In this document: in pieces, positions 1-13,115 of the stretch
How positions within the stretch are numbered: position 1 is the stretch's first letter
Layout of the letters: each line of letters opens with the position of its first letter
Virus genome (UHGV): UHGV-0040766
DNA length: 13,115 nt
Source of the DNA: a virus
Direction: 5' to 3' (one strand)
Made by a program: the position numbers and the translations under genes
Notes under the pieces: model-generated
Seen by the model: the letters and a program-made list of their open reading frames with translations, nothing else
Database searches by the model: none
What the model was told of the DNA's origin: nothing

Positions 1-94
1 GCAGCTCACGGTAACTGATGCCGTATTTGCAGTACCAGCGTACGGCCCACAGAATGATGTCACGCTGAAAATGCCGGCCTTTGAATGGGTTCAT
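1..94 (-). CDS. tnpA: IS6-family transposase (Tnp26-like), N-terminal 31 codons only; remainder lies outside window
   Basis: minus-strand ATG at 92-94; translation MNPFKGRHFQRDIILWAVRWYCKYGISYREL recognised as IS26 transposase N-terminus. Confidence 0.85.
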   Translation of the reverse strand, partial: MNPFKGRHFQRDIILWAVRWYCKYGISYREL

Positions 95-157
95 GTGCAG
101 CTCCATCAGTAAAAGGGGATGATAAGTTTATCACCACCGACTATTTGCAACAGTGCC
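1..157 (-). mobile_element. IS26-like (IS6 family) insertion sequence, terminal 157 bp; element continues beyond window start
   Basis: 14-bp terminal inverted repeat GGCACTGTTGCAAA present as reverse complement at 144-157; subterminal sequence and transposase N-terminus match my recollection of IS26 (one or two mismatches). Confidence 0.85.
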
Positions 158-206
158 CTTTTCTCTCCTGGCCTTCAGCAAGACCCAGCACCAATGAAGT
201 ATTCAT
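158..206 (-). pseudogene. 5' remnant of a small gene truncated by the IS26 end
   Basis: ATG at 204-206 preceded by GGAG; reads MNTSLVLGLAEGQERK and runs directly into the IS26 inverted repeat; upstream region 218-290 is about 85 percent identical to the module upstream of gene 367-696. Confidence 0.45.
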
Positions 207-217
207 CACCACTCCGT

Positions 218-230
218 AAACAAATTGTTT
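218..230. promoter_or_regulatory. palindrome AAACA-AAT-TGTTT, copy 1, candidate operator or 5'UTR element
   Basis: perfect 5+3+5 palindrome 12 bp upstream of the truncated gene start codon. Confidence 0.45.
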
Positions 231-366
231 TCTCAATGGCGTAAATAATACCAGTGTAAAAACGGCTACAAAGCATATTGCTCAGGCACATGAATTATCT
301 AAAGGTGGTTCTTCCCTGCGGCTACAGAGAAGTTAAGCCAGCAGGCGGTGCTGGCTTTGGTTGGGC

Positions 367-696
367 TTACGCGAATAACTCAAGGAATTCCTGCACGTCC
401 CAATGCTGGACAAGGTGAAGATAGAGCTTAGAAATCACGTCATTCTCGCTATCGCATGTGAAGTAGTACTTCTGGCTGCGGTTGTATGTGTCCACACAAA
501 ATTCGCTCATATCCATAAAGTCAGCATCTTCACCCATGTCGCAAATAATCAAAGCAGGAGCATCATCACGAGTCATCAGCTCAAGCACCCAGCGCGAATT
601 GATCAGCGTGGAAGACCAACCTTCTAACTCATAAAACTGGTCAAACTCTTTTTGAGTCATTTTCTTGATTTGGTTGATGTCGATATTTGCAAACAT
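367..696 (-). CDS. hypothetical small acidic protein (109 aa)
   Basis: ORF track 367..762 trimmed to ATG at 694-696 (MFANIDINQIKK...), which has AAGGA 9 nt upstream; earlier track start is TTG/GTG without RBS; no family recognised. Confidence 0.6.
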   Translation of the reverse strand: MFANIDINQIKKMTQKEFDQFYELEGWSSTLINSRWVLELMTRDDAPALIICDMGEDADFMDMSEFCVDTYNRSQKYYFTCDSENDVISKLYLHLVQHWDVQEFLELFA

Positions 697-708
697 AAAG
701 CAATCCTT

Positions 709-721
709 AAACATGTTGTTT
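709..721. promoter_or_regulatory. palindrome AAACA-TGT-TGTTT, copy 2
   Basis: lies 12 bp upstream of ATG of gene 367-696, between a -10-like TATTGT and the RBS. Confidence 0.45.
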
Positions 722-835
722 TCTGAATTTCGTAAACAATACCAGTAAGAAAACGGCCACAAAGTATATCGTTACGGTGCTGCGCTGCCCCGGAGGTTAA
801 TAGCGACAAAAGCCACCGTGCTGGTGGTCTCACTC

Positions 836-1054
836 TTAATCTTCGTCGTCCGGGAACTCGCTGTGTACCGCGTCCACCAGCTCCCGCTTTTCATCTTCAC
901 TAAGCAGGTGCCAGATATCCTTCCCTTTGGGCGATTCCCCTTCTACCGGGACGAACGACCACAACTTGCGGTACAACTCCGGCCCCACTGCATCCAGACA
1001 CTCAGCCAGGGAATCCACACCCCACACCTCAACCGTCACAGGCATCTTAATCAT
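836..1054 (-). CDS. hypothetical small acidic protein (72 aa)
   Basis: ATG at 1052-1054 with GAGGATGAAGAG upstream; ends in acidic tail PDDED; no family recognised. Confidence 0.6.
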   Translation of the reverse strand: MIKMPVTVEVWGVDSLAECLDAVGPELYRKLWSFVPVEGESPKGKDIWHLLSEDEKRELVDAVHSEFPDDED

Positions 1055-1086
1055 CTCTTCATCCTCACTTCGTTTATATAACGTCT

Positions 1087-1099
1087 AAACATGTTGTTT
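1087..1099. promoter_or_regulatory. palindrome AAACA-TGT-TGTTT, copy 3
   Basis: 34 bp upstream of ATG of gene 836-1054; followed by a segment (1100-1135) homologous to 3868-3900. Confidence 0.45.
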
Positions 1100-1436
1100 A
1101 CTTATTGGTGTTATTGTCGCAATAAGACAAAGGCGAAAAAGGATTTTATGTCGTGAAAGCCAGGCTGGGCAGTGAATATCCGGGAACGACACGGGAACCA
1201 GTATTTACGATATTCTGCTCTACGCGCGCCGCAGGGCTGGTGGGCAGAATTTTCTTCTCCCCGAAAACCTACTGAAATCGCTTGAGACCCGAGGATGGTC
1301 TGGCAGAATGGAGTTCAGCAGCTGCACGAGAGGGAACGACACTCCCTCGCGATTTTCAGGCGAGCGAAGAGCAAGGCGCACTCCCGAAGATTTCCCGCAC
1401 TGCTCCCGCAGTCGTCCCTCGCTCTGTACCGGGATG

Positions 1437-1575
1437 TACCCGTTTCCCGACCGGCAGCCAGCCTTTTCCCGGTTCGTATAGCGGGATTCCCACCGTTTCC
1501 CTGAAAAACCTCCAGCCTTTTCCCTGCGGCGACGTTCCCGTTCCTGAAAAGGGACATGGCTTTTCCCTGGATGGC
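1437..1575. repeat. direct repeats built on TTTCCC(G/T)G motifs (about 6 copies, roughly 55-bp super-unit) in a GC-rich non-coding tract
   Basis: CCGTTTCCC and CAGCCTTTTCCC each occur twice, alternating, plus related GTTCCCGTTCC and GGCTTTTCCCTGG; only low-complexity overlapping ORFs. Confidence 0.5.
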
Positions 1576-1764
1576 TCGAAGGCTGACCGAAGGGGTGGAT
1601 AGGGACGTTACGGGGGATGAAAACTATGGCTTGAATTTATACGAAGAAAGTGGCGATACCCCTCCTTCCCTTCCCACTTATACCTCCCACGAATTTTCTC
1701 TCTTATGTGGGCATAAACCTTCTCTCTGATAACGCTCAATACGGCGACTATTCCTGTGGGTGAA

Positions 1765-1885
1765 ATGGGTGGTTTGTTCTTTCTACCGGCATATGTGGTT
1801 TCGTTCTTCTTGAGGTGGTTCTTCTCTGTGTTTTCGTCAGGGTTGTTCTCGTTGTTTTGGTGATTGTTCTTCTCTGTGTATGGAG
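1765..1885 (+). repeat. degenerate tandem repeats of about 19-26 bp (GGTT(T/C)GTTCTTCT-like) at the start of a G+T-rich, A-poor tract (about 1740-2450)
   Basis: five successive units starting near 1768, 1795, 1815, 1840, 1860; a sampled 60-nt stretch (1801-1860) has 2 A residues on the plus strand. Confidence 0.45.
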
Positions 1886-2642
1886 TAATGGCAGGTGGGC
1901 GATTCCTTTCGTTATTGTATTTGAGTTGTTTGTCTTGAGAGCGTGAAAGGCTTTTGTGGTTATTTGTGTATTGAGTAATGGCGTTTCCCCGCGAATGTTC
2001 TGTTTCGTGTCTTTGGGGATTGAGGGAGTCCTTGCGGTAACAGGCTTCGTTAGAGTTTCAGTGGTTCTGGTGTTTATTCGCTGTTTGGGGAATGGCGTGT
2101 AGTGGGTATCGCATGTATGAATGTTTCGAGTTGCCTGTGAAAGTTAGGTTGGTTGTCCGGTAGCCTGGGAAGAAGAGGTGGGTCTTTTCAGTAGCCTGCC
2201 ATAAAGAGGTTGGTTGTTTTTGGGAATGTGGGTAATGGCGTCTCTGGGTTTCCTGTGGGTGTGGTTAGCTTGTTTTCTTGTGTCTGAAAACAACTTGTTT
2301 AGATGTCCAATATAACGCAACGGGAGCGCTTCTGAGCGTGTCTGTTTTTGGGTGGTATCACGAGTCGTTTTTGACGTTTTGGTCGCAGGGAGATGGATTC
2401 TGGTACGCTGGATTTGGGTATAAGAGATGGCGTGCGAAAACATCAACTTTTTAGACCAAATCAGGGGAAAGCGTTGACTTTACGTTGATGTGTTATTTAT
2501 TTGTTTTCTTATGGGTGTAATTGGCTTAAATGCCTTGTCACGCCTGGGATTGAGTGGGGTAGGGTGGTGGGGAAAGTGGCGATCAACGGACTCTTATAGA
2601 AATCCTCAATTTGTGACCGCCAATATCAACGAGCTGCAGCCG

Positions 2643-3212
2643 TTAGTTGTTCAGATAGGCATCCGGAACGCGCACATAAAAGTTTCTTTCGCCGGTCAGT
2701 TCCAGAGTAACGTTTATGTCGTTGCCGTTATCCAGCGTAGCCGTCGCTTTATAGAACTTGTCCGTCACCTTGTCCTGAATTGTCACCTTCATACATTTCG
2801 GCGCTGTGGTTCCGTTATTCTCTTTCAGAATGGTCGTTACGAGAGGACAAGCCGCTTCTTCAAGAGCAACCTCTTCCTGGTGTGGGATACCGATGAAGAT
2901 GTTACCAGCAAGCAACGCGACGATTACGATAAAAGGAAGTCGACTGCCTTTTGTAACGGTGGCACGTTTCCAGAGATAGACCGGAAGGAGAAATACTCCC
3001 CACAGGATGGCCGGTGGTTCATACCCTGCATCAGACAATGCCATTCTGTCAGCCACCAGAAAGCCGAGTCCAGCGACTCCACCTATCACTATTGCATAAT
3101 TCAAATACTCATCTGGCGGTGCTCCAAAGAAGAGAGGCAGTAAAGCTAGAAGCCACGCATAAGCATTATTCAGAGGTTTTGTTTGTTGGTTCTGGGTTTC
3201 CATCACATCCAT
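2643..3212 (-). CDS. hypothetical integral membrane protein (about 4 TM segments plus about 80-aa C-terminal soluble domain)
   Basis: ORF track 2643..3212; four hydrophobic stretches (AWLLALLPLFF, YAIVIGGVAGLGFLVA, AILWGVFLLPVYLW, LPFIVIVALLAGNIFIG); overlapping plus-strand ORF 2490..3143 judged spurious. Confidence 0.65.
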   Translation of the reverse strand: MDVMETQNQQTKPLNNAYAWLLALLPLFFGAPPDEYLNYAIVIGGVAGLGFLVADRMALSDAGYEPPAILWGVFLLPVYLWKRATVTKGSRLPFIVIVALLAGNIFIGIPHQEEVALEEAACPLVTTILKENNGTTAPKCMKVTIQDKVTDKFYKATATLDNGNDINVTLELTGERNFYVRVPDAYLNN

Positions 3213-3288
3213 TCCATCAGATTAAAAAGCGGTACTATGTTACCAATTTTCTTCGCTTATATGACATGATTACTCAACGAGTGGGCGA

Positions 3289-3609
3289 TCACCATTCCCA
3301 TGCAGGTAGCCCATCCACCAGCTCGGCGTCGCAATCGAAGTGAACCACGTCAAAGCCGTCATCCAGTATGGTCTGTATGTTGGAGATCGCCTCTTGGGAA
3401 ATGCCGTACTCACGCAGTTCTTCCTTCCAGTCATTCCCTCGCATTCCAGCACGAACAATCCAGCCGTACTGTGTACCGTGTACCCAATTCAACCCGCGAT
3501 CAGTAAGTGGGTCGAAGCAGGCAATGGGTAGCCGTTCTGAATCCGCTGCCGTTACGTGGGCGGTGCTGATCACCGCCGTCTTATACGATTCGGTGATTTT
3601 CAGCATCAT
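3289..3609 (-). CDS. hypothetical protein (106 aa)
   Basis: ORF track; start overlaps stop of upstream gene by 4 nt (ATGA), suggesting translational coupling. Confidence 0.6.
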   Translation of the reverse strand: MMLKITESYKTAVISTAHVTAADSERLPIACFDPLTDRGLNWVHGTQYGWIVRAGMRGNDWKEELREYGISQEAISNIQTILDDGFDVVHFDCDAELVDGLPAWEW

Positions 3610-3839
3610 GCCTTCTCCTTTGGAAACAGAATGTTGGCCGTGTCAGAAATGACATCCCAATTCACGCCGACGCTGGTGTCATGGCACTCTTTGATTTTTC
3701 GCAAAACCTGAACGCACTGTTCGTCAGTCAGGTCTGGTCGCACTTCACCTACATCTTCCTTGTGCCACATCACCATCAGCAGCGGCTCGTCTTCTGGGTA
3801 GTTCTCCAGCTTTTCGATGATGTCTTTTGCGGTTCCGAA
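3606..3839 (-). CDS. hypothetical small acidic protein (77 aa)
   Basis: ORF track 3606..3860 trimmed to ATG at 3837-3839 (MFGTAKDIIEKL...), which has AAGGAG 5 nt upstream; track start is TTG. Confidence 0.6.
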   Translation of the reverse strand, partial: FGTAKDIIEKLENYPEDEPLLMVMWHKEDVGEVRPDLTDEQCVQVLRKIKECHDTSVGVNWDVISDTANILFPKEKA

Positions 3840-3854
3840 CATGATCAACTCCTT

Positions 3855-3867
3855 AAACAATTTATTT
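3855..3867. promoter_or_regulatory. palindrome AAACA-ATT-TATTT, copy 4 (one mismatch)
   Basis: overlaps the region immediately 5' of the RBS of gene 3606-3839. Confidence 0.4.
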
Positions 3868-3905
3868 TCTTATTTGTGTTATTATCTCAAATAACAAAAG
3901 GTAGA

Positions 3906-3918
3906 AAACAAAATGTTT
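3906..3918. promoter_or_regulatory. palindrome AAACA-AAA-TGTTT, copy 5
   Basis: perfect palindrome between genes 3606-3839 and 3928-4194. Confidence 0.4.
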
Positions 3919-3927
3919 AAGGGATGA

Positions 3928-4194
3928 CTAGGTGAGTTTGAAGTCGTCTATGTCATCAACAAACTCCATATACCTGGCTTCGACACTCGACAATCTGATC
4001 AGATACGCAAGCCCGTAACTTAGTGAAGTGGGTTGCTCCAGCACAAATTCGAACCCATCCTCATGCGTTTTACCAAGCCAGAACCCCCCACCGTATTCTT
4101 TTTCACGTTGGAAGAAAACGAACTGTCCGGGTATTAGGTGCTTGAGTGCTTCGCCCCTATAGACGATCACATATTTAGAATTCTTGCTGCCCAT
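3928..4194 (-). CDS. hypothetical protein (88 aa)
   Basis: ORF track 3928..4251 trimmed to ATG at 4192-4194 (MGSKNSKYVIVYRGE...) with GAGG 8 nt upstream. Confidence 0.5.
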   Translation of the reverse strand: MGSKNSKYVIVYRGEALKHLIPGQFVFFQREKEYGGGFWLGKTHEDGFEFVLEQPTSLSYGLAYLIRLSSVEARYMEFVDDIDDFKLT

Positions 4195-4283
4195 TGCTCG
4201 CCTCGCAATACTGTACATATAAACAGTATTATTTATTACGGTACTGGTCAACTTTACGGGTTAATTGAATAACAAGATGGTGA

Positions 4284-4296
4284 AAACAATTTGTTT
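4284..4296. promoter_or_regulatory. palindrome AAACA-ATT-TGTTT, copy 6, in divergent intergenic region
   Basis: lies between divergently oriented genes 3928-4194 (-) and 4382-4585 (+). Confidence 0.45.
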
Positions 4297-4381
4297 TGGC
4301 ACTTGAGATTTTGCAAATCGCACCTACATGGAAAACGGCAATTTTTGAAACCTGATTTGACCCATGTGAAAGGAGGAAACG

Positions 4382-4585
4382 ATGAAGACCTATGATCGCA
4401 ACCGTAACGCTATCACTACCGGCAGCCGAGTGATGGTGGCAACGAATGGTGCAACGGGAGTCATCAAGGAAATCTGCGGAGAAGGCAAATCAGAAGAACA
4501 ATTACGCCGCTCTGACTGCGTGTCTATCGAAGGTGTGGAAGGTCTATTCTGCCCAATGGATTTGGTTCGCCTGGGGTTCCATTAA
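4382..4585 (+). CDS. hypothetical protein (67 aa)
   Basis: ATG at 4382 with strong RBS GAAAGGAGGAAACG immediately upstream; no family recognised. Confidence 0.65.
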   Translation: MKTYDRNRNAITTGSRVMVATNGATGVIKEICGEGKSEEQLRRSDCVSIEGVEGLFCPMDLVRLGFH

Positions 4586-4599
4586 TTTCACCATCTATA

Positions 4600-4612
4600 A
4601 AACAAATTGTTT
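4600..4612. promoter_or_regulatory. palindrome AAACA-AAT-TGTTT, copy 7, adjacent to terminator hairpin
   Basis: perfect palindrome, here at the 3' ends of two convergent genes; supplies the U-tract for the minus-strand transcript. Confidence 0.4.
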
Positions 4613-4633
4613 AAGGCCACAACTAGTGGCCTT
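4613..4633. terminator. hairpin between convergent genes (stem AAGGCCAC/GTGGCCTT, loop AACTA), likely terminator mainly for the minus-strand gene
   Basis: 8-bp perfect stem; on the minus-strand transcript it is followed by AAACAAUUUGUUUU. Confidence 0.45.
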
Positions 4634-4640
4634 ATCTGGC

Positions 4641-5339
4641 TTACGGAACAGCGGTAATCAGATCGCAAATGCCTGTTTTAGTTAAATCACTATTCAGCTT
4701 CTGAAAATTGGCATTCAGCATTGCGGTATGTATTCGATTCTCAAGTTCAAAGAAGAGACCGATCTTGCCCTCTTTGGCTGCCACCTTCTTCCAAATATTC
4801 ACCTGGTCATCTGCGATACGACTTGCGCAGGTGAACAAGAACGAACTCCCTCTGGGAAGGGATGTCGTGCTGTAGTATTCACCGTCAACTTCAATATACT
4901 TAGCTCGGAATGACTCCAGAGTTAGCTTTTTACCGCTCTCAGCCTGCTTTGTGTCTGCCTTGCTTGTCTTTTCCTGAACTTCAGGCTGTTTCTGCACAGG
5001 CTTTGGTGTCTCATTGACCACCGCAGTGCTGGCCGAACCATCCAAACTCTTGAGGCCATTAATTTGGATTAGATAAGCCAACTCCAGAGCCTTATCACCA
5101 GTGAGTTTTCCACGCATACTTACCCATTGACGCTGAACCGTCTTTAAGGCGTCTGCGTCCCCCGGGTTTGCTTTGAGTGCGTTGGAATAGGTAGAGCTAA
5201 GTTGTTCGTCTAATTTTGACAGGCGTTCGTTATCGCAGATTTTGTGTTCGATTTCTGCCGAAGCCTTTTGGCAGTCAAAGCTGGCTGCAAATACAGCCGG
5301 CGATGCCACCAACAATGATGCCAGTAGGATATTTTTCAT
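4641..5339 (-). CDS. periplasmic DUF1311 / lysozyme-inhibitor LprI-like protein with signal peptide (232 aa)
   Basis: ATG at 5337-5339 with GGAG 6 nt upstream; N-terminal MKNILLASLLVASPAVFA signal peptide; FDCQKASAEIEHKICDNERLSKLDEQLSSTY...QRQW pattern typical of DUF1311. Confidence 0.65.
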   Translation of the reverse strand: MKNILLASLLVASPAVFAASFDCQKASAEIEHKICDNERLSKLDEQLSSTYSNALKANPGDADALKTVQRQWVSMRGKLTGDKALELAYLIQINGLKSLDGSASTAVVNETPKPVQKQPEVQEKTSKADTKQAESGKKLTLESFRAKYIEVDGEYYSTTSLPRGSSFLFTCASRIADDQVNIWKKVAAKEGKIGLFFELENRIHTAMLNANFQKLNSDLTKTGICDLITAVP

Positions 5340-5377
5340 ATTCACTCCATAAATATAAAAGCGCCTGACTATAGCAC

Positions 5378-5593
5378 TTAACCAATTGCTTCTCTCATCT
5401 GATTGTGAAGCTCTTTCAGCCCATCACGTACCGCGTTCATGATACGTTCCAGGGATTGGTATCTGGGGTTTGGCACTGTTGGCCAACCGGCATACCACGG
5501 ATCGTCACCAAACAGACTCAGCAGTTCGTTACCGACACCGAAACAGCAGCAACTTTCTTTTACGTCATCAGCGTTTTCTGCCTCGTCCCACAT
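5378..5593 (-). CDS. hypothetical protein (71 aa)
   Basis: ORF track only; weak RBS; position between two minus-strand genes is compatible with an operon. Confidence 0.35.
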   Translation of the reverse strand: MWDEAENADDVKESCCCFGVGNELLSLFGDDPWYAGWPTVPNPRYQSLERIMNAVRDGLKELHNQMREAIG

Positions 5594-5827
5594 ATTGCGG
5601 GCCTGCTCTGCGTCGATTTCTCTCTCTCCCTGCGCAACTTTATGATTTCGGATTTGACGAAAAGCAGGTTTGCGTCGTTGTCATCGTCGACCGTACTGAA
5701 GTGGCACACTGAATTTGGCCGTCTGTAATGGGCAGATCCGGCAACTGTTTAAAAACATCCATCTGCTCATGGATACGCAGAAACCACCTTGCCAGCTCCA
5801 TCTGCTCACCGCGGGTGAGGAGATTAT

Positions 5828-6559
5828 TCAGCGGGGACTTAACAAAAGCGGAGACTCGCTCGACAAGCCGGCCAGTGAACCAACATCCCCCCAATTCTGG
5901 TGTGTCAGCGCCCCGATACTTACCACTCCAGGCAGCACTTCTTTGTGGTTGTGGTAGTGCCCGGACAACAATAAACGGAAGCCGATATCTTTCAGTTCCT
6001 GTGCGTCGATGCCGACATCGGGCATGGTGGGGATCGCTTTGTTGATTGAGGTATGTACAACAACATCATGGTTGTCACCATCCAGCCCGGAACGCAGCGT
6101 TTTGAGATCGCTGATAAGTTCTGCGTAGTTATTACGCCAGCTAATCAGATGGACGGTTACGTCGCCCATTTTGATGGAATGAGGACGTTTGCCGCAGACG
6201 ATTTCCACACCGATTGAGCGCAGAGAGGCTGCTGCATTGGCGCTGTATACGGAATCGTTGGTTTCGAGGTCGTGGTTGCCAGCCAGCATTACCACCTTGA
6301 GACCCAACTCTTTGATGATCCACTCGTAAGTTTCGGTCACGAAATGCAGAACGGAAGGTGATATAGCACCGCGAACATGGAAGGTATCACCAGCTACCAG
6401 CATGTTCTTACAGCCAGCAGCTTTCATCGCTTTGGCCGCCTCCTTCGTAGCGTCCAGTTGGATCTCCAGCCGAGAGTTAAGCCCGTCAGCGTTTGTTGTC
6501 GCAAAAGCATCCCAACGATGATAATGGGGATCTGATATTACCCCGTATGGCAATGTCAT
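5828..6559 (-). CDS. calcineurin-like metallophosphoesterase (243 aa)
   Basis: motifs SDPHYH, AGDTFH, GNHD and SGHYHNH in the canonical order; ATG at 6557-6559 with AAGGA 9 nt upstream. Confidence 0.75.
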   Translation of the reverse strand: MTLPYGVISDPHYHRWDAFATTNADGLNSRLEIQLDATKEAAKAMKAAGCKNMLVAGDTFHVRGAISPSVLHFVTETYEWIIKELGLKVVMLAGNHDLETNDSVYSANAAASLRSIGVEIVCGKRPHSIKMGDVTVHLISWRNNYAELISDLKTLRSGLDGDNHDVVVHTSINKAIPTMPDVGIDAQELKDIGFRLLLSGHYHNHKEVLPGVVSIGALTHQNWGDVGSLAGLSSESPLLLSPR

Positions 6560-6955
6560 GTGTCTTTTCCTTTGTGGTTATTTTGATACAAATTCTAAGC
6601 GTGCATAAGAGGCATACAACCCAGACAACACGGCACACAAAAGAATATAAAGGCACATGATAATAACAAAAAAATAAGTAAGTAAATACCTATCAGATAG
6701 GGCAGCAACGATTTCTAAACGTCACAAGCAATTTTATGAGAGCAGTCATTTACTGATGACAAGAAATGAAAAAGGAGAACGGACGGTGAAGTTGTGAGAT
6801 GACATTTACGGCGTTTGCGTGCGTCGTCTTCAAACGCATCCGTCGGCCACAGTTTCTGCTCTTGAATAAAATTCACTCATGCATTAATCCCTAAAGCTCT
6901 CAGTGTCTTTCTAAGACACCATATTTTATGCCCGGTAAAAAGCATGAGTTTGCCT

Positions 6956-7600
6956 TTAAAACGTCTCTGAGGGCTTCTGACGCGCTCTGCTAATGTCTAT
7001 TACCCCAGCTTTTGGACGAGGGTCTACAAGATTCAACTCTTCAGCACTGTGATACTCCGTGTCGAACTCCCGATCGACATGGCGAATGTAAATGGCTGTC
7101 AGAAGGCTGTTATCATTCAGAAAGTGTCCGTAAGATTTGCGAATTACTTCGCCAACCTTCTCAATCTTCTCTCCGCCCATGCAGAGATGGTTAAATCGGC
7201 TGTGTTTCCGCAGCATTTCATCCACCGGGCCTGAGTAGACCTTATCAACTCTCCCGAACCGGATGATATTTCCGGTATCAGCTTCAACCAGACAAACGAG
7301 TTTGCCAGGTTCGACACGATCTCGCCAAGTGACACCAGAGCGCAGTGTGTTGAAGTAGGGAGCATCCAATCCGATGATCGGTTTACGAAATGCTAGTAGT
7401 GGCACGTAACGTATGCAGCTGTTTAGGTGGAAATGCGCACCGGCGTCGTGGAGTTTAAGCCGGGTTTCGTTAATCGGGCATTTCGAAGCAATGCCGCAAA
7501 GGTCGCAGAGCAACTTCTGTTTGTTCAGACTAGTGTTTGATTCAATGGTGTAGGAGCCATCTTCAAGACGGCGAACCCAGCGCGTGCGTTTAAGATCCAT
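6956..7600 (-). CDS. hypothetical protein (214 aa) with an N-terminal Cys/His cluster
   Basis: ORF track; CDLCGIASKCPINE...HDAGAHFH...C cluster; no family recognised. Confidence 0.55.
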   Translation of the reverse strand: MDLKRTRWVRRLEDGSYTIESNTSLNKQKLLCDLCGIASKCPINETRLKLHDAGAHFHLNSCIRYVPLLAFRKPIIGLDAPYFNTLRSGVTWRDRVEPGKLVCLVEADTGNIIRFGRVDKVYSGPVDEMLRKHSRFNHLCMGGEKIEKVGEVIRKSYGHFLNDNSLLTAIYIRHVDREFDTEYHSAEELNLVDPRPKAGVIDISRARQKPSETF

Positions 7601-7676
7601 AATTCTTGTTCAAATAATTTTGTCCGGGGCAACGATAACGGATAAGGCGCACCGGAGTTTGCAAATGCCTGTTTAC

Positions 7677-7901
7677 TTATTCACTTTATTCACAGGCCCG
7701 ATCCAATATTTAGATCCCCAGAGAGATCCTACAGAAGATCAAAAGAGATCCCCGATCGTCTCCAGCGCTTGCGGTTACTGGCTTGAGAAGGGGTTACTAT
7801 CCACTATAGGGAGCAAAATAACCACTGTAGAGAGCATAATAACCGCTATGAAGAGCAAAACAACCTCTCTGGAGAGTAGTCGGTATCCACTGTAGTGAGT
7901 A
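7677..7901 (+). other. replication origin module 1 (P1 oriR / RepFIB type): two tandem DnaA boxes, six GATC sites, five iterons
   Basis: TTATTCACT at 7677-7685 and TTATTCACA at 7686-7694; GATC at 7700, 7713, 7725, 7737, 7747, 7754; five roughly 21-bp-spaced iterons 7797-7901 (e.g. ATAACCACTGTAGAGAGCA). Confidence 0.7.
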
Positions 7902-8060
7902 GGAGACAATGTTTTAACTGGATAACTCCGAGCCTGTTTTTCTGCGGCAGATGGCTGATATTCTTGGAAATATTGTAAATTTTGCGTTGCGGCGTGTTTA
8001 TTTCGATCACACATTATCCCCAGAAGGGGAGTGATGCCTGATTTTGTAATTATCTGATTT

Positions 8061-8305
8061 TTATACACAGGCCCGATCCAGTAATTCAGATCCCTGTTAG
8101 AACCAAAGAGAACCACAAAGACCCAAAGAGATCCCCGGCCCTTGCAAACCGTTGTGCCACATGGCTTTAGAGGTTATCGATATCCACTATAGTGAGAAGA
8201 ACAACCACTATAGAGAGTAAATCAACCACTATGGAGAGTAGAAAAACCGCTGTAGGCGGTAGGATAACCACTGTGATGGGTGCTACTATCCACTGTAATC
8301 AGTAA
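8061..8305 (+). other. replication origin/control module 2, immediately upstream of repA: one DnaA box, three GATC sites, six iterons
   Basis: TTATACACA at 8061-8069; GATC at 8075, 8089, 8130, with AGAACC/AGACCC variants where module 1 has AGATCC; six iterons 8180-8304. Confidence 0.7.
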
Positions 8306-8342
8306 AGGCACCCAAGCCGTCGAATAAAAAGAGACATTTGGA

Positions 8343-9398
8343 ATGAGCGTAAACGACAATAAAAACATTGCGATAAGCGAAGCATTTTCCGAAACAGACA
8401 AAAAGACCGGCGAAGTTGTTACGTTAGTTCCTAACACCAACAACACAGTTCAGCCTGTTGCTCTGATGCGTCTTGGTCTCTTCGTTCCGACGCTGAAATC
8501 GACATCCAGGGGTAGAAAGGGGCAAATGGTCTCTATGGACGCCTCCGCTGAACTCAAACAGCTGTCTCTGGCCAAAGCCGAAGGGTACGAGGATATAAGG
8601 ATTGCTGGTCTTCGTCTTGATATGGATAACGATTTCAAAACATGGGTGGGCATCATCCACGCGTTCGCCAAGCACAAGGTTGTTGGTGACACCGTCACGT
8701 TGCCGTTCGTCGAGTTCGTCAGACTTTGTGGCATACCAACAGCCAGATCGTCCGCGAAGTTACGTAAGCGCCTGGACAGCTCTCTAAGTCGTATCGCCAC
8801 AAACACCATCTCATTCCGCAGCAAAGGCTCTGAAGAGTATTACGTTACGCACCTTGTGCAGACGGCAAAGTACAGTACCAAGAATGACACGGTCGAACTG
8901 AAGGCCGATCCTAAGATTTTCGAACTTTACCAGTTCGACAAAAAGGTGCTTTTGCAACTTCGGGCCATCAACGAACTCTCCAGAAAGGAATCCGCGCAGG
9001 CGCTCTACACCTTCATTGAAAGTTTGCCACCAGACCCGGCGCCAATCTCATTGGCTCGCTTACGCGCCAGACTTAACTTAACCAGCCGCACCATTACCCA
9101 GAATGCGACAGTCAGGAAGGCGATGGAGCAGCTGCGAGAGATCGGCTATCTCGATTACACTGAAGTGAAACGCGGCAGCTCGGTCTACTTCGTCATCCAC
9201 TATAGACGGCCGAAGTTACGTTCGGCACTGCCGCCATCTATGGCTACGCCTGAAGAGCCAGAAGATATCTTGCCAGGTGATGATCCGGAGGACATTATCG
9301 ATGTTGCCCCTGAAGAAAAAGACGGGGAAATGGTCATGTTGAGCAAGGAAGAACTGGCGATTCTCGAAGAGCTGCGCAAGGCAAAGGCTCGCAAATAG
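8343..9398 (+). CDS. repA: iteron-binding replication initiator, RepFIB / P1 RepA family (351 aa)
   Basis: translation closely matches my recollection of F-plasmid RepFIB initiator (e.g. [69 protein letters not shown]); flanked by iteron arrays. Confidence 0.9.
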
Positions 9399-9400
9399 CC

Positions 9401-10003
9401 CAACCACTGTAGAGAGTAAAAAGGCTCACTATCTACTGTAGTGAGCCTTTTTGTTTATCGGAAATGCAATATCCACTGTAGTGAGTAAAAGAAACCGAAG
9501 AATAACCACTGTAGGCAGTGCGCACAAATCGCGAAGTAAATGTTAGTGGTTGCAAACATAGATAAAACAAGGGCTGAGAGGTTAGCGGTCACTGGGTATC
9601 TCTGTTAAGTCTACTCTCTACAGCGGTTATCGTCGCTCTCCTCATTGTTGACTATCCACTGTGAAGAGCAGAATTGGCTGACTTGACCTCTATCCACTGT
9701 AGTGAGTGGATATCCGTTTAAAACAGCGAAGATTTACTCTCCATAGTGGATATCCGCTGGAGGGGGCATTCCATCACTCTCTATAGTGGTTGTTTGTAGT
9801 CAGTGAACGCCTGTTTACTCACTACAGTGTATAGCGACCCCGATAATCACCAATTTACTCACTACAGTGGATAGTTGATATCGTGGCAGAGGGTTTGCTC
9901 ACTACAGTGGTTGGGGTGCATACCTGAAGGGTGTTCTACTCGCTACAGTGGTTATGAGCCGGATTCACACGCGGTGAGCTGGCTACTCACCGCAGTGGAT
10001 AGT
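9401..10003. repeat. downstream iteron array (incA-like copy-control locus): about 14 iterons, the first five or six forward, the rest inverted
   Basis: forward units at 9401, 9431, 9469, 9502, 9651, 9690; inverted units (TACTC(A/T)CTACAGTGG-like) at 9612, 9736, 9775, 9816, 9856, 9897, 9936, 9984. Confidence 0.8.
9419..9458 (+). terminator. rho-independent-type terminator of repA, built on an iteron-like sequence
   Basis: 10-bp perfect stem AAAGGCTCAC / GTGAGCCTTT (9420-9429, 9441-9450), followed by TTTTGTTT, beginning 21 nt after the repA stop. Confidence 0.55.
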
Positions 10004-10007
10004 GTTA

Positions 10008-10223
10008 TCAGTGGATTTTCTTCAGCAGACCCCAGAGTGTCCCGGCCTTCGTTGCGAGCTTACCTGTTTCCGGATCGTACATGTGCCATTCACGTCGCTG
10101 GTGGACAATATACCCATCTTCACGTTCCAGTCGTTCCAGTACGCCGGACTGCTTGAACCCTTTGGCACGCCAGTAGCCGCTTGTTTTTTCGATTTCCAGA
10201 CCTGTCAGTGTAACCGCCATCAA
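10008..10223 (-). CDS. hypothetical protein (71 aa), last gene of a three-gene cluster
   Basis: ORF track; start overlaps upstream reading frame by 4 nt (ATGA); stop is 4 nt from the last iteron. Confidence 0.55.
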   Translation of the reverse strand: MMAVTLTGLEIEKTSGYWRAKGFKQSGVLERLEREDGYIVHQRREWHMYDPETGKLATKAGTLWGLLKKIH

Positions 10224-10554
10224 CTAATCTCCTTGCAGTCATCGAAAAGGTAGCTGTCGTTCTTCGCGTGAACGCCGTATACATCACCCGATTTGTTGTA
10301 AACGAATCTATCTTTACCTACGCCAGATAGTTCGCCGTTACGTTTAGTGAGAAACGGGGAAGACAGGACGCGATCATCGCGTACCACATAAAACTGTTCG
10401 CCACGGTCCACAACCATCGCGCCGTAATTAGCTTTAACGACGTTGCGGATCAGGCCGTTTTTCGCTTCGACCACAAACATTTCGCACTCATAGACATGTG
10501 TGTCCGCAAAGACGGGGAGAGTGAGCAGCGCCAGTACCAGGCTGTTTTCTTCAT
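10220..10554 (-). pseudogene. secreted hypothetical protein with a 1-nt frameshift in the signal-peptide codons
   Basis: ATG at 10552-10554 reads MKKTAWYWRCSLSP and stops after 33 codons; adding one base in the A4 run (plus 10545-10548) gives MKKNSLVLALLTLPVFA-DTHVYECEMFVVEAKNG..., in frame with track ORF 10220..10480. Confidence 0.5.
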
Positions 10555-10730
10555 GCCACGACTCCTTTGAAAACGCCTAATGCTGAGTCGAAGACCAGTA
10601 CTACGGCCAGCGCATTGATCATCACATCATTAACAGGCGCCAGCGCTTTACGGATTGCCCCTGTGAAGATGCAGTCGAGCACAAAGGCTATCGAGATAAT
10701 AAGTAACGTGATATCTAATAAAATTTTCAT
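10551..10730 (-). CDS. small hydrophobic membrane protein (59 aa), below the ORF-track size cutoff
   Basis: own translation: MKILLDITLLIISIAFVLDCIFTGAIRKALAPVNDVMINALAVVLVFDSALGVFKGVVA; stop TGA overlaps the ATG of the next gene; TTGAGT-17-TATATA promoter-like sequence upstream; weak RBS. Confidence 0.5.
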   Translation of the reverse strand: MKILLDITLLIISIAFVLDCIFTGAIRKALAPVNDVMINALAVVLVFDSALGVFKGVVA

Positions 10731-10769
10731 GATAGGTAAATGCTAACTTATATATTTTTGCTGTAAATA

Positions 10770-11045
10770 TCACTCAAAAGTGCTGATACCCAAAATGAGC
10801 TCAAGATGGGCCGCGTCTTCATCGCTTACCAGCATTGTGTCGTCGACGTACCAGCAGCTACCGTTGTGCCAACAAACACCGTCATCATCGATATAAATAG
10901 AATCCGCATCCATTCCTGTGTATTCAACTAGATTGCGTTCAATTGCCGCTTGAATTTCTTCATCGTTCAGCCCGTCGCACTTGATCATGAACAACGGGTA
11001 AACGTCATAGTCGGTACTAGATGAAATGCGAACCAAAGTCTTCAT
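10770..11045 (-). CDS. hypothetical acidic protein (91 aa)
   Basis: ORF track 10770..11108 trimmed to ATG at 11043-11045 (MKTLVRISSS...) with AAGGAGAAAG 6 nt upstream. Confidence 0.55.
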   Translation of the reverse strand: MKTLVRISSSTDYDVYPLFMIKCDGLNDEEIQAAIERNLVEYTGMDADSIYIDDDGVCWHNGSCWYVDDTMLVSDEDAAHLELILGISTFE

Positions 11046-11225
11046 GTGCTTTCTCCTTGTTGGTAAGTACTTATCTATCTTAATGGGCGCTATAAGGCGC
11101 ACAATCATTGTGTTCAGGCTGGTGGAAAGAACTTCTCCAGCGTGTGGTTGATAGCCTTATCAATGTGCATCAGGTGCCAGACGACCATATCTTTGCTTCC
11201 AATGCCGCGAGTGTAGATGAAGTGG

Positions 11226-11534
<309 letters not shown>

Positions 11535-11539
11535 CTAAG

Positions 11540-11545
11540 AGTCAA
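11540..11545 (-). promoter_or_regulatory. -35 hexamer TTGACT at the right end of the IS110-family element (half of a circle-junction promoter)
   Basis: TTGACT lies 14 nt from the element end; joined to the left end this gives TTGACT, 17-bp spacer, AATAAT. Confidence 0.45.
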
Positions 11546-12618
11546 GCTGTTATCGGGATACTGTTGATCCGCCTGTTTTGATTGCGCAGTAACGTGTAAA
11601 CTTCGCGGGAGATATATCGCTTTAGACAGCGTATCGCTTCCATTTTTGTATGTCCTTCGGCTACACGCCTGGCGACATATTCCTTTGTTTTTGCGTCAGT
11701 TCGTAAGCGTCCGATGGCGATGATGTGAAGTGCACTATTTGCAGCACGATCTCCACCACGATTAAGTCGGTAACGGTTCGTTTTTCCAGAAGAAACGGGG
11801 ACCGGGCTGACACCACACAGTGCCGCAAATCCTGATTCTGATCTTAACCGTTGAGGATTGTCTCCGGCAGTGATCAGCAACTGTGAAGCGCTTTCGTATC
11901 CGATAGCATTACGTTTAATCAGCTCAGGTGCCAACTCGTCGACAATTGCCGCAATCATGACATCCAGATCAGCGATTTCGTCATGTAACTCGAGATAGCG
12001 TCGGGCAAGGGACTTTAATGAAATGCGATAAACGTTGGTTACATTGCGGTATTCACTGGCATCAGGTCTCCAGGAACCCAGGGTCCTGATGAGCTGCATG
12101 CGCGTCATATTTCTGAGCTGTTCACGTAATTCATCCGGGGCAGAGATAATATTTGAATGGATAATCTGGAGAGCGACTCTGCGGGCTGATATTGCTGTTT
12201 TTCGGCAAGTTTTTAATACCCGCAGGGACTCAATCATGCCATCACGCGTTTTGGGAGTAACTGTCCTGATGCCTGAGAATGCTGCATGAGCGGCACATTC
12301 AGCATCAATTGTGTCACTTTTACCCCGTTTGCGTCGCTCCATCCGGTCTGGAGCAGTCACCTCAAGAACCTCTAACCCGGCGTTCTGAAAATAACGAAGC
12401 AAACCGGAACCATAGGTACCTGTGCACTCAACACCAATTCGCTTTAATGTCCCAAACGAGGTCATCCATGCCAGCATCTGCCGGTAACCTTGTCGTGTTG
12501 TGGAGAAATACTGAGTCCCAAGGACTTTATTGTTCTGATCTACGACAGCGGCAACGTGCAAATCTTTATGTGTATCCACGCCACCCACAACGGCAGCTTT
12601 GGTAACTTTATCAACCAT
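11542..12618 (-). CDS. IS110-family DEDD transposase / recombinase (358 aa)
   Basis: N-terminal VGGVDTHKDLHV, ECTGTYGSG and TDTIDAECAAHAA motifs (DEDD/RuvC-like) plus C-terminal FAALCGVSPVPVSSGK segment; AGGAG 8 nt upstream of ATG at 12616-12618. Confidence 0.9.
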   Translation of the reverse strand: MVDKVTKAAVVGGVDTHKDLHVAAVVDQNNKVLGTQYFSTTRQGYRQMLAWMTSFGTLKRIGVECTGTYGSGLLRYFQNAGLEVLEVTAPDRMERRKRGKSDTIDAECAAHAAFSGIRTVTPKTRDGMIESLRVLKTCRKTAISARRVALQIIHSNIISAPDELREQLRNMTRMQLIRTLGSWRPDASEYRNVTNVYRISLKSLARRYLELHDEIADLDVMIAAIVDELAPELIKRNAIGYESASQLLITAGDNPQRLRSESGFAALCGVSPVPVSSGKTNRYRLNRGGDRAANSALHIIAIGRLRTDAKTKEYVARRVAEGHTKMEAIRCLKRYISREVYTLLRNQNRRINSIPITA

Positions 12619-12890
12619 GACAGAGCTCCTGTGAGGAAACAGAGTTGAATCTCCAGACAGATAACCCGGACAGGACAGTAACGAGACAAGCCGTCAGGCC
12701 CTTCTTGAGTCACGCGCATCGGTGAGGAGATGCCTCGCATGAAGGCGCTTCCGGCAACCGACGGGTCCAGGGCAGGACACAAAAGGTCGATCGCTGTGTG
12801 AGTCAGGATGCGGGAAGGTCTTCACTGCATCAGTAATCACACCAATCTGGTTAAACGGCAAACTAAGTGGTGGTAAAGACTGACATCGGC
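12619..12890 (-). ncRNA. candidate bridge RNA (guide ncRNA) encoded in the 5' non-coding arm of the IS110-family element; exact ends unknown
   Basis: arm contains CACAGCGATC (identical to reconstructed target across the crossover) and CTGCCCTG (reverse complement of right target flank) 13 nt apart; also AGAAGGGC matching the element's right end; no plausible ORF. Confidence 0.5.
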
Positions 12891-12896
12891 ATTATT
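12891..12896 (-). promoter_or_regulatory. -10 hexamer AATAAT at the left end of the IS110-family element (other half of the circle-junction promoter)
   Basis: element begins AGTAATAATGCC on the minus strand; in the integrated state no good -35 lies upstream. Confidence 0.45.
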
Positions 12897-12899
12897 ACT

Positions 12900-13097
12900 A
12901 TCGCTGTGGAACATCACCCCGCCGGGCTTACCACGGGTTTCCCATGCCATTTCCAGCGATTTCATGGTGAGCCTGCTGTCCGGCGAGAACGACATGGCCC
13001 AGCCCACTGGTTTTCTTGCGAACAGGTCGAGAACAACGGCGAGGTACGCCCAGCGCTTACCCGTCCAGAGTAGAGTAAGAGGCAGGGCGTAGTCGGA
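12900..13097 (-). pseudogene. IS3-family orfB, internal fragment proximal to the nested insertion, with an in-frame stop upstream
   Basis: minus-strand SDYALPLTLLWTGKRWAYLAVVLDLFARKPVGWAMSFSPDSRLTMKSLEMAWETRGKPGGVMFHSD; in-frame TAG at 13098-13100. Confidence 0.7.
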
Positions 13098-13115
13098 CTA
13101 TTTCCCTGCCTCTCC

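Follow-up and report, generated by a model that had tools for sequence, protein, structure and literature searches.

The window analysed here is a stretch of 13,115 nucleotides from the virus genome UHGV-0040766. Its replicon side (bases 5708-10441) shares 90% identity with Salmonella phage SSU5. At the left border, the terminal repeat of IS26 (GGCACTGTTGCAAA) is found as its reverse complement and reaches base 157, and the matches of related elements start at base 158. The first ORF is cut by IS26; intact homologues are encoded in two related loci (L001, 19738-20049; L003, 11738-12049). Seven genes follow, A to G, of which G is ydfZ (Table 1). Those named in a sequence-only reading of this DNA (A, B, D, E, F and G) all exist, and RefSeq relatives have them annotated as CDS. 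Every ORF of 158-4585 has a full-length PHROG match. In SSU5, the block SSU5_101-112 contains B, E, D, F, ydfZ and the LprI-like gene in the same order as the window, and a corresponding gene block is found in PhiR41_1; in one locus (L011), the gene order of the block differs. Gene content turns over: A is found in PhiR41_1 and has no homologue in the SSU5 stretch compared, while SSU5 has D, E and F, and C, D, E and F have no homologues in the PhiR41_1 stretch compared. Judged by its sequence, the window derives from an SSU5-like phage-plasmid, of which it is a remnant truncated by IS26.

Table 1. Features of the region and its borders (positions in the window).
Feature	Position	Strand	Remarks
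IS26 end	1..157		left boundary, cuts the phage-plasmid block; relatives annotate an IS26-family transposase
IS26-cut ORF	158..196	-	first 13 codons (MNTSLVLG...) of 103 aa, from sequence
Cassette 1	218..253	-	operator 218-230; extended -10 TGgTATTAT 245-253; SD GGAG; ATG at 196
Gene A	367..696	-	109 aa, pI 4.19, net charge -13; PHROG 7645 full length, function unknown
Cassette 2, drives gene A	709..744	-	operator 709-721; extended -10 TGgTATTGT 736-744; SD AAGGA
Terminator-like hairpin	813..827	-	3' of gene B; Chi sequence inside, opposite strand
Gene B	836..1054	-	72 aa, pI 4.33; acidic C-terminal tail PDDED; small helical bundle (model)
Cassette 3, drives gene B	1087..1121	-	operator 1087-1099; extended -10 TGcGACAAT 1113-1121
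Non-coding block	1100..2640		about 1.5 kb, enclosed by the gene cluster
Gene C	2643..3212	-	189 aa, membrane protein; last of E-D-C; PHROG 12486 full length
Gene D	3289..3609	-	106 aa, pI 4.44; DUF5983 C-terminal domain (YeeW-like), Pfam PF19419
Gene E	3606..3842	-	78 aa, pI 4.54; short, DUF1380-like; RefSeq name DUF1380
Cassette 4, drives E-D-C	3855..3918	-	O1 3855-3867 (one mismatch); extended -10 TGaGATAAT 3881-3889; O2 3906-3918
Gene F	3928..4194	-	88 aa, pI 5.3; family across Enterobacterales phage-plasmids and some chromosomes
F/ydfZ intergenic operator	4284..4296		divergent genes; promoter-like site for F 4370-4341, minus strand
Gene G (YdfZ)	4382..4585	+	67 aa, pI 6.6; own strong SD AAAGGAGG
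Operator and hairpin	4600..4633		operator 4600-4612 abuts hairpin 4613-4633, which ends the LprI-like gene
LprI-like gene	4641-5345	-	ends at hairpin 4613-4633

The genes share a repeated module, in which an extended -10 promoter is followed by a 13-bp palindrome (AAACA-N3-TGTTT) and a Shine-Dalgarno (SD) sequence. Exact copies of the palindrome start at 218, 709, 1087, 2288, 3906, 4284 and 4600, which is seven copies against 0.04 expected, and none of 200 shuffled sequences reaches this number. One more copy, at 3855, deviates by a single mismatch. All copies fall within 218-4612. The shared module that had been noticed from the letters is thus real. Its assignment to each ORF went too far, as five transcription units, not every ORF, carry a copy. 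When 39 instances from six sources are aligned in the same orientation, the order is TGnGATAAT, 13 nt, AAACAAnnTGTTT, AAGGAG and ATG. Cassettes 1 and 2 are 81% identical over 69 nt (repeat family D9). In cassette 4, O1 and O2 form an inverted repeat (I1) with 33-nt arms; relative to the predicted transcription start, O1 would be centred at about +14 and O2 at about -38. Operator pairs with the same 51-bp spacing are also present in SSU5, PhiR41_1, Cyrano and L011, and the operator-hairpin arrangement at 4600-4633 recurs in PhiR41_1 and SSU5.

Gene A is an orphan family confined to SSU5-like phage-plasmids. Homologues are scarce (10 matches in 1.84 billion representatives); one, with 32% identity, occupies the corresponding block of a distant element of about 108 kb. 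There is no match in Pfam or PDB, and the AF2 model (pLDDT 48) is unusable. Gene B, a lineage-restricted orphan, has the DDED tail described earlier. Its model is confident (pLDDT 86) and matches neither any known fold nor solved anti-defence proteins.

In the E-D-C operon, the stop codon of E overlaps the start codon of D, and neither D nor C is preceded by a module. Gene E has no Pfam match at E <= 1. In BLASTP, it is 29% identical over 75 aa (E 7e-8) to a Pfam-positive DUF1380 protein of the IncF plasmid pENT-4bd, which points to a remotely DUF1380-like protein. On pENT-4bd, the DUF1380 gene lies between an orphan N6/N4 methylase gene, an ArdB/KlcA-type antirestriction gene (PF03230, 1.4e-25) and a DUF932 gene, and the group adjoins tra genes. 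Gene D matches PF19419 with E 7.3e-22 (77.9 bits; cut-off 27), a family whose genes follow those of the CbtA toxin in E. coli islands. C is indeed the last gene of the operon. Of the four transmembrane segments attributed to it, up to four hydrophobic ones can be recognised by eye and only two are strongly flagged by a simple hydropathy scan; the C-terminal domain (about 70 aa) is soluble. Since C has no homologue in the SSU5 or PhiR41_1 stretches compared, it is regarded as a variable cassette. Gene F, without a match in Pfam or PDB, differs from its SSU5 counterpart by 36 synonymous and 23 non-synonymous codons. Gene G belongs to Pfam PF14001 (1.8e-30) and NCBIfam TIGR03318 (5.3e-32). The statement that none of the proteins matches a recognised family was too strong in view of G (YdfZ), D (DUF5983) and E (DUF1380 in RefSeq).

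That several of the small proteins are strongly acidic was confirmed for four of the seven, with pI values of 4.19-4.54 and net charges of -13 (A), -11 (B), -10 (D) and -8 (E). C, F and G show no strong acidity. In one related phage-plasmid, 15% of 66 proteins have a pI below 4.6; against this background, four of the seven proteins encoded here is an enrichment (p ~0.01, binomial estimate). In intact relatives, the same block also encodes very basic small proteins (pI 10.5 and 11.0).

The cluster encloses a conserved non-coding block that is 72-84% identical across 12 matching phage records (Escherichia, Salmonella, Klebsiella) and of which sub-elements survive in a distant element. It contains the repeats GCCATTACYC (four copies, 1883-2239) and GGGAAAMGG (four copies, 1440-1524), a G/T-rich plus strand between 1750 and 2450, and a cassette (operator 2288-2300) that drives no ORF. 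No ORF is kept among five relatives, and neither an Rfam match nor excess RNA stability was found.

The palindrome is found at promoters across SSU5-type elements, for example upstream of parA, of the replicative helicase gene and of a DUF4942 gene that RefSeq annotates as a methyltransferase. In the 108 kb of PhiR41_1, 11 sites match exactly and precede tciA-like, parA, helicase, terminase-side and small-ORF genes; one-mismatch palindromes stand before RNR-beta and CobT-like genes. The distant element has six exact and five one-mismatch sites (0.81 expected). Among IMG/VR loci from SSU5-type elements, 60 of 62 have between 1 and 10 sites, compared to none in nine unrelated control loci. As one operator occurs at about a dozen promoters of an element, a single element-encoded DNA-binding protein is likely to be responsible.

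The sequences show the anatomy of the cassettes, the conservation of the operator and the origin from a phage-plasmid. We consider it probable that 158-4585 is a fragment of the non-structural (early/accessory) arm of a phage-plasmid, stranded by IS elements in a composite IncFIB plasmid, and that its genes form repressor-controlled early/accessory cassettes that are co-expressed early after cell entry or on induction. Each is built as an independent mini-transcription unit with a sigma-70 promoter that relies on its extended -10 (TGnGATAAT-like). The palindromic operator (in its longer form AAACAA-N-TTGTTT) lies about 13 nt downstream of the extended -10 and would be centred near +14; in the strongest unit, a second copy lies 51 bp upstream and would cover the -35 region. 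Next come a short leader, in which the SD is good, and the gene for a small, often acidic, lineage-restricted protein. We infer that the sign of regulation is negative: an element-encoded repressor would keep the set off in the plasmid-prophage state, and where it is missing, just after DNA entry into a naive cell or on induction, the genes would fire together. Separate and identically built promoter-operator cassettes fit such co-ordinated early or establishment expression. In its present plasmid, the remnant block may be past regulation or usefulness.

Expression data from one lysogen of the phage-plasmid Cyrano concern syntenic neighbours, not orthologues of A, B, E, D and F: in LB, CYRAN_101 and 103-108 are at 5-17 normalised counts, compared to 7-8 for the terminase genes and 50 for parA (PMC9928086 S1 Table). 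CYRAN_102 is expressed about 6-fold above background, and some small genes of the block rise in macrophages (log2 ~7-8; PMC9928086 S1 Table). The syntenic Cyrano block is near silent in lysogens, which fits early or establishment expression. The moderate expression of parA, which has the palindrome, shows that a gene with this site need not be fully silenced. One candidate regulator is an FljA-family protein encoded a few kb away, although no palindrome copy lies beside its gene. The CI-like repressor of Cyrano has operator-like repeats of its own (GGTAAG-N2-CTTACC), which differ from the palindrome.

For some of the small proteins, E and D above all, a role in host takeover or anti-defence is plausible by association. 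The more specific proposal counts some of A, B, D and E among anti-restriction or anti-defence proteins, for example DNA mimics, which a burst of expression would supply for the protection of the incoming DNA; it is tentative, and we do not favour it. The enriched acidity agrees with it, even though acidity on its own is weak evidence, and so does the burst-type, operator-controlled layout. [quoted passage not shown] Profile searches and structure prediction, suggested earlier as a check, returned D and G as members of Pfam families and no anti-defence match: no ORF belongs to an annotated anti-defence or defence family in PHROG or Pfam, PADLOC reports nothing, and the confident model of B resembles no solved anti-defence protein. 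A published DefenseFinder screen of SSU5-group elements found few anti-defence systems, only Rad, in a minority (bioRxiv 10.1101/2025.09.12.675607).

It is rather unlikely that the palindrome acts mainly in RNA, with an FljA-family protein binding the leader 5' of the SD and blocking translation. FljA-type repressors have been reported to prevent translation of the fliC mRNA, according to a statement in PMC2652032 (citing Bonifield & Hughes 2003 and Yamamoto & Kutsukake 2006). SSU5, PhiR41_1, Cyrano and a Klebsiella relative each have the gene for a strong FljA homologue (PF03614, 1e-68 to 3e-81) at a distance of a few kb to the cluster, and an FljA homologue is also found in the 62 IMG/VR loci. 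The Salmonella fliC leader AACATCAAGTTGTAATTGATAAGGAAAAGATCATG and cassette variants of the form AAAACAAGTTGTTTAAGGAG...ATG have CAAGTTGT in common, just 5' of the SD, but this 8-nt match was found post hoc (p ~0.01, an estimate). The predicted hairpin is very weak (five A-U-rich pairs, 3-nt loop), palindrome copies also lie beside terminators without a downstream gene, and the distant element keeps the motif with no FljA-like gene in the 12 kb examined. The 51-bp site pairs bracket the promoter, with one site upstream of the transcribed region, and thus point to DNA binding.

The genes might also be lysogenic-conversion "morons" or modules of the toxin-antitoxin or exclusion type, of use to the host or the element during carriage rather than early in infection, which we regard as quite improbable. 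Such a role would suit ydfZ and the LprI-like secreted protein, which resemble host-physiology genes, the membrane protein at the end of E-D-C, the tie of DUF5983 to CbtA/CbeA toxin-antitoxin loci, and the Cyrano block genes that are up in macrophages or, like CYRAN_102, above background. It is opposed by the remaining data from lysogens, where most syntenic small genes are at structural-gene background, and no toxin or antitoxin family was detected in the window.

The sequence-only reading had offered a plasmid leading region or a phage early region, next to a replicon. The phage early region fits (SSU5 synteny, expression logic), and the replicon is close, partly as a deletion artefact: the SbcD-like gene (5828-6559) encodes 243 aa in the window, against an annotated length of 1086 bp for the homologue in Cyrano. 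A conjugative leading region, the first DNA into the recipient, would account for the DUF1380 link and the nearby replicon, but it is hardly credible and is contradicted by the synteny with a tailed phage genome, by the lack of oriT, relaxase and transfer genes in the window, by short promoters of the ordinary double-strand type with a single inverted repeat (33-nt arms) rather than long Frpo-like hairpins, and by a RepA proximity that is the product of internal deletions.

Several known systems resemble the phage early/accessory arm preferred here. Leading-region anti-defence islands (Samuel et al. 2024, PMC11541004) likewise have co-oriented small uncharacterised genes with their own promoters, and a DUF1380-like family is common to both; the block described here lacks oriT, Frpo and genes for SSB, PsiB, ArdA and Acr proteins, and its DNA enters as a duplex via phage injection. 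The lambda ea/b region and the small early ORFs of T-even phages are similarly small, fast-evolving and dispensable-looking, and a long series of co-directional DNA-metabolism and Ea22/Eaa/Eae-like genes ends with the block. They form, however, one long early operon, whereas the cassettes have their own operator-bearing promoters and enclose a 1.5-kb conserved non-coding element. With FljA control of fliC, the block shares an FljA-family protein encoded nearby and a target-like element 5' of the SD with a CAAGTTGT core; that system has one target, whereas there are many here, in part as promoter-bracketing pairs that suggest DNA binding.

In IncP-1 plasmids (KorB/KorA) and IncN/IncW plasmids (ArdK), repeated operators control partition, replication and establishment promoters, and an expression burst on entry is expected. 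The KorB operator is TTTAGCSGCTAAA. Here, too, a 13-bp palindrome occurs about a dozen times per replicon at promoters of these classes, and a burst on entry would be expected; the operator sequence is another one, and those plasmids are conjugative, in contrast to a phage. In phage P1, operators for the C1 repressor are scattered over the phage-plasmid genome at non-structural promoters, which are quiet in the prophage. The C1 operator is asymmetric (ATTGCTCTAATAAATTT), unlike the 13-bp palindrome, for which repression is the presumed mode of action. Both are phage-plasmids with one short operator at many dispersed promoters of non-structural genes that are, or here would be, quiet in the plasmid-prophage state.

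The small genes form what is most probably an early or accessory array of a phage-plasmid, controlled through a shared operator; they are not the leading region of a conjugative plasmid. The repeated promoter module described in the sequence-only reading holds up. Its palindrome, AAACA-N3-TGTTT, is present in seven exact copies (0.04 expected) and in an eighth copy with one mismatch. The plan of the module was derived from 39 oriented and aligned instances, taken from the window and five related loci, and reads TGnGATAAT, 13-14 nt, AAACAAnnTGTTT, A(A/C)GGAG, 5-10 nt, ATG. The promoters are of the extended -10 type and have no recognisable -35 element, which is why a simple sigma-70 scan found few of them. 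If transcription starts about 7 nt past the -10 element, the palindrome would span about +8 to +20.

At the promoter of the E-D-C operon, another palindrome lies 51 bp upstream of the first and would be centred near -38; the two copies flank this promoter and produce an inverted repeat with 33-nt arms. Palindrome pairs with the 51-bp spacing are also found in the related phage-plasmids SSU5, PhiR41_1 and Cyrano, and in a more distant element of ~108 kb. Such site pairs, bracketing a promoter, argue for recognition of the palindrome by a DNA-binding protein. Some palindrome copies adjoin terminator hairpins, and one cassette carries the operator without a downstream ORF. The coordinates are listed in the table.

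Features of the window and of related loci (window positions unless a fetched locus, L-number, is named; strand in brackets)
Feature	Position	Remark
IS26 end	1-157	left boundary; matches of relatives start at base 158
Range of all palindrome copies	218-4612	
Extended -10 elements	245-253, 736-744, 1113-1121, 3881-3889	
Gene A	367-696(-)	109 aa
Gene B	836-1054(-)	72 aa
Non-coding block	1100-2640	
G/T-rich stretch	1750-2450(+)	
Operator without downstream ORF	2288-2300	
Terminator-like hairpin	2326-2339(+)	
Gene C	2643-3212(-)	189 aa
Gene D	3289-3609(-)	106 aa
Gene E	3606-3842(-)	78 aa
Inverted repeat, 33-nt arms	3851-3922	
Gene F	3928-4194(-)	88 aa
Gene G (ydfZ)	4382-4585(+)	67 aa
Palindrome at terminator hairpin	4600-4612	
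Operator copy and adjoining hairpin of LprI-like gene	4600-4633	
Gene H (LprI-like)	4641-5345	directly outside the cluster
Deletion joint	5378-6559	
ORF at the deletion joint	5378-5593	71 aa
Iteron arrays	7796-8308, 9399-10002	21-bp period; iterons of ~21 bp with core ATCCACTGTAGTGAG, oppositely oriented on the two sides of repA
Short repeat AGAACCAAAG	8099-8131	three copies
RepA, Rep3-type	8343-9398	Rep3_N match 2.4e-11; iteron arrays on either side
IS pile-up	11226-13115	right end of the window
IS3-family integrase-core fragment	11226-11495	
IS110-family transposase gene	11542-12618	intact
Chi sites	820-827(+), 874-881(-), 1236-1243(+), 3315-3322(-), 10097-10104(+), 11118-11125(+)	exact GCTGGTGG
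FljA-like genes	L003 7302-7820; L010 317-763; L006 36781-37302 (CYRAN_114)	among SSU5, PhiR41_1, Cyrano
GGTAAG-N2-CTTACC-type repeats	L005 22575-22830	Cyrano, between CYRAN_45 and CYRAN_46
pENT-4bd IncF leading region	L023 8752-14552	three DUF1380-like genes among N6/N4 methylase, ArdB/KlcA gene and DUF932

The same operator is found at many dispersed promoters of the related elements, far above chance, as is typical for a global operator. The complete genome of PhiR41_1 (108 kb) has 11 exact palindromes, nearly all of them 25-35 nt upstream of the start codons of non-structural genes. Tagged in this way are a tciA-like gene, parA, the replicative helicase gene, the first gene ahead of the terminase region and small ORFs; palindromes with one mismatch precede the RNR-beta and CobT-like genes. 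The distant element, with an A homologue of 32% identity, has six exact and five one-mismatch sites (0.81 expected). Among the IMG/VR loci from SSU5-like elements, 60 of 62 carry 1-10 sites, while eight chromosomal fliC loci and one IncF plasmid locus, used as controls, have none.

Expression data are available for Cyrano in E. coli LF82 (RNA-seq; PMC9928086, S1 Table). In lysogens grown in LB, CYRAN_101 and CYRAN_103-108 reach 5-17 normalised counts, the level of the terminase genes (7-8); other operator-tagged genes are low as well, at 7.0 (tciA-like), 7.8 (DUF4942) and 21 (helicase), with parA at ~50 (PMC9928086). Several of the Cyrano small genes are upregulated inside macrophages (PMC9928086). 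These values, which are for syntenic Cyrano neighbours and not for orthologues of the window genes, fit the view that the small genes are held off during carriage, without proving it.

By nucleotide comparison, exact matches to the window exist among E. coli plasmids. Over bases 5708-10441, its identity to Salmonella phage SSU5 is 89.9%, and SSU5 annotates its own RepA within this match; the non-coding 1.5-kb block has 84% identity to SSU5. Within SSU5_101-112, the counterparts of H, G, F, E, D and B occur with gene order preserved: SSU5_101 (LprI-like) and SSU5_102 (YdfZ) are followed by the F, E and D homologues, a non-coding stretch and the B homologue. From the identity to SSU5, the PHROG matches and the same block order, the window copy is considered to be a remnant of an SSU5-like phage-plasmid and not an ordinary plasmid backbone. 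The element is incomplete: genes for virion, lysis and replisome are all missing from the window, and its left end is cut by IS26.

Besides RepA, an ASCH-like gene lies in the right-hand part, together with an SbcD-like gene that is shortened (243 aa, compared to a 1086-bp gene in Cyrano). Because the latter is shortened, an internal deletion relative to intact relatives is indicated, and these have further phage genes at the deletion joint. The similarity of a 71-aa ORF at this joint to a PHROG of 287 positions is limited to the C-terminal end of the latter. The IS pile-up contains additional IS-like fragments. The LprI/DUF1311-family protein H has a signal peptide, and the terminating hairpin of its gene adjoins an operator copy; a stretch of 83% identity is also present in the unrelated 47-kb Escherichia phage ev099. 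Six exact Chi sites were counted in 13 kb (0.32 expected from shuffles), a density about twice the average of the E. coli chromosome. The site at 1236 is retained in PhiR41_1, Cyrano and a Klebsiella relative. These Chi sites may shield linear or rolling-circle forms of the DNA against RecBCD.

The sequence-only reading had left a choice between a plasmid leading region and a phage early region, and had suggested checking for conservation beside an oriT. Only the second survives. No relaxase, oriT or tra genes were found in the window or in the intact ~108-kb relatives, and the backbone is that of a phage. The promoters also appear to differ in type: Frpo/ssi promoters are long imperfect hairpins which rebuild a -35 and a -10 element, whereas the cassettes have short extended -10 promoters of the double-strand type. 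The 33-nt-arm inverted repeat is the only sizeable one in the window according to a repeat scan. Neither SSB, PsiB, methyltransferase nor anti-defence genes were detected between bases 158 and 4585 with Pfam, PHROG and NCBIfam. In relatives, a DUF4942 gene (a methyltransferase according to RefSeq) is located behind the same operator, outside the region covered by the window.

The small ORFs are real genes, as had been assumed. They are annotated in RefSeq; B has 21 invariant columns and is conserved across five genera; and in A and F, synonymous codon differences to relatives outnumber nonsynonymous ones. Each cluster ORF aligns over its full length with a PHROG whose function is unannotated. 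The reported acidity is borne out for A, B, D and E (pI 4.19-4.54, net charge -8 to -13); only 15% of 66 PhiR41_1 proteins are this acidic. Small size and strong negative charge are necessary for the DNA-mimic class and are far from sufficient. The operon ending in a membrane protein is E-D-C, with the stop codon of E overlapping the start of D, and C has up to four hydrophobic segments.

The statement that none of the proteins matches a recognised family has to be revised for D and G, and in part for E. D belongs to the DUF5983 / YeeW-like family (PF19419; 77.9 bits, cut-off 27; E 7.3e-22; aligned to positions 2-90 of the 90-position profile), a family encoded, in E. coli islands, on the downstream side of CbtA toxin genes. 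G is YdfZ (PF14001, 105.6 bits, cut-off 27; TIGR03318, 110.1 bits, cut-off 49.7). E is labelled DUF1380 in RefSeq, and a DUF1380 protein that is Pfam-positive resembles it in its N-terminal half (29% identity, E 7e-8); E itself has no match to Pfam DUF1380 (PF07128) at E <= 1. By these comparisons, E is to be called DUF1380-like and would not be a member of the family. B is confined to SSU5-like elements; it has a confident model, a small helical bundle, to which no known fold could be matched. A has no Pfam or PDB relative and only 10 matches among 1.84 billion representatives; the one that was examined is from the same gene block in another such element. This family is too shallow for a confident AF2 model (pLDDT 48). 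F is a member of a broader enterobacterial family that carries no annotation.

Two further assignments were rejected. The similarity of A to a multicystatin is a spurious phmmer match, which is not reproduced by the family profile. For F, the sole lead to the anti-Thoeris proteins Tad2/DUF2829 is the UniRef name "DUF2829" of one distant homologue; neither F nor this homologue matches a Pfam family at E <= 1, and the F-family profile found nothing among PDB sequences.

The gene content of the array varies. A is found in PhiR41_1 and was not detected in the fetched stretch of SSU5; the fetched PhiR41_1 stretch yielded no C, D, E or F, of which SSU5 has the last three. The E-D pair, upstream of A in the window, is downstream of it in the distant element. 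The promoter-operator-gene units behave like shuffled cassettes, as expected of accessory, fast-evolving functions.

An anti-defence role of the small proteins is plausible, unproven and, in our estimate, somewhat doubtful. Searches for known anti-defence and defence families with Pfam, NCBIfam and PHROGs returned only DUF5983, YdfZ and unannotated PHROGs, and PADLOC found nothing in the window. The cluster ORFs have no Pfam or PHROG match to the antirestriction families Ocr, ArdA and ArdB/KlcA. Against PDB sequences, no significant similarity came from A, D or E searched singly or from the family profiles of A and F; a single match of A was not reproduced by its profile. The best support comes from the DUF1380 link of E, by guilt of association only: a DUF1380 protein of plasmid pENT-4bd, similar to E, is encoded between an orphan DNA methylase gene, an ArdB/KlcA antirestriction gene, DUF932 and tra genes. 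The leading region of pENT-4bd is a useful comparison set for gene E. If there is a defence inhibitor among the small proteins, its family would be a new one.

The non-coding block is conserved, with 72-84% identity in the 12 SSU5-like phage records that match it, which come from Escherichia, Salmonella and Klebsiella. Many of its sub-elements persist in the distant element, among them four GCCATTACYC repeats, four GGGAAAMGG repeats, a GTCAACG...GTTGAC inverted repeat and the operator-bearing promoter that lacks a gene. Part of its plus strand is strongly G/T-rich. Our guess is that the block is a cis site at the DNA level, e.g. a lytic origin or a protein-binding array. An unusually stable RNA is rejected, as it folds no more stably than shuffles; a known RNA is rejected, as there is no Rfam match at E <= 1. 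By our own reading, neither PhiR41_1 nor Cyrano retains the terminator-like hairpin of the plus strand. A missed gene is ruled out, since five relatives share no ORF in position and frame.

As to the regulator, a protein of the FljA family is a candidate that we regard as rather unlikely, the lead being weak and post hoc. FljA homologues (PF03614, E 1e-68 to 3e-81) are encoded in SSU5, PhiR41_1, Cyrano, the Klebsiella relative and 62 IMG/VR loci, and the genes are located a few kb from the cluster. FljA-type proteins have been reported to block translation of fliC mRNA (PMC2652032); FljA is the Salmonella flagellin phase-1 repressor. The leader of Salmonella fliC reads AACATCAAGTTGTAATTGATAAGGAAAAGATCATG, and a CAAGTTGT core directly 5' of the Shine-Dalgarno sequence is common to this leader and to cassette variants such as AAAACAAGTTGTTTAAGGAG. 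The CI-like repressor is an unlikely binder of the palindrome because the operator-like repeats in its own control region in Cyrano differ (GGTAAG-N2-CTTACC). This region resembles an additional operator system of the same element, separate from that of the palindrome. No palindrome is located beside the FljA-like gene, and autoregulation by that route was discarded.

None of four operator variants turned up in a full-text search of a paper library; neither the operator nor its regulon nor the orphan proteins seem to have been described. It is tempting to combine these points, although we consider the combination improbable as a whole: the palindrome would define an undescribed global regulon of SSU5-type elements, possibly run by an FljA-family protein, which times a burst of expression during establishment; at least one of A, B and the E-D pair would be a new defence inhibitor; and the 1.5-kb block, with the same promoter type, would be a new cis element, e.g. 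a lytic origin.

To our knowledge, almost nothing is known about the regulation of SSU5-type phage-plasmids or their establishment in a new cell. The operator common to partition, replication and small-gene promoters offers a direct handle on this circuit, and the operator-tagged small genes are a short, defined list of candidates for host-takeover or anti-defence screens. Clinical E. coli, Shigella, Salmonella Typhi and Klebsiella commonly carry these elements (bioRxiv 10.1101/2025.09.12.675607). Arrays of this kind have known counterparts: the regulons of C1 (P1) and KorB (IncP plasmids, RK2), and the early accessory regions of phages.

Follow-up and report, generated by a model that had tools for sequence, protein, structure and literature searches.

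A 13-bp palindrome within a repeated, predicted promoter cassette of SSU5/pHCM2-like phage-plasmids

What is a short palindrome doing between one small gene and the next? The window analysed here, a stretch of 13,115 nucleotides from UHGV virus genome UHGV-0040766, carries repeated copies of AAACA-N3-TGTTT, for which a preliminary description had offered a common operator, a conserved RNA hairpin in 5' untranslated regions, or boundary sequences enabling modular exchange of gene cassettes. Positions 157-5400 represent the accessory region of small genes in a degraded SSU5/pHCM2-like phage-plasmid, interrupted by IS26. The IS26 end (1-156) matters here as context only; its inverted repeat ends at about 156, with GGCACTGTTGCAAA read at 143-156, and IS26 is annotated adjacent to this position in the 100%-identical plasmid NZ_CP067400.1.

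Copies of the palindrome in the window

The core of the motif is a 13-base 6-1-6 palindrome, AAACAA-N-TTGTTT. Exact copies of AAACA-N3-TGTTT start at 218, 709, 1087, 2288, 3906, 4284 and 4600. With up to one mismatch the window contains nine matches, whereas 200 dinucleotide shuffles predict 0.73 (maximum four; nine was reached in none). The two one-mismatch copies lie at 3855 and at 3624; the latter, within the coding sequence 3606-3842, is probably a chance match. The seven exact copies and the 3855 copy are all intergenic and fall in the first 4.6 kb of the window. A whole-window scan (up to one mismatch) found no palindrome 3' of 4612, in agreement with the earlier report of none in the remaining 8.5 kb; that report had listed all of these intergenic copies except the exact one at 2288, which it overlooked.

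Four copies (218, 709, 1087 and 3855), rather than the five described before, stand closely upstream of start codons, at 11-35 nt instead of 12-35 bp and all on the minus strand; in these units the palindrome does lie between a -10-like hexamer and the ribosome-binding site. In predicted promoter cassette 1 (218-253) the palindrome at 218-230, AAACAATTTGTTT on the minus strand, is separated by a 14-nt spacer from the -10 TATTAT (245-250), with TG at 252-253; the gene that it heads (SD GGAG, ATG at about 206) is truncated by IS26. Predicted cassette 2 (709-744) has its palindrome at 709-721, again a 14-nt spacer, the -10 TATTGT (736-741) and TG (743-744), and serves a gene of 109 aa at 367-696 (ATG 696, phrog_7645), the SD of which, AAGGA, immediately follows the palindrome. 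Predicted cassette 3 (1087-1121), with the palindrome at 1087-1099, a 13-nt spacer, the -10 GACAAT (1113-1118) and TGC (1119-1121), precedes a 71-aa gene at 836-1051 (ATG 1051).

The minus-strand element at 3855-3918 is a predicted double-operator cassette. Its downstream palindrome (3855-3867, AAATAAATTGTTT on the minus strand, one mismatch) is followed by a 13-nt spacer, the -10 GATAAT (3881-3886), TGA (3887-3889), 19 nt and an upstream palindrome (3906-3918), so that the two palindromes are 51 bp apart from centre to centre, a pair that recurs in SSU5 (88319/88370) and pLAO18 (89319/89370). The genes under this cassette are a DUF1380 gene (3606-3842, ATG 3842) and 3289-3606; the palindrome at 3906 has no real gene ahead of it, just a 3-codon mini-ORF. 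Longer homologous modules, also described before, were recovered as 210-278 with 701-769 (81% identity over 69 nt) and 1086-1140 with 3854-3908 (73% over 55 nt), and a 33-nt inverted repeat, 82% complementary, pairs 3851-3883 with 3890-3922.

The copy at 2288-2300 (plus strand) lies in a conserved non-coding stretch, and no -10 stands at the spacing seen elsewhere. A 10-codon mini-ORF (2303-2335) and a terminator-like hairpin (2326-2339) plus T-run come next, and the site is kept in SSU5 (90740), pLAO18 (87755) and pJN2-26 (25869). A decayed cassette at 2494-2545 (minus strand; AATTACACCCATAAG-AAAACAAATAAATA), the right arm of which is lost, is directed into non-coding sequence. The exact copy at 4284-4296 (plus strand) is the one that had been assigned to a divergent intergenic region, and indeed lies between gene 3928-4194 (minus) and ydfZ (4382-4585, plus), 85 nt 5' of ydfZ and about 90 nt 5' of the divergent gene, with flanks oriented toward ydfZ. 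At 4600-4633 (plus strand), between the convergent genes ydfZ and an LprI-like gene (4641-5339), the exact palindrome (4600-4612) abuts a GC hairpin, AAGGCCAC-N5-GTGGCCTT (4613-4633); the palindrome, described before as the U-tract side of a terminator hairpin, is not a canonical U-tract.

Conservation and geometry of the cassette

The five complete relatives pLAO18, SSU5, pJN2-26, Cyrano and NZ_CP055187, which come from Escherichia, Salmonella and Klebsiella, each contain 11-17 exact copies: 15 in pLAO18 and 14 each in SSU5 and pJN2-26, against 0.2-0.27 expected under a first-order Markov model, 11 within the first 100 kb of Cyrano, and 17 in the distant Klebsiella plasmid NZ_CP055187. In a further 80 loci (1.52 Mb) we counted 400 copies, with at least one copy in 78 of the 80 and no alternative palindrome appearing among them. 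Manual comparison with the annotation placed all 14 SSU5 copies in intergenic sequence, and orthologous sites include terS, parA, cobT, dnaB, ant/rha and a methylase gene. The motif search in related plasmids found the palindrome family-wide and invariant in about 100 related elements; in every phage-plasmid of the SSU5/pHCM2 type, the cassette that bears it stands before about 15-20 small gene units.

In the direction of the gene, the cassette reads TGnGATAAT (extended -10), 12-14 nt, AGA-AAACAAnTTGTTT-AAGG (the last being the SD) and ATG. Its full form comprises a GC hairpin and an upstream palindrome centred near -38, both of them optional, then 19 nt, the extended -10 and the downstream palindrome centred near +14, both positions being counted from the predicted start site. 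Across 42 oriented sites the palindrome carries 2.0 bits per position and its flanks far less; a near-invariant T (1.8 bits) 14 nt upstream of the palindrome ends the -10. Spacing between -10 and palindrome is fixed, whereas the interval from palindrome to start codon varies from about 10 to 85 nt (tabulated distances of 4-6 nt refer to upstream GTG/TTG/ATG codons rather than SD-preceded starts). In six genomes the upstream and downstream copies are spaced by exactly 51 bp (offset 0), which puts the former over the -35 region. Predicted promoters come with the upstream palindrome only, the downstream one only, or both; most units of NZ_CP055187 retain the upstream copy only, outside that promoter's transcript.

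A simple -35/-10 scan of the window flagged no cassette, so the promoter prediction relies on the extended -10 together with conservation. The canonical hexamer in exact register is present at only about one third of sites. Promoterless-looking copies occur just 5' of an SD inside operons, as at the split dnaE junction and, in Klebsiella lineages, at the 3' end of a DHFR ORF.

A candidate operator and its rivals

The sequence and its geometry suggest, with about even confidence on our part, that the palindrome is a DNA operator within a repeated promoter cassette of sigma-70 type that has an extended -10 and is specific to SSU5/pHCM2-like phage-plasmids. Of the options raised initially the common operator is the best supported, the motif being invariant in about 100 elements and fixed in position over the predicted promoter core, with copies preceding, following or flanking the predicted start site. 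A putative dimeric DNA-binding protein, phage- or host-encoded, would occupy the 6-1-6 dyad at either or both positions, and its occupancy would occlude RNA polymerase or block promoter escape. The palindrome-headed genes of Cyrano are at background in an LF82 lysogen (5-13, against a median of 9.8); contrary to the operator reading, parA, which has a perfect downstream copy, is at five times background there. Both of the family's ParB-like proteins are silent in that lysogen. A different palindrome, GGTAAG-N2-CTTACC, is read as the candidate operator of the family's cI-like immunity repressor.

Some features fit a promoter operator less well. For copies that precede SDs and have no recognisable -10, an RNA-level or roadblock function is at least as good a fit as promoter occlusion. 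In raw counts, which represent non-independent events, the left arm shows stronger conservation than the right, and a pure dyad operator does not predict this. Shared ancestry of the cassettes, instead of function, could account for the fixed 51-bp spacing.

An RNA operator is possible, though unlikely: AAGAAAACAAnUUGUUUAAGG in the 5' leader beside the SD would be the target of a conserved, putatively binding FljA-type protein that represses translation of, or destabilises, some 15-20 mRNAs, as FljA does for fliC and T4 RegA for early mRNAs. A PF03614 (Flag1_repress) protein is encoded in all five complete relatives and in 831 plasmid records (E 1e-81 to 1e-95). Its gene, a neighbour of the palindrome-rich region, shows expression of 18 in the LF82 lysogen and up to 2^7-2^8 under other conditions. 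Most palindrome copies of SSU5-type genomes abut an SD, and copies occur immediately 5' of SDs where a promoter is not recognisable. This rival stays alive because the FljA-family protein is predicted to have a tandem Sm/Hfq-like fold; the palindrome is an A-rich tract followed by a U-rich one, and such tracts are typical ligands of Sm proteins. T4 RegA and Salmonella FljA (on fliC mRNA) have translational operators, and Yamamoto and Kutsukake reportedly found in 2006 that FljA binds the fliC mRNA leader. Post-transcriptional action of FljA has been described (PMC2652032). The likeness lies in a short A/U-rich element beside the SD or start codon of many early genes and in a FljA-family protein encoded by the element itself; unlike the RegA and FljA operators, many copies here lie outside any gene's leader, and the motif was not found in the fliC leader of E. 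coli.

Further points weigh against RNA recognition. The FljA-like protein of NZ_CP055187 is only 34% identical, with true FljA comparably far from the SSU5 type (35-38%), yet the palindrome there is unchanged, lies about 64 nt away from the ATG and in most cases precedes the predicted start site. The FljA-type gene has been lost from the window's own plasmid, perhaps recently, and the palindromes are intact. Exact dyad symmetry has no obvious meaning in single-strand recognition. As a free-standing structure the 5'UTR hairpin proposed initially is unstable (-0.7 kcal/mol, z = -0.35) and shows no compensatory substitutions: in 164 oriented sites G10>A was counted 14 times and C4>T six times, never both. 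The location of many copies upstream of the predicted start site weakens it too.

We consider it decidedly unlikely that the block is an intrinsic promoter/leader module (start-site region, A/U-rich translational enhancer and SD) without a dedicated trans-factor, spread by duplication and recombination and looking palindromic from back-to-back divergent copies. The cassettes are clearly paralogous across 35-85 bp, the AAGG flank is also the SD, and the left half, AGAAAACAA, is retained beside the start site even in cassettes with a decayed right half. With the -10 region reading GATAAT in one direction and TATTAT in the other, a back-to-back pair would be a plausible bidirectional promoter. 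However, the 13-mer is far better conserved than the remaining cassette, -10 included, a pattern that homogenisation would not create. Upstream-only copies have both arms perfect at positions that are neither leader nor SD, isolated copies stand next to hairpins with no promoter (4600), and in Klebsiella lineages a copy was built within an ORF by six substitutions relative to SSU5.

Gene-unit exchange and parallels in known systems

The unit at 722-1086 (minus strand), which comprises the cassette 2 promoter and gene 836-1051, is present or absent among relatives, and this indel ends in the palindromes at 709 and 1087. In phage Cyrano the left flank of 709 is joined to the right flank of 1087 exactly at a single palindrome, a junction also found in L031, L033 and L036. 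Clusters of homology endpoints at 702/726, 1078, 3925, 4296 and 4634 are no more than 25 bp away from a palindrome (6/28 clusters, 9.4% expected, P ~0.04). The hairpin-plus-palindrome module of 4600 recurs in relatives, and a single 65-bp copy is present in about 22 contigs whose only other sequence in common with SSU5-type genomes is a humD-like segment; judged by their size and that segment, these contigs are apparently P1-like. These phages also carry T4-like recombination genes. Even so, it is very improbable that the palindromes are primarily recombination sites, whether boundaries or targets of a site-specific recombinase or endonuclease, with regulation incidental: orthologous copies precede the non-variable core genes terS, parA, dnaB and cobT, the recurrent breakpoints at 2634 and 3289 are ordinary palindrome-free gene boundaries, the enrichment is weak within intergenic positions alone (6/22 clusters, 19% expected), no dedicated recombinase is associated with the palindrome sites, and the fixed register relative to the -10 favours a transcriptional role.

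That the palindromes are terminators or RNA-stability hairpins at small-gene ends is hardly credible: several copies (window 4600 and 3906; pJN2-26 21773, 24759 and 28539) directly follow stop codons or GC hairpins and precede T-rich sequence (TTGTTTTCT), but the stem of five or six A-T pairs and one G-C pair is matched by shuffles, a terminator scan of the window did not call the palindromes, and termination between -10 and SD, where most copies lie, would silence the gene.

The proposed operator has its closest parallels in dispersed repressor sites. In the KorB/KorA regulon of IncP (RK2), the 13-bp OB palindrome TTTAGC(G/C)GCTAAA occurs at 12 sites, beside a 12-bp OA. Both systems have a perfect 6-1-6 13-bp palindrome at a dozen or more promoters, including those of partition and replication genes, within a single regulon that would here, too, be co-ordinately repressed; one class of KorB sites is centred about 39-40 bp 5' of the start, here about -38. 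The sequences are dissimilar, the binder here is putative, and the second position at about +14 and the paralogous cassette are not KorB features. Phage P1 C1 repressor has 17 or more dispersed operators, and cluster A mycobacteriophages have 'stoperators'. These too are short operators in many genome-wide copies serving many separate transcription units, but they are asymmetric and bound by the immunity repressor, whereas the site here is a dyad and the cI-like repressor has a different candidate operator.

Conserved upstream repeats (CUP) of IncN pKM101 and IncW R388 are repressed by ArdK/KorA-type proteins. The earlier comparison with them is fair as a functional analogy: promoter-containing modules are repeated before small leading-region or accessory genes and, as proposed for the cassettes here, combine an operator for one repressor with recombination hot spots, although CUP belong to the leading region of conjugative plasmids, are unrelated in sequence and have a known repressor. 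The PeSLs of T4-type phages are cassettes of a sigma-70-like promoter and a stem-loop (PMC2839356, PMC4122927). They resemble the present cassettes as small composite regulatory elements between small ORFs of unknown function in plastic regions, where cassette recombination yields the insertions, deletions and replacements that distinguish relatives. The present element, in contrast, is a temperate siphovirus phage-plasmid; its most conserved part is an A/T-rich 13-bp dyad over the predicted promoter instead of a terminator stem-loop, and GC hairpins accompany some copies only.

As a DNA operator, the palindrome would place some 15-20 transcription units per genome, for replication, partition, packaging and many small accessory genes, under one control. 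Because the same 35-85-bp sequence recurs between small genes, the cassette may double as short homology for insertion, deletion and swap of gene units. The modular exchange suggested initially is thus retained as a consequence, with breakpoints piling up on palindromes, and on the best reading the promoter cassettes also act as recombination joints that mark where gene units swap.

Copies of the palindrome in the window and its source plasmid

Pattern searches of the whole window identified exact copies of the palindrome AAACA-N3-TGTTT at positions 218, 709, 1087, 2288, 3906, 4284 and 4600, and copies with one mismatch at 3855 and 3624. Allowing up to one mismatch, the 9 matches compare with 0.73 expected and a maximum of 4 in 200 dinucleotide-preserving shuffles. 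The preliminary description had listed seven copies and none in the remaining 8.5 kb. All seven were recovered (3855 with one mismatch) and nothing was found past position 4612; however, the exact copy at 2288 had been overlooked. The one-mismatch copy at 3624 lies within a coding region and is probably a chance match, whereas the eight good copies are all intergenic in the annotation of the identical plasmid. The longer homologous modules previously noted around two pairs of copies were also found, with 81% identity between 210–278 and 701–769 and 73% between 1086–1140 and 3854–3908. A 33-nt inverted repeat is formed by 3851–3883 and 3890–3922. At 2288 the palindrome is followed by a mini-ORF of 10 codons (2303–2335) and a terminator-like hairpin with a T-run (2326–2352). 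This arrangement (2288–2352) is kept in SSU5, pLAO18 and pJN2-26 and could represent a short transcript or an attenuator-like leader.

The window begins inside an IS26 element (1–156), which is followed on the minus strand by a region of small genes typical of the SSU5/pHCM2 family (157–5400). Beyond 5400 there are a phosphoesterase gene, a RepA gene (8343–9398) with iterons, and IS elements. The iteron-like repeats (..CCACTATAG/CCACTGTAG..) form arrays that flank the RepA gene, at 7780–8300 and 9400–10000, as expected for an IncFIB(pHCM2)-type replicon. Nested insertion-sequence remnants occupy 11100–13115; they include a minus-strand ORF of 358 aa (11542–12618), presumably a transposase, at a place where the matching plasmid annotates an IS3-family transposase with fragments on either side.

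Positions 150–5400 match E. coli plasmid pXJW9B263-1 at 100% identity. They match many non-mobilizable IncFIB plasmids of ~105–115 kb at 86–99%, and within this range also Salmonella phage SSU5, Escherichia phage Cyrano and Klebsiella phage-plasmids. These relatives are the SSU5/pHCM2 family of phage-plasmids. The source plasmid (NZ_CP067400.1) is a degraded SSU5-like phage-plasmid: it retains repA, a cI-like gene, an integrase gene, parA, dnaB and terS/terL, and is without the portal-to-tail genes. IS26-bounded foreign DNA (a dha operon, resistance genes and a MOBP fragment) takes the place of the segment with the FljA-like regulator and also truncates the gene headed by palindrome 218. Among the resistance genes of the plasmid are blaTEM-1, sul2 and dfrA14.

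Every small gene in the window matches a PHROG family of unknown function, and three have Pfam matches as well (DUF5983, YdfZ and LprI). An exact LexA-box-like sequence, TACTGTACATATAAACAGTA, is present at 4209–4228, flanked on one side by the -35-like hexamer TTGACC and on the other by the start of a minus-strand gene (3928–4194, 88 aa, phrog_2100, no Pfam match), and is kept in SSU5 and pLAO18. Ciprofloxacin induces the related phage Cyrano (PMC9928086); in view of this and of the LexA-box-like site, the 88-aa gene could be an SOS-controlled antirepressor. A stretch of about 1.45 kb (~1150–2640) has no convincing genes and is 71–85% conserved among the aligned close and mid-distance relatives; at the corresponding location, the distant Klebsiella plasmid shows a gap of comparable size that is likewise non-coding. 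Its plus strand is GT-rich, with GTAATGGCG-like repeats near 1886, 1973, 2090 and 2231, a 24-bp tandem repeat at 1817–1879 and, on the minus strand, GGGAAA(A/C)GG repeats at 1440–1570. An Rfam scan of this stretch gave no match; it may serve as a lytic origin or give rise to a non-coding RNA.

A promoter-like cassette conserved across the family

A motif search in related plasmids, as the preliminary description had proposed, revealed 15 exact copies in pLAO18 (E. coli), 14 in SSU5 (Salmonella), 14 in pJN2-26 (Klebsiella), 11 in the first 100 kb of Cyrano and 17 in NZ_CP055187, a Klebsiella plasmid whose helicase is merely 71–72% identical. A first-order Markov model predicts 0.2–0.27 copies for pLAO18, SSU5 and pJN2-26; overall, 11–17 exact copies per genome of ~100–110 kb compare with ~0.2–0.3 by chance, and with one mismatch to the 6-1-6 consensus (AAACAA-N-TTGTTT) there are 17–20. 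The copies occupy orthologous positions across genera, preceding terS, parA, a cobT-like gene, dnaB, ant/rha, a DUF4942 methylase gene, DUF1380, ydfZ and others. In SSU5 all 14 lie between annotated genes. Each of 21 IMG/VR loci surrounding the DUF1380 gene contains 2–12 copies, and 80 loci around the helicase gene (1.52 Mb) contain 400, with zero in two short contigs only. The motif was identical in all clades found, including those at 83% and 71% helicase identity, and none of the clades among the 80 loci had an alternative palindrome.

The oriented 20-mer AGAAAACAANTTGTTTAAGG was present in 77 IMG/VR stretches, of which ~50 align substantially with SSU5-type genomes and three are lone matches. 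The other ~22 contain one single-copy hairpin-plus-palindrome module and have little else in common with SSU5-type genomes. This module is a 65-bp GC hairpin plus palindrome, homologous to SSU5 85579–85642. These contigs (L129, L138, L140 and about 20 others) also have a humD-like segment in common with SSU5-type genomes; judged by this segment and by their size they are apparently P1-like, which suggests movement of the module between phage-plasmid families. In a collection with one genome per bacterial species, only 8 stretches contained the oriented 20-mer. One is a Kluyvera contig of 108.7 kb, a size that makes it a probable SSU5-like plasmid; a second, from Buttiauxella, has two copies, and the other 6 are singletons, a number close to the ~4 estimated by chance.

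For a consensus, 42 sites were oriented by their flanks. In gene direction it reads ...TGnGATAAT-aAcACCAAcaAGA-AAACAAnTTGTTT-AAGG...ATG, where AAGG is the ribosome-binding site (SD). The 6-1-6 core carries 2.0 bits at 10 of its 12 fixed positions; the two innermost have 1.8 and 1.2 bits. A T 14 nt upstream of the palindrome (1.8 bits) is the last base of the -10 hexamer, in many cases preceded by the TG typical of an extended -10; outside the palindrome and this T, conservation of the cassette is far lower. The spacing is 12–14 nt from the -10 to the palindrome and ~10 to 85 nt from the palindrome to the start codon. A simple -35/-10 promoter scan flagged no cassette; the extended -10 and its conservation nevertheless suggest that the cassettes are promoters. 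With a predicted start ~7 nt past the hexamer, the palindrome would span roughly +8 to +20.

The minus-strand units at 218, 709, 1087 and 3855 in the window are of this downstream-palindrome kind. The 3855/3906 unit has a second palindrome that overlies the -35 region, separated by 19 nt from the -10 downstream of it. This upstream palindrome is centred at about -38, and the two centres are 51 bp apart; SSU5 and pLAO18 contain the same pair. A scan anchored on the -10 skeleton found an upstream copy at exactly this offset in six genomes, the downstream copy in these promoters being intact, reduced to a half-site (AGAAAACAA) or missing. In NZ_CP055187 most units have the upstream copy alone. 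Each palindrome is flanked by AGA on the promoter-proximal and AAGG on the distal side, which makes the double cassette a large imperfect inverted repeat; its -10 reads GATAAT on one strand and TATTAT on the other.

GC hairpins were present beside some cassettes only: at 4613–4633 in the window, at 21773 and 24759 in pJN2-26, and in the module of the apparently P1-like contigs. Palindromes also occur as pairs 25 bp apart, start to start, in SSU5 (56/81), Cyrano (57/82), pLAO18 (75127/75152) and NZ_CP055187 (77340/77365). The pair preceding terS is followed by a GC hairpin and, ~6 nt further, a T-run, a possible leader terminator.

Possible roles as operator, RNA site or recombination joint

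The reading we prefer, to which we give an even chance, is that the palindrome is the DNA operator of a dimeric repressor controlling a regulon of promoters. The repressor would occupy one or both of the dyad positions (-38 and +14), and some 15–20 promoters would stay shut until a signal arrives; recombination at the cassettes would be a by-product that shapes the small-gene region. The occurrence of either or both operator positions fits occlusion rather than activation. Recognition as double-stranded DNA rather than as a free-standing RNA hairpin is favoured by three observations. As RNA the palindrome folds weakly (-0.7 kcal/mol, z = -0.35; 51 of 200 shuffles fold equally well). In a set of 164 oriented sites, all non-identical and drawn from 25 elements, G10>A occurred 14 times and C4>T 6 times, each breaking the sole G-C pair, and the compensatory double change was never seen; these counts, which are unequal between the arms, include orthologous copies and hence non-independent events, and the arms are otherwise invariant and give little information on compensation. 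Finally, the upstream-only copies would not be transcribed from the predicted promoter that they flank. The 5'UTR RNA hairpin of the preliminary description is therefore disfavoured, and an Rfam scan of the window returned only noise.

The cI-like immunity repressor, encoded beside the integrase gene, was rejected as the binder because it has a different palindrome of its own and because SSU5 is without the gene yet contains 14 copies. This other palindrome, GGTAAG-N2-CTTACC, is conserved in the cI-like switch region, in the divergent region beside the repressor gene (pLAO18 25970–26227; Cyrano 42574–42826; SSU5 ~99790–99815), with a near copy, GTAAGTGCTTAT, in the divergent region that separates the ParB-like cluster from the helicase operon; it is probably the immunity-repressor operator. 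The cI-like repressor CYRAN_45 is expressed in the LF82 lysogen, which carries Cyrano. The 'repressor-like' protein SSU5_116 was likewise discarded, as it is not conserved in pLAO18 or pJN2-26. Proteome comparison, aimed at a well-conserved small DNA-binding protein, gave as candidates SSU5_130 (75–82% identical) and two ParB-like proteins (65–69%), for which Pfam and PHROG annotation gave nothing informative. Against a background of 9.8 in the LF82 lysogen, these are silent (5–9); genes headed by the palindrome do not rise above background either, and parA is at 50. Because the motif is invariant in every clade found, motif-regulator co-variation offers no lead to a binder. A host protein as the binder would account for the invariance across genera, although we know of no enterobacterial regulator with this site.

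As a less probable alternative, the site may act at the RNA level. A tandem Sm/Hfq-like protein of the FljA family would recognise AAGAAAACAAnUUGUUUAAGG in mRNA, both in leaders and between cistrons, and so silence ~20 genes post-transcriptionally; its targets would be early, replication and packaging genes. The FljA-like protein (PF03614), modelled with an Sm fold and without an HTH, is encoded across the SSU5/pHCM2 family and is gone from the window's own plasmid, where IS26-bounded DNA replaces it. In most SSU5-type copies, and in the promoter-less intercistronic copies, the palindrome is beside the SD in the mRNA leader; this is not so for the upstream-only copies of NZ_CP055187. Some copies, which weigh against recognition as double-stranded DNA, have no recognisable -10 and stand immediately before an SD within operons. 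In NZ_CP055187 two copies 25 bp apart separate the halves of a split dnaE. In Klebsiella lineages (NZ_CP055187 101669; pJN2-26 11788) the palindrome lies within the last DHFR codons, where AAACAAATTGTTTAC encodes KQIVY and the following gene starts 13 nt further on; at this position TTGCAGATCGTATAC stands in SSU5 and the E. coli elements, with six differences. Such promoter-less copies, at the dnaE junction and the DHFR end, fit a roadblock as well as an RNA-level operator. The leader of fliC, the mRNA target of Salmonella FljA, did not serve as a positive control: the E. coli fliC leader does not contain AAACA-N3-TGTTT, and no similarity was seen.

We consider it somewhat less probable still that the palindrome is an intrinsic part of a promoter/leader module working without a dedicated factor.

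After blastn of window positions 150–5400 against 25 relatives, the alignment ends were clustered; they concentrate at 694–728 (palindrome 709), 1075–1086 (1087), 3921–3926 (3906), 4296 (4284) and 4633–4635 (4600 and its hairpin), with recurrent breakpoints at 702/726, 1078, 3925, 4296 and 4634. Six of the 28 clusters were within 25 bp of a palindrome, versus 9.4% of positions (P ~0.04), as were 3 of the 5 and 4 of the 7 most recurrent ones. When only intergenic positions were considered, the excess was small. In the clearest case the unit 722–1086, consisting of one predicted promoter and gene 836–1051, is absent from Cyrano and from three further loci (L031, L033 and L036), where the junction consists of the left flank of palindrome 709, a single palindrome and the right flank of palindrome 1087. 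This unit ends on palindromes at both sides, which supports the proposed role of the palindromes as boundaries for modular exchange. In these breakpoints and this junction the cassettes resemble PeSL, the mobile regulatory cassettes known from T4-type phages (PMC2839356). That recombination is the primary function of the palindromes appears improbable all the same. A function as terminators or RNA hairpins is very improbable, given the weak fold of the palindrome.

Relation to known systems and significance

Systems in which one short sequence recurs at many promoters of an element include KorB/KorA of IncP, the P1 C1 operators and the ArdK-controlled upstream repeats of IncN/IncW; the palindrome, unlike the latter, belongs to a phage-plasmid. 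Inspection against the consensus sequences of OB, OA and the C1 operator gave no sequence identity. With PeSL the cassettes share their location between small ORFs of unknown function in a plastic region, in which gene content varies among relatives, and indel or replacement junctions within cassettes; PeSL combines a sigma-70-like promoter with a stem-loop, and here most cassettes have a promoter-like extended -10 but only a subset has a GC hairpin. What sets the present system apart from all of these is a perfect dyad that takes two fixed positions in a paralogous and partly bidirectional promoter cassette of a phage-plasmid. The four exact 13-mers were absent from the searchable literature, which is incomplete; within it, the SSU5/pHCM2 papers included, no description of the palindrome or cassette was found, and there is little on gene regulation of these phage-plasmids.

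Phage-plasmids of the SSU5/pHCM2 type occur commonly in Escherichia, Klebsiella, Salmonella, Enterobacter and Yersinia; the marker regulator of the family is found in 831 plasmid records, and resistance genes can ride on these elements (PMC9600943). An invariant 13-bp site before terS, parA, dnaB, cobT, ant and small accessory genes provides a direct experimental handle: a single 21-mer with the palindrome (CCTTAAACAAGTTGTTTTCTG), used as DNA or RNA bait, should reveal the regulator, and the list of sites would give its regulon for each family member. The cassettes also account for gain and loss of small-gene units, which is relevant to tracing anti-defence or fitness genes located there. They add a further case to principles already known, namely dispersed operators and mobile promoter cassettes, and would represent a new principle only if the RNA-level reading is true. 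In that case a temperate phage-plasmid would have a global repressor of translation like RegA, and flagellar FljA would be a domesticated copy of a phage regulator. The palindrome offers a clean, testable entry point for studying how this widespread, clinically relevant family of phage-plasmids is regulated.

Follow-up and report, generated by a model that had tools for sequence, protein, structure and literature searches.

The stretch between positions 1140 and 2640 of the window (the whole 13,115-nt stretch of virus genome UHGV-0040766 that was analysed) is non-coding and represents the largest conserved non-coding region of the SSU5/pHCM2-type phage-plasmids of gut bacteria. Placed between two phage operons, it probably governs transcription, or possibly replication, there. 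Our preferred but tentative reading, to which we assign a probability of roughly 35%, is that the tract insulates the immunity-proximal early operon, serving as a transcription barrier and as a platform for regulator binding. Phage-plasmids of this type, some of them with resistance genes, are frequent in clinical Klebsiella, E. coli, Enterobacter and Salmonella (S. Typhi among them); to our knowledge, the control of their lysogeny and lytic replication is essentially unstudied, and literature searches on the tract returned no description of the region. If it is indeed a transcription gate, a regulator platform or a lytic origin, it would provide a handle on switching between plasmid and phage, on curing or inducing these elements, and on where their replisome starts.

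Conservation and non-coding character

On comparison of sequences, the tract is a syntenic hallmark of the SSU5/pHCM2-type phage backbone. It separates two operons that are read in one direction, that of the window minus strand, occupies 90.4-92.2 kb on the SSU5 map, and is syntenic and unannotated in every relative fetched, all of which carry it at the same place and in the same orientation. Every lineage of this compact phage retains 1.2-1.5 kb of it, and it is found on plasmids with any of three replicon types (IncFIB, rep_cluster_488 and rep_cluster_763). Matching PLSDB records number 857, versus 534 for the adjacent gene, the two queries being of unequal length (1241 and 300 nt, respectively). 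The conservation among related replicons on which an earlier, sequence-only reading had made its case depend is very strong, and the cis-acting, non-coding character it proposed is supported. That reading had placed the region at 1140-2480; the core of this extent stands but its end does not, as the conserved element extends to about 2640, and 1147-1400 varies by lineage, with a small plus-strand gene occupying that position in the SSU5 clade instead. Conserved blocks diverge by 0.12-0.25 where neighbouring four-fold sites diverge by 0.43-0.61, and so evolve 2-4 times more slowly. Other parts are fluid: two internal cassettes (2351-2415 and 2521-2575) occur as unrelated alleles, breakpoints of lineage mosaicism fall inside the tract, and natural deletion variants persist as plasmids, which argues that the tract is not needed for plasmid maintenance.

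Several lines of evidence rule out a coding gene or recent pseudogene. Open frames are short and lineage-specific, the longest differing in place and frame among eight lineages; substitutions across these lineages show no preference for a codon position (chi-square p 0.42-0.93); of 154 gap runs, 133 have lengths not divisible by three and 21 have lengths that are; and scans of the translated ORFs of the tract with Pfam and PHROG gave no credible match. A period-3 signal is confined to a 24-nt tandem repeat. The previous judgement that the region holds no credible ORF is thereby upheld, and its own contrary case, a decayed coding sequence, fails on the ORF comparison, the phase and indel tests and both scans. 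A small hydrophobic plus-strand peptide or type I toxin (for example at 2226-2315) was also discarded, since neither start nor frame is conserved and that ORF shrinks to 7 aa in two lineages.

Architecture of the tract

The features discussed below are, in order along the window:

1081-1130, minus strand: P_left, a canonical early promoter-operator module, conserved in all lineages
1255-1309, plus strand: P+, a candidate sigma70-like promoter pointing rightward, against the phage genes
1330-1356, plus strand: a hairpin (GAGGGA-N7-TCCCTC, 1330-1348) and then a U-run (TTTT, 1353-1356)
1435-1575, plus strand: an iteron-like array with CCAGCC(K)TTTCCC(K)G repeated five times in one orientation
1600-1745, no strand assigned: conserved blocks GGGGGATGAAAAC..TTGAAT, polypyrimidine CCCCTCCTTCCCTTCCCAC (1659-1683) and GATAACGCTC.ATACGGCGAC (1728-1747)
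1745-2330, no strand assigned: a strand-asymmetric tract, about 70% G+T on the plus strand and hence about 70% A+C on the gene-sense minus strand
2288-2314, minus strand: P_mid, a degenerate promoter-operator copy with palindrome AAACAACTTGTTT at 2288-2300
2416-2535, no strand assigned: the most conserved block, GGGTATAAGA with inverted repeat AAAACATCAAC/GTTGATGTGTT at 2437-2447 and 2484-2494
2576-2640, minus strand: an invariant hairpin or inverted repeat directly 3' of the stop codon of the upstream gene

P_left forms the left boundary of the tract. It combines the palindrome AAACATGTTGTTT (1087-1099) with a TG-extended -10 element, GACAAT, on the minus strand (plus-strand 1113-1118), and is predicted to drive a 72-aa gene at 1054-836. 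About 20 copies of the palindrome AAACAAnTTGTTT occur in SSU5, all of them in intergenic DNA, 15-35 nt ahead of a start codon and following GATAAT/TATTAT plus aacaccaacaaga; this genome-wide distribution offers a ready-made map of a repressor regulon. Within the tract, P_mid has a candidate -10 element TATATT on the minus strand (plus-strand 2309-2314) and, if active, would fire leftward into the C/A-rich tract; its palindrome, a TTGCGTT element and the TATA-like hexamer are kept in most lineages, with non-canonical spacing. The 19-nt inverted repeat 1081-1099/2288-2306, considered as the ends of an invertible or mobile segment, proved to be two of these operator palindromes, and the orientation of the intervening DNA is fixed. 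A third degenerate copy of the module (2499-2535) falls in the most conserved block, the divergence of which is 0.12-0.22 against 0.43-0.61 at adjacent four-fold sites. This block also holds a tandem GTTGAC site and an AT-rich stretch, a relic of a ydfZ-type 5' leader (2436-2480) and one of the two least stable 40-mers of the tract; an AT-rich segment of low stability with an IHF-like site spans 2442-2530.

P+ was found by a consensus promoter scan of the window. Its -35 hexamer TTGAGA (1282-1287) and TG-extended -10 hexamer CAGAAT (1304-1309) are separated by a 16-bp spacer and preceded by a conserved upstream block, TTCTTCTCCCCGAAAACCTACTGAAAT. Among 23 distinct sequences from three divergent lineages the hexamers are conserved and the spacer is variable; in relatives the element scores 8/12, just below the threshold of the scanner. 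The inverted repeat previously placed at 1330-1349 is present (1330-1348) some 15-40 nt downstream of the presumed P+ start, and a different hairpin with a U-run (GCCGTCCCCGCGGC ATTTTGT) occupies the equivalent place in the Klebsiella-type lineage. The window hairpin is likely an early terminator or attenuator, so that the P+ product may be a short RNA.

The GC-rich TTTCCC(G/T)G direct repeats reported by the sequence-only reading at 1437-1575 resolve into five copies, with TTTCCC starting at 1443, 1465, 1496, 1519 and 1562. The "about 55-bp super-period" then described is better rendered as a helically phased register of 22/31/22/44 bp, in which the 13-mers, CCAGCCKTTTCCC, keep a register of ~22 bp and all lie on the same helical face. 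There are 15 repeat pairs at k=8, where an order-1 Markov model predicts 1.1 (z 9.6). Phasing is significant in seven of eight lineages (R 0.69-0.96 at 10.4-10.8 bp; P 0.000-0.019), the remaining one, L039, having three copies only (P 0.34), and the register is conserved across these lineages. Every lineage examined has a second, 22-bp-spaced array 3-4 kb downstream. Judged from sequence, the TTTCCC array behaves like iterons, and it provides the direct repeats (at least three of ~13-22 bp, at helical spacing) typical of an iteron origin. As to the other components of such an origin, an adjacent initiator and DnaA boxes or an AT-rich element, the flanking proteins lack a Rep domain, and indeed any recognisable domain; the tract contains no exact DnaA box (a single one-mismatch match, TTACCCACA, lies at 2227) and one GATC, hence no cluster; and the AT-rich segment 2491-2530 is the sole partial match to an origin unwinding element. 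The true oriR of the plasmid, at 7686-8255, has both DnaA boxes and a GATC cluster. Of the second or remnant iteron origin suggested earlier, then, the iteron-like array survives, whereas a link to the plasmid RepA origin was rejected: the RepA iterons are unrelated to the TTTCCC motif, and the tract is kept across all three replicon types.

Between the array and P_mid lies the segment of extreme strand composition. Over 1750-2400, GC skew lies between +0.39 and +0.48, with AT skew as low as -0.59; the homologous 600-nt windows of SSU5 have the lowest G+T fraction of that genome (0.32 versus 0.494 +/- 0.028). The tract holds the most extreme G+T skew of the whole SSU5 genome, and the strand bias first seen in the window is borne out. 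AT skew decays monotonically from left to right, away from the TTTCCC array, in all lineages. The skew profile is kept across lineages whose four-fold sites are near saturation, and persists even in poorly conserved spacer sequence, such that composition is conserved where sequence diverges. Skew at four-fold sites genome-wide has no break at the tract and proved uninformative as an origin locator. A search for a cluster of Chi sites found only one in the tract, at 1236.

Repeats in this segment exceed compositional expectation, as do those of the array, so that both repeat families of the sequence-only reading are real: the G/T tract has 19 near-matching pairs of 20-mers where 0.9 would be expected. 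Its "five tandem units" at 1765-1885 do reflect a repeat, of 24 nt at 1796-1879, but the count was generous, Tandem Repeats Finder (TRF) giving 2.6 copies of period 24 at 1817-1879 with looser copies reaching back to about 1796. Its recurring motifs near 1885, 1972, 2089 and 2230 were found at 1885, 1975, 2089 and 2232, as four copies of a TKGRGTAATGGCR/GTAATGGC-type motif, all in one orientation and not helically phased in their spacing; across lineages the conserved GTAATGGC motifs number 4-6. Three 31-bp units follow at 2124-2217, two of which carry GTAGCCTG-N-AAGAGGTKGGT; the GTAGCCTG unit is also present upstream of SSU5_116, which encodes a HigA-like repressor. In all, three direct-repeat families have spacings close to whole helical turns (22, 24 and 31 bp).

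Each of the conserved blocks at 1600-1745 is unique in the genome. On the minus strand they form a G-rich hairpin region at the downstream end of the C/A-rich tract, where a weak conserved hairpin is predicted (E -9.2); Cyrano-type plasmids have a clear gene-sense intrinsic terminator at the equivalent site. A minus-strand G-quadruplex at 1660-1690 was dismissed because, in an alignment inspected by eye, the four G-tracts are present only in the window lineage. At the opposite end of the tract, the hairpin of 2576-2640 has an outer stem of 9 bp (plus-strand 2577-2585 with 2614-2622), all nine pairs of which are invariant and hence carry no covariation information either way; C-rich, G-poor sense sequence comes next.

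Sense RNA and a proposed transcription barrier

Untranslated RNA that is C-rich, G-poor and unstructured is an ideal (rut-type) loading substrate for Rho, and a Rho terminator requires only about 80-100 nt of it. The gene-sense RNA of the tract has these properties over a far greater length. In ten consecutive 78-nt windows (~780 nt) its C/G ratio is 1.6-3.1, against a background median of 1.0, and seven of the ten are at or above the 95th percentile (2.1). The minimum free energy over 611 nt is -83.9 kcal/mol, or -0.14 kcal/mol per nt (z -1.05). The RNA is thus untranslated, richer in C than in G and little structured over at least ~80 nt 3' of a stop codon, as expected of a rut region. No sense-strand intrinsic terminator was found between 3400 and 827. 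The "long structured RNA" envisaged by the sequence-only reading, and structured ncRNA in general, can be set aside: thermodynamic fold z-scores on both strands are close to those of shuffled sequence (0.28, 1.02, -1.05 and 0.00), sliding consensus alifold energies are small (-0.8 to -11 kcal/mol per 120 nt), and an Rfam scan gave no match at the gathering threshold and one chance-level match (E=2.8) at a permissive one.

Transcription of a relative is informative here. In the LF82 lysogen, CYRAN_102, just upstream, is expressed at a log2 value of about 9.2, and CYRAN_103, in the tract and on the same strand, is at the floor (2.3-4.3) in all five conditions (PMC9928086); that study's read counts distinguish hokC from sokC, a gene overlapping it (PMC9928086). 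The relative is ~74% identical, and the data cover lysogeny only and leave the opposite strand unreported. The minus strand of the tract is silent in this lysogen, gene-sense transcription dropping to the floor just beyond the point equivalent to the 2576-2640 hairpin.

We propose that transcripts of the upstream operon would shed their ribosomes at 2643, form the conserved hairpin 2622-2577 and then enter 0.6-0.8 kb of untranslated, nearly unstructured RNA of the rut type (~70% A+C, C-rich and G-poor). Since such RNA is suited to Rho, gene-sense transcription would be halted before the early operon at 1054, and the tract would serve as a one-way barrier. At its downstream end, the five phased 13-bp sites may bind phage regulators; the partner array, 3-4 kb away and past the early operon, could permit DNA looping that keeps the operon shut in the prophage. 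The 31-bp units common to the tract and the promoter region of the HigA-like repressor may also be regulator-bound, and P+, which faces into the array, probably yields a short, lineage-specific RNA.

The barrier reading draws together a non-coding, syntenic tract found in 857 plasmid records and three replicon types, its conserved blocks diverging less than four-fold sites; a sense RNA almost devoid of structure and of intrinsic terminators, with its elevated C/G; the Cyrano-type terminator at the downstream end; the expression of CYRAN_102 beside a CYRAN_103 at the floor; significant, conserved phasing, with a second array and GTAGCCTG units flanking the early operon; a dispersed promoter-operator module at the boundary; and dispensability for plasmid maintenance, as judged from natural deletions. 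On the other side, a Rho terminator of ~80-100 nt leaves 600-800 nt and the 4-6 GTAATGGC motifs unexplained, and the drop in LF82 occurs at the right edge, ahead of most of the C/A tract, implying that the long tract may be unnecessary for termination. No binding protein was found, the products of the neighbouring genes being without recognisable domains. A phased set of direct repeats with a remote partner is just as characteristic of a replication origin, and the monotonic decay of AT skew is closer to a mutational gradient of single-strand exposure than to a designed terminator.

Competing readings and known systems

The main alternative, possible though rather unlikely, is that the tract is a lytic or secondary phage origin. 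An initiator would bind the phased iterons, the distant array would play the part of P4 crr or P1 incA, transcription from P+ would activate the origin, and the plus strand, displaced as ssDNA, would have become G+T-rich through C-to-T and A-to-G deamination. The 13-mers in ~22-bp register with their second array, a promoter pointing into the array, the strongest skew of the genome decaying from the array in all lineages, and the AT-rich, low-stability segment with its IHF-like site at 2442-2530 are all consistent with this. The phage moreover encodes a DnaB-like helicase, primase, polymerase, SSB, ligase and RNase H, with no lytic origin annotated, and the tract belongs to the phage backbone irrespective of replicon type and is dispensable for plasmid carriage. 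However, no initiator gene is adjacent, and the DnaA boxes and GATC cluster seen at oriR (7686-8255) are lacking. A rule-based R-loop (QmRLFS-type: a G-cluster followed by at least 100 nt with at least 40% G) was rejected, G in 100-nt windows peaking at 39% (median 31%) and initiation-zone G-clusters occurring only at 2546-2572. Transcripts from P+ would encounter a hairpin and U-run some 40-95 nt on, DNA synthesis proceeding rightward would oppose the transcription of almost every phage gene, and the genome-wide four-fold-site skew is unbroken at the tract. P+ also underlies a very improbable reading as the source of a G/U-rich antisense RNA, running from ~1316 to ~2350 and silencing by pairing or collision; it would be Rho-resistant because it is poor in C (about 13% in plus-strand RNA of the tract). 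Conservation of P+, a weak plus-strand terminator-like site at 2326-2350 and the plus-strand gene that takes the P+ position, in the same direction, in the SSU5 clade are in keeping with this proposal; the hairpin and U-run elements right after P+ are not, and the 2326-2339 hairpin is not kept in other lineages.

The sense strand may instead be transcribed as such. The operator-bearing, promoter-like module at 2288-2314 makes a C/A-rich minus-strand RNA possible in lytic growth, and we consider it doubtful, though conceivable, that an unstructured lncRNA of ~650 nt extends from P_mid (~2305) to the G-rich hairpin or terminator (~1645) and acts in trans, via its 4-6 GCCAUUAC motifs, as a decoy or sponge, whether for an RNA-binding factor of host or phage, such as Rho, or for complementary RNAs. 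Retention of the operator palindrome and TATA-like hexamer at its 5' end, the Cyrano-type sense-strand terminator at its 3' end, the single motif orientation and a composition conserved where sequence diverges would suit such an RNA, and silence in lysogeny fits repression via the operator. Nevertheless, the -10 element and spacing of P_mid are non-canonical beside roughly 20 canonical modules, and an untranslated C-rich RNA would itself be ended early by Rho. A sponge of the Hfq/CrcZ type was rejected: runs of at least four ARN triplets and AANAANAA counts match Markov simulations in eight lineages, and so are not above composition. A CsrA sponge was also turned down, in that the helically phased DNA repeats better account for the 14 minus-strand GGA triplets at 1343-1564, which are their reverse complement; this GGA-rich strand is without a stable hairpin scaffold. 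A more radical, and likewise unlikely, idea is that composition is itself the function of a new phage element, either a ~0.7-kb one-way valve (a giant C/A-rich Rho trap or decoy RNA with a Rho-proof opposite strand) or a strand-displacement origin that needs no initiator. If the valve form were true, decoy RNA made in lytic growth from the operator-controlled promoter would capture Rho or another host factor.

Alternatively, the tract could be some other DNA site, such as a partition centromere, a packaging recognition site (pac/cos) or a recombination hot spot, its skew a by-product of G/T-rich motifs in the same orientation. Three repeat families at about helical spacing, repeats in excess of compositional expectation and mosaic breakpoints would accord with this, but we give it very little credence: on the SSU5 map terS/terL lie at 0.1-2 kb, a ParA-like gene at 30.5 kb and ParB-like genes at 99.8-101 kb, so that terminase is ~12 kb and the ParA-/ParB-like genes ~8-60 kb away; deletion variants survive as plasmids; and the skew extends to poorly conserved spacers, the GTAATGGC motifs being unphased. 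The partition or transfer site of the sequence-only reading fares no better, the carrier plasmids being non-mobilizable and par or relaxase genes absent next to the tract. It is also improbable that the tract is largely a non-functional relic, assembled out of intergenic promoter modules that were duplicated and a ydfZ-like gene since lost, then enlarged by tandem duplication, its composition set by local mutational bias. Two degenerate module copies, the ydfZ leader relic, the cassettes with unrelated alleles (2351-2415, 2521-2575) and natural deletions are what such a history would leave behind. Against it stand the retention of 1.2-1.5 kb in all lineages, the 857 versus 534 records, blocks evolving 2-4 times slower than four-fold sites, and maintenance of both register and skew profile.

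Returning to the barrier reading, the closest parallels are Rho terminators and their rut sites, as in lambda tR1 and the nin region. These are likewise untranslated, C-rich, G-poor and unstructured segments 3' of a stop codon, between co-directional early operons and without an intrinsic terminator, and the transcript drop in the lysogen of a relative is a further likeness. The tract differs in being ~8-10 times longer than a normal rut and in adding motifs and repeat arrays, and a partner of the N/nut antitermination type was not identified for it. Iteron systems with a distant partner (P1 incC/incA, P4 ori/crr, R6K) similarly have three to five repeats of ~22 bp in the same orientation on one helical face, and a smaller second array kilobases away, also in the same orientation; unlike them, the tract is without an adjacent Rep, DnaA boxes or a GATC cluster, and its motif is unrelated to the RepA iterons. 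With ColE1 RNA II, T4 oriF/oriG and the mitochondrial control region it shares a promoter directed into a G/T-rich non-template strand and a skew that declines with distance, as single-strand exposure would predict, although its G content is below R-loop thresholds, the main tract is free of G-clusters, and a hairpin and U-run follow P+. Operator systems offer the remaining comparison. The sites in the tract are direct repeats rather than dyads, and looping between them is conjectural. As in lambda OL-OR and 186 FL/FR, however, the tract and the immunity-proximal region share motifs that bracket an early operon, and the palindrome placed genome-wide beside -10 elements resembles the dispersed operators of P1 C1.

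Extent, coding capacity and spread of the tract

The tract is flanked by two minus-strand genes (2643-3212 and 836-1054) and is truly non-coding. Its long frames, which stay open because stop codons are rare in such composition, shift in position and reading frame across eight lineages, in keeping with the sequence-only reading that it holds no credible ORF. Translated tract ORFs found no credible match in Pfam or PHROG, and a period-3 signal is restricted to the 24-nt tandem repeat. A coding sequence or coding relic was rejected, since substitutions lack codon-phase bias and 133 of the 154 gap runs would shift a reading frame (lengths not divisible by three). The non-coding assignment thus stands while the end originally given to it does not, as the conserved element runs to about 2640; positions 1147-1400 vary between lineages. 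The strand composition bias is likewise real, with GC skew of +0.39 to +0.48 and AT skew down to -0.59 over 1750-2400, and its profile is shared by all relatives. In the complete genome of Salmonella phage SSU5, windows homologous to the tract are the most extreme of all (gene-strand G+T 0.32 vs 0.494 +/- 0.028 genome-wide). GATC is absent across 601-2581 (1,980 bp) vs about one per 220 bp in the remaining window, a depletion that also covers normally composed sequence to the left of the skewed tract.

E. coli plasmid pXJW9B263-1 carries the stretch 1100-2600 at 100% identity; by megablast the stretch matches 458 plasmids, and it also matches SSU5 and further SSU5-like phage-plasmids, among them Cyrano, PhiR41_1 and Klebsiella phages. 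A search more sensitive than megablast places the core (1400-2640) in 857 plasmid records (Klebsiella 447, Escherichia 224, Enterobacter 91, Salmonella 49), 828 of them non-mobilizable; the region of the neighbouring 72-aa gene occurs in 534, with a query of only 300 nt vs 1241 nt for the core. All relatives examined lack annotation over about 1.4-2.0 kb in the same place, where the conserved core takes up about 1.2 kb; the upstream gene differs between lineages, and replicon types vary (IncFIB, rep_cluster_488 or rep_cluster_763). Nearly all SSU5 genes lie on one strand, corresponding to the window's minus strand. Gene order varies among carriers, the distance from RepA to the tract being about 6 kb in the window vs about 30 kb in SSU5 (compared from window position ~5400 onward); such differences fit a conserved phage backbone joined to a rearranging plasmid part. 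In the closest plasmid match, NZ_CP067400.1, a dha operon and insertions of IS26, IS1 and IS3 lie close by.

Between lineages the tract is mosaic. Cassettes 2351-2415 and 2521-2575 each occur as unrelated alleles, and blocks 2291-2350, 2416-2520 and 2576-2640 diverge by 0.12-0.25, against 0.43-0.61 at 4-fold sites of the neighbouring gene in the same comparisons. Two natural deletion variants were seen, one with an IS3-family element in place of the whole core and one lacking 1857-2640; the tract is therefore not needed for plasmid carriage.

Repeats and transcription

The sequence-only reading had correctly located the TTTCCC copies and the 24-nt tandem repeat, as well as the inverted repeat (1330-1348) and four GTAATGGC-type motifs, and both repeat families exceed expectation from composition: 15 8-mer repeat pairs vs 1.1 in 1400-1640, and 19 near-matching 20-mer pairs vs 0.9 in 1750-2300. 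Units of the TTTCCC array are 13-mers, CCAGCC(K)TTTCCC, spaced 22/31/22/44 bp, with a conserved, helically phased register in 7 of 8 lineages, distant ones included (R 0.69-0.96, P 0.000-0.019). In all lineages examined, the motif recurs 3-4 kb downstream as a second, equally oriented pair with 22-bp spacing, and a 31-bp GTAGCCTG-AAGAGGTGGGT unit of the tract recurs upstream of a HigA-like repressor gene. Together, the phased array, its partner pair and the shared unit point to recognition at the level of DNA rather than RNA. The proposal of a long structured RNA was not borne out: an Rfam scan of the tract returned nothing, neither strand folded better than shuffled controls, and consensus folding across lineages gave negligible energies.

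Between SSU5_117 and SSU5_118 lies another non-coding gap, 517 bp long (SSU5 95,030-95,560; about 12,530-13,060 of sequence piece L014; equivalents at about 5,880-7,090 in L015-L042). It contains the partner array of GCCGTTTCCC at 22-bp spacing, five GACGTG and three GCGCGTTTT copies, and may be a functional twin of the tract, or a true origin or centromere.

The predicted sigma70-like promoter P+ on the plus strand (-35 TTGAGA/TTGTGA, a 16-bp spacer of variable sequence, TG-extended CAGAAT/CACAAT) is kept in three divergent lineages; its position in the SSU5 clade is taken by a small gene on the plus strand. A hairpin and U-run follow within about 40-95 nt in two of the three, so its product may be a short RNA. 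On the opposite, gene-sense strand, RNA from 2564 to 1862 would have a C/G ratio of 1.6-3.1 in ten successive 78-nt windows and the predicted structure of the tract's RNA is almost nil. No intrinsic terminator was detected on this strand in the window; in Cyrano-type plasmids one sits at the G-rich block of the tract's downstream end. A conserved hairpin or inverted repeat immediately follows the stop codon of the upstream gene. In RNA-seq of the LF82 lysogen of Cyrano, CYRAN_102, just upstream of the tract, reaches log2 ~9.2, and CYRAN_103, an ORF called on the same strand within the tract, is at floor level in all five conditions (PMC9928086). Counting in that study looks strand-aware, since antisense transcripts are reported and hokC and sokC are counted separately; the tract values cover the gene-sense strand (PMC9928086).

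Putative dispersed operators and other features

The palindrome AAACAAnTTGTTT has about 20 copies in SSU5, all intergenic and 15-35 nt 5' of start codons, preceded by a GATAAT/TATTAT -10 and 'aacaccaacaaga'; we read the combination as a dispersed promoter-operator module. Its distribution is similar to the scattered operators of P1 C1, and AAACAAnTTGTTT has the appearance of a master-repressor operator, in which case its sites would map the phage's repressed regulon.

218, 709, 1087, 2288, 3855, 3906, 4284, 4600: the eight AAACAAnTTGTTT copies of the window
1087-1099: module copy, predicted to drive the 72-aa gene; left boundary of the tract
2288-2314: degenerate module copy inside the tract, facing leftward
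2499-2535: third module copy, more decayed

The stretch 2436-2480 and the 5' leader of ydfZ on the plasmid are paralogous, which suggests that the tract partly derives from duplication of the ydfZ divergent promoter region. The ydfZ copy itself (PF14001, 4284-4585) is among the window's few plus-strand genes. Two annotated 'repressors' lie near the tract, the FljA-like SSU5_121 (2317-2763 of L002, an SSU5 piece; Pfam Flag1_repress, E 3e-81) and the HigA-like HTH protein SSU5_116 (L002 5332-5604). FljA is an RNA-binding translational repressor, and SSU5_121 draws attention because the dispersed palindrome sits in 5' leaders.

Elsewhere the window carries the following.

7686-8255: plasmid-mode RepA origin, upstream of and adjoining RepA (Rep_3 family, 8343-9398)
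7686 and 8061: DnaA boxes of this origin
7700-7757: six GATC sites of this origin in 55 bp
7801-7876 and 8184-8255: two sets of 21-bp iterons of this origin
11542-12618, minus: IS110-family transposase (DEDD_Tnp_IS110 and Transposase_20 domains)
12619-13115: non-coding region upstream of the transposase gene
820, 1236, 10097, 11118 (plus); 874, 3315 (minus): Chi sites (GCTGGTGG)

The non-coding region 5' of IS110-family transposase genes can encode a bridge/guide RNA. Chi sites number 6 vs about 0.4 expected in the window and 31 vs about 3 across SSU5; the copy at 1236 is kept in several lineages.

Possible functions of the tract

Our tentative preference, at a probability of roughly 0.35, is for a composite control region in which the tract would act between two operons as a one-way, Rho-type barrier to transcription, while its regulator-binding repeats and the downstream array would bracket an immunity-proximal early operon. 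Such a region would explain where the tract lies, the lack of an intrinsic terminator, how its RNA is composed and what the lysogen RNA-seq shows, as well as the motifs it shares and the operator modules on its flanks; it leaves the great length of the tract and the GTAATGGC motifs unexplained.

The tract lies 5-6 kb from the plasmid's RepA origin and is unrelated to it. The main rival, a phage-mode replication origin, would explain the iterons, the partner array, the inward-facing promoter and a skew gradient resembling a signature of single-strand exposure; we consider it unlikely. The tract lacks DnaA boxes and rule-based R-loop potential, and the model lacks an initiator gene. Lesser candidates are a C/A-rich lncRNA effector of the lytic phase, a long antisense RNA, a DNA site of another kind, and a relic.

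Within the library searched, no paper gives a description of the tract. It resembles known kinds of element, namely rut-type terminators, iteron arrays with a partner array, and looping operator sets; what is unusual is their combination and scale.

What the first reader, a model, noticed from the sequence alone, without database searches (positions are those of the whole stretch)
2643..3839. Operon of two small proteins feeding into a 4-TM membrane protein with a C-terminal soluble domain
Seen: genes 3606-3839 and 3289-3609 overlap by ATGA, and the membrane protein follows 76 bp downstream on the same strand, all behind one palindrome-containing promoter module. Inference: the architecture (small cytoplasmic factors plus a membrane effector) resembles superinfection-exclusion or abortive-infection modules, but no domain is recognised.
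Basis: inference. Interest (0 to 1): 0.4.

Follow-up and report, generated by a model that had tools for sequence, protein, structure and literature searches.

The report
Two early genes plus swappable membrane gene
The three genes are real, but they are not one system: a pair of small early genes of a phage-plasmid sits next to a separately acquired membrane-protein gene in a variable slot that elsewhere holds an anti-phage defence gene, and none of the three has a known function.

Summary
The window is the accessory region next to repA of an SSU5/pHCM2-type phage-plasmid, 100% identical to E. coli pXJW9B263-1. The three minus-strand ORFs, the ATGA overlap, the 76-bp gap and the upstream palindrome are all real. 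All three genes are under purifying selection (dN/dS 0.1-0.25).

They form two modules, not one operon-encoded system.

(1) A translationally coupled pair of acidic cytoplasmic proteins. One is a 78-aa four-helix protein remotely like the N-terminal half of DUF1380. The other is a bona fide DUF5983 protein. The pair sits behind a conserved promoter flanked by two AAACA-N3-TGTTT dyads, a motif with 7 exact copies in the window. Both families are enriched in leading regions of conjugative plasmids.

(2) A 657-bp cassette with its own conserved extended -10 motif. It encodes an N-in/C-out inner-membrane protein with a periplasmic cystatin-like domain. The protein belongs to a large unnamed family (1,422 clusters), usually GYF_2-fused or lipoprotein-anchored.

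The cassette occupies a hypervariable slot that elsewhere carries UzuA (Uzume defence) or a lysogen-expressed moron. Divergence jumps sharply at the junction, and each gene occurs without the others.

A superinfection-exclusion or defence role for the membrane protein alone is plausible but unproven.

The parts
3606..3842 (-). 78-aa acidic cytoplasmic protein, first gene of the coupled pair. RefSeq labels it 'DUF1380 domain-containing'. It matches phrog_10258.
3289..3609 (-). 106-aa DUF5983 protein (105 aa from ATG 3606), translationally coupled to the 78-aa gene through ATGA(TG). This is the conserved anchor gene of the locus.
   Evidence: Pfam PF19419 7.3e-22, 77.9 bits against GA 27. phrog_5003. 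SD AAGGAGAAGG at 3620-3611. pI 4.4. Homologues occur in 2,394 plasmids, 1,715 of them conjugative. In pOXA-48-type IncL plasmids the homologue lies next to ssb in the leading region. dN/dS 0.10-0.20.
2643..3212 (-). 189-aa inner-membrane protein (186 aa from ATG 3203). It has a short N-terminus, helices 17-29, 34-61, 69-87 and 92-133, then a four-stranded cystatin-like domain (about 115-189). The motif ATLDNGND is invariant in the 14-sequence family alignment, and Cys140 is invariant in 106 wider relatives. Predicted topology is N-in/C-out.
2632..3288 (-). Extent of the exchangeable cassette in the hypervariable slot. It lies between the DUF5983 stop and the conserved 1.5-kb backbone region.
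   Evidence: Backbone homology to SSU5, Cyrano and others resumes at about window 2631. The slot holds different cargo in SSU5, pHCM2, Cyrano, Klebsiella and Enterobacter phage-plasmids. A 96%-identical membrane gene sits behind a ~50%-identical DUF5983 gene in an ETEC plasmid.
3237..3246 (-). Candidate extended -10 promoter of the membrane gene: TTGGTAACAT, with TG at 3245-3244 and the hexamer TAACAT at 3242-3237.
   Evidence: TTGnTAnnAT is invariant in four loci representing two different upstream contexts (alignment A3). This is inferred and has not been mapped. The simple sigma-70 scan, which requires a -35 match, did not flag it.
3851..3922 (.). Palindromic promoter/operator module upstream of the pair. 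It has two dyads, at 3906-3918 (AAACAAAATGTTT) and 3855-3867 (AAACAATTTATTT). They flank an invariant TGAGATAAT at 3889-3881 (minus strand). The SD at 3854-3849 lies in the right arm.
   Evidence: Inverted repeat. Dyad motif: 8 sites against 0.53 expected, 7 of them exact. The module is conserved in 7 phage-plasmids with GATAAT invariant (A7). RNA hairpin -28.6 kcal/mol.
3928..4194 (-). Upstream 88-aa gene (phrog_2100). It is a neighbouring separate unit with its own dyad at 4284-4296.
   Evidence: It is conserved next to the pair or next to DUF5983 in SSU5, pHCM2, pJN2-26 and Enterobacter plasmids.

Best explanation
The locus is a composite of two independent modules in the accessory/early region of an SSU5-like phage-plasmid.

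Module A (3289-3842) is a translationally coupled pair of small acidic cytoplasmic proteins. One is a 78-aa four-helix protein remotely related to the N-terminal half of DUF1380. The other is a DUF5983 protein. The pair is transcribed from an extended -10 promoter (TGAGATAAT) bracketed by two AAACA-N3-TGTTT dyads. These dyads are most likely operators of a shared repressor that also controls the neighbouring small-gene units. The pair is therefore probably silent in the plasmid-prophage state and expressed on entry or induction. It is an 'establishment' gene set of the same kind as in conjugative-plasmid leading regions, with a host-takeover or anti-defence role as the best guess (inferred).

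Module B (2632-3288) is a horizontally exchanged cassette in a hypervariable slot. It has its own candidate promoter (TTGGTAACAT, 3246-3237). It encodes an inner-membrane protein with three spans, one cytoplasmic interfacial helix and N-in/C-out topology. The protein displays a highly conserved cystatin-like domain in the periplasm. It is a stripped-down phage copy of a widespread cellular family that is otherwise GYF_2- or zinc-ribbon-fused, or lipoprotein-anchored.

My best guess is that Module B is expressed from the resident phage-plasmid and acts at the envelope, for example by blocking DNA entry of incoming phages. That step is inference from position only.
For: Identity of the element:
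- 100% match to pXJW9B263-1 and 82% to SSU5. A Rep3 repA with iterons lies nearby.

Modularity:
- All gene combinations are observed.
- Against pCFSAN076210 the pair is 95/90% identical at the protein level (dS 0.09/0.24), but the membrane protein is 65% identical (dS 2.2).
- Against ETEC plasmid 3 the membrane protein is 96% identical (dS 0.19), but DUF5983 is about 50% identical.

Own promoter for the membrane gene:
- TTGnTAnnAT is invariant upstream of the membrane gene in two different contexts.
- In Cyrano lysogens the slot gene CYRAN_102 reads 56.9 against 7.45 for the DUF5983 homologue CYRAN_101, and it is listed as a moron (PMC9928086).

Slot character:
- At least six unrelated cargos occur there. 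One is UzuA of the Uzume defence system, E = 2.5e-58, directly after the membrane gene in pCFSAN076210. An 81%-identical copy lies in the same slot, directly after the DUF5983 gene, in an Enterobacter plasmid that has no membrane gene there.

The pair:
- DUF5983 scores 77.9 bits.
- The DUF5983 homologue lies directly after ssb in the pOXA-48 leading region, together with DUF4942, DUF1380 and an antirestriction gene.
- DUF1380 and DUF5983 families rank 7 and 72 among leading-region-enriched families (PMC11541004 supplement).
- Distant 78-aa homologues sit with orphan methyltransferases, RadC, DUF6876 and DUF932.

Operator:
- There are 7 exact dyads, or 8 sites against 0.53 expected. They lie in the intergenic or ORF-free stretches of the left third of the window, five of them directly upstream of a minus-strand gene.
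- The module is conserved across 7 elements with only the central bases of the dyads variable.

Topology and fold.
Against: - No transcript ends are mapped for this element, and no intrinsic terminator separates the pair from the membrane gene. Read-through co-transcription after derepression is therefore likely, so 'operon' is not strictly excluded.
- In every phage-plasmid examined the membrane gene lies downstream of a DUF5983 gene. This could reflect function rather than just a shared insertion slot.
- The expression argument rests on a different cargo gene in a different phage-plasmid.
- The periplasmic domain is conserved across phyla (ATLDNGND invariant in the 14-sequence family alignment). 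That is unusual for fast-evolving exclusion proteins and suggests a conserved cellular ligand.
- No homology to any known Sie, Abi, defence or anti-defence protein was found.
- The repressor that would bind the dyads is unidentified.
- The -35 elements of both candidate promoters are weak.
Confidence: 0.55

Rival explanations
1. The three genes form one functional system, in which the two small cytoplasmic proteins regulate or partner the membrane effector as a superinfection-exclusion or abortive-infection module.
For: All three lie on the same strand with ATGA coupling and a 76-nt gap. No terminator is predicted between them. At least 29 plasmids keep the whole 1.9-kb arrangement. In all phage-plasmids examined the membrane gene is downstream of a DUF5983 gene.
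Against: Each gene occurs without the others. SSU5, pHCM2, Cyrano, pJN2-26, pOXA-48, chromosomal loci and jumbo-phage loci show this. The dS values jump sharply at the junction, and the 96%-identical membrane gene sits in a different context. The membrane gene has its own conserved promoter-like motif. The families of the small proteins are associated with leading regions and MTase/RadC islands, never with membrane genes.
Confidence: 0.12
2. The membrane protein is not a phage-defence factor. It is a captured copy of a cellular envelope protein whose conserved periplasmic domain binds a conserved host component. It would serve lysogenic conversion, envelope physiology or the phage's own lytic cycle.
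For: The family has 1,422 clusters in diverse bacteria, mostly as stand-alone chromosomal genes with cytoplasmic GYF_2 or zinc-ribbon domains or as lipoproteins. ATLDNGND is invariant in the 14-sequence family alignment and Cys140 in 106 wider relatives, so the motif is conserved across phyla. Homologues occur in strictly lytic Erwinia and Dickeya jumbo phages, where prophage-type exclusion is not applicable. There are no defence-database hits.
Against: The slot context includes UzuA and a lysogen-expressed moron. The cassette is exchanged horizontally between phage-plasmid lineages, which is typical of accessory conflict genes. Lytic phages also encode exclusion proteins; T4 Imm and Sp are examples (from my own knowledge).
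Confidence: 0.22
3. The coupled pair is a toxin-antitoxin or addiction module that stabilises the phage-plasmid.
For: The two genes are small and translationally coupled. A toxin-antitoxin survey recorded DUF5983 as a recurrent 'partner' gene downstream of the CbtA toxin (PMC10790755). It is also consistently encoded next to cbtA/cbeA (bioRxiv 2026.06.09.728211).
Against: DUF5983 stands alone in many phage-plasmids and in leading regions, and the 78-aa gene is optional. Both proteins are acidic and carry no toxin or antitoxin (DNA-binding) domain. In CP4-44-type islands the antitoxin is CbeA, not DUF5983.
Confidence: 0.07

Closest known systems
Pfam DUF5983 (PF19419). Members include the gene downstream of cbtA in CP4-44-type prophage islands ('Aec77') and the post-ssb gene of the pOXA-48 leading region.
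   Same: The 106-aa protein matches the family model end to end at 77.9 bits. It is 43% identical to the pOXA-48 homologue and 49% identical to Cyrano CYRAN_101.
   Different: Here the gene lies in a phage-plasmid early region behind an operator-bearing promoter, not next to ssb/oriT or cbtA. The family has no demonstrated function. One paper assigns it a glyoxalase/bleomycin-resistance-like fold (bioRxiv 2024.01.30.577995). I did not test that here.
Pfam DUF1380 (PF07128). These are the YcgB/YubF-type proteins of IncF, IncI and IncL leading regions.
   Same: RefSeq names the 78-aa protein DUF1380. It aligns with residues 1-69 of the pOXA-48 DUF1380-family protein at 30% identity, E = 3e-7. 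The shared motif is W-x3-DV...LTDE.
   Different: It covers only the N-terminal half (78 aa against about 137 aa). It gives no hit to the Pfam model at E <= 1. Even the pOXA-48 protein scores below the gathering cut-off, 23 against 26 bits. The core motif HDAxVGVNWDVI of the 78-aa family is not kept in the pOXA-48 protein.
Leading-region anti-defence or establishment islands of conjugative plasmids (Samuel et al. 2024, PMC11541004).
   Same: The gene families are the same: DUF4942 methylase, DUF1380-like and DUF5983. The arrangement is the same: arrays of small same-strand genes with repeated special promoters. DUF1380 and DUF5983 families are listed among the leading-region-enriched families.
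   Different: This element is a non-conjugative phage-plasmid without oriT. The repeated promoter carries dyad operators and is not an Frpo-type single-strand promoter, because the -10 lies at the loop of the palindrome and not in a stem. No anti-defence activity is shown for either family.
Phage superinfection-exclusion membrane proteins such as T4 Imm/Sp, P22 SieA and HK97 gp15 (from my own knowledge).
   Same: It is a small prophage-borne inner-membrane protein with a periplasm-facing part. It is encoded as an accessory moron-like cassette in a variable slot.
   Different: No sequence or profile similarity to any annotated exclusion family was found. The protein belongs to a widespread cellular family with a highly conserved periplasmic domain. 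No functional data exist.
Unnamed family with a GYF_2 (PF14237) or zinc-ribbon N-terminus, a TM module and an 'ATLDNGND' domain. Its phage representative is phrog_12486.
   Same: The protein matches over both the TM module and the C-domain (E down to 1e-56). In total 1,422 clusters match at E <= 1e-3, and 122 of the 170 proteins analysed carry both modules. The conserved motifs are shared: N-x-Y/F-x-W, PVYLWKRA, CP-VT, C140 and ATLDNGND.
   Different: The phage-plasmid and jumbo-phage versions lack the cytoplasmic N-terminal domain. The family has no Pfam model for either module, apart from one member that hits DUF2628, and it has no known function.

Membership tests
Pfam DUF5983 (PF19419) | Match to the family HMM above the gathering score | tested here: met
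   77.9 bits against a cut-off of 27, E = 7.3e-22. Residues 12-106 match profile positions 2-90 of 90.
Pfam DUF1380 (PF07128) | Match to the family HMM above the gathering score (26 bits) | tested here: not met
   No hit at E <= 1 for the 78-aa protein. None of the 52 relatives hits it.
Pfam DUF1380 (PF07128) | Detectable homology to an accepted family member | tested here: inconclusive
   BLASTP E = 3e-7 over the N-terminal 65-69 residues of the pOXA-48 'DUF1380 family protein'. That protein itself scores 23 bits, below the cut-off.
Single operon / one functional system of three genes | Same strand, short gaps, no internal terminator | tested here: met
   ATGA overlap and a 76-nt gap. No terminator-like site was found between 2643 and 3842 on the minus strand.
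Single operon / one functional system of three genes | No internal promoter | tested here: inconclusive
   A conserved TTGnTAnnAT extended -10-like motif lies 25-35 nt upstream of the start codon (ATG 3212 or 3203). The analogous slot gene in Cyrano is expressed 8-fold above the upstream gene. No TSS data exist for this element.
Single operon / one functional system of three genes | Co-conservation and shared evolutionary history of the genes | tested here: not met
   All partial combinations exist. dS is discontinuous at the junction.
Superinfection-exclusion proteins | Homology to a described exclusion family | tested here: not met
   PHROGs returns only phrog_12486 (unknown function). Pfam, NCBIfam, PADLOC and BFVD give no annotated match.
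Superinfection-exclusion proteins | Membrane location with an extracytoplasmic part | tested here: met
   This is prediction only. It rests on hydropathy, the AF2 model, occurrence of the C-domain behind lipoprotein signal peptides, and loop charge bias.
Superinfection-exclusion proteins | Expressed from the resident prophage and blocks entry or development of incoming phage | not testable with these tools
   The only support is positional analogy to CYRAN_102 expression and to UzuA in the same slot.
Known anti-phage defence systems (PADLOC-DB v2) | HMM match to a component of a known or candidate system | tested here: not met
   No hit at E <= 0.01 for any of the three proteins or for seven neighbouring proteins.
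Unnamed GYF_2 / TM / ATLDNGND-domain family (phrog_12486) | Profile match across both the TM module and the C-terminal domain, with the conserved motifs | tested here: met
   phrog_12486 4.5e-114. The profile search finds 1,422 clusters, and 122 of the 170 proteins analysed carry both modules. Invariant W20, P77, Y79, C140 and ATLDNGND.
Unnamed GYF_2 / TM / ATLDNGND-domain family (phrog_12486) | Cytoplasmic N-terminal GYF_2 or zinc-ribbon domain | tested here: not met
   The window protein has only 16 residues before the first helix. GYF_2 is present in 27 of 52 sampled relatives.
Leading-region establishment / anti-defence genes | Family statistically enriched next to oriT on the T-strand | tested here: met
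   This holds for the families, from the literature. DUF1380 ranks 7 and DUF5983 ranks 72 in the supplement of PMC11541004. The pOXA-48 context supports it. This element itself has no oriT.
Leading-region establishment / anti-defence genes | Demonstrated inhibition of a defence system | not testable with these tools
   No experimental data were found for either family.

The most novel reading that the evidence does not exclude
The membrane protein could be the phage-borne representative of a large, unnamed and uncharacterised family. The family has at least 1,400 clusters, and no Pfam model covers either its TM module or its 'ATLDNGND' extracytoplasmic cystatin-like domain. Temperate phage-plasmids and lytic jumbo phages would have captured it as a new class of envelope-level exclusion or defence factor. 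In parallel, the DUF5983/DUF1380-like pair could be a new anti-defence or host-takeover pair shared between phage-plasmid early regions and conjugative-plasmid leading regions, controlled by a so far undescribed AAACA-N3-TGTTT repressor regulon.
Probability: 0.2. Interest if true: 0.55.

Novelty: new member of a known kind. Interest (0 to 1): 0.3.

Why it matters
SSU5/pHCM2-type phage-plasmids are common in clinical Enterobacteriaceae. Their accessory slots are where defence, anti-defence and conversion genes are traded.

This analysis delimits one such slot. It lies between the DUF5983 gene and a conserved 1.5-kb backbone. It already holds one known defence gene (UzuA) and several unknowns, so the 189-aa membrane protein becomes a well-defined single-gene candidate for phage-exclusion assays.

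The analysis also links phage-plasmid early genes to two uncharacterised families that are enriched in plasmid leading regions. A function found in one setting would probably transfer to the other, including to pOXA-48-type resistance plasmids.

None of this is surprising to a specialist. The value is in better-defined candidates rather than a new principle.

Tried and rejected
- Foldseek against AFDB50 was unavailable.
- BFVD gave only uncharacterised phage proteins.
- PDB sequence searches gave nothing.
- PADLOC, NCBIfam and relaxed PHROGs searches found no known defence, exclusion or lysis family.
- Rfam gave only sub-threshold chance hits to the palindrome (miRNA models, 22-26 bits against gathering scores of 56-100). 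There are no tRNAs.
- The sigma-70/terminator scan found no promoter for these genes and no relevant terminator. It requires a -35 match.
- I considered the palindrome as an Frpo-like single-strand promoter or a regulatory RNA hairpin. Both are less likely than a pair of protein operators. Each arm is itself a dyad, the variable positions are the dyad centres, arm-to-arm changes are not cleanly compensatory, and the invariant GATAAT sits at the loop.
- I considered a toxin-antitoxin reading of the pair and rejected it (see rivals).
- The genome-contig scan returned only 4 loci, because the back-translated patterns were strict.
- Literature searches for the RefSeq protein accessions and for bacterial GYF_2 membrane proteins found nothing useful.
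Full report
**What the window is.** The 1.9 kb around the finding is 100% identical to E. coli plasmid pXJW9B263-1. It matches 314 plasmids, 304 of them predicted non-mobilizable and those listed about 110-230 kb (the closest group about 110 kb), from Escherichia, Enterobacter, Klebsiella, Salmonella and Citrobacter. Window 3291-4300 is 82% identical to Salmonella phage SSU5. A Rep3-type repA (8343-9398) flanked by iterons lies a few kb away. The region is therefore the accessory/early region of an SSU5/pHCM2-type phage-plasmid.

**Checking the observation.**
- The three minus-strand ORFs exist.
- The first gene really starts at ATG 3842, behind AAGGAG at 3854-3849, and not at 3839. It encodes 78 aa.
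- Its stop overlaps the start of the next gene as ATGA at 3609-3606, behind AAGGAGAAGG at 3620-3611. This is classic translational coupling.
- The third ORF starts 76 nt (ATG 3212) or 85 nt (ATG 3203, the RefSeq choice) after the second one ends.
- A 33-nt-arm inverted repeat (3851-3883/3890-3922, 82% complementary) fills the space between the upstream 88-aa gene and the SD.
- All three genes are under purifying selection. dN/dS is 0.10-0.25 in all but one comparison with enough substitutions to estimate it. The 78-aa gene compared with SSU5 has only a handful of substitutions and gives a ratio near 1.
- The two small proteins are acidic (pI 4.4-4.5) and have no hydrophobic segment.
- The third protein has four hydrophobic helices and a soluble C-terminal domain.

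**The small proteins.**
- The 106-aa protein is a clear member of Pfam DUF5983, at 77.9 bits against a cut-off of 27.
- Homologues occur in 2,394 plasmids, of which 1,715 are conjugative.
- In pOXA-48-type IncL plasmids the homologue lies directly after ssb in the leading region. Nearby are DUF4942, Hha, a 'DUF1380 family' protein and an antirestriction gene, just before mobA and the relaxase.
- In the literature DUF5983 is the gene found downstream of cbtA in CP4-44-type islands (PMC10790755; bioRxiv 2026.06.09.728211).
- One study assigned DUF5983 a glyoxalase/bleomycin-resistance-like fold (bioRxiv 2024.01.30.577995). I did not test that here.
- RefSeq labels the 78-aa protein DUF1380, but it gives no Pfam hit at E <= 1.
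- It aligns with only the N-terminal 69 residues of the pOXA-48 DUF1380-family protein (E = 3e-7). That protein itself scores below the Pfam cut-off. The 78-aa protein is therefore at best a remote half-length relative.
- A profile search shows a family of 60-140-aa proteins sharing W-x3-DV...LTDEQ...HDAxVGVNWDVI.
- Distant members sit beside orphan N6/N4 methyltransferases (one with a 4-nt overlap), RadC, DUF6876 and DUF932.
- The supplement of Samuel et al. 2024 (PMC11541004) lists a DUF1380 family (rank 7) and a DUF5983 family (rank 72) among the families enriched in leading regions of conjugative elements.
- Both proteins therefore belong to the uncharacterised 'establishment' gene pool of mobile elements.

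**The promoter module.**
- Each arm of the palindrome is itself a dyad, AAACA-N3-TGTTT.
- The window has 7 exact copies plus one degenerate copy. That is 8 sites within 3 mismatches of the 15-mer, against 0.53 expected. All lie between 218 and 4612.
- They lie in the intergenic or ORF-free stretches of that part of the window. Five sit directly upstream of a minus-strand gene start.
- The module upstream of the pair is conserved in seven phage-plasmids whose DUF5983 proteins are only about 50% identical. It has an invariant GATAAT (3886-3881), preceded by TG in most of them. Variation is concentrated at the dyad centres.
- I read this as an extended -10 promoter bracketed by two operators of a shared, unidentified repressor.
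- The alternative of a long RNA hairpin (-28.6 kcal/mol) or an Frpo-like single-strand promoter fits less well.
- In phage Cyrano, which has the same module in front of its DUF5983 homologue (49% identity), that gene is near background in lysogens (7.45; PMC9928086 S1 Table). This is consistent with repression in the plasmid-prophage state.

**The membrane protein.**
- Close relatives are few: 23 clusters and 108 plasmids.
- A profile search finds 1,422 clusters.
- The typical architecture is an N-terminal cytoplasmic GYF_2 domain (27 of 52 sampled) or zinc ribbon, then the TM module, then the C-terminal domain.
- The C-domain also occurs alone or in tandem behind canonical lipoprotein signal peptides, so it is extracytoplasmic.
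- With cytoplasmic N-terminal partners, the topology must be N-in/C-out with an odd number of spans.
- Family-wide, loop 1 is nearly free of K/R (0.25), while loops 2 and 3 carry 2.8 and 3.0. This indicates that helices 1, 2 and 4 span the membrane and helix 3 (PVYLWKRA) lies at the cytoplasmic face.
- AF2 (pLDDT 84.5) shows the last TM helix continuing into a long helix packed on a four-stranded antiparallel sheet.
- ATLDNGND is invariant in the 14-sequence family alignment and Cys140 in 106/106 wider relatives. Cys122 is present in 74/106.
- Distant homologues (27-31% identity) occur in lytic Erwinia and Dickeya jumbo phages. Others are stand-alone chromosomal genes in Citrobacter, Frateuria, Verrucomicrobiota and Lentisphaerae.
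- There is no hit to Pfam, NCBIfam, PADLOC, PDB sequences or any annotated PHROG.

**Are the three genes one unit?** The evidence says no.
- SSU5 has 88aa-78aa-DUF5983 followed by two unrelated genes.
- pHCM2 has 88aa-DUF5983-396aa.
- Cyrano has metG-DUF5983-coiled-coil protein.
- pJN2-26 and Klebsiella plasmids have DUF5983 with other small genes.
- An Enterobacter plasmid has DUF5983-GIY-YIG-172aa.
- E. coli rep_cluster_488 phage-plasmids have metG-DUF5983-61aa-membrane gene, with no 78-aa gene.
- Local tblastn over all fetched loci confirms that every combination occurs.
- Divergence is mosaic. Against pCFSAN076210 the pair is 95/90% identical (dS 0.09/0.24), but the adjacent membrane gene is 65% identical (dS 2.2). 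Against ETEC plasmid 3 the membrane gene is 96% identical (dS 0.19), but the DUF5983 gene is about 50% identical.
- Backbone homology resumes 12 nt after the membrane gene's stop, in a 1.5-kb ORF-poor region conserved in all SSU5-like phages.
- The membrane gene is therefore a 657-bp cassette (2632-3288) in a hypervariable slot.
- About 60 bp of upstream sequence travels with the cassette. It contains an invariant TTGnTAnnAT, which is TTGGTAACAT at 3246-3237 in the window. This is the same extended -10 style as the other promoters of the region.

**What the slot suggests.**
- In Cyrano the gene in this slot (CYRAN_102) is expressed at 56.9 against 7.45 for the upstream DUF5983 gene in lysogens. 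The authors list it as a moron.
- In pCFSAN076210 the gene directly after the membrane gene is UzuA of the Uzume defence system (E = 2.5e-58, full length). An 81%-identical copy sits in the same slot of an Enterobacter plasmid.
- By position, the membrane protein is thus a candidate prophage-expressed conflict gene. An envelope-level block to incoming phage is the most economical mechanism for an N-in/C-out protein with a periplasmic binding domain.
- This step is inference. The deep conservation of the periplasmic domain and the many chromosomal relatives equally allow a conserved cellular ligand and a non-defence role.

**Verdict.**
- The single-system interpretation is not supported.
- The defence/exclusion idea survives only for the membrane gene, and only as a hypothesis.
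- The pair is best described as repressor-controlled early 'establishment' genes from families shared with conjugative-plasmid leading regions.
- All components are already catalogued as hypothetical families, and the sequence itself is in public plasmids. The locus is therefore an ordinary but now well-delimited set of candidates. I score interest at 0.3.

Noticed in passing
window 218-230, 709-721, 1087-1099, 2288-2300, 3855-3867, 3906-3918, 4284-4296, 4600-4612: A repeated dyad, AAACA-N3-TGTTT, has 7 exact copies and 1 degenerate copy, against about 0.5 sites expected. The copies lie in intergenic or ORF-free stretches of the small-gene arrays, and five sit directly upstream of a minus-strand gene. 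This suggests a regulon of an unidentified repressor. The motif is conserved in SSU5, Cyrano, pJN2-26 and others.
   Followed up: partly
window 1060-2642: This ~1.5-kb stretch has no credible ORF and no CDS in RefSeq, yet it is conserved at 72-84% in all SSU5-like phages and phage-plasmids. It contains several internal direct repeats (for example 2124-2217 and 1446-1569) and one dyad. It could be a non-coding functional element such as an origin, a centromere or a long RNA. There is no Rfam hit.
   Followed up: partly
L006 3653-4489 (Salmonella pCFSAN076210); L026 4400-5236 (Enterobacter hormaechei pFJMB80007_2): A GIY-YIG protein matching PADLOC UzuA (Uzume defence, E = 2.5e-58) sits in the same variable slot. 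A conserved 172-aa protein with a signal-peptide-like N-terminus follows it.
   Followed up: partly
window 3217-3203: A conserved 4-codon mini-ORF, ATG GAA TGG ATG TGA (MEWM*), overlaps both candidate start codons of the membrane gene. The one substitution seen in relatives (TGA to TAA) keeps both the mini-ORF stop and the Val codon of the long frame. It may have a role in translational control.
   Followed up: no
window 7796-8310 and 9399-10003: Arrays of ~21-bp iterons (TATCCACTGTAGTGAGTA-like) lie on both sides of the Rep3-type repA (8343-9398). The downstream array is in inverted orientation.
   Followed up: no
window 4382-4585 (+), 4641-5345 (-), 5828-6559 (-): Three neighbouring genes are notable: ydfZ on the opposite strand, an LprI-family (lysozyme-inhibitor-like) protein with a signal peptide, and an SbcD-like metallophosphoesterase (phrog_100, N-terminal 243 aa only). 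In pXJW9B263-1 an IS3-family element is inserted between the LprI gene and the 214-aa gene.
   Followed up: no
window 11226-13115: This region contains an IS3-family transposase fragment (11226-11495), a complete 358-aa IS110-like transposase ORF (11542-12618) and further transposase fragments. It is an insertion-sequence pile-up at the right end of the window.
   Followed up: no
L013 4001-4863 (metagenome contig): A distant homologue of the 78-aa protein overlaps by 4 nt with an orphan N6/N4 DNA methyltransferase. It lies next to an AbiEii/DUF6088 pair. This hints that the small-protein family travels with restriction-evasion genes.
   Followed up: partly
membrane protein residue C140 (window about 2795-2793): Cys140 of the periplasmic domain is invariant in 106/106 family members. 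Its presumed disulfide partner Cys122 is missing in 30% of them, including all the lipoprotein forms. The invariant Cys may therefore have a role other than an intramolecular disulfide.
   Followed up: no

Follow-up and report, generated by a model that had tools for sequence, protein, structure and literature searches.

The plasmid origin of phage P1 is a compact affair. Its annotated record holds a single oriR with two DnaA boxes, five Dam sites, and five incC iterons that contain the promoter PrepA; then come repA and, downstream, nine incA iterons. Other iteron plasmids carry iterons beyond those of the origin itself. The oriV of RK2, for instance, has a minimal origin of five iterons and, apart from it on the upstream side, clusters of three iterons and of one; both there and at ori2/incC of mini-F, copy number is modulated by such additional clusters beyond the minimal origin. 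For mini-F, this effect of extra iterons on copy number is also cited in work on RepFIB (PMC11983097), a replicon that is itself described as a BCDD'D'' origin block plus an E–K control block (PMC11983097). Finally, chromosome 2 of Vibrio cholerae has an ori2-min, with a DnaA box and Dam sites, that lies beside ori2-inc, a second block of related initiator sites; ori2-inc regulates through titration and handcuffing, and the initiator represses its own promoter (PMC6090056).

Here, we consider a replicon in which an entire origin-like ensemble, rather than a few iterons, occurs twice in front of one initiator gene. If there are two such modules, which one is the origin, and what is the other one for? 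The replicon lies in a 13,115-nt stretch of DNA from the virus genome UHGV-0040766 (we call this whole stretch the window), for which an initial annotation had suggested a duplicated origin of the P1 type with a division of labor between the copies. The replicon family and all of the building blocks are already known. A two-module origin in SSU5, pHCM2, pMT1, or IncFIB replicons, with its asymmetric Dam content, is not described in the accessible full-text literature (the original pMT1 sequence papers, which lie outside that scope, may list the repeats).

A Replicon of the SSU5 Phage-Plasmid Type

On the evidence of its sequence, the replicon in the window is the plasmid-maintenance replicon of a phage-plasmid of the SSU5/pHCM2/pMT1 type, an assignment that we make because of its nucleotide identity to p1585m1_B, SSU5, Cyrano, and pFra/pMT1 and because the same genes flank it. 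The Escherichia coli plasmid p1585m1_B, whose record is typed IncFIB by MOB-suite, is 100% identical to the window, and 49 further plasmid records are 99–100% identical to it; Salmonella phage SSU5 is 89% identical across 99–100% of positions 7600–9900, Yersinia pestis pFra/pMT1 is ~89% identical across the two-module region, and phage Cyrano is 82% identical to the window. With SSU5 and pFra/pMT1, the homology runs collinearly through the origin, repA, and the downstream iterons, and the neighbors (a 645-bp gene upstream and small cra-like genes downstream) are common to SSU5-type elements. The typhoid plasmid, pHCM2 of Salmonella Typhi, presumably has the same replicon, judging by the naming of the group.

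The upstream neighbor, at 6956–7600 on the minus strand, encodes a hypothetical protein of 214 aa and forms the left edge of the replicon cassette. It adjoins the replicon also in pFra, SSU5, Cyrano, and a Klebsiella phage-plasmid; its homolog in Cyrano is annotated as an ASCH-domain protein, and a Pfam search with the protein from the window gave no match. Insertion sequences flank the replicon on both sides within the phage-plasmid backbone: an IS110-family transposase ORF at 11542–12618 on the minus strand (Pfam DEDD_Tnp_IS110 and Transposase_20) and an IS3-family transposase, annotated in the identical record, at ~4813–6026, also on the minus strand.

Two Modules Upstream of repA

The two modules had been called tandem. 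That there are two of them, that they are related, and that both lie upstream of repA are all correct; strictly tandem they are not. The duplicated units, both on the plus strand, extend from 7666 to 7935 (the module distal to repA) and from 8036 to 8315 (the proximal one), are 78% identical over ~270 bp in a pairwise alignment, and stand on either side of ~100 bp of unrelated spacer. For the distal copy, the initial annotation had listed two tandem DnaA boxes, six GATC sites in 58 bp, and five iterons and for the proximal copy, one DnaA box, three GATC sites, AGAACC or AGACCC in the remaining heptamers, and six iterons; every one of these items is where it had been placed.

The distal module opens with a tandem pair of DnaA boxes on the plus strand (7677–7694), TTATTCACT at 7677–7685 and TTATTCACA at 7686–7694, in the arrangement that P1 has with TTATCCACA and TTATCCACT. 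Exact matches to TTWTNCACA number just two in the 13-kb window, at 7686 and 8061, and each heads a module. Outside this E. coli subclade, the 5' box of the distal pair (7677) is not well formed; the pFra locus has TTATACCCA at that position in the alignment, and no DnaA box was scored there in either pFra or SSU5. There follows a series of A-rich heptamer repeats (7700–7757) with six GATC sites, at 7700, 7713, 7725, 7737, 7747, and 7754, which is presumed to be the tract for unwinding and methylation sensing. Six such sites in 58 bp were reached in none of 1,000 Markov simulations of the window (the maximum was five, attained once), and this module has what is expected of a P1 or RepFIB origin, namely about five or more GATC heptamers between DnaA boxes and iterons. 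Five direct iterons on the plus strand complete it (7797–7907, with cores at 7801, 7822, 7843, 7864, and 7887 and spacings of 21, 21, 21, and 23 bp), and no promoter element was found between the iterons of this array. The iteron motif as a whole has 30 matches in the window vs. 7.5 expected.

The proximal module has the same parts in other numbers. A single DnaA box on the plus strand, TTATACACA at 8061–8069, matches the consensus exactly and is followed by a heptamer tract (8075–8134) with GATC at 8075, 8089, and 8130; three more heptamers keep the register without a Dam site, reading AGAACC at 8099 and 8109 and AGACCC at 8119. Then come six direct iterons on the plus strand (8180–8310, with cores at 8184, 8205, 8226, 8247, 8268, and 8290 and spacings of 21, 21, 21, 21, and 22 bp). 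In the Markov simulations, three GATC sites in 60 bp are not above chance when taken alone, and with three sites, the proximal module by itself falls short of the GATC cluster of the P1 and RepFIB origins. The weight of this trio comes instead from homology and from the conserved positions of the sites in relatives.

The spacer (7936–8035) is not conserved between clades. A simple tandem duplication might have left in it remnants of sequence from the upstream flank or the 5' end of repA, an idea that we discarded: local alignments of 7908–8060 with both scored at the level of shuffled sequence. It does contain a DnaA-like box, TTATCCCCA at 8014–8022, whose position is conserved and which is a better match in relatives. 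Another DnaA-like box, inverted, lies to the right of the distal iterons (ACTGGATAA, at 7921–7929 on the minus strand, with the reverse complement TTATCCAGT), and its counterparts come closer to the consensus in relatives (TATGGATAA in Cyrano and TGTGTATAA in Pantoea). An extended −10-like element in the spacer, TGATATTCT at 7956–7964 on the plus strand, points to the proximal module; it occurs in this sequence and not in relatives and probably arose by chance.

The Initiator Gene, Its Promoter, and Its Control Iterons

The gene repA (8343–9398, plus strand) encodes a Rep3-family initiator of 351 aa, which is annotated as RepA in the identical record; Pfam recognizes Rep3_N (E = 2.4e-11), and Rep3_C falls just under the cut-off. 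The protein is 93% identical to the RepA of SSU5, 60–63% identical to the initiators of pO157 and F-type RepFIB, and 46% identical to the RepA of P1, and an initiator of the Rep3 (WH1–WH2) kind beside the origin is characteristic of P1 and RepFIB.

Where is the promoter? A generic scan with the sigma-70 consensus gave weak 9/12 matches only and missed the element that we now think likely, which was located by a comparative search for extended −10 elements among 58 related loci. This presumed repA promoter, TGCTACTAT at 8281–8289 on the plus strand, lies between proximal iterons 5 and 6. The motif TGnTAnTAT was found in 46 of the 58 loci, once per locus and between the last two proximal iterons, almost always 62–63 bp ahead of the repA ATG (the exceptions being two loci with −59 and −45); in the distal array, it was never found across the 58 loci. 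The proximal array, in other words, has the form known from P1 and RepFIB of upstream iterons, phased at ~21 bp, that contain the repA promoter.

Directly 3' of the repA stop codon is a hairpin with a U-run (9417–9460, plus strand; −23.3 kcal/mol, z = −4.0), likely an intrinsic terminator, whose stem consists of an iteron-like sequence and its inverted copy; the likely terminator thus probably overlaps a putative RepA site. A simple terminator scan did not pick up this hairpin, and an Rfam search over 7400–10200 gave a single sub-threshold match attributable to chance. Within the repA coding sequence, there is also an iteron-like 13-mer with two mismatches, CCACTATAGACGG at 9197–9209, which could be either a chance occurrence or an internal RepA site.

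Beyond repA lies an incA-like control array (9400–10000) of ~14 iterons in both orientations and with irregular spacing, the second, irregular iteron array that P1 and RepFIB also have downstream of the gene. Several duck E. coli plasmids (e.g., pGS04EC-1), although 99.6% identical, lack exactly one 40-bp unit of it, 9814–9853, which amounts to one iteron. This deletion is natural copy-number variation of the control iterons, and both origin modules are intact in these plasmids. We had considered the deletion as a natural test of the modules; it falls in the downstream array, outside both.

Relation to P1, RepFIB, and Other Iteron Origins

By descent, the closest relatives of this locus are, from sequence homology, P1 oriR and RepFIB. 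The proposal that the duplication is one of a P1-oriR-type origin is borne out: the modules are paralogous, and the left halves of the distal module and of P1 oriR are homologous, with (A)GATCCC[C/T]GATCGT and CTGGCTT..AGAAG common to both. The distal module has the P1 order of tandem DnaA boxes, GATC heptamers, and five iterons at 21-bp phasing; the −10 of repA sits, as in P1, where the last two upstream iterons meet (in P1, the last two incC iterons); and there is a second, irregular array downstream of repA. The differences from P1 are just as plain. P1 has a single module, in which the same five iterons serve as origin and as promoter/operator, whereas the window has two modules 375–383 bp apart with a promoter element in the proximal one only, and its iterons are of the CCACTGTAGAGAG type rather than the GATGTGTGCTGGAGGG type of P1.

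The comparison with RepFIB gives a similar picture. As in P307, F, and pO157, a DnaA box and GATC sites precede the upstream iterons, and control iterons lie downstream. Classical RepFIB (pO157 and the F-type FIB plasmid), however, has one DnaA box and five GATC sites in one upstream block, a layout that agrees with the published BCDD'D''/E–K description (PMC11983097), whereas the window has two blocks; the iteron sequence differs as well, and the two-module clade forms a separate branch of the RepA tree. IncFIB(K), too, has one module. Had the reference replicons been organized identically, the duplication would have been nothing but the standard state of the family; P1, pO157, F-type RepFIB, and IncFIB(K) all have a single module upstream of repA, and this locus, with its two paralogous ones, departs from that organization. 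The single modules of these replicons have 5–6 GATC sites, as does the distal copy, and BLAST searches from distant single-module replicons match the distal DnaA/GATC part only.

Outside the family, V. cholerae ori2-min together with ori2-inc is the closest analog in logic, though not in family membership: RctB is unrelated, GATC lies inside the iterons, and the regulatory block is no paralog of the whole origin. The extra clusters of RK2 and mini-F also differ from what we see here, in that they consist of iterons only and include no second ensemble of DnaA box, heptamers, and iterons.

An Old and Widespread Layout

How far does this organization extend? A RepA search of one genome per species yielded 80 loci, and we mapped the motifs in the 1.1 kb that precede repA. 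Nearly every locus with a RepA ~62–95% identical has the two-module layout, in the common order of DnaA box, 5–6 GATC sites, and 4–5 iterons and then DnaA box, ~3–4 GATC sites, and ~5 iterons, and such loci come from Escherichia, Kluyvera, Buttiauxella, Yersinia, Rahnella, Erwinia, Pantoea, Cronobacter, Franconibacter, Phytobacter, and Xenorhabdus. A neighbor-joining tree of RepA from ~70 loci places the two-module loci in a single large clade, with a further pair from Xenorhabdus, and the single-module replicons outside. In trees of the modules themselves, distal copies group mostly with distal copies and proximal copies mostly with proximal ones, from which it follows that the duplication predates the split of these lineages. 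There are exceptions, L054/L058 and L061/L064, whose distal and proximal copies group together, which suggests independent or repeated duplication or else gene conversion. With these reservations, the duplication is, by the sequence comparisons, ancient and widely conserved.

A skeptic might still hold that all of this is a recent neutral tandem duplication, or even an assembly artifact, whose proximal copy is simply decaying, and the fewer GATC sites and DnaA boxes of that copy are what such a view would cite. We give it next to no credence, and we take it to be ruled out by the comparative evidence: 333 independent plasmid records in PLSDB cover at least 80% of the two-module query, the layout is found in many genera with RepA down to 62–70% identity, conservation extends to the three-GATC pattern, and it is far stronger in the proximal module than in the spacer.

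The company that the replicon keeps suggests another thought. P1 uses separate origins for its plasmid and lytic modes, and the window belongs to the SSU5 phage-plasmid group, so might one module serve plasmid-prophage maintenance and the other lytic replication? We consider this very improbable. The same layout occurs in plasmids without a phage context, namely Rahnella p1 (with metabolic genes), Cronobacter pCTU1 (beside parA), and Pantoea and Erwinia plasmids, and its presence where no phage genes are near implies that it is not a device of the phage lifestyle; moreover, the RepA iterons are common to both modules, and Klebsiella SSU5-like phage-plasmids manage with a single one. These Klebsiella elements are a curiosity in their own right. 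Such plasmids (L005, at 2457–2960 of Klebsiella pneumoniae pIncFIB_DHQP1400954) have the same flanking genes as the window, a RepA that is 48–50% identical, other iterons, and a single module with two DnaA boxes and 6–7 GATC sites; in them, to judge by this pattern, the replicon cassette has been swapped inside a conserved phage backbone.

Unequal Conservation of the Two Copies

The copies have not fared alike. The distal tract has 5–7 GATC sites in 56 of the 58 two-array loci, and the proximal tract has anywhere from 0 to 5 (three in 22 loci, four in 19, and 0 or 1 in 10). The initial annotation was right that GATC sites are reduced in the proximal copy; the reduction is no recent loss, being an old and stable state in Escherichia, Yersinia, Rahnella, Erwinia, and Pantoea. 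The proximal DnaA/GATC tract has vanished from at least four separate lineages, among them Cronobacter pCTU1, Pantoea L053, [Erwinia] mediterraneensis L070, and Scandinavium L033 (in L070, its relics are still visible); these lineages keep a complete distal module and the promoter-proximal iterons. The one reverse case seen is L056, at 1900–2510 of a contig from a Buttiauxella metagenome-assembled genome, where the distal module has AGATTA heptamers and a single iteron and the proximal copy is intact. (The same Buttiauxella genome carries two related replicons of this family, L056 and L054.) Across clades, mean identity is 0.675 for the distal DnaA and GATC tract vs. 0.564 for the proximal one, and the iterons are equally conserved (0.65 distal and 0.66 proximal).

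These data bear on what the proximal module still does. It had been suggested that this copy keeps only the iteron and promoter part, and here, the suggestion fails. The proximal DnaA box and the first and last GATC sites are among the best conserved columns across genera, the AGAnCC register is retained in the heptamers that lost GATC, and within the SSU5-type clade, the proximal left half is 92% conserved, compared with 86% for the distal tract and 74% for the spacer. Because of the conservation of the box and the outer GATC sites and because of the excess of 92% within the clade over the 74% of the spacer, we conclude from the alignments that the proximal left half is not junk and is under selection rather than decaying. 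Each of the two modules, indeed, is an island of conservation between unalignable DNA.

Which Module Is the Origin?

Any account of this replicon has to accommodate what we have observed: its anatomy, its homology with P1 oriR, a duplication that is old and widespread, two copies conserved to different degrees, and a promoter element in the proximal copy. On balance, we lean toward the view that the distal module is the origin proper and that the proximal one is the promoter/operator of repA plus an auxiliary and still constrained half-origin. We do so because of the GATC counts, the lineage-specific losses, the conservation across clades, and the promoter element. That the distal copy is the functional origin was also the first choice of the initial annotation, and an intact distal tract in 56 of 58 loci, the proximal losses, and a promoter found only in the proximal array favor it; the reverse decay in L056 does not.

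There is a respectable case against this reading. The proximal module occupies the position of the single origin of P1 and RepFIB, which lies immediately upstream of repA with the promoter inside its iterons; its six iterons are well phased, and its DnaA box and flanking GATC sites are conserved; and within the SSU5-type clade, its left half is the better conserved (0.92 vs. 0.86). In L056, the proximal copy may suffice as an origin. The nearest-neighbor duplex stability, computed in 40-bp windows, favors neither copy: both heptamer tracts lie at −48 to −53 kcal/mol against a mean of −54 for the window, and in this profile, neither stands out as an unwinding element. Finally, the grouping of L054/L058 and L061/L064 means that the history may include repeated duplication or gene conversion.

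Could the roles, then, be reversed, with the proximal module, in the ancestral position beside repA, as the origin and the distal one as a cis-acting control element or enhancer that soaks up or loads DnaA, SeqA, and RepA and sets copy number through handcuffing? The position next to repA, the conservation of the proximal left half within the clade, and L056, in which only the proximal module is intact, would all fit, and L056 also fits the initial annotation's own hedge that the assignment might be the other way around. We nevertheless judge this arrangement improbable, though, like the rival that follows, it carries appreciable weight. An origin of the P1 type is expected to need its GATC tract, and several lineages have no proximal DnaA/GATC tract and yet have a complete distal module; it is the distal copy, not the proximal one, that matches the single-module relatives.

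Or both modules could be active origins served by one initiator, a Dam-rich distal primary, tightly gated by methylation and SeqA, and a Dam-poor, less sequestered proximal backup or alternative. Both, after all, are conserved islands, both keep a DnaA box, heptamers, and 5–6 iterons at 21-bp phasing, and the losses are reciprocal (the proximal tract several times and the distal one once, in L056), as redundancy predicts. The persistence of the AGAnCC register without GATC belongs here too: a Dam-poor paralog that keeps this register might fire or regulate while the primary origin is sequestered or undermethylated. Against this, the losses are strongly one-sided, at least four to one, and the proximal tract is the less conserved across clades, and we regard a pair of working origins as somewhat unlikely.

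To return to the distal module as origin and the proximal one as operator, how would such a replicon run? Protein binding, Dam dependence, and the start site of replication are all taken here by analogy with P1, F, and V. cholerae chromosome 2. As at P1 oriR, DnaA would bind the distal tandem boxes, RepA monomers would fill the five in-phase distal iterons, and the fully Dam-methylated tract of six GATC sites between boxes and iterons would be opened; after firing, SeqA would be expected to sequester the hemimethylated distal tract. By sitting at proximal iterons 5 and 6, RepA would mask the extended −10 and thereby repress its own gene, and the six proximal and ~14 downstream iterons would titrate RepA, with pairing (handcuffing) to origin iterons limiting copy number. 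The proximal array, in this scheme, would have two partners for pairing, the downstream array and the distal array, which lies 383 bp from it. The proximal DnaA box and its three GATC sites are probably an auxiliary input; they might, for example, lend the module some weak or backup activity as an origin or couple its control to methylation. The original notion of a subfunctionalized duplication can thus be kept in an amended form: the layout has most likely diverged into a full origin far from repA and a copy for promoter and control functions next to it, and the near copy is still a constrained half-origin.

Implications

The replicon family in question maintains the Y. pestis plasmid pFra/pMT1, many plasmids of Pantoea, Erwinia, Rahnella, and Cronobacter, and, in E. 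coli, Salmonella, and Enterobacter, phage-plasmids of the SSU5 type, some of which carry resistance genes. Its layout offers a natural system for studying the role of the Dam heptamers, the number of Dam sites that an origin needs, and the setting of copy number by iteron arrays paired in cis, and it is relevant to the design of curing and incompatibility cassettes and to the replicon typing of IncFIB-like phage-plasmids.

If the reading with two active origins were true, these plasmids would have natural origin redundancy and a methylation "tuning" within a single iteron plasmid, long kept across the Enterobacterales, and this would apply to the plague plasmid pFra/pMT1 and probably to the typhoid plasmid pHCM2. 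In P1 and F, a single set of iterons has to do the work of origin and operator alike; here, origin and operator seem to occupy separate stretches of DNA. A natural separation of origin and operator in medically relevant plasmids may be no surprise in kind, but it should be of interest to specialists in plasmids.

What the first reader, a model, noticed from the sequence alone, without database searches (positions are those of the whole stretch)
10220..10554. Secreted-protein gene disabled, or phase-switched, by a 1-nt frameshift in its signal-peptide codons
Seen: from ATG at 10552-10554 the frame reads MKKTAWYWRCSLSP and terminates, whereas one extra base in the A4 run (plus 10545-10548) gives a textbook signal peptide MKKNSLVLALLTLPVFA followed by the long ORF to 10220. 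No alternative in-frame start exists upstream in the long frame. Inference: a recent inactivating mutation, a sequencing error at a homopolymer, or slippage-based switching; the internal ATG (MFVVEAKNG...) could still give a cytoplasmic, non-secreted form.
Basis: seen in the sequence. Interest (0 to 1): 0.45.

Follow-up and report, generated by a model that had tools for sequence, protein, structure and literature searches.

The report
Private frameshift in a phage-plasmid gene
A small, conserved secreted-protein gene on an SSU5/pHCM2/pMT1-type phage-plasmid is broken here by one missing base that no other known copy lacks; it is most likely a sequencing/assembly error or, failing that, a very recent ordinary knockout, and it is not a genetic switch.

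Summary
All close orthologues (E. coli, Shigella, Y. pestis pMT1) also have A4. They differ from the window by one extra C in the next run (minus strand ACAGCCCTGG versus window ACAGCCTGG; plus strand GGG versus GG at 10540-10541). The intact product is a 111-aa protein, MKKTALVLALLTLPVFA|DTH… (WP_023135694.1, phrog_2077, function unknown). It has a conserved Sec-type signal peptide, two conserved cysteines and a confidently predicted small beta-barrel, and it evolves under purifying selection (dN/dS 0.07-0.32).

The deletion is the window's only private difference from its nearest relatives over 13,115 nt. None of 106 plasmid records, 28 complete E. coli genomes or 6 viral/metagenome contigs carries it.

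It lies in a 3-nt homopolymer that overlaps a Dcm (CCWGG) site. Those are the two leading classes of nanopore consensus error in Enterobacteriaceae, and only 1.8% of the window's runs have this context.

My weighting:
- Assembly artefact: about 0.55.
- Recent null mutation: about 0.38.
- Phase variation or programmed frameshifting: effectively excluded (run of 3, no length polymorphism, runs absent in divergent orthologues).

This is ordinary and of low interest.

The parts
10220..10554 (-). Frameshifted copy (335 nt) of a conserved 336-nt gene. The intact gene encodes a 111-aa secreted small beta-barrel protein (WP_023135694.1, phrog_2077).
   Evidence: Relatives annotate an intact 336-nt CDS at this position. 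Alignment; phrog_2077 match at E 7e-63; dN/dS 0.07-0.32.
10540..10541 (-). Site of the lesion: GG on the plus strand (CC on the coding strand) where all relatives have GGG/CCC. It lies in codons 5-6 (Ala5-Leu6) and overlaps the Dcm motif CCAGG at plus 10537-10541.
   Evidence: This is the only private difference of the window in 13,115 nt.
10545..10548 (-). It is not the lesion: close orthologues have A4 too.
10552..10554 (-). Authentic ATG start, overlapping the upstream gene's TGA (ATGA), which implies translational coupling.
   Evidence: the CDS starts at the same place in relatives.
10562..10567 (-). Shine-Dalgarno AAGGAG, 7 nt upstream of the ATG, conserved in close orthologues.
10450..10554 (-). 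The out-of-frame 34-aa ORF that is actually read from the authentic start in this window (MKKTAWYWRC…KTA, stop TGA 10450-10452).
   Evidence: This peptide is absent from the protein collection.
10478..10480 (-). Internal ATG (Met26 of the intact protein), the start of the residual 86-aa ORF. It has only a GAG at -9 to -7 as a ribosome-binding match.
   Evidence: Met26 is not conserved in distant relatives.
10551..10730 (-). Upstream 59-aa hydrophobic (membrane-type) protein gene (WP_023135695.1, phrog_2535), intact.
10008..10220 (-). Downstream 70-aa gene (WP_001711118.1, phrog_804). Its ATG overlaps the stop of the frameshifted gene (TGATG), and it has its own AAGGAG 8 nt upstream.
10770..11045 (-). 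First gene of the four-gene cluster, 91 aa (WP_095526246.1, phrog_2209), intact.
8343..9398 (+). repA (IncFIB, Rep3-type) of the phage-plasmid. It gives the context that identifies the element.

Best explanation
The locus is the 336-nt gene for a conserved 111-aa exported protein of SSU5-supergroup phage-plasmids (pHCM2/pMT1 relatives). The protein has a Sec-type signal peptide MKKTALVLALLTLPVFA, with cleavage predicted after Ala17. Its mature part is an all-beta barrel of about 94 aa with one conserved cysteine pair. It is the third gene of a tightly overlapped four-gene cluster next to the RepFIB replicon.

In this window one C of a CCC run in codons 5-6 is missing. Ribosomes starting at the authentic ATG therefore make a 34-aa nonsense peptide and stop at 10450-10452. 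As written, the sequence encodes a null allele.

I consider it most likely that the missing base is not biological. I read it as a residual consensus (basecalling or assembly-polishing) error in the source record, so that the real plasmid carries the intact gene.

Shown: the gene, its conservation, the exact lesion, its uniqueness and its sequence context. Inferred: that the cause is technical, and that the protein is periplasmic. The protein's function is unknown. The barrel fold only loosely resembles periplasmic lysozyme-inhibitor and ligand-binding barrels.
For: 1. The deletion is the window's only private difference.
   - Window 8343-13115 equals Shigella plasmid CP058829.1 except for this base.
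   - Window 1629-8342 is 100% identical to that plasmid.
   - The whole window is collinear with pB379_2, with 1 mismatch and 2 one-base gaps. The mismatch and the other gap are private to the relatives.
   - So there are zero private substitutions but one private indel.
2. The allele is seen nowhere else.
   - 0 of 106 plasmid records and 0 of 28 complete E. coli genomes match a 61-nt probe at 99% or more; all listed E. coli-type matches are 98.4%, which is one gap.
   - All 6 viral/metagenome pattern matches are the 32-nt CCC form.
   - The intact protein is on at least 1000 contigs.
3. The context fits a known error class.
   - The run is a homopolymer of 3 that overlaps a Dcm motif. Only 12 of 676 runs of 3 or more in the window (1.8%) do so.
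   - Wick et al. 2019 (PMC6591954) report that about 70% of nanopore consensus errors in an Enterobacteriaceae genome lay in CCAGG/CCTGG motifs. Length errors in homopolymers of 3 or more came next. Polishing removed only about 70-80% of the Dcm errors.
4. An independent read-derived contig (Logan SRR12298795, L024) has a different indel, an inserted A, in the very same run. That is what a site-specific technical problem would produce.
5. Deposited relatives show other homopolymer-length discrepancies, for example pB379_2 has T4 versus T5 at about 10751-10755.
6. The gene is under purifying selection, and its signal peptide and cysteines are kept even at about 30% identity.
Against: - No reads are available, so the technical origin is an inference.
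- Only 1 of the window's 22 Dcm motifs is affected. The source cannot be a raw old-basecaller nanopore assembly; it would have to be a polished one with a residual error.
- The paper cited does not say what fraction of Dcm-site errors are deletions.
- The gene contains longer runs (A5, two C4, two T4) that a pure homopolymer-error process would hit first.
- Real disruptions of this gene do occur:
  - a non-homopolymer T deletion in the draft assembly GCA_053362835.1;
  - the fixed 210-nt deletion in S. Typhi pHCM2;
  - frameshifted or fused products P0020, P0021, P0005, P0010 and P0012.
  A genuine knockout is therefore entirely plausible.
Confidence: 0.55

Rival explanations
1. The deletion is a genuine, very recent loss-of-function mutation. 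Replication slippage removed one C of the CCC run in this plasmid lineage. That abolishes export and synthesis of the 111-aa protein and leaves a pseudogene that has not yet accumulated other changes. The neighbouring genes continue to be expressed, because the downstream gene has its own AAGGAG.
For: - The frameshift is unambiguous in the sequence.
- The gene is dispensable for plasmid maintenance. S. Typhi pHCM2 carries a fixed 210-nt deletion that removes the signal peptide and the first 27 mature residues, and its product is on at least 1000 contigs.
- Other independent disrupted alleles exist, including one in a non-homopolymer context in a draft E. coli assembly (L026), plus P0020/P0021.
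- Only one of the window's 22 Dcm motifs is affected, so there is no sign of a generally error-prone assembly.
Against: - There are zero private substitutions in 13,115 nt but one private indel.
- The allele is absent from all other sequences examined.
- The position coincides with the two commonest nanopore consensus-error contexts.
- The family is under purifying selection.
Confidence: 0.38
2. The gene is phase-variable: slipped-strand mispairing in the A4 or C2/C3 run reversibly switches the exported protein on and off, as at a contingency locus.
For: The lesion is a +/-1 change in a mononucleotide run at the 5' end of a gene for an exported protein, which is the usual place for such switches. 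A second indel occurs in the same run in L024.
Against: - The runs are only 3-4 nt. Known homopolymeric switches need roughly 7 or more, which I state from established knowledge of contingency loci.
- OFF alleles are essentially absent. The 61-nt probe found 0 shared alleles in 134 records, and all pattern hits are CCC.
- The L024 change is an inserted A inside the C run, not a run-length change.
- Divergent orthologues have different runs or none (K. oxytoca AAACTAGCCC; E. coli CT01 and Cronobacter none) while keeping the protein. The tract is therefore not conserved as a device.
Confidence: 0.03
3. The full-length protein is still made in this window, by programmed -1 ribosomal frameshifting or transcriptional slippage near the A4 run.
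For: A -1 shift between codons 3 and 6 would restore the frame, and an A-rich stretch (AAG AAA ACA) is present.
Against: - There is no X XXY YYZ slippery heptamer.
- A4 is too short for transcriptional slippage.
- All orthologues encode the protein in a single frame, so no recoding signal has been selected.
- The exact lesion is private.
Confidence: 0.01

Closest known systems
WP_023135694.1 and its orthologues (WP_002227818.1 in Y. pestis pMT1, WP_016051670.1 in Enterobacter, the Salmonella phage SSU5 homologue): phrog_2077, 'hypothetical protein'
   Same: Same gene, same position in the same four-gene cluster beside repA. The DNA is 99.9% identical to the E. coli/Shigella copies apart from the missing base.
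   Different: Those copies are intact (336 nt, 111 aa). The window has CC instead of CCC in codons 5-6 and so encodes only a 34-aa nonsense peptide from the authentic start.
S. Typhi pHCM2 allele (WP_000859650.1, 101 aa)
   Same: It is another natural allele of the same gene that has lost its signal peptide. It shows the exported form is dispensable for the plasmid.
   Different: The mechanism differs: a 210-nt in-frame deletion between two GGCGCGATGGTT repeats. This fuses the N-terminal half of the upstream membrane protein to residues 45-111. It is fixed in a lineage (at least 1000 contigs), whereas the window's allele is private.
Residual nanopore consensus errors at Dcm (CCWGG) motifs and homopolymers of 3 or more in Enterobacteriaceae assemblies (Wick, Judd & Holt 2019, PMC6591954)
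   Same: The lesion is a length change of a 3-nt homopolymer that overlaps CCAGG/CCTGG. It is isolated in otherwise identical sequence.
   Different: The sequencing platform of the source is unknown. Only 1 of 22 Dcm motifs in the window is affected. No read evidence is available.
Homopolymeric-tract contingency loci (slipped-strand phase variation of surface and secreted proteins, e.g. in Neisseria, Haemophilus, Campylobacter)
   Same: A +/-1 change in a mononucleotide run near the 5' end of a gene for an exported protein.
   Different: The tract is only 3 nt, it shows no population polymorphism, and it is not conserved among orthologues.
Small periplasmic beta-barrel proteins: PliC/MliC/PhiA/ACP lysozyme inhibitors, YceI-like and lipocalin-like binders, the Cap15 barrel
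   Different: There is no sequence-level relationship: Pfam, NCBIfam and PADLOC give nothing, and the PDB profile search gives nothing relevant. Identities are 4-13%. Foldseek against PDB gives nothing at E <= 0.001. The resemblance is generic to small barrels.

Membership tests
phrog_2077 / WP_023135694.1 orthologue group (SSU5-supergroup phage-plasmid small ORF) | Full-length sequence match to the family profile | tested here: met
   The repaired product matches phrog_2077 over residues 1-110 of 111, E 7.4e-63. It is 99% identical to P0001 and identical to P0044.
phrog_2077 / WP_023135694.1 orthologue group (SSU5-supergroup phage-plasmid small ORF) | Conserved synteny: third gene of an overlapped four-gene cluster next to repA | tested here: met
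   The same order and the same 4-nt and 1-nt overlaps occur in E. coli, Shigella, Y. pestis, Enterobacter, Salmonella and Klebsiella plasmids.
phrog_2077 / WP_023135694.1 orthologue group (SSU5-supergroup phage-plasmid small ORF) | Intact single reading frame of about 111 codons | tested here: not met
   The window lacks one C in codons 5-6, so the frame from the ATG ends after 34 codons. As written, it is a pseudogene copy of the family.
Sec-dependent, signal peptidase I-cleaved exported protein | Positively charged n-region, hydrophobic h-region of about 10-15 residues, small residues at -3/-1, no lipobox | tested here: met
   The n-region is MKK (+2). The h-region is TALVLALLTLPVF, whose best 10-residue Kyte-Doolittle mean is 2.69. 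V-F-A precedes D18, with Ala17 invariant in close relatives. An A-x-A-like site is kept in distant ones. The first Cys is at +7 of the mature chain, with no L-x-x-C lipobox. This is a rule-based check only; no SignalP was available.
Sec-dependent, signal peptidase I-cleaved exported protein | Experimental export or cleavage | not testable with these tools
   This needs a PhoA/Bla fusion or N-terminal sequencing.
Phase-variable contingency locus (homopolymeric tract) | Long mononucleotide tract (typically 7 nt or more) within the 5' coding region or promoter | tested here: not met
   The tracts are A4 and C3/C2.
Phase-variable contingency locus (homopolymeric tract) | Tract-length polymorphism among closely related sequences, with both ON and OFF alleles | tested here: not met
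   None of 106 plasmid records or 28 E. coli genome records shares the OFF allele. All 6 pattern hits are CCC.
Phase-variable contingency locus (homopolymeric tract) | Tract conserved among orthologues | tested here: not met
   K. oxytoca has A3 + C3. E. coli CT01 and Cronobacter have neither run.
Programmed ribosomal frameshift / transcriptional slippage gene | Slippery site, and the two-frame arrangement conserved in orthologues | tested here: not met
   There is no X XXY YYZ heptamer around codons 2-6. All orthologues are in a single frame.
MliC/PliC-type periplasmic lysozyme inhibitors | Match to the family profile (Pfam MliC and related) | tested here: not met
   No Pfam family matches even at E <= 1. 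NCBIfam gives none.
MliC/PliC-type periplasmic lysozyme inhibitors | Eight-stranded periplasmic beta-barrel fold | tested here: inconclusive
MliC/PliC-type periplasmic lysozyme inhibitors | Lysozyme binding or inhibition | not testable with these tools
   This needs a biochemical assay.
SSU5-supergroup phage-plasmid (SSU5_pHCM2 / pMT1 groups of Pfeifer et al. 2021, PMC7969092) | Backbone homology to SSU5, pHCM2 and pMT1 | tested here: met
   The 801-nt locus matches 287 IncFIB-type plasmids, including Y. pestis pMT1 and S. Typhi pHCM2. The protein is found in phage SSU5 and relatives. All four cluster proteins are in PHROGs. The group definition was read. Phage structural genes lie outside this window and were not examined.

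The most novel reading that the evidence does not exclude
The 5' end of this gene may be a recurrent target of inactivation rather than the site of a random accident. Four independent alleles remove or disable the signal peptide:
- the window's C deletion;
- an A insertion in the same run in SRR12298795;
- a T deletion 14 nt downstream in GCA_053362835.1;
- the pHCM2 deletion.

This could reflect selection in some hosts against exporting the barrel protein. Alternatively it could reflect an indel hotspot linked to Dcm methylation and very-short-patch repair at CCCTGG.
Probability: 0.07. Interest if true: 0.35.

Novelty: already known. Interest (0 to 1): 0.08.

Why it matters
It matters little biologically. 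At most, one plasmid has lost, or appears through an assembly error to have lost, one small accessory protein of unknown function.

Practically, it is a useful caution in two ways:
- A repair that restores a plausible signal peptide can still be the wrong repair. Here A5 gives MKKNSL…, while the true sequence is MKKTAL… via C3.
- Isolated one-base indels at Dcm-overlapping short homopolymers in enterobacterial assemblies should be treated as suspect before a pseudogene or a phase switch is called.

The underlying protein family is a minor open annotation target. It is a narrow, conserved, exported beta-barrel found in SSU5-type phage-plasmids and phages.

Tried and rejected
- **A5 repair.** Rejected by orthologue alignment and by the absence of MKKNSLVL… from about 15 billion proteins.
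- **General sloppiness of the window's assembly.** Rejected: there is no other private indel or substitution in 13,115 nt.
- **Search for the same allele elsewhere.**
  - The 61-nt probes in plasmids and E. coli genomes found none.
  - The N{1,4} pattern scan gave 0 hits in genome contigs, 4 in viral contigs and 2 in metagenome contigs, all CCC.
  - The 34-aa peptide is not in the protein collection.
- **Search through the truncated 86-aa product**. This found other lesions, not the window's. Two of the four contigs were only contig edges. The search is biased towards lesions upstream of Met26, so I draw no statistical conclusion about clustering.
- **Functional assignment.**
  - Pfam, NCBIfam and PADLOC gave nothing for the 111-aa protein. 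A weak PADLOC hit of the 59-aa protein to type IV Cas5 (E 0.0013) looks like hydrophobic-segment noise and was dismissed.
  - The PDB profile search gave only irrelevant weak hits.
  - The exhaustive profile search found only 25 representatives, all of the same small family.
  - The afdb50 library was unavailable.
- **Promoter/terminator scan.** At chance level.
- **Non-coding reading of the long ORF.** Rejected by dN/dS and family conservation.

Full report
**What is in the sequence**

On the minus strand, an ATG at 10552-10554 overlaps the TGA of an upstream 59-aa gene (ATGA). It is preceded by AAGGAG (10567-10562) with a 7-nt spacer. From this ATG the frame reads MKKTAWYWRCSLSPSLRTHMSMSAKCLWSKRKTA and stops at TGA 10450-10452.

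The -1 frame is open from TAG 10579-10577 to TGA 10220-10222. Before the internal ATG at 10478-10480 it contains no ATG, GTG or TTG.

**Where the missing base is**

The window belongs to the IncFIB pHCM2/pMT1-type plasmid family. An 801-nt query around the locus matches 287 plasmid records (Enterobacter, Yersinia, Escherichia, Salmonella, Citrobacter and others) and 45 E. coli plasmids. Every relative fetched annotates an intact 336-nt, 111-aa CDS here.

Base-level alignment shows that the E. coli, Shigella and Y. pestis copies read ATGAAGAAAACAGCCCTGG. They have A4 just like the window, followed by CCC where the window has CC. On the plus strand the lesion is therefore GGG to GG at 10540-10541, not a loss from the T4/A4 run at 10545-10548.

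The authentic protein begins MKKTALVLALLTLPVFA. That exact 111-aa sequence is on at least 1000 contigs.

**Is the long frame a gene, and what kind?**

- The repaired product matches phrog_2077 over its full length at E 7e-63. Its three neighbours match phrog_2209, phrog_2535 and phrog_804, all of unknown function.
- Homologues occur in true phages, including SSU5, Cyrano, CMS-2020a and Klebsiella phages. This fits the SSU5 supergroup of phage-plasmids defined by Pfeifer et al. 2021 (PMC7969092).
- Pairwise dN/dS is 0.07-0.32, for both the mature part and the signal-peptide codons.
- The family is narrow: 22 clusters at 90% identity, and 25 representatives in an exhaustive profile search of 1.84 billion proteins.
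- Even at about 30% identity, members keep a basic N-terminus, a hydrophobic core, an A-x-A-like site, invariant Cys24 and near-invariant Cys107.
- By rule-based criteria the N-terminus is a Sec/SPase I signal peptide. It has MKK, a 13-residue hydrophobic core (Kyte-Doolittle mean 2.69), V-F-A before D18 and no lipobox.
- An AlphaFold2 model (pLDDT 87.5; 93 or more over most of the mature part) gives a small all-beta barrel of about ten strands.
- Foldseek against PDB gives nothing significant. Against viral models it finds other phage 'lipoprotein' or uncharacterised barrels.
- Pfam, NCBIfam, PADLOC and a PDB profile search give nothing.

My conclusion is that this is a conserved, exported, disulfide-containing small barrel of unknown function. 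The 'lysozyme inhibitor' label carried by one UniRef entry is not supported at sequence level. It is only weakly compatible at fold level.

**How unusual the allele is**

The window is collinear over all 13,115 nt with E. coli pB379_2, with 1 mismatch and 2 one-base gaps. Over 8343-13115 it differs from Shigella plasmid CP058829.1 only by this base. Over 1629-8342 it is identical to that plasmid. The single mismatches against pB379_2 (position 1510) and pXJW9B263-1 (position 6614), and the T-run gap against pB379_2, are private to those records. The deletion is thus the window's only private difference.

A 61-nt probe centred on the deletion found no record at 99% or more among 106 plasmid records and 28 complete E. 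coli genomes. All listed E. coli-type matches were 98.4%, which corresponds to the one gap. A pattern that allows one to four bases at the run gave no hit in the species-representative genomes. It gave four viral and two metagenome contigs, all with the 32-nt CCC form.

**Real or technical?**

The run overlaps a Dcm motif (plus CCAGG 10537-10541). Only 12 of the window's 676 homopolymer runs of 3 or more (1.8%) overlap a Dcm motif, and only 0.8% of its bases lie in one.

Wick et al. 2019 (PMC6591954) report that, with default nanopore basecallers, about 70% of consensus errors in an enterobacterial genome lay in CCAGG/CCTGG. Length errors in homopolymers of 3 or more came next, and polishing removed only about 70-80% of the Dcm errors. 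More generally, DNA modification induces nanopore read errors (PMC11610603, abstract as listed). Residual homopolymer indels also persist in long-read assemblies (PMC8495745).

An independent read-derived contig (Logan SRR12298795) carries a different indel in the same run, CAGCCACTGG.

The case for a residual consensus error therefore rests on three things: one private indel with no private substitution, this specific context, and purifying selection on the family.

Several points weigh against it. Only 1 of 22 Dcm motifs is affected. The gene has longer runs that were spared. I have no reads. Genuine disruptions of this gene also exist:
- a T deletion in a non-homopolymer context in the draft assembly GCA_053362835.1;
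- frameshifted, fused or C-terminally replaced products P0005, P0010, P0012, P0020 and P0021;
- the S. Typhi pHCM2 allele, which is fixed. There a 210-nt in-frame deletion between two GGCGCGATGGTT copies fuses the upstream membrane-protein gene to residues 45-111.

I put the artefact reading at about 0.55 and a real, very recent null mutation at about 0.38.

**Consequences if the deletion is real**

The authentic start gives a 34-aa nonsense peptide. The internal ATG has only a GAG at -9 to -7, and ribosomes that terminate 28 nt beyond it run across it. Met26 is not conserved in distant relatives.

An 86-aa product would lack the signal peptide, invariant Cys24 and part of strand 1. A functional cytoplasmic isoform is therefore unlikely; this step is inference. 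The downstream 70-aa gene loses its TGATG coupling but has its own AAGGAG 8 nt upstream, so polarity should be limited; this too is inference.

**Phase variation and recoding**

The tracts are 3-4 nt, and no length polymorphism exists among relatives. Divergent orthologues keep the protein without the runs: K. oxytoca reads AAACTAGCCC, and E. coli CT01 and Cronobacter have none. There is no slippery heptamer, and orthologues are single-frame. Both ideas are rejected.

**Verdict**

This is an ordinary, private one-base deletion in a known though uncharacterised phage-plasmid gene. It is most probably an assembly artefact and otherwise a fresh pseudogene.

Noticed in passing
L021 (S. Typhi pHCM2, NZ_CP029905.1) 368-673 versus L018 (S. 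Saintpaul plasmid) 372-883: In pHCM2, a 210-nt in-frame deletion between two copies of GGCGCGATGGTT fuses the N-terminal 33 residues of the upstream 59-aa membrane protein to residues 45-111 of the barrel protein (101-aa WP_000859650.1). The product is on at least 1000 contigs. A 9-nt in-frame deletion is also present in the downstream 70-aa gene.
   Followed up: partly
L024 (Logan SRR12298795) about 690-705; L026 (GCA_053362835.1) about 1690-1720: Two further independent frameshifts lie in the signal-peptide codons of the same gene. One is an A inserted inside the same C run (CAGCCACTGG). The other is a T deleted from GGCGCTGCTC, 14 nt downstream. They were found through the 86-aa truncated product, so the ascertainment is biased.
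   Followed up: partly
window 7795-8303, 9399-9707 and 9610-10002: Arrays of about 19-21-nt iterons (consensus near TATCCACTGTAGTGAGT) flank repA on both sides. The distal array is in inverted orientation and ends 6 nt from the last gene of the four-gene cluster. This is a typical RepFIB origin/incompatibility architecture, and it explains the recurring 'HYSGY' peptides in spurious ORFs.
   Followed up: partly
window about 10751-10755 (intergenic, between the 91-aa and 59-aa genes): The T5 run here is T4 in E. coli pB379_2 only. This is another single-base homopolymer discrepancy among otherwise identical deposited plasmids.
   Followed up: no
window 11226-11495 and 11542-12618: An IS3-family transposase remnant (C-terminal integrase core only) sits next to an intact IS110-family transposase (WP_000227970.1). 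Relatives differ here: in pXJW9B263-1 and S56 the remnant is followed by a type I restriction R subunit instead. The region upstream of the four-gene cluster is therefore a rearrangement hotspot.
   Followed up: no
window 5378-6559: Pseudogenes shared with the relatives: a C-terminally truncated metallophosphoesterase/SbcD-like gene (5828-6559) and a 'frameshifted, incomplete' hypothetical gene (about 5378-5700). In pXJW9B263-1 an IS3 element is additionally inserted at window about 6080.
   Followed up: no
window about 1100-2600: This stretch of about 1.5 kb has no annotated gene in the near-identical relatives (between WP_202196157.1 and WP_072663008.1 in pB379_2). Only spurious-looking ORFs appear in the six-frame list. 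It was not examined.
   Followed up: no
window 4641-5345: This gene is annotated in relatives as a 'lysozyme inhibitor LprI family protein' (WP_023135690.1), so the element carries at least one other exported protein with a lysozyme-inhibitor-type label. A Foldseek viral hit of the barrel model to an LprI-like phage RB49 protein was weak (E 3e-4, TM 0.46).
   Followed up: no
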